This document shows, one piece after another, positions 1-64,000 of a stretch of DNA of 64,000 bases. The position numbers and the translations under genes were made by a program. Source of the DNA: Euprymna scolopes (Eukaryota); the NCBI GenBank assembly GCA_053919585.1, contig CM132821.1; one strand, 5' to 3'. Each line of letters opens with the position of its first letter. The first letter of the stretch is position 1. The notes under the pieces are model-generated. The model saw nothing but the letters and a program-made list of their open reading frames with translations. It had not been told where the DNA came from and ran no database searches.

Positions 1-11670: not shown

Positions 11671-12849
11671 GAGCAGCAAATCTACAATTAATTTTGTCGA
11701 AAGAAAAAACATAACGAGAAAAGCATCAATTTCATCGAACATTAAAATACACATGATGTTAATTAAAAATCTGCAAACTGTATTTGATTAACTGGCAACT
11801 CTTAGTCCAGCACCATTTTTAATCTGGACAAAATAAAAGGACTCGCTAGTCGCATTGCCGCTAGACTAGTTTCTAGGATGACCGTGGCTCTGTGTTTCGC
11901 ACGACATCAAGATATTTGTTTTCACTACACCTGCTAATGTTAGTGTCCATTTATTTTTAGATTTTATTTTGCCTAAATTTAACCCTAGTTATGAATCCGT
12001 AGACATTTTGAAGTTGCAGCCATCGTGTGAAACATAAACACTGATCTATTTCTATTAAAGAAAAAATTAAACTGCTGCAAATGCTTAAATTTCTAACAAT
12101 CTCTGGTGATTTAGATACATGTCTATATTTATAGGTTATCGTCTTCATCATCATCATTATTATTATCATTTATTTTATTTTATTTTTATTAAAGTGAAAT
12201 CGGATTGTTCGGTTTGGTTGTTTTTTTTTTTTACGGCATGCTAACTTTTTTGGAGTTATTTAATGCCAAATTCACTAATTTTGAAAAAAAAAAGTTTTGA
12301 TACTTCAAGTTCTTTACCTCTTCACATGGTGTTTGGTTGTTTTGTAGAAGAAAATGGTTCTTTTTGCTTTTGACTTTGCAGAACATGATTGAGTTTTGCA
12401 ATGCAAAAAGAAAAAAAAAGCATAAATGTTTGGTGCATTTTAGGCCAGGAAGCCAGTATCTTCAGACAATCTGATTTAGTAGCAGCAGATAGGAAGCAAG
12501 TAGCACCAGATTAGTGTCAGGAAATTACATTATGTATTAAAGGAGATTGAAGCGCAAAAAGACGTGGAACAAAGAGGTGAGGAAAAAAAAAAACAAAAAA
12601 AAAACAGTGCACCAGAAGCAAGGTGCACTCTGGCTCCGGAAAAAAAAAAAAAAAAAAAAAAGAGCACGAGAAACCCCCATCAGCATTCATTACTACTGGT
12701 GGTTCAAGCAATTGACAATGAACAAAAGTCTGCATCTCCAAGGATTGAACAAGAAAAACAGGTCTAATCATAAGTGATGCAACCTTTCTTTGCCAGAATG
12801 CTGCAAAGCACGTACCTTCAGCTGATAGAAACACAAATACTGAACGAGT

Positions 12850-13496
12850 CATGTATGAATGTGTAATGTTCGTGTGTTTACTATAGAAAGAAAGGTTACA
12901 GAATCTACATAAAATCTAAAATTATATTCTTATGTAAGATTTACAGAGGAAGACAATGAACACATAAACCCCTTAAAACTGCAAATATATCGTATTTTTA
13001 TGAAATTTAAATCATAAGTATACCATTTTCTGAGGTAGACAATGGAAGTGGCTCTGAATACCTAAGTACCATTCTAACCTAAGGGAGCCAGAAATTGAGG
13101 GGGAGGGGGCTCCTCACAAACTTCCAATATATCCTATTTTAATGTATTTTCTATCACATGCAGAAAATTCCTTGAGGAAGACAATGGAAGTAAACTTGAA
13201 TCTCTCTGTTACACTATGGTCCAAGTGCACCCCCCCAAACTCTAAGTGACTTATCGGAATAGAACCCATTTAAAACTTCACATACATATATTTGATTTTA
13301 TATGTACAACACATTAATTCGGAGAGTTTTCTAATATTTCAGCCTTTTTTTCTCTTTTTTTGACTATATTAAGGGACAAAATAGGAGCATGGATTAGTAA
13401 AAACGACAGAAATAATATGATGTTATGAGCATAGTGAAAAAGGTACAAAATCATGATCCTGATTTAATCCCGAGCAACATTGGACCTTCCTGCTAG
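12850..13496 (+). mobile_element. Non-autonomous Helitron remnant
   Basis: 3' end cccgagcaacattgga-ccttcctg-CTAG|T. Internal repeats gaggaagacaatg occur at ~12945, 13033 and 13174. The 5' end is degraded. Confidence 0.5.
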
Positions 13497-13839
13497 TCAT
13501 GAATATATGGTGGAAAATCAGAGATGGGATTGTGTTGGTCTATTCTCAATTTTTTTTTGTTTTTATAAACAAGATGTAAATAAAGATAATTTAAAAATAC
13601 ATATATTTTAAAAAAATTCTTTATTATTTTTACATTTGGCAGAGATGAGAGTAAAAAAAAAAAAAAAAAAAAAATTCTCGTGCATATTTTTTTTTTTTCT
13701 AAACAACCCCAACTTTGTTTTATTCACGAAAGTCAAAATTGAGAGAAAGACAACGAGTGCGCATGTAAGTGGCAGTAACCCTTTGATGAAATGAAAACCA
13801 ACTCCCCTACCCTCTTCATGAAGTGTTTGAAGTCTTCAG

Positions 13840-14486
13840 TTGGAATAGATACATCGAGATCATTGCCAAGGCTGCTGCAAAGAAGATGGGCTCTCTCTAC
13901 CGCGCTAGAAAGTTACTTACACCTTAAAGCATCCTGTACCTCTACAAAGACACCATTCGCCCATATATGGGGTACTGCTGTCACATTTGGGCTGGTGCAT
14001 CTGCTACTAGTCTCTCGCTCCTGGAAAGAGAGTCGCCAACCTAATAGGTCCCGAACTATCATCTAAGCTTCAGCCCCTGTCCCATCGACGAAATGTTGCA
14101 TTCCTTTGCCTGTTTTACGAGTATTTTCATGGTGGATGCTCTGATGAGCTACAAGGCTTTGTACACCATCAATGAAAATACCCCTGACAAACCCGACAAG
14201 CAGCTAAATCCCACCCCTACACAGTCGAGATCCCTAGATGTAAGAAAGCCTTTTACTCTAATAGCTTCTTCCCCAGAACTGCTAGACTTTGGAATTCTCT
14301 TTCGGTTTCCTGCTTCCCCAACTGTACTGACATGTAGAAATTCAAGTGTAATGTGAACAGACATCTTGCTGCTAAACTCCCTACATAGTACCCCTGCAAC
14401 TTAGGTCCCTGATAGTAGCCCCTTACATCAAAGTCGCAATGTGTCTTGTTTGGGGTGAAAATGTAATAATAATAATAATAAAAAAA
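13840..14486 (+). mobile_element. CR1/L2-group LINE subfamily A 3' fragment
   Basis: Colinear with 9535-10170, including the same 3' UTR (tgtttggggtgaaaat), and ends in a (TAA)n/A tail. Confidence 0.85.
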
Positions 14487-16225
14487 GTTAACATTTTCAG
14501 TTTTCAGAGAAAACTGTCAAAAGAGACTAAAGGAGGGCAAGGTAGGACAAAATAGGAGAGAAGATAAAAAGGAAAAAAAAAAAAAGAAATAAAATCTAGC
14601 TAAATAGCGACGAAAAAATATGGAGGTAAGACTAGTGATTTGCCCGAAATCACTAGTTTAAAATTATTGTTTAACATCCATTTCCATGCTAACATGAGTT
14701 GGTTTTGCACGATGATTCTCCCCCAGGACTCTCTGTATTGTTCTAATCTCAACTTCCTAAAGTCATCCTTAACTAACTGACTATGTCTTACATAGTCTAT
14801 CCCAATCTCAATAAACGTACATCTGCTAACTGGATTTACATTGGCCATCCTTCCGAGAAAAAAAAAAAAAAAAATGAATTTCAACAAAAAAGTAAATAAC
14901 TCATAACCAAGGAAACTATAGCGATTTAAGCAAAATCTTTTTTTTTTTTTTTTTTTTAAATCATACAAAAAAGTGAAAAACTCACATCCGCCTGTGTGCA
15001 CTTCATTTTTTTTCTTATTGGAATATAATGTGCCCCCTCCCCTCATAGTTTTAATTCTTCTACAAGTGCGATCCAAAGTAAACGCAAAACACTATTCTCG
15101 TTATTCTTTGATTATCTGCTGACTACGTCATTATTTTCCCATAAGAGAAAGAAAAAATAAAGAAAATACCAAAGAGATTTTTCTAAAAACAAAGTAAACA
15201 TTGCGATTGTTCCTAACTGGTGACAATGTTGTAAAAACATTATTTCGACAAAAGTCGTTGGATGTAAAAACGGTGCTTTTTAACTATTTTAACGATAACT
15301 AAACTGATACCCGTCCCAGGGCAAGTAAAATCACTTTCCGGAATAGAACAGTTTGTACCACTTTTAGCCCTTTTACAAATATTAATATCAAGATATAATC
15401 TTAGTAAGCCTTATTTCTAGAATCCTTATTCCAGTTTTGATCAAAATCTAGAAAATGTCTATAATTTAAGGATTAAGTTTAAAAGGTCTTGAGAAAATGA
15501 AATTAAGGGAATCTCGATGAATTAGTGTCTCATGCCTATAGAGTAAATTTAATTTTTGAAATGGGATGTTGTGTCAATATTAAGCCCCATAAAACCCGTT
15601 AAAATATCCCAAAGCAAACTGAAATTTGGGGAATATTCATTAAATGATGTCTAATAGATCGCTAAAATTTCATAATCTGAATTTTCACAAAAAGCTTCCA
15701 CCCACATTTTACTCCCTTCGCACAAATTAAACCTAAATATATCCCACATTAGCCACTCTTAACTGTGTTCCAAAATTCATAATGATTGGTTAATTAGTTT
15801 AGGGATGAATCCTATACATAGAAATAAACTCTCCCATCAAACACCGGAAATTCTTCATTGCATACTTTTTCATTTTCTTATTCCATTACATTTCATATAT
15901 ACAAATTCCTTCGTGCTTATACCCCCCCCTTTTTTTTCTTCTTCTTTGTTCCACTCTGATTGGCTGACGTCAATTCAATTCTTGGAATATTATTTTGGTT
16001 TAGGATGCCTATAACAAGTCACTCGTTCGAATGACACTAAATAAATTGAATACAAAAGTGTTTATTTTCCATTTAGCAACGTTGTTATTAACGATTGAAA
16101 GACTGTTTAGATGTCTAATTTGCATGACTATTTTTATAAACAGTTCATAATAAATTAATGTTTGATTTTATTAATTTGTAAATTTACTGTCCTGTTTTTA
16201 CTTTATATGAAGTAAAAATAGGACA

Positions 16226-16277
16226 CTAGCAGTTCAGCCCAACTTTGCTTGGGCCCTATGTACTGTTCATAACTTTA

Positions 16278-16352
<75 letters not shown>

Positions 16353-17030
16353 GTTTGACTCATGTCCAGGTAACCTACATCTAAAATTTCAAGTGTTTAG
16401 ACCCAAAAAATGGCGGAGGAGTTTGGTAGAGTCTGCAAAAGTCAACTCTTTCAACTTTGACCTCTTGGCATGCCAAATTTTCGCCACAAAACTGATTAAA
16501 AAGCTTAGTGCATATCTGAATACGCTTTATGTAAAATTTCAAATGTTTAAACCCAAAATTGGCTGAATAGTTTGCTAGAGACCGCAAAGGTCAAATCTTT
16601 TGAACTTTGAGCATTTGGTAGCCCAATTTTCGACCAAAAACCGAATGAAAAAGCCTGCCCTATGTCTGAATACACTTCATGTAACATTTCAATGTTTAGA
16701 CCGAATATTGGCTGAGTGGTCAAATTTTTTAAAACGTTGACCCCAATTTTGACCTCCTTAACATTTATTGTTTTGGGCTCAAATCAAATTAAAAAGTTTG
16801 ACTCATGTCTAAGGAACCTACATCTAAAATTTCAAGTATTTAGACCCAAAATTGACGGAGGAGTTTGATAGCGTTTTCAAAGGTCAAATCGTTGAACTTT
16901 GGCAGCTAAATTTCTGGCCGAAAGCCGATTAAAAAGATTTTCCCAAATCTCAATACCCCATATATCAAATCTGGTAGGGAAATGTACACAGACACACAGA
17001 CAATTTCACTTTTATAGATATATAGATAGA
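16226..17030 (-). mobile_element. Non-autonomous Helitron with internal tandem repeats
   Basis: Minus strand: 5' A|TCTATCTATATATCTATAAAAGTGAAATTGTCTGTGTGTC, 3' hairpin gcccaagcaaagttgggc then gaactg-CTAG|T. Internal repeats aaaagtttgactcatgtc are present. A fragment of the same family lies at 54580-54880 in the opposite orientation. Confidence 0.85.
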
Positions 17031-17189
17031 TTAGTTCTGTCGAGATTAACATTAAATTAAATTTATTAATTAAAGTCATTTAATAAGAAAAAAGGATTAA
17101 AAAATTCTTAAATTAATTTAACAGCACTCTTCAGGGAGCACGAAGTGAGAAAAGAAAAACGGTGGAAAGGATGGGTCGTTTGTTTGCTT

Positions 17190-17239
<50 letters not shown>

Positions 17240-17336
17240 GAAAGCGAAGACTAGAAAGACTATTTCGGTGTTGAGCACTCTTGTATTAACCTCGTTGAAC
17301 TTCATTGGTTACTTAACCTCTGGAAAACAATAACCT

Positions 17337-17369
<33 letters not shown>

Positions 17370-17568
17370 AATACGAAAAATATATAAATGATGTGTACAT
17401 CTTTTTATCTTTTCTGTATTTATTTCTTATGTGTTGACGTGTAGGAATACAAAAAGTCTTTTGAAAAAAAAAACACAAAAAAAAAAAAAAAAAAACAAGA
17501 ATGTTTCCTTCAAAAGCATATATTTTCGACCGATCCTTCGATCTTCCTCAGTGTGATATTTATATATG

Positions 17569-17632
<64 letters not shown>

Positions 17633-18459
17633 TTTTATAGAAAGGAGGTTTGCCAATCTGGTGACAATGTGAAACGGGTCAAAGTTTTTATAGTTTTATT
17701 ATGTAGATAGACATCTATTAAATAGAAAAAAAAGGAAAAAAAAATCTCAACTACTTGAAAAATTACAACAAAACGATCTACATAACAAGAGTAACTGGTA
17801 AGAGATAACTGGTGGACTGGTGGAGCACAAGAGTGTGTTCTACTAAATAATACAACGTGCTTCGTTCCATCTCCACGTATATACATCCACCCCCAACATC
17901 TTACTAAAAAAAAAAAAAATTTTTTTAAAAAGACACCATTTGACATTCAGGGGCGTCTTTTGACGACCAACCGACGAATACTTTCCCACACTTAAAAAAA
18001 AAAAAAAAATGGCGACTGGAACAAACCTAGTCAGTCACATATGGCTGACTGAGAAGCCCCAACGAAAATTTTTTTTTTATTATTATTATTTACAAAACAG
18101 TGACATAACAGGCGTTTTCAAACAGCATAACAAAAACTCAAAAATTAAGTATTTTATTATAGAACAGAGATATTTTTTACCCACTCGCCTCCTCGCACCC
18201 TAACGCTTGTCCCCTTTTACTCGTGTGCTGGTTAAATATGGCTACCAATATATGTTACCGATTGACCATGTATGTTCTAAAGAAAAAGAACAATTCTCCA
18301 TTCGGAAAATAATTATTATAATTGCACATTTGGGATAATTTTAATCAAAATATCGTAAGTGAATTCGTGTTTGAACTTTGATTTTTATTGGAGAAAGTCG
18401 AATATTTAATTTTATTCATTTATTTTTTTTTTTTTTTTACTGCAAAACAAACAATTTTG

Positions 18460-19025
18460 GGGGTTGTATTACTGTACAAATAGATTCGAAAAAGTTGTCA
18501 AAAAACAAATATATAACAAATAAATGGTATCAAAAGCAAGATAAGTTACTTTTCTACCAAACTGGATATATTTTTCGTGTTTTTATTCAATGTAACATGT
18601 TTATTCAGCTCGAAAAACATACATTGTCTACCGATGTATTGAAAAATTCAAAATGGCGCCCGACACTCTCTTTAACACAGTAAGTTCGGGAAAAGGTGTT
18701 ATAAATAATAAACTAGACAAAATACTATTAAAAAACCACCGAATATATATCAACCTATGTCACGGTAATGTATATTGAGCGAGTTTCTAACAGTATTTTG
18801 TCTAGTTTTATATTTATAGCACCTTTTCCCAAACTTACCGTGTTAAAGAGAGAGTCGGTAAACACAGTATGTTTTTCGAGCTGAATAAACGTGTTACATT
18901 AAATAAAAACACTGAAAACATATCCAGTTAGGTAGAAAAGTAACTTATCTTCCCTTTGATAACATTTGTTATATATTTGTTTTTTGACAACTTTTTCGAA
19001 TCTATGTGTACAGTAATACAAACCC
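18460..19025. mobile_element. ~570-bp fold-back MITE with probable 8-bp TSD
   Basis: Arms of ~260 bp are complementary (ggggttgtattactgtacaaatagattcgaaaaagttgtcaaaaaac / gttttttgacaactttttcgaatctatgtgtacagtaatacaaaccc). Flanks caattttg (18452-18459) and caattttt (19026-19033) match 7/8. Confidence 0.85.
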
Positions 19026-19270
19026 CAATTTTTATATAATATTTTTCAGTCCGTTCTTTTAATAATAAATAAAACTTTTCGCTGAATATTTTCAAATATT
19101 TTACAGTAAGCATTTTTCACGGCGGTATTTTTTTTTTTTTTTTTTTTTTTTTTTACGATTGGTAAATTATAAATATTTTAGCACGGGGTGTAATTCATTT
19201 CTTTGAAATATATTTAAAACTTCAATTTTTTGTTTTTTATAACATTTTAACTGTAAATAATTTACATAAC

Positions 19271-19571
19271 GAGTTTGTTTTACTGTACACATAGATTCGA
19301 AAAAGTTGTCAAAAAAACAAATATATAACAAATAAACGTTATCAAAGGCAAGATAAGTTACAAACATGCCGACATTTTTCTTTTTAAAATATATTGATAA
19401 AGATTGTATGATTTTTGAAACGATTACACGTTTTAAAGTGAGTAAAACCACTAAAAACCTTCCCAGATAGGTAGAAGAGTAACTTATCCTGCCTTTGATA
19501 ACCTTTATTTGTGATACATTTGTTTTTTTTTGACAACTTTTTCGAATCTATGTGTACAGTAATACAAACCT
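19271..19571. mobile_element. Shorter MITE with the same TIRs as 18460-19025
   Basis: gagtttgttttactgtacacatagattcgaaaaagttgtc ... gacaactttttcgaatctatgtgtacagtaatacaaacc. No TSD recognised. Confidence 0.8.
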
Positions 19572-19704
19572 AAAATTTAATTTAACTTGAAAATAATATT
19601 TAAAATACACGTGCGTACACTGCACAAGCACCCTTATTATTATCATAATAATAATAATAATAATAATAATAGTAATAATAATAATAATAATAATAAAAAA
19701 CTGG

Positions 19705-20035
19705 TGTAGATGACATCGACTGGCGCCACACCACACCAACTAGTCGTGTAGGGTCAGGGAGGATGGAAAGACCGAGGTGAGAGAGTACTGACCAAGTGTC
19801 CACTGGAAGTGTGCAGTTCAAATCTGGTACCTTGGAGAGGCATTTTGTCACCCAAACCTCAGGAAACACCAATAGCCGATGCCAACGAGAACCACTGACA
19901 ACGGCTGTTGCGATAATATGCAGTCATCTGCACAAGTTGTCAAAAGGTGAAGAACACTGGAAATCTGGGGAGACTTGTCACTTAGTCTCCAGGGAACACC
20001 ACAGGTTACTGCCAGTGAGCAATCACTGATGATGG
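19705..20035 (+). mobile_element. Degenerate 3' end of an R4/Dong-like (RLE) LINE next to a (TAA)n tract
   Basis: The coding remnant resembles GxLG..VTPNL...RRTLE and is followed by a ggagacttgtcacttagtctccag 3' UTR. It is adjacent to (AAT)n at 19646-19697. Recognition is from memory only. Confidence 0.35.
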
Positions 20036-20782
20036 CTTGTGAGACAACTAATACGCTACACATTTTGATGAAAAACATGGGGGAAAAATGCACATAGAAG
20101 AACAGAAAACCAAAACTTTAAATATAATTTCTGTATTTAAAGTAATAGTTATTTAAATATTTCAACATATAATCTTGTGGAGAAAATCCAGCTTCCCAAT
20201 AAGGGGCACTCTGGATAAGAACAAAAATAATCTCAGTCATGAAAGATTTCTCCTCCACCGACCGAAGACAAAAAAGGTAAAGTGTAGCATCAAAACAGAT
20301 ACTACACTGTGATCTTGTTCCGAAGGCCCAAAAATATTTGTTTAATGTTTCTTTAATTGTTTGTTCCCTGAATTCATAATTCAGTTTTATCAGTATTAAA
20401 TTGTATATTGCTTTAAAATTACTTAAATTTTACATAGATAATATTTATATTTTATATTGAATAAACTTCAGTTTAAGTATTAATCGAACCGTGTTCCTTT
20501 TTCTTTTTAAACATGTTTTATTGCTCTTTTTCAAATGGCCCTCATATTAGTACTGACAGTCTGACAAATTTTACCTACATTGCCTGCAGACATTTTTCAG
20601 TTAACAGGCCTTCTTCTTACTCTCGGTGGCCGTGGTTTAGCACCCCCCCCCTCCCCGACTTGTGGACTTGTGACCGTATTCTCCTGATGCTAGAGTTAAC
20701 AAAATTTTTTATTCTCCTAAAAAAGGATATTGTATCGTCTTCGTTAATGATTTACGAAATAGTGAGTTAACAATATACGCCA

Positions 20783-21190
20783 CTTGTCCAGAATTTTCCT
20801 ATATGAAAAAATAAAGAAAATTTTATATGATGTACGTTGCCGTGATGAACAGAAAATATCGTACACCAAAAAATCACATAACTTGATCAAGCATATTTAT
20901 TTTTTATAGAGAAAATTTTTAAGCGAACTTGAGTTTTTCCACTCCTTTCCTGACTTTCTTGCAAATTCGAATTATTTTGAATTATCTCCCTTGCTCCTTC
21001 AGACTTTTCAAGATGGCATCGCTATATCGTCGCTCATAGTTTAGCCGTATTTTTTCTTTTTCTTATTTAAGAATAAAACTACTTGATCAATTAACGTAAT
21101 TTTTGGTGTACGATATTTTCTTTCCATCACAAGTACGCACATCATACAGATTTTATTGAATTTTGAATTTTTCTCATATGGAAGCATCCA
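20783..21190. mobile_element. MITE family A, copy 2
   Basis: cttgtccagaattttcctatatg...aaaatatcgtacaccaaaaa / tttttggtgtacgatatttt...ctcatatggaa. Homologous to 1012-1400. Confidence 0.7.
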
Positions 21191-21734
21191 ACCTTATTTC
21201 AAAACAACAAACCAGACGCAGACAGAGCGAACTATTTTAGTAAAGAACAGGAGATAATGCACCCAGCATTCTCTCTTTTTTTTTTTTTTTTTTTTTTTTA
21301 CAAGGGAAAAGTCGTAGGAGGATCATGATTAACCTTATCATAAAATTATCTTTTGCAAACCGCCCCCCCCCCACCCCACCAAAAAACCCGCATAAAATTA
21401 GGGTTACGGTAAACAACAATAACAAAAGGTTTTATTATTTAATAGGATCGACCTAATAGATGTCATTGAAGATTTGCATAAAAAGATAGTTTCCTTTATA
21501 GTTATGCCTCCACATGAGTCCACAGTTACCTTCAATTCTGCGGTGTGTTCAAAAGTGACGTTTAAAGCTAGACCATAACAATGTGTATACAGAACAAAAA
21601 TAGGTCATGGCATGCGCGTTCACTGCTGATGACGTGTCAGTTTGTTACACTAATATTTTTGCTAAACGTTTGAATTCAGTTAAATGTTACAATCGGCGAT
21701 AGAAATTACTGATAGAAACATTTCTGAGTTTTGG

Positions 21735-22320
21735 AGATGAGAATTGGTTATTCATATTATTTGGACTACTGTTCTTATCTTGAGTGTCATTTTTACAACG
21801 TTTCGGTCCATGTAACTTCCGACCTTCTTCAGGTGGATGTAACCTCCGACCTTCTTCGGGAGTATATTATCGAACTCCATAATGTTTCTGTCCAACTCGG
21901 GAATCTGTACGGAATTTCAAACGGAGGTAGCAAGTAATTCACAATTATATTTTTTTGGTCTCTCACACTGAGAATTGAACTTTCAACCTTTAAGATAATA
22001 ACTTTTACAATTGAATTTTTTTCAAGTACTCTAATCACTGCGCCATGGGATCCAATCAGAAAAGTCATATTATCCTGAAGGTTCAATTCCCAGTGTAGGC
22101 AACCGAAAAATACAATTGTGAATTACTTAGGACTTCTATTCAGTCATGGCTGGCGGAATAAGAACATGCTACCCATGTGAAGTAAATAAAATGCTTCGTT
22201 CGAAATTCCGTCCAGATTCCAGAGGTCGACATGAAGGTTGGAGGTCACATTGACCGAAACGTTGTGAAAATGACACTCAAGATGAGAACAGTCGTCTGAA
22301 GAAGGCAAATAATATGATAG
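21735..22320. mobile_element. Fold-back family H2: ~590-bp palindrome with hammerhead-like cores on the arms
   Basis: The left arm ctgttcttatcttgagtgtcatttttacaacgtttcggtc pairs with the right arm gaccgaaacgttgtgaaaatgacactcaagatgagaacag. The complementarity continues inward. Confidence 0.8.
21794..21836 (-). ncRNA. Minimal type I hammerhead ribozyme motif (Penelope type)
   Basis: cac CUGAAGA a GGUC-ggaaguuacaug-GACC GAAAC GUU gua. The conserved core and stem II are intact. Confidence 0.6.
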
Positions 22321-22344
22321 AAGCATATCCAACGTCATCAATCG

Positions 22345-22605
22345 TGCAAAAATCTAATGCTTTATCAATATTTTGTTTGATTTTCGAGCGATTATTGAAG
22401 CTCAATTATAAGAAGACAATTTTTTTTCGTTCTAATACTAAGGACTTGATACTTGGCATTTAAACATGAAAAAATGAAAATAAGTTAAAACAAAAAAAAA
22501 TATTCAGGTAGGTATAAGAGTAATTTAGCTTGCCTTTGGTAACATTTATTTGTTATACATTTATTTGTTCACCTTTCTTTTGCTTTTGTTGGTTATTCTA
22601 ATAAA
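22345..22605. mobile_element. Half copy of fold-back family B
   Basis: ttttcgagcgattattgaagctcaa and caggtaggtataagagtaatttagcttgcctttggtaacatttatttgtt match 4920-4950 and 6780-6830. Confidence 0.6.
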
Positions 22606-23073
22606 TGCACAAATAAACGAAACGAAGTGCACTTTCACCCGTCTTTACAAGCAATTCAGTTTTTCTCAGTCCGGGTGGTTTCGTAGTACGCCGTGAAGCC
22701 ACATGTAGATCTCATAGACATCCGCCCTCGAGACAAAAGATTGAAATCTTCTTTGTTTAAAAAGGAAGGAAGTGAACATATTCTTAAAGTGGGGAATGTC
22801 GAGTGGGGGAGGGAAGTTTTATCTATAAGTTCGACTTAATTTTAATGTTTTATTTTTTTATTCCTCCTCCTTTTAGCGTGGGAAAGGATAGATTTACGTA
22901 AAGGCCTCGTCAACTGAACTTGACGTCATACAAATAGATCTGAAATTTGTGTCACTGAATTCATTGAAACCTCCACCAGGAGATTAGACGCAAGGTCAGG
23001 TGGGGATTGAAAAACAAATCGCAAAAGAAAGTGACCAAAAGTCATGATGATGATGATGATTATGATGATCTCC

Positions 23074-23103
23074 ACCTGGGAAACGCCGGGTAGAGAAAGC
23101 TAG
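23074..23103 (+). mobile_element. Orphan Helitron 3' terminus
   Basis: cctgggaaacgccggg hairpin plus tagagaaag-CTAG|T. The hairpin is of the same type as those at 44058 and 44493. Confidence 0.5.
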
Positions 23104-23370
23104 TACATATAATATATATAAACCTATCAATCAAAATAAAGAAATAATGGCCGAACTGATCCGTGACTTATGGTATGTATTTATAAAAAACAAAAAACAA
23201 ACTATTTACGGATGTCAGCAGGTACTGCTTATTTGTTCTAAGTTGGTGGTCGGCACATCAAGTCATGTTCTGATTTCGTTCCAAATATAACATGTTGTTC
23301 AGATGGCAAACCCATATTCTCCAATGCCAAGTAGAAAAAAGAAAACGAAAACAGGAGAAAACGTGATAAA

Positions 23371-23429
<59 letters not shown>

Positions 23430-23544
23430 AAGGTGAGGTACCGATAATTGAGAAAAAATGTTTGTGTTCTTTTAGCTAAACAAACAGAGATGTGTACTCA
23501 TTTGTTTTGATAATAGTCCAATACCACAGATGCAAAAAGGAATA

Positions 23545-24000
23545 TATCATCATCTATCATCATCAATTTAACGTCCGTTTCACATGCTGGCATACGTTAA
23601 GTGGCTTTAAAAAATTGACTTCCAATCTAATCTATTGCTGCCTAGGTATGTTATCTTTTAGGCTCATTTTCATAATTTCCTCCCATTTTCCTTGGCTTTC
23701 CACTGAACTGAACCTGCTACCTCAACTGTTCTACTACTAATCCAATAACTCTCACCCATTATTTCCACGTGCCAATCCAATCAATGTCATACACTACACT
23801 CCTTAAACAGTTCGGATATAATCTTCCTCCGATCTAGGCCTATCATTAAAACTCACATTACACATCAATTGTATAATATATAATTTGATATATATAGTAT
23901 AATATCCATTGTATAATCGTCATGTTATTTCTCTCTCAACAATGCATGTCCACAACCTTCACTTCCATACACCACCACACTGCATATACATGCCTGATAG
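23545..24000 (-). mobile_element. RTE-type LINE 3' fragment
   Basis: The minus strand ends tatgccagcatgtgaaacggacgttaaattgatgatg. Upstream coding remnant VEVAGSVQWKAKENGR is homologous to 45577-45808 and 46480-47120. Confidence 0.7.
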
Positions 24001-24025
24001 AGACATACACATACACGCATATATA

Positions 24026-24778
24026 TCTATAATATAAAGCTGAACGTCTGTGTGTCTGGTCCTGAATAGGCGCCTATATGGTTGACTATTATAGAAAACT
24101 GATCACATATAAGTATAGAAGATGTATCGAGACACAGGAATGGGTATGTTTGATCTGGCATAATGATGATTCATTAAAATTGTGGGGTCTGCGTACGCGC
24201 CTGGTCCACAAAGTATGGAAATAAAACATTTAAAAATTAAAAAAAAAAACGTTTACAAGTGTTTTTGATATAGATGTACATAATAATACTTTGATAAGTA
24301 TGTTTTAACTTAAATAGGGATGGTATAATAAAATTGTGGGGTCTGCGTTCGTGCCTGGACTCCATAGAATGGAAATAGGTACAAACTTTAATAAAGACTT
24401 TTCATATCTATCTGTGTAAGTATACTTTGATAATTATGTTTCAGTTTGAAGAAATATGGTATAATAAAATTATGGGGTGTTCGTTCGTGCCTGACCTCCA
24501 TAGAATGGAAATATGTCACAAAATTTAACAAGGTTTTTTAATATAGATCCACAGAATATTGTGATAAGTGTTTCAGTGTGAACAGGTATGGTATAATAAA
24601 TTATGAGGTTTATCTATTTTATTTTTACTTTCATCATATCTTGCTTTGGTTTTGATACCCCCAAATTCAAAGCTATCTCTTTACAACCCTCCCTTTTCAT
24701 AACCTATCATACTTTCATAAATCAGAGTCCATTTTCTGTAGGCTGTTTTTGAACCCAGTCGACGATGGGTACTTTTGC
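24026..24778 (+). mobile_element. Non-autonomous Helitron (same family as 37005-37740)
   Basis: 5' A|TCTATAATATAAAG...tgtgtgtctgg. About four internal repeats of ~130-150 bp start taaaattgtggggtctgcgt. The 3' hairpin acccagtcgacgatgggt is present but the terminal CTAG is lost. Confidence 0.8.
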
Positions 24779-24787
24779 ACACACACA

Positions 24788-24844
24788 TTGTAAATTTAAA
24801 AAATTTTAATTCCAGTTACCACAAAAAGTCAATTCATAATCAGG

Positions 24845-24880
<36 letters not shown>

Positions 24881-24990
24881 ATTTATATTTACTTTTTCCA
24901 TATGGAAAAAGTAAATAACTCACGTACATTTTAACAAAAAATCATAATTGTGGATTGACATTTTGTGGTAACGTGAAATAAAATTTACAG
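24788..24990. mobile_element. Small fold-back MITE with perfect palindromic centre
   Basis: gttaccacaaaa / ttttgtggtaac arms; centre tatttactttttccatatggaaaaagtaaata. Confidence 0.6.
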
Positions 24991-25169
24991 TAAACATGTT
25001 CCTAAGACAATATATCTTCATTGAACTCGTAGGCATATTGACTATTTTTTAAGAAATATATATACCTTAAAAGTATACAGTATACATTTTATTTTCATTC
25101 ATATATATTTAATAAATGTTCTGAGTTTGTTTCAAAGTGTTTAAAATTCATACAATTGTTTCTGCCATT

Positions 25170-27624
25170 TTAAAACAAGCATTCTCTTATATATTATTCA
25201 ATGTCCATAATGTGGAATGGTTGACCCACTCAAATAAGACAGATGATGAGGGAAGGTTCTGTCATGATTTTTCCATTGCCTATGACCTCACTCAGATTGT
25301 TCACGAACCAACCCGTATGTCTGATACTACCGGTCAGTATGCAAGCTTTCTAGACCTTTTTCTCACAACTTCCTCTGAACTATGTCCATGTTCCGTTCTA
25401 TCTCCCCTGGGATCCTCCCACCACTCCGATAAAAATTAAATGTAAGTCTTCAGACGTACCTCTCCACCGTACTGTATACCGATACTCTATGGCTGACTGG
25501 GATAGCTTTCATACACTCATATCTGATCTATCTCTGCATTCCATGTTTAAAAAGGAGGTGTCCTCTATAGTATCAGACCTGACCGAATGGTTAATTGTAG
25601 GCATAGACCGATTCATACCATCCAAAGAATTCCAGCAAAAACCTAACAGCCAGCCATGGTTCTCCCCTGAATGTGCTGCTGCCATCGCACACAGAAATCA
25701 CTTTTTCCATAGCTACCAACGTAACAGATAGACTGAGACTAAAGCTGCTTTCAGGACTGCCAGCAACCACTGTAAAAGAGTAATAAAAAAAATGCAAGCA
25801 AGCTATATGCTCAGTCTGTTAAATCCAAAGTAGCTGAGCAGCGGCTTGATTCCCACCAGTTTTGGCAAATTGCAAACAGGATCCTGAACCGAAGTGTGTG
25901 TTCTATCCCAAGCATAAGCATAATCAATGGACCTGAGGTCATCTCGTCAGCATCAGACAAGGCCAAACTATTTGCCAAGAACTTTGCAGCTAATTCTACC
26001 CATACGACAAGAGCATCAACTCCCCGTATTTCCACCTATAACACAGAACACGTTATGCAACACACAAATATCTGTGCGTGAGGTCGCCAAGCTAATCAAG
26101 AATCTTGATTCCAGTAAAGCAACTGGCCCAGACGGCATTCCAATTATAGTGTTGAAAAACTTGCTCCTATACTTACAAAACTGTTTAAGCGTTGCCTTAA
26201 GAATTCAGGTGATAAGTCGTCTCCCTCTCTGTCATGAGTAAGCAGCTGGAATCCATATTAAATAAGTCAATCACTTCAGCAGAAATAATCTTTTCAGTGA
26301 CATGCAATGTGGTTTCCGTTCTGCTAGATCTACAGCAGATGTGCTAACGGTTATATCTCATAGGATTAGTGAATCTCTCGACAAAGGCTTCCTTTCTACG
26401 GCAATTGCTCTTGACATATCAAAGGCCTTCGATAAGGTATGGTATAAAGGACTACTTCACAAGATTTCCAGCTATGGAAATGTTTTCTCTCTCATTAAAT
26501 CGTTTCTCTCTGATAGGCTCATAAGAGTAGTGGTTGATGGGCAGAAATCAGAGGCCCTCAGTATTAATGCTGGAGTCCCTCAGGGGTCCATACTGGGCCC
26601 AACTCTCTCCCTGATCTACATCAATGATCTCCCAAAACACATACTTAAATCATTCGTTGACATCTATGCTGATGACATGACCATCTATGGCAACACATCA
26701 AAGGCCATAAATGACAAAGTTCTCTCTAATTCTCTCTCCTTTGATCTCGAGCGCGTGTTTCAGTGGGGGAAGAGGTGGTTGGTTACTTTTAATGCATCTA
26801 AAACCAAGCTACTATCTTTACATCATCAACGCTCTGATCCCCATCTGGCATCAATTGAAATGGATGGCTCTCGTCTTGGGGAGGCTCTATGTTTTGGCAA
26901 GCTTCTGGGTTTGACCTTTACTCCTGATCTGAAATGGAACACGTACATCAAGTCTGTTGCCAAGGTCGCTGGGAAAATGGTGGGATTCTTCTACCGCTCC
27001 AGAAGATATCTCACTACTGATGCAATTCTCTATCTGTATAAAAACCAGGTACGTCCAAGGATGGAGTACTGCTGCCACATCTGGGCTGGAGCTGCTAAAA
27101 ACAGCCTATCCTGCCTTGACAGAGTACAAAATAGACTTTGTGGCTTAGTGGGGGATGCCCTTTTCTCTTCCCTGCAACCTCTCTCCCTCAAAAGAGATGT
27201 TGCGAGCCTGTCTTTGTTTTATTGCTATTTCCATGGCAATCATCCGAGCTCCAATCTCTGCCCCCCCCTTTCATGATAAACACCCGTCTAGCTGAAACCA
27301 CTGTCAGTAATTTTTCCCACTCTTTATCTGTGCCTAAATCAAAACGTAGATTCCATGAACAAAGTTTCTTTCTAAGAAGTGCACGCCTGTGAAACTCTTC
27401 CGTTTGCCTGTTTCCCACCTGACTACAACTTGGATGTCTTCAAGTCCAACATAAACAAATTCCTGATGAATCGCCCCCTTAAGTAAGACACTTTATCAAA
27501 TCTCCAATACTAAGGATTACTATGATATTATCCCATTGATTACTGTACACGCAATAACCCTTATCCCCGATTGGCTTCCAGGCCTTGATAAGAGGTGACT
27601 ATGTAAACAAAAAAAAGAAAAAAA
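25170..27624 (+). mobile_element. CR1/L2-group LINE subfamily B, APE-RT ORF2 pseudogene with 3' UTR and A-tail
   Basis: APE remnants (NVHNVEWL, LTQIVHEPTR, LDLFLT, LGSSHH). RT motifs KATGPDGIP, QCGFRSARST, LDISKAFDKVW, GVPQGSILGP, YADD and MEYCCHIWAGA (ORF 26302-27276). Multiple frameshifts. Confidence 0.92.
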
Positions 27625-27629
27625 TTCAT

Positions 27630-27933
27630 TATTGAGATGAGTGTTATTTATTGTGGATATTACCCTAATCTTTTTTAGTTGTTGTTCTTTCACGACGTTT
27701 CGGCCAATTATTCCTCTGGCCTTTGTCAGGTGGTAACCACGATGGGATAGAAACTCCGGATCTCCTAACTGCATCCTCAGCAATTGCAGTTAGGAGATCC
27801 AGAGTTTCTTCCCCGTTATGGTTACCACCTGATGAAGGCCAGAGGAATAATTGTTCGAAACGTCGTGAAACAACAACTAAAACAGATGAGGATAATAGTC
27901 CGCAATAAATAGATTAATGCATTCTCTTGATAA
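27630..27933. mobile_element. Fold-back family H1: ~300-bp near-perfect palindrome with a hammerhead core on each arm
   Basis: Arms 27646-27773 and 27785-27910 are reverse complements around an ~11-nt loop (tcctcagcaat). Confidence 0.9.
27821..27871 (+). ncRNA. Minimal type I hammerhead ribozyme motif (right arm; mirror copy 27691-27732 on minus strand)
   Basis: cac CUGAUGA a ggcca-gaggaauaau-uguuc GAAAC GUC gug. Stem I is cac/gug. The left-arm copy has a perfect ggcca/uggcc stem II but CUGACAA in the core. Confidence 0.65.
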
Positions 27934-28403
27934 CAAAATAAAGACGTTTTCAAAAGTCCTTTTCAGTGAATTTTTTTCCATCCAATTAAGTTCAAAATTA
28001 TAAAAGAAACTAAGATAATTATGATACGATGATAAAGCCGACATTACGAAAGGAATTAACATTATTTTCCCAGAATGTATTTTTTAATACTAGTTTTTCA
28101 AGTTTACTTAAAGAACTAAAAAGATTTTTCGTCGATCTGTTGAGTTTATTGTTTGTGTTTAATTTGATGGGAAAAAATCACCGAAGAAACCTTTAAAAAA
28201 TATTGAGTTAATTATCAAGAAAAGGTAAACTTTAAAACAATTGGACGAATTAAAAAGTTGTTAAAACAAATTCAGAACATTTATCGAATTGCTATTTTAT
28301 ATTAATCGTTTGATAATAAAATATTTTATTATTACATTATACATTACTGTATTTTCAGCACCAGTAATTGATACACTATTCAGCTATTAACTCAACTTTT
28401 GTG

Positions 28404-28468
<65 letters not shown>

Positions 28469-29138
28469 TGGTGGGTTGCATTCCAATGATCAAAGGAAAA
28501 AGTCGGTCTACAATTATAATTTTTGTTTATTTTTTTTAAATTTCGGTAAATGCCTGAATTTTCTTCTTTACTGTCTTATGCACATTTTGCAGGCCATAAT
28601 GAAAAACGTTGTGTTTAGTCTGTCTGGCTGCTCGTCAGAGACGATCAAATATCAATAAAAACTGACACAGAATTACAAAACAAAATAAAAGAAAAGAAAG
28701 ACGCCTAAGAAAGATGAGAATACAATATTTAAGACTAAAGAAAATAGCTTTGAAGCATGTGGACTGTTTAATATATTTGAATACTCGATTTTCAGTGGGA
28801 AAAAAAACTCATGTTTGTAGTTAGATTTTTTTAATAGGCACATTCATTTGCATATGAGAAGTAGTACTAAAAGAAGGACGAATTGAGGAAGACAGGCAGT
28901 TGAACTTTTGACAGCTGAGAAAGAATATTAGAGTTGAGATTTGCCGCTGATCATTGCATGTGTTGTTAAAGACGAATTTCATTACGAGGAAATTATTATT
29001 AAATTATTATTAAATATTAAATATTATTAAATTATTATTAAATATTAGTATTATTACTTTAAGCTTAAATGTATGACTCATCACAATTTAAATAATAATG
29101 CTCCAAGATATTTCATGCCCAATAATGTCGTTTTTTGA

Positions 29139-29179
<41 letters not shown>

Positions 29180-29469
29180 GTGTGTGTATCTGATAAAAAA
29201 CGTGATATTATACGAAACTATCAAAGAAACCACTCTATACTTGTATTTACAAACACACGTTCATATATGTGGCGAATTCTCCATTTTAGGAATTTTGGGA
29301 GACTATGTAGTCATCCTTGAGTCCTCTTCTATTAGGTCGATTTTAACTCTAAGAAATAGAATCTGCTAGGGCCCCATTCACAAATAAAATGCCAACTACC
29401 GTTTAAAAAAATACTCAATGAATGTTAAGGCTACTATGGCAATGAATACTAGTGCCCCTAATTGTACTG

Positions 29470-29670
29470 TTGGCAAAAACAAAACTAAGAAGCAGAAGAT
29501 AAGGAAATACCAAGGTCTCATTTATGACATGAAAAGAAACTGGAATCTTAGGAAGATGTCCATCATTCCAGTAATTATAGGAGCAACTGAACTCATGAAA
29601 AAGAATTTTAAAACCTACTCGGCGAATATACCCGCTGAACCAAGTGCAAGAAAGGTACAAACAATTTTGT
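29470..29670 (+). pseudogene. RLE-type non-LTR retrotransposon (R4/Dong-like) C-terminal fragment
   Basis: KIRKYQGLIYDMKRNWNLRKMSIIPVIIGA. Closely similar to 30795-31127 on the opposite strand. Confidence 0.7.
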
Positions 29671-30794
29671 GTGAGTTACACTTTATTTTTAAAAAAAATT
29701 AATGAAAATCGCTTAGGACAAAGCATGAAGATACTTGATGTAAAGATTTGTATAAAAATACTTGAAAATCAAAAACTAAAAAATCAAACCAAATGAGTTT
29801 TAGATGGATACATTCTGATAAAAAAAAACAGCAATTCTTTCCTCTTTGTCAAAAAGATCACTTATGGAATGTGAAAACTAAAGGACAAAAATAAGGGAAA
29901 CGAGAGTTATGAATCCTATCCTTATAGTTATGATCATAAAAAATATTTCTCGGTTGGAATCTCTGAAATAGCAGGTGAATGTCTTGTATCCAACAGAATG
30001 CCCCATCCTCAACACAAAGAAAAAAAAACATGCATTATCATAGGAGCCTTGCCATAGGCGTTACTCTACATTAAAATAAAAAATAAGTTGAATTAGTTTG
30101 TTGTCTTCACTTTTTCAAGAAGTATTATTCAATTATGACTTTTTTGTGTGTGTGCGCAACAAAAACGAAACAATAGAAACAAATATCGACACTTCATGGC
30201 CATCACCATTACAGACGTAGAAATTTAACATTTGGATTTAGAATTTCTGAATGGAGGCAAGTCTTTAAAAAAAAACCTCTGCTGAATTTATTGTAAGTGC
30301 TAACAATTCACTGGCAATTGCACCGAGAATAACCATAGTTATGATTAAGTATGAATTCTATAAAAAAACAAAAACAAAAAAAAACACACACACATTGAAA
30401 TATGAATTTACCTTTGTTTATTCAAAGTTGCATGTCTCTTCATTTATAGGAATTCGTCAAATCTTATCAATTAATTCATTTTGGTTCTTATTATTTGGTA
30501 TGTAAAAGATAAAAAAAACAAAACATCTAACTAATCTCGCAGAAGAATTTTCATTGTCTTTAACTGCTATATTGATTAGCTTCGAGAAATTTCACATTGC
30601 TTTCAGTGAAAAAGAATAAATAAATAAACAAAAAACAGTTGCATGATCATCTGGCCTTTAATAAAGGTGGCCATGGCCAAAACCTGTCATTTTTTTTTTT
30701 AATTATATAATTTTGTTATATCTGGGGATACGGTATCCTACCGGATGTCAATCATTCACCCACTATCTCATGCATTCCAATCAAAAAATTGTTT

Positions 30795-31127
30795 TTAAGA
30801 TTGTAAGCGTTCCTTTAAATGTTTAAATGCAATTGTTTGTATCTCTCTTGCACATGGTTCACCGGATATATTTGCTAGATAGTTTTTGAAATTCTTTTTC
30901 ATGAGTTCAGTTATAATTACTGGAACGATGAAAATCTTCCTAAGATTCCAATTTCTTTTCATGTCGTACATAGGACCTTGGTATTTCGTTATCTTTTCCC
31001 TCTCAGCTCTGTCTAAACCAGCACCACCGGGAACATTAACTTCTACTAAGGTTGCTTCTTTCTTCTTGTCCCACATCACTATGTCAGGTTTTTGACGGTA
31101 TTTTAATACCTCAGATGTTAAAGCCAA
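30795..31127 (-). pseudogene. RLE-type non-LTR retrotransposon (R4/Dong-like) endonuclease fragment
   Basis: KPDIVMWDKKKEATLVEVNVP...EKITKYQ...IFIVPVII is the PD-(D/E)xK restriction-like endonuclease signature with KxxKY. Confidence 0.75.
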
Positions 31128-31129
31128 AG

Positions 31130-31187
<58 letters not shown>

Positions 31188-31469
31188 AACAAACGGAGGA
31201 GGAAGGCCTTTTCTATTTTTTTAACATCCCAGCTGTAATTTTTACAGAAACACTCATATCATCACAACGTTATCAACGAGACGCCCCACCCTCGTCCGAT
31301 GTTTTGTTAGTACCATAGGAAACCAAAAACCACTGACCCAAATTTCGTAGGCAGCTTCTTCATCCCGATGAGATGATGAGGACAGTCATTGCACAGAGAA
31401 GTGATTGTATTTACTTCCTTCCCAACGCAGGAAGAAAAGGCATAAAGTCGGCAAGATGGAAGATAGATC

Positions 31470-31640
31470 GTCTCGGACAGGATATAGAAAAGAATTGTTA
31501 ATCTAATAGGTTCCGCACTGTGTGCCAAGTTTCAGCCCCTGTCCCATCGCCACAGTGTTGCATGCATGTGCTTGTTTTACAAATACTACCACAGAATGTG
31601 CTCCAGCGAACTTACTGCATTTATATCCACCTCAATAGAA
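31470..31640 (+). mobile_element. CR1/L2-group LINE subfamily A fragment
   Basis: aatctaataggttcc...ttcagcccctgtcccatcg...ttgttttacaaatac matches 9740-9860 and 14040-14130. Confidence 0.6.
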
Positions 31641-32354
31641 ATATCCCACCTCATCCGTTTCATTTTCCTTCAATCAAAGTTCCCAGAAATCAAGGGGCTC
31701 CCCTACCTGGGTCTAACACTTGATCTACAAGATACATAAATATTCGAATGTTCCATGAAAGTTGTTTATCTGACAAACACTGAGTTTGTAAAGAAGATGA
31801 GAACATTATTTCTCTCAATTGACCATTTTATATAGTTATAGTATATCTTTTTTTGGTCTCTTGGTGTTACTGGATTCCAGAACAAGAATTCATCTAGTCT
31901 GGTGGAATATTCAGCTTCGTGTTGTTACTTTACATAAAATCACTTGTTTGAGCTGCGAATACTGTATGATTTTGAATATTTAATCAAAAGTTTACTTGTA
32001 GGGAAAAGTATCCTTAAGCCAGGTTGTCCCAACAAACCTCCGTACAAAGAGATCTTAGACACTCGAGGATAGTGTCCAGTAGGCATTCAAGTTCTCTCTC
32101 CACATTACTATAGAAACTCCTATGTGCTGGAAGATTTTATATTCTGATAAATTCTTTCTTTGAATAGTTTGTCTTAGAAATTCCTTCCTTACCCTGTTTC
32201 CCCGACTGCACCAACATGCAGAAATTTAAATATAATGTGAACTCGTTGCTCAACTCCCCATCCAGGTTGCTCTTTTATAAATATGGTCTGTTACAATAGT
32301 CCCTTGAATGGGGTCAATAAAATAAAACAAACCGCCGACTAGAAAGATTGGTAT

Positions 32355-32430
32355 TCCCCAGCAGAGGTGCCTCAGATGATTAGCAATAAACCAACATCCC
32401 GATGAAATATGATAATACCTGAGAGGATAC
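32355..32430 (+). repeat. Dispersed structured repeat, partial copy
   Basis: ctcagatgattagcaataaacc...cctgagaggat matches 53731-53781. Confidence 0.55.
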
Positions 32431-34350
32431 AAGTGTACAGGCAATATATCGAATCGGAATTTAACTATTTGCCGATCCCGATAGTGTGTGTCATACTTTA
32501 ATAAGCCTCTCCCATTATCACCAGTGGTGTTGCCTCACCTCATGTAGTAGGAATAACATTTACCGTGTAGAAAAGGAATTTTGTGATTACACCTGTTTTT
32601 TAGTTACTCTCCCCCCCTAAAAAAAACAACAAAAAAACAAGATTCATTAGTTAAACATTGACGGACCCTTTCACTCACCACGGGTTAGGGTTTCTGAATT
32701 GTGCGTGCTTCTCTCTCGTCAGTCCCACATTCTGTAGATTGAAACAACAAAATGGAAAGAGGATTGTTTGTATGCGTTTCACAGAGAAATTGCCAATCAG
32801 CGTGATATGTTAAAAAGCGAGAAAATGTACTTTATTGTTAAAAATAAATCGCTTTTATGCGATACAAACAGAAGCATTCAATAGAAACCTAAATACATTT
32901 AAGTGTGTGTGTGTGTGTGTGTATAATTTTTCTATTTTTCGATTTTTATATTCTGTTTTTCTTTGAGAATTGAGAAATTTTAAGACTTTANNNNNNNNNN
33001 NNNNNNNNNNNNNNNNNNNNNNNNNNNNNNNNNNNNNNNNNNNNNNNNNNNNNNNNNNNNNNNNNNNNNNNNNNNNNNNNNNNNNNNNNNNNNNNNNNNN
33101 NNNNNNNNNNNNNNNNNNNNNNNNNNNNNNNNNNNNNNNNNAAACTATTAAAAAAAATAAAATTTTTTAACTTGTTTTATTTTTTAGTCATTCGTTGGAA
33201 AATTATTTTGTCAGTCATTTAATCTCCTGCAATCGCTGAATCAACTTGCTTTTTTGAATTCACAATAGTCCTAAGTCTTCAGGGACCATCAGTTGTTTAC
33301 CATGAAACATTGTTTCAAGGTGTTAGTTAGTTAGTTAGTTAGTTAAAATCACCTCTCTTCCAATTTTTTCAATTTTCCGTCGAATCATAAGGCAGCAAGC
33401 ACGTTCATGTGACGTCAGACTTAAAAGAACTCACTATTTCCAAGACGTCAATAATGTTAATTCCACGGCGCCAGAATTAGCGTCACAAGATAAAATTGTG
33501 TTACGTTAATCATTTTAAAATATTATTACAGGTTTTATACGTAATGTGACCCCCGCCCCCAAATGCGATGAAATTTATGCATCGATTAAAACAATAATCA
33601 ATTTATATTGAACAGTTCTATGTCAATGCGTGTAAGACCGAGAGCGTCCACCCATCCATCTATACGTGTGAGATTGTGTACGTGTGTGAATAGAGGTTGA
33701 GAGATAATGTCTATGTGTGTGAGGTAGGCAGATAGAGAGTGCATGTCTGTATGTGTGTGATGAGGAAAAGAGTATGTGTGTATGTCTGTGTGTTATGCGC
33801 GCATAGGCCAATTTGGTTTGCGTCACATAAGCCTCTACAGTCTTTGTCAGCACTATTTCATGGCAAATTAATAAGACCTCTCCTCTTTTGTTCCTCACAA
33901 AATGTCAACTAAGACAAAGTCAACACATAAATATCTGTCTGACGAGGCGCTGATGTTTGTGGTTGGTTGTGGCTAAAGAGGGGAGGGTGGGGAACAAGGA
34001 TGGTATTATGTCCCACCGCAGCCGACAAAGAATGCCATTTTCAGATCTTGACTATCCTAAAGAAAAGTCGGAAAACGCAACAAATCCCCATCATCCTTCA
34101 AAGTTGTGTTAATTTTTTTTTCTGCAAAAATCTTCGATTACAATCGATTAAGAGATTACATCAATCTACTCTCTAGCTTTTGTTGTCTTGTTTGTTTCCA
34201 TGCATACTGGATGACGTCACTTATTAAAAATGGTTGCAAACATCGAGGACACCTTTAATCATAGTTAATGAATAACCAAAAGTATAACTCGATCGAATAA
34301 AATAGAGAACAGACAACTCGTGACACTTGGTCGTCTATGTGAACAGTGAT

Positions 34351-34401
<51 letters not shown>

Positions 34402-34536
34402 AGTCAACGGCATTCTCTATATAGAAAAAAATCGAATTATGGCAATGGGATGATTGCTAAAATCGTGGAATCAGCAGCAGCATACGAACGGTAAAAACTC
34501 GCCTTATTTCACAAAGATGATTCAAATTTTTAAATA

Positions 34537-34942
34537 CAGTAGAACCCGGGGTTATGGTGGTCCTAGGATTTTTTTCAGGTCACGATGTGGAATACGATGG
34601 TTACCGTATTTGCCCCGCCTTACGGTGTTATTTATAATGTTATCTGATTATATATATGTGTATTATATATTTTACTGGGTACTAGTGTACTTATTGATCC
34701 GTGCTGAAATAATAACGTCATTATTTAAATAGTCATTATCAACATGGGGAGGGAAGGGCGTTTTTTTTTTTTTTTTTTTTAACTATTCTATACTTTAACC
34801 TTACAATTGAATAAAAAACATATCAAAACTTTAATTAAACTTGGAAATACGATTTAAAAAATAGCTCGGATGAGTAAGTGCACTAGCACCCTTTACTGTA
34901 TTTTGTTACTAATTTTTAATGCCGTATCCCGGGGTTCTACTG
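34537..34942. mobile_element. pogo/Tigger-like MITE (TA TSD)
   Basis: TA|CAGTAGAACCCGGGGTTATGG ... CCGTATCCCGGGGTTCTACTG|TA. Confidence 0.8.
34678..34890. mobile_element. Merlin-like MITE nested in the pogo-like MITE
   Basis: TIR GGTACTAGTGTACTTATTGATCCGTGCT / AGCTCGGATGAGTAAGTGCACTAGCACC. Flanks ttttactg / ctttactg match 7/8 (8-bp TSD). A second left end occurs at 45099-45150. Confidence 0.65.
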
Positions 34943-35385
34943 TAAAACGAAACTATTATCATGAAAGTATGTCATGGTTGTATTACTTTATCTATTTATG
35001 TATTTACTTTATCTTTATCTTTTTTTTTTGTTTGGTTTTTTTCTGGAACAAAACTATTAATGAGACAACAAGTTTGTTTTATTTTGTTTGTTAAATTTTA
35101 TCTAAAAAAATGTAAAATATTGAAGCTACAGAAGAAATCTTTCCGATAATCAAACTTAATTCGATAAAATATGAAGAAAAAACTCTCAGAAACATGTGTA
35201 TAGCATTATATTTTGTACGATTTATTCTTTTGGAGTGTGATTTAAATATTTTTTCAATACATATTGAATTTATTCATAAAACATTTTAAAAAATAATAGA
35301 ATTATCTGCTTAATTATACCATTTTATTTTCATGTATAACAATTTTTGTGTAAGTTAAAAAATATAATGTATGTTCCATATGTAT

Positions 35386-35432
35386 CACGAACGTTTTCGA
35401 TTCTTCATCAAATCATCATCATCATCAGGTAA
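35386..35432 (-). ncRNA. Hammerhead motif in the Penelope 3' repeat, with a (TGA) slippage expansion
   Basis: uac CUGAUGA (ugauga)u GAUU-ugaugaag-AAUC GAAAACGUUC gug. It has a palindromic AACGUU stem III and lies on the same strand, 3' of the GIY-YIG fragment. Confidence 0.55.
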
Positions 35433-35639
35433 AAAAAACTTCTAATTAATAAAAAAGTTGGAAATAAGAGAGTTTCAAAAGATGGCTGAGAAACAAGCGC
35501 GTGAAGCCAGTTAGACACTAAGAGAACGTTCTCACGCTGTTCCAGGAGAGATATTAACAATTTAAATTCCACAACACTAAAATTAGTGTAACAAAATAAA
35601 AAACTGTATGGTTTCAGAAGGTATTTTAGTGTTATTAAC

Positions 35640-36140
35640 TAAAAGTTGTCTGAAATCAAATATGGTAATTATATTTTTGTATATCTTGGTAAATTGAGCT
35701 AGAATTTACAAGATGCATGGTGAGGCGGTGGATACGGTAGTGGTTGTAAAACAACGTAGCTTTTAGCTTTATTCTTGTTATGGGAATTACATTCTCCCAA
35801 AAGGGCATTTAAACTTATCAATAACATTAGTTCTTTCTAATGTTTTAAGAGTTGGGAGGAGTTGTTTTTTTTAAATCTAAGATTGTGAGTCTTACATTTC
35901 TTATAAGAAATAATAAGTTTAATTTTATTATTGTTAATTGGGGATATGTATGTGTGTACAATATTTTTTATGTTTTTTTTTTCTTCTTCTAATTTCCAAT
36001 TGCATTTGGATACATAAGCACGTGTTAAGATATTCTTAAATTGGATATAGTTGGATATTATTTGTAGCGACTCTTTTGTGAATCGGTATTTAATTTTAAT
36101 AACTTGCATAGGATTAGTTTTACTCGCTCGGTCTATATAT
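35640..36140 (-). pseudogene. Penelope-like element linker plus GIY-YIG endonuclease fragment
   Basis: KIKLIISYKKCKTHNL.FKKNNS, then with frameshifts RTNVIDKFKCPFG-ECNSH...SYV.FTTTTVS-RLTMHL..SSI. Same family type as 10-425. Confidence 0.75.
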
Positions 36141-36304
36141 ATATATAACAAAATAAAATGATGAAAAATAAAAATTAACATTATTAAAAAAAGAAATATA
36201 ACGAAAGATTCTCCTTATTTCATGGAATAATGTAAAACGGTATTTTTCATCATTTCATTTTGTTTTATAGTAATGTTCTATTTATGAAATGGAGCATCGC
36301 TTTA

Positions 36305-36354
<50 letters not shown>

Positions 36355-36898
36355 GCCATCCTAACAACATCCATCATTCATTTGAATATATCTTGGAGGA
36401 AGAGGGGGGGGGGCTTTTCTATGAATATTATCTTTTAGTAAGTTTTCTGGATTTCTGTCTTCCTGAATTTGGATTTACTTCATAGTTTTTGTTTGTCAAT
36501 TTAGTGCAATTTGTAATAATATCTGTTTGCCTCTGATGAGTTGTTTGATGTCACAATGTGCCATATCTCCCATCATTACAACGAAACAAGTGGTAGGAAC
36601 TTATGAAAAAAAAACTAAGTAAAATAATTAAAAAATAATAACAATAAATAAATAAATACACAAATGCTGTGATTTTGAACTAATTTTGGGTCTTTGGAAT
36701 GGAACTCACAATGGTTAAAAGACTGATGATCCCTAAAAACGTAGGACTATTATTAGTTCAAGAAACCAGGTTTTTTTTCAGCGATTGCAGGAGATTAAAT
36801 GACTTACTGATAAAATAATTTTCCAATAAAGGACTCAACATTAAATTTTTATGAAAAAAATATTTTTATCTAGTTTTTAAGCTTAAAAAGCTTCCAAG

Positions 36899-36952
<54 letters not shown>

Positions 36953-61215: not shown

Positions 61216-62551
61216 CACTTGTGAACAAAAAAAATGGGCCATGATTAAAATTGGAACAAAAAAAAATGGGCCATGATTGAAATTGGAAAGAAAACAATTT
61301 TTTAAATTTTTATCGCTTGTTTACTAATAATTAGCTGTTATTTAGTATTTTTCAGATTATTAGTATTAAAGATGAGTCCAAGAAAAGTAAGACGACATCT
61401 TGACGAAAAACTTAAAAACCGAATTGCAGGATTACGACAGGCAAATTTGACTTACAAGCAGATTTTCGACATTTTGAAAGAAGAAAAGGTGGCAACATCT
61501 ATTTCAGCTGTGAAGAGAATTGGGCAAAGGTTCGAAATTGAAGGCACAGTGAGCAGGAAAGTTGGTTCTGGTTGCCCCAGAGCATCCACAATGAAGGACG
61601 ATCACAGGCTTAAAATGACCGTTTTGAAGGATCGCAAAAAAAACTTATGTTCATAGAAAACAATTCGAAACAGCAAAAGGAAATTCTCTTTCTAGAGTGA
61701 CAATATCCAGAAGGATGAAGGAAATGGGATTTTCATCAAAAAGATGTGCAAAAAAAACTTTTTTAACTAAGAAAAACGTCAGCGACAGAAAGACATTTGC
61801 ATCATGTTATGGTACGAAAGATGCAGATTTGTTTAGAAATGTTTTCTGGTCGGACGAATCAAGATTTTGCCTTGCCAGTGATGCCCCTGAACGTTGCATT
61901 CGAAGATCCGGAGAAATATTTTCACCGAATTGCATAAAAGCCACAGTAAAACATGGAAACGGAGGAATAATGGTATGGGGGACCTTTTCTGCTGCAGGAG
62001 TTGGGGAAATTATCAGATGTGATGCATCAATTAATGCCAAAGAATACATTCAAATATTAGAAAGAGGTCTATTACCAAGCATCCAGAAGTTAGAAATGAA
62101 CAATGACATTATTTTTCAACATGATAATGCCCCTGCACACAAAGCAAAAGTCACAAAGAAGTGGCTTACTGATAATTGATGTGATGTTTTGGCCTGGCCA
62201 AAGCCCAGATTTAAACCCAATGGAAAATATTTGGGCTATAATATCTCGTGCATTAGTTAGAAAAACTTTTTCCAACAAAGAAAAATTATGGGAAGCAGTA
62301 CAAAGAGAATGGAATAACATCTCCTCTTCACAGTGCTCCAAGTTGGTTGAGAGCATGATAAAAAGAATCGATCTTTTAAAAAGATCTAAGGGCAATTCCA
62401 TTCCATACTAAGTTTTTATTAAAGTAAATATCTTGCTCTTTATATTGTTTACTTATTTTTGTTTATTATTTAATTGCATTTTGTGTAATGCAGCTTTTTG
62501 TGCAATAAATTGTAAATTTCTTTCCTGGCCCATTTTTTTTGTTCATGAGTG
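61216..62551 (+). mobile_element. Tc1-like DNA transposon, ~1.34 kb
   Basis: TA|CACTTGTGAACAAAAAAAATGGGCCA ... TGGCCCATTTTTTTTGTTCATGAGTG|TA. Inserted in TA-rich repeats. Confidence 0.92.
61372..62411 (+). pseudogene. Tc1-type transposase (about DD34E), frameshifted into three ORFs
   Basis: HTH with GSGCPR, then FWSDESRF, TVKHGNGGIMVWG, FQHDNAPAH and WPGQSPDLNPMENIW. Confidence 0.92.
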
Positions 62552-62577
62552 TATATATATACACACACTAGACACAC

Positions 62578-62647
<70 letters not shown>

Positions 62648-64000
62648 TAGACATACTTACAAACCGTTATATCACAACGGCAATTTATTTCACTTAAATT
62701 TCTTTTGAAATTCATATAAAGTGAGATATCTGTTCCCATTTTTTTTCATACTCAACTAAAAATAACGTTTTTACTTCTATATTTTTATGGATAAGATACG
62801 AGTAAAGAAGTGCATTGTTTTGCCATTTAAATTTGCATACATATTTAAGGTGTGTACGAACACAATCTGTAAATTAGTTGGAAAGAAAGAGTAACTCTTC
62901 CTCAAAATGCTCACGGAGATATTAAGAAATATTAGAAAGTGGTTGAATAAATATTAAAAAAATATATAGATAAAAGAGAGAAGTGAGTGTCTAGTTTATT
63001 ACAACTTTCACATAACAAATAAAACAGAATTTATTTTCTAATTTAATGCCAGAACTAATATATATTTTAGCATATATATTATGTTAAAGTATATTAGAAA
63101 AACCTTTAAGAAAACAAATGTTGATTTACTCATATTTAGTACAATAATAAACAAAAACCGTAGTATAAATTTTGAATTCATACAAACATTTAAGGCTACA
63201 TATGTGCACACATGTTTCAACTAAAACTGAGGATGTTGAAGCCTTGGCAAATCTAATATTTAATCACAAAGAGAAAAAGAATTAACTCTAAGAACTGTGG
63301 TTACCTGTTTGTGATGTCACTGCCGGGTCACGTAGTCTTACTTGAATTTTAATTGGAAAAGTTCACTCTACCTAATTTTTAACCTTACATGGAAATTCAT
63401 CATACTAACATATCTTTTACACACCTGCATCTAAATTAATATTATACTGTCATGAAGAGGACTTTTTTTTAGTTTGATAGAGTTCTTTGTGGCAGACTTT
63501 GCAGCATCTTCTATTTACTTATTCTACTTTATATTGTCTGCAAATATCAGATTGAAGTATTTAAATGTTGCTATTGAGCCAAGACAATTCATGATTGGAA
63601 AGAATTATCATAGTTGTTTTCTTTAGTATTATTAAGTATTCAACAATGTCAACTCAGGAGAGGTGCAGTTGGAGATTGCGCAACTCTTGCCACAAAATTT
63701 CATGCACAGGCACCCTTACCGTGGGTATCCATAGTCTGTCAAGACTGAAGGAAGCCTCATTAAATATTAATATATTACCACAAAGAGGAGGTTGTCTTTA
63801 TTAAACTTGATTGAAAAGAATGTGGCTCAGGTAGCAGAATGGTACCAAATTGGAAGCCAAAGTCAATGGAAAAATGGCTTCAAATATGCTGTCTACCTTT
63901 TCTTTTTTCATGTAGAGTTCATGCATTGATTATAATTTTTAATTTTCATTTCAACGAGGGTGGAAAATTTGAGTTAATGAAAGCTGATGTTAAGGCGTTG

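What the first reader, a model, noticed from the sequence alone, without database searches (positions are those of the whole stretch)
27630..27933. Palindromic element carrying a hammerhead ribozyme core on each arm (family H1)
Seen: a ~300-bp near-perfect hairpin whose arms each encode cac-CUGAnGA-A-ggcca/uggcc-GAAAC-GUC-gug, both pointing outward, so a transcript in either direction ends in a ribozyme motif. The arms have different lesions (left CUGACAA core; right stem II uguuc), so their consensus is an intact motif. Known: Penelope-like elements carry minimal type I hammerheads with a vestigial stem III that are proposed to cleave as dimers, and their pseudo-LTRs can be inverted. Inference: this is a non-coding, Penelope-mobilised fold-back element combining MITE-like and retrozyme-like traits. 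The long hairpin would sequester the ribozyme and could also be a Dicer/ADAR substrate.
Basis: partly seen in the sequence, partly recalled or inferred. Interest (0 to 1): 0.8.

Follow-up and report, generated by a model that had tools for sequence, protein, structure and literature searches.

The report
Head-to-head Penelope-type hammerhead SINE relic
The 300-bp palindrome is two truncated copies of one abundant short non-coding retroelement inserted head to head, each with a damaged minimal hammerhead ribozyme motif; this is the usual insertion scar left by Penelope-like retrotransposons, not a new kind of fold-back element.

Summary
Window 27623-27942 is a near-perfect hairpin.

The motif is a textbook minimal type-I hammerhead (min-HHR) of Penelope-like elements (PLEs). 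The genome holds 5,616 exact copies of the strict motif, against 0 for the reversed control. Non-CpG core positions are better conserved than the flanks. Helices I and II covary across four families.

The fold-back is not a unit that amplifies as such. Each arm is a 5'-truncated copy of a ~415-nt non-autonomous element with a tRNA-like head, a min-HHR about 100 nt from the 3' end, and an optional ~35-40-nt tail. Of 50 loci, 38 are head-to-head pairs, every one with a different junction. In 30 of the 38 pairs the tail sits at one end only, and TSDs of 11-16 bp flank whole pairs. This is the published PLE insertion signature. Autonomous RT+GIY-YIG PLEs in the same genome form the same pairs.

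The window copy has no promoter head and both ribozymes are crippled. The hairpin sequesters the motif, and two polyA RNA-seq runs give no depth on the unique flank. No partner PLE was identified, and no cleavage was shown. Other windows of this scan had already reported this SINE family. The case is ordinary: a new member of a known kind.

The parts
27623..27790 (-). Left arm: a 5'-truncated copy (about positions 224-402 of the ~415-nt unit) of the HHR-bearing non-autonomous element. Its outer end includes part of the optional tail (…ACTCATCTCAATAATGAA) and abuts the A-rich end of the upstream LINE.
   Evidence: Blast to the natural full-length copy L037:1328-1745, 79% identity; alignment of 81 arms.
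27785..27942 (+). Right arm: a 5'-truncated copy (about positions 241-400 of the unit). The junction with the left arm lies in the short natural palindrome GCAATTGC.
27691..27732 (-). Left-arm min-HHR: CAC-CUGACAA-A-GGCCAG…UUGGCC-GAAAC-GUC-GUG. The core is inactivated by G8>A (+ strand position 27724). Helix II is intact.
   Evidence: Sequence; aligned as win_left in A1.
27826..27867 (+). Right-arm min-HHR: CAC-CUGAUGA-A-GGCC…GUUC-GAAAC-GUC-GUG. The core is intact. The helix II 3' strand is mutated at 27854-27855, giving one wobble and one mismatch. The predicted cleavage site lies between 27864 and 27865.
   Evidence: Reads from paralogous copies carry G and C at 27854 and 27855 (table 3).
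25137..27626 (+). Neighbour, not part of the element: the degraded 3' part of an APE-type non-LTR LINE (Exo_endo_phos_2 and RVT_1 ORF fragments), ending in an A-rich tail at about 27606-27626 that abuts the left arm.

Best explanation
The palindrome is one old insertion of a ~415-nt non-autonomous, SINE-like retroelement, and it was non-functional from the moment of insertion. The retrotransposition machinery of a Penelope-like element (PLE), an RT plus GIY-YIG endonuclease, very probably copied it.

PLE integration often leaves two 5'-truncated copies head to head with their 3' ends outward, flanked by one target-site duplication (TSD), with an optional 30-40-nt tail at one end. Here both arms were truncated at about unit positions 224 and 241. 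The insertion therefore lacks the tRNA-like promoter head and keeps only the 3' part, which holds the minimal type-I hammerhead (min-HHR).

Shown here:
- the motif anatomy;
- the family copy number;
- covariation in the helices and extra conservation of the core;
- the variable junctions, the one-sided tail and the TSDs in relatives;
- the same head-to-head architecture in the autonomous PLEs of this genome.

Inferred:
- The mechanism is target-primed reverse transcription from nicks on both strands, with the two cDNAs joined at short palindromes.
- Whatever the hammerhead does for the master copies (dimeric processing of tandem or longer-than-unit transcripts, or recognition by the PLE protein), it does nothing at this locus. 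One core is mutated, the other has a weakened helix II, the two motifs lie on opposite strands, and any transcript would lock the motif into a ~140-bp duplex.
For: Motif and family:
- The strict motif occurs 5,616 times in the genome, against 0 for the reversed control. This extrapolates to about 26,000 arms.
- A structure-aware descriptor finds 56 min-HHRs in 354 kb of held DNA, against 0 in shuffled and 0 in reversed controls. All 56 have the 1-nt bulge.
- Non-CpG core columns are 97.7-98.2% conserved, against 92.7-93.4% for flanks (permutation p = 0.002-0.007).
- Across four families, 96.2% of helix I and II cells are paired. Five of 8 pairs show compensatory double changes, 0 of 500 shuffles reach the observed score, and slid controls give 16-41%.

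Insertion architecture:
- 38 of 50 loci are head to head (-/+), against 1 tail to tail. All 5' truncation points differ. The tail sits at exactly one end in 30 of 38 pairs.
- TSDs of 16, 14, 13, 12, 12 and 11 bp flank whole pairs.
- All five close motif pairs among the first 100 genome hits are in -/+ order.

Penelope link:
- The genome has 15,395 GIY-YIG candidates, with open frames up to 806-870 aa, many in -/+ pairs.
- One ORF tested contains RVT_1 followed by a C-terminal GIY-YIG domain.
- These PLEs carry their own min-HHR about 75 nt before a (TA)n end, and outward-facing motif pairs occur in 8 of 30 loci.

Literature:
- The min-HHR features, and dual motifs 100-700 bp apart on opposite strands, are described in PMC4209133.
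- The inverted 5'-truncated copy and the one-sided 30-40-bp tail are described in PMC8557442.
- A PLE protein nicks and extends both strands in vitro (PMC11167929).
Against: - No autonomous PLE sharing the element's 3' end or tail was found. The abundant young PLE family has no detectable homology to it.
- No TSD above the chance level flanks the window copy itself.
- Arms within a pair are only slightly more alike than arms of different loci: 87.9% against 85.8%.
- Rfam recognises no hammerhead family here, even at E <= 10.
- There is no evidence of cleavage: no read ends at the GUC site, and the 5' ends of arms do not pile up at the predicted cleavage position.
- Some rows of the covariation alignment were picked with a descriptor that requires pairing, so the paired percentage is inflated.
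Confidence: 0.85

Rival explanations
1. A MITE-like or fold-back DNA transposon: the palindrome is the mobile unit, with long terminal inverted repeats, amplified by a transposase.
For: Near-perfect long inverted repeat. The query has many similar hits in the genome.
Against: Every one of 38 pairs has a different junction and different arm lengths. The arms are 5'-truncated pieces of a linear 415-nt unit, which also occurs singly and in tandem. TSD length varies from 8 to 16 bp, and the ends are asymmetric, with the tail on one side.
Confidence: 0.03
2. Two independent insertions of the same SINE into nearly the same spot in opposite orientation, or a later local inverted duplication.
For: Arm-to-arm identity (87.7% in the window) barely exceeds identity to unrelated copies. 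The window copy has no clear TSD.
Against: The orientation bias is 38 head to head against 1 tail to tail. All five close motif pairs among the first 100 genome hits are in -/+ order. TSDs flank the pair as a whole in relatives. The two window arms share derived substitutions.
Confidence: 0.05
3. A functional hairpin-RNA locus: the fold-back is transcribed and serves as a Dicer, piRNA or ADAR substrate, whatever its origin.
For: The predicted duplex is very stable. Family sequences appear in polyA RNA-seq on both strands. Rfam miRNA models give weak hairpin matches.
Against: The miRNA scores are 14-40 bits against gathering scores of 80-107 bits, so they are generic hairpin hits. RNA depth is 0 on the unique flank 27938-28400 in two polyA runs, and the reads on the element are 90-95% alike, so they come from paralogs. 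Counts of A>G and T>C sites are about the same in RNA runs (11-13 and 26) as in the DNA run (10 and 21). No small-RNA data were examined.
Confidence: 0.06
4. The hammerhead-like strings arose by chance.
For: Rfam hammerhead models do not match.
Against: 5,616 hits against 0 in the control. 56 against 0 in the descriptor controls. Covariation and excess core conservation.
Confidence: 0.01

Closest known systems
Minimal hammerhead ribozymes (min-HHR) of metazoan Penelope-like elements (Cervera & de la Peña 2014, PMC4209133)
   Same: Type-I topology with no helix III or loop 3. Palindromic A15.1-C15.2/G16.2-U16.1 (ACGU), which permits dimeric pairing. One unpaired nucleotide between A9 and G10.1. 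An invariant G10.1-C11.1 pair. A long helix II (6 bp) and a short helix I (3 bp). [quoted passage not shown] That paper also noted dual motifs 100-700 bp apart on opposite strands.
   Different: Here the motif sits in a short non-coding unit with a tRNA-like head, not in the pLTR of an ORF-bearing PLE. Activity is untested, and both motifs of the window copy are damaged.
Canonical PLE insertion architecture (Craig, Yushenova, Rodriguez & Arkhipova 2021, PMC8557442; PAc biochemistry, PMC11167929)
   Same: Heavy 5' truncation. An inverted 5'-truncated copy adjacent at the 5' end, which forms inverted repeats. Partial tandems (pLTR-like) in relatives. A 30-40-bp tail, usually at one end. AT-rich, (TA)-like termini.
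   Different: The unit has no RT or GIY-YIG ORF. The partner PLE is not identified. In the window copy both arms are truncated, so nothing full-length is present.
[quoted passage not shown]
   Same: A short, very abundant, tRNA-related non-autonomous retroposon that carries a type-I hammerhead.
   Different: The schistosome motif is a canonical HHR that Rfam recognises and that is active in vitro. Here the motif is the minimal form without helix III. The host is a mollusc, and there is no sequence relation.
Metazoan non-LTR retrozymes (Cervera & de la Peña 2020, PMC7229834; bioRxiv 10.64898/2026.07.22.740005)
   Same: Non-autonomous HHR-bearing repeats proposed to depend on PLEs. One relative (L021) is a five-unit tandem array of a 162-bp HHR-containing unit.
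   Different: Retrozymes are direct tandem repeats that yield circRNAs. The window element is an inverted pair whose two ribozymes lie on opposite strands, so no HHR-to-HHR monomer can be excised.

Membership tests
PLE-type minimal hammerhead (min-HHR, Cervera & de la Peña 2014) | Catalytic core CUGANGA … GAAA plus a cleavable UH triplet | tested here: met
   Right arm: CUGAUGA 27829-35, GAAA 27857-60, GUC 27862-64. The left arm fails (CUGACAA, G8>A). The family majority is CUGACGA…GAAAC-GUC.
PLE-type minimal hammerhead (min-HHR, Cervera & de la Peña 2014) | No helix III or loop 3; palindromic 15.2-16.2 (ACGU), allowing a dimeric helix III | tested here: met
   GAAAC is followed directly by GUC in both arms and in all four families aligned.
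PLE-type minimal hammerhead (min-HHR, Cervera & de la Peña 2014) | One unpaired nucleotide between A9 and G10.1, and a conserved G10.1-C11.1 pair | tested here: met
   Bulged A at 27836. All 56 descriptor hits carry the 1-nt bulge. The pair at columns 15-34 is G-C in 13 of 13 sequences.
PLE-type minimal hammerhead (min-HHR, Cervera & de la Peña 2014) | Helices I and II supported by compensatory changes among families of one genome | tested here: met
   Five of 8 pairs have double changes, 96.2% of cells are paired, and 0 of 500 shuffles reach the score. Caveat: some rows were chosen by a pairing descriptor. In the window's right arm helix II is weakened (GGCC/GUUC).
PLE-type minimal hammerhead (min-HHR, Cervera & de la Peña 2014) | Self-cleavage (weak, as a dimer) at the UH site | not testable with these tools
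   Indirect evidence only: no pile-up of RNA read ends at 27864/27865, and arm 5' ends do not cluster at the predicted site.
Rfam hammerhead families (Hammerhead_1, _3, _II, HH9, HH10) | A match to the covariance model | tested here: not met
   No hammerhead hit at E <= 10 on the window element or on a relative with an intact core and only a G-U change in helix II (L033:1590-1670). This is expected, because those models require helix III.
Penelope-like element insertion (non-autonomous passenger) | An inverted 5'-truncated copy adjacent at the 5' end, with variable truncation | tested here: met
   38 of 50 loci are head to head, 1 is tail to tail, and all junctions differ. The window arms are truncated at unit positions 224 and 241.
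Penelope-like element insertion (non-autonomous passenger) | An optional 30-40-bp tail, typically at one end only | tested here: met
   The family's 3' ends fall at about position 370-382 (short) or 408-418 (with tail). The tail sits at one end in 30 of 38 pairs. The window copy has partial tails at both ends.
Penelope-like element insertion (non-autonomous passenger) | A target-site duplication flanking the whole composite insertion | tested here: inconclusive
   Clear in relatives: L004 16 bp, L055 14, L033 13, L010 and L053 12, L022 11. The best match for the window copy is 8 bp, not adjacent to the arm and within the control range.
Penelope-like element insertion (non-autonomous passenger) | An autonomous RT+GIY-YIG partner in the same genome that shares the 3' end | tested here: not met
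   RT+GIY-YIG PLEs are abundant and have their own min-HHR. The family sampled shows no homology to the unit's 3' region.
MITE or fold-back DNA transposon | The same inverted-repeat unit with constant ends and a fixed TSD amplified many times | tested here: not met
   Junctions, arm lengths, end types and TSD lengths all vary between loci.
Non-LTR retrozyme | Direct tandem repeats with a sense HHR in each unit, able to release monomers or circRNA | tested here: not met
   The two motifs in the window lie on opposite strands. A relative (L021:1841-2623) does form a 162-bp x 5 direct array, but no circRNA test was possible.
tRNA-derived SINE | A tRNA-like 5' head with Pol III A and B boxes | tested here: inconclusive
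   Full-length relatives carry TGGCGCAGTGG, an exact A box, and GGTTTCAATCC, which matches 7 of the 9 specified B-box positions (listing). ARAGORN and the Rfam tRNA model find no cloverleaf. The window copy lacks this region entirely.

The most novel reading that the evidence does not exclude
The thousands of head-to-head dimers that Penelope-type integration of this SINE created could act together as a genome-wide source of long perfect-hairpin RNAs, serving as ADAR, Dicer or piRNA substrates in a cephalopod-type mollusc. On this reading the minimal hammerhead is kept in the master copies mainly as a recognition or processing signal for the Penelope protein, not as an efficient self-cleaver. 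My data do not exclude this. Family sequences are present in polyA RNA on both strands, but this particular locus looks silent.
Probability: 0.1. Interest if true: 0.6.

Novelty: new member of a known kind. Interest (0 to 1): 0.3.

Why it matters
The result explains a striking-looking ribozyme palindrome as an ordinary scar of Penelope-type retrotransposition, so it should not be counted as a new class of element.

The family behind it has modest value. It is a very abundant (about 10^4 copies) short element with a min-HHR and a tRNA-like head. Its thousands of natural junctions, one-sided tails and TSDs could be mined to work out how PLE enzymes integrate DNA, for example by priming on both strands and joining at short palindromes.

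I found no description of such a hammerhead SINE in cephalopods in the searchable literature. The concept is already established, however: Sm-alpha in schistosomes, PLE min-HHRs, and retrozymes as PLE dependants.

Tried and rejected
- Rfam at gathering and at E <= 10 on the window element, on an intact relative and on the head gave no hammerhead and no tRNA hit. It returned only sub-threshold miRNA-type hairpin matches, which I treat as generic hairpin artefacts.
- ARAGORN found no tRNA in six whole loci at default settings. On 17 extracted heads it found none at default thresholds, and at relaxed thresholds the hits were inconsistent and close to the shuffled rate.
- Search for the autonomous partner: blastn of the unit against 30 RT+GIY-YIG loci gave only one incidental SINE insertion.
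- Test for a LINE nested into the left arm: the missing terminal ~19 nt of the tail were not found upstream of the LINE. The order of the two insertions is unresolved.
- RNA evidence: laying two raw polyA RNA-seq runs plus one DNA and one possible-RNA contig set at 90% likeness mostly recruited paralogous reads. It showed no locus-specific transcription, no end pile-up and no RNA-specific A>G excess.
- Test of whether arm 5' ends mark ribozyme-cleaved templates: truncation points scatter over positions 277-323. Only one locus (L036) starts at the predicted cleavage product.
- Arm-to-arm identity as proof of co-insertion gave only a small effect: 87.9% against 85.8%, p = 0.001.

Full report
OBSERVATION

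The palindrome is real. The repeat finder reports arms 27681-27773 and 27785-27877 (93 nt, 88% complementary, 11-nt spacer) and outer arms 27658-27686 and 27869-27897 (90%). As RNA the 304-nt stretch folds into one hairpin of -194.6 kcal/mol, against a shuffled mean of -68.2 (z = -24).

The right arm reads, on the + strand:
- CAC (27826-28)
- CUGAUGA (27829-35)
- A (27836)
- GGCC (27837-40)
- loop
- GUUC (27853-56)
- GAAAC (27857-61)
- GUC (27862-64)
- GUG (27865-67)

The left arm reads, on the - strand (27732-27691), CAC-CUGACAA-A-GGCC…GGCC-GAAAC-GUC-GUG. The left lesion (G8>A, + strand 27724) and the harmless C7>U in the right arm are both CpG-type transitions of the family's CUGACGA.

IS IT MORE THAN CHANCE?

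The loose pattern occurs once in the window, against 0.00 expected. Genome-wide, the strict pattern CTGANGA-N-GGCC-N(6-14)-GGCC-GAAACGTC occurs 5,616 times, against 0 for the reversed control.

A structure-aware descriptor required the core, a helix II of at least 4 bp, a helix I of at least 3 bp and a pairable 15.2/16.2. It finds 56 motifs in the 354 kb of DNA I held, against 0 in shuffled and 0 in reversed controls. All 56 have the single bulged nucleotide.

Rfam does not recognise any hammerhead family, even at E <= 10. This is expected, because those models require helix III.

WHAT THE MOTIF IS

Every feature that Cervera & de la Peña (PMC4209133) list for the minimal hammerheads of metazoan Penelope-like elements (PLEs) is present:
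- no helix III or loop 3;
- a palindromic ACGU at 15.1-16.1, which can form helix III only in a dimer;
- one unpaired nucleotide between A9 and G10.1;
- a G10.1-C11.1 pair;
- a long helix II (6 bp in the family);
- a short helix I (CAC/GUG).

Within the family, non-CpG core columns are 97.7-98.2% conserved, against 92.7-93.4% for non-CpG flank columns. The permutation p is 0.002 for all 81 arms and 0.007 for the 37 arms chosen without regard to the motif.

I aligned four families found in this genome:
- the main family;
- the motif of an autonomous PLE;
- a tandem family in L027;
- the family at window 21791-21838.

Across these, helices I and II are 96.2% paired. Five of 8 pairs carry compensatory double changes, no shuffle in 500 reaches the observed covariation, and slid controls give 16-41% pairing. 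One caveat applies: several rows came from the pairing descriptor, so the paired percentage is inflated. The different pair types between families are not affected by this.

WHAT THE PALINDROME IS

The 304-nt query has 3,887 first-look candidates in the 5.9-Gb genome. All scored loci are 73-84% identical to it.

Reading the copies showed that each is an inverted pair of the same sequence, but with a different centre. A single-arm query recovered longer copies and defined a unit of ~415 nt, for which I used the natural copy L037:1328-1745 as reference. The unit consists of:
- a 5' region;
- a tRNA-like head, with an exact A box TGGCGCAGTGG and a B-box-like GGTTTCAATCC;
- a degenerate internal duplicate of the ribozyme segment (AAAAC-GUG);
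- the min-HHR at about positions 282-323;
- a short 3' end at about 370-382;
- an optional 35-40-nt tail reaching about 415.

Mapping this unit on 50 non-redundant loci gave the following:
- 38 loci have a head-to-head (-/+) junction, against 1 tail to tail.
- There are 15 same-strand tandem joints.
- The 5' truncation points are all different.
- The tail is at exactly one end in 30 of 38 pairs, at both ends in 7, and at neither in 1.

TSDs flank whole pairs in relatives: 16 bp in L004, 14 in L055, 13 in L033, 12 in L010 and L053, and 11 in L022. Among the first 100 genome hits of the strict motif, all five close pairs are in -/+ order.

This is point for point the architecture described for PLE insertions. 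It comprises heavy 5' truncation, partial tandems, an inverted 5'-truncated copy at the 5' end, and a 30-40-bp tail often at one end only (PMC8557442). It also fits the finding that a purified PLE protein nicks and extends both target strands, with the tail lying between two internal RT start sites (PMC11167929).

The same genome holds very many RT+GIY-YIG elements. There are 15,395 GIY-YIG candidates, with open frames up to 806-870 aa, and one ORF tested contains RVT_1 plus a C-terminal GIY-YIG domain. Many lie in -/+ pairs. They carry their own min-HHR (CUC-UUGAAGA-A-GCCCG…CGGGC-GAAAC-GUU-GAG) about 75 nt before a (TA)n end.

The fold-back is therefore an insertion by-product, not a mobile unit.

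THE WINDOW COPY

Its arms correspond to unit positions 224-402 (- strand) and 241-400 (+ strand), at 79% and 78% identity to the reference. The junction lies in the natural palindrome GCAATTGC.

The copy lacks the promoter-like head. One ribozyme has a mutated core and the other a weakened helix II. The two motifs lie on opposite strands, so no transcript has two sense copies. In a read-through transcript each HHR nucleotide pairs with the other arm with P = 0.97, and the helix II pairs have P of about 1e-25 or lower.

The copy abuts the A-rich end of an APE-type LINE. The order of the two insertions is unresolved, and no significant TSD remains.

EXPRESSION

Reads laid at 90% likeness from two raw polyA RNA-seq runs are mostly 90-95% alike and only partly fit, so they come from paralogs. 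The unique flank 27938-28400 has zero RNA depth. No position shows a pile-up of read starts or ends. The number of A>G and T>C sites is about the same in RNA runs as in the DNA run. Thus there is no evidence for transcription, cleavage or editing of this locus.

Arm 5' ends in relatives scatter over positions 277-323, and only one starts at the predicted cleavage product. This gives no support for cleaved RNA templates.

WHAT REMAINS OPEN

- The partner PLE. The sampled young PLE family shares no sequence with the unit, and further sampling was blocked.
- Whether the head is truly tRNA-derived. ARAGORN and Rfam say no, and only the promoter boxes match.
- Whether the min-HHR cleaves at all. 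Published PLE min-HHRs cleave poorly in vitro (PMC4209133), and no cleavage ends were seen in Anolis RNA-seq (PMC11167929).

COMPARISON AND NOVELTY

The closest known things are:
- PLE min-HHRs, including the already reported dual motifs on opposite strands;
- the canonical PLE insertion architecture;
- the hammerhead-bearing SINE-like Sm-alpha and Sj-alpha of schistosomes (PMC2770079);
- metazoan non-LTR retrozymes, recently argued to be PLE dependants (PMC7229834; bioRxiv 10.64898/2026.07.22.740005).

I found no paper that describes this family in cephalopods. Other windows of this scan have already flagged the same SINE system in this genome, and a follow-up reached the same reading.

The thing itself is an ordinary relic that was non-functional from insertion, a new member of a known kind.

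Noticed in passing
Blast shows it is a distant relative of the H1 unit (66% identity over unit positions 281-396), not unrelated. Its helix II covaries with H1 (U-A where H1 has C-G).
   Followed up: partly
L021:1841-2623: Five direct tandem repeats (period 162 bp) of the 3' part of the unit (positions 280-415), each with a sense min-HHR. This is a retrozyme-like array, although helix I is mismatched (CAG/GUG).
   Followed up: partly
L037:1475-1530 and equivalent positions 150-205 of the unit: The unit contains a degenerate internal duplicate of its own ribozyme segment (GGCCAGAGGCUUACUUGGCC-AAAAC-GUG). This duplicate overlaps the B-box-like GGTTTCAATCC, so the tRNA-like T-arm region and the hammerhead 5' flank are paralogous.
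   Followed up: no
L062-L090 (for example L067:229-1815 ORF; motif at L069:2275-2331): A young, very uniform autonomous PLE family: RVT_1 plus a C-terminal GIY-YIG, with open frames up to ~806 aa. Its min-HHR starts UUGAAGA (U3 in place of C3) and lies ~75 nt before a (TA)n end. In 8 of 30 loci two outward-facing motifs show head-to-head PLE pairs.
   Followed up: partly
window 35378-35440 (- strand): A hammerhead-like string (CUGAUGA…GAAAAC-GUU) downstream of a degraded region that another note calls a Penelope GIY-YIG relic. The core and helix II look degenerate.
   Followed up: no
window 56535-56634 (- strand): A 5S rRNA match at 42.1 bits, just above the gathering score of 38. It may be a 5S gene, a pseudogene or a 5S-derived SINE.
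   Followed up: no
L005 and L007 (G000:C502:6960-10243 and G000:C41:38466238-38469521): The central 484 bp printed for both loci are near-identical (one difference) and the blast maps of the unit are the same, although one locus is on an unplaced contig and the other on a chromosome. This is probably assembly redundancy or a recent segmental duplication.
   Followed up: no
window 27865: G>A at the first nucleotide after the predicted cleavage site. It is seen in 22-56% of RNA reads, depending on strand and run, but in only 3-6% of contig depth (DNA run X1 and possible-RNA run X2). Most likely the expressed paralogs carry the CpG-decayed GUCAUG variant. This was not resolved.
   Followed up: no
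L039, L055, L045 (arm 5' ends at unit position 75-76): Three independent arms start exactly at the 5' end of the tRNA-like head (GGGG/GGGTCTGTGGCGC…), as expected for Pol III transcripts. Other full-length copies extend ~75 nt further, into the spacer seen in tandem arrangements.
   Followed up: no
window 28400-28468: A compound microsatellite (TG)n(TA)n(CA)n that forms a perfect palindrome. (TA)n tracts are the preferred targets reported for some PLEs.
   Followed up: no
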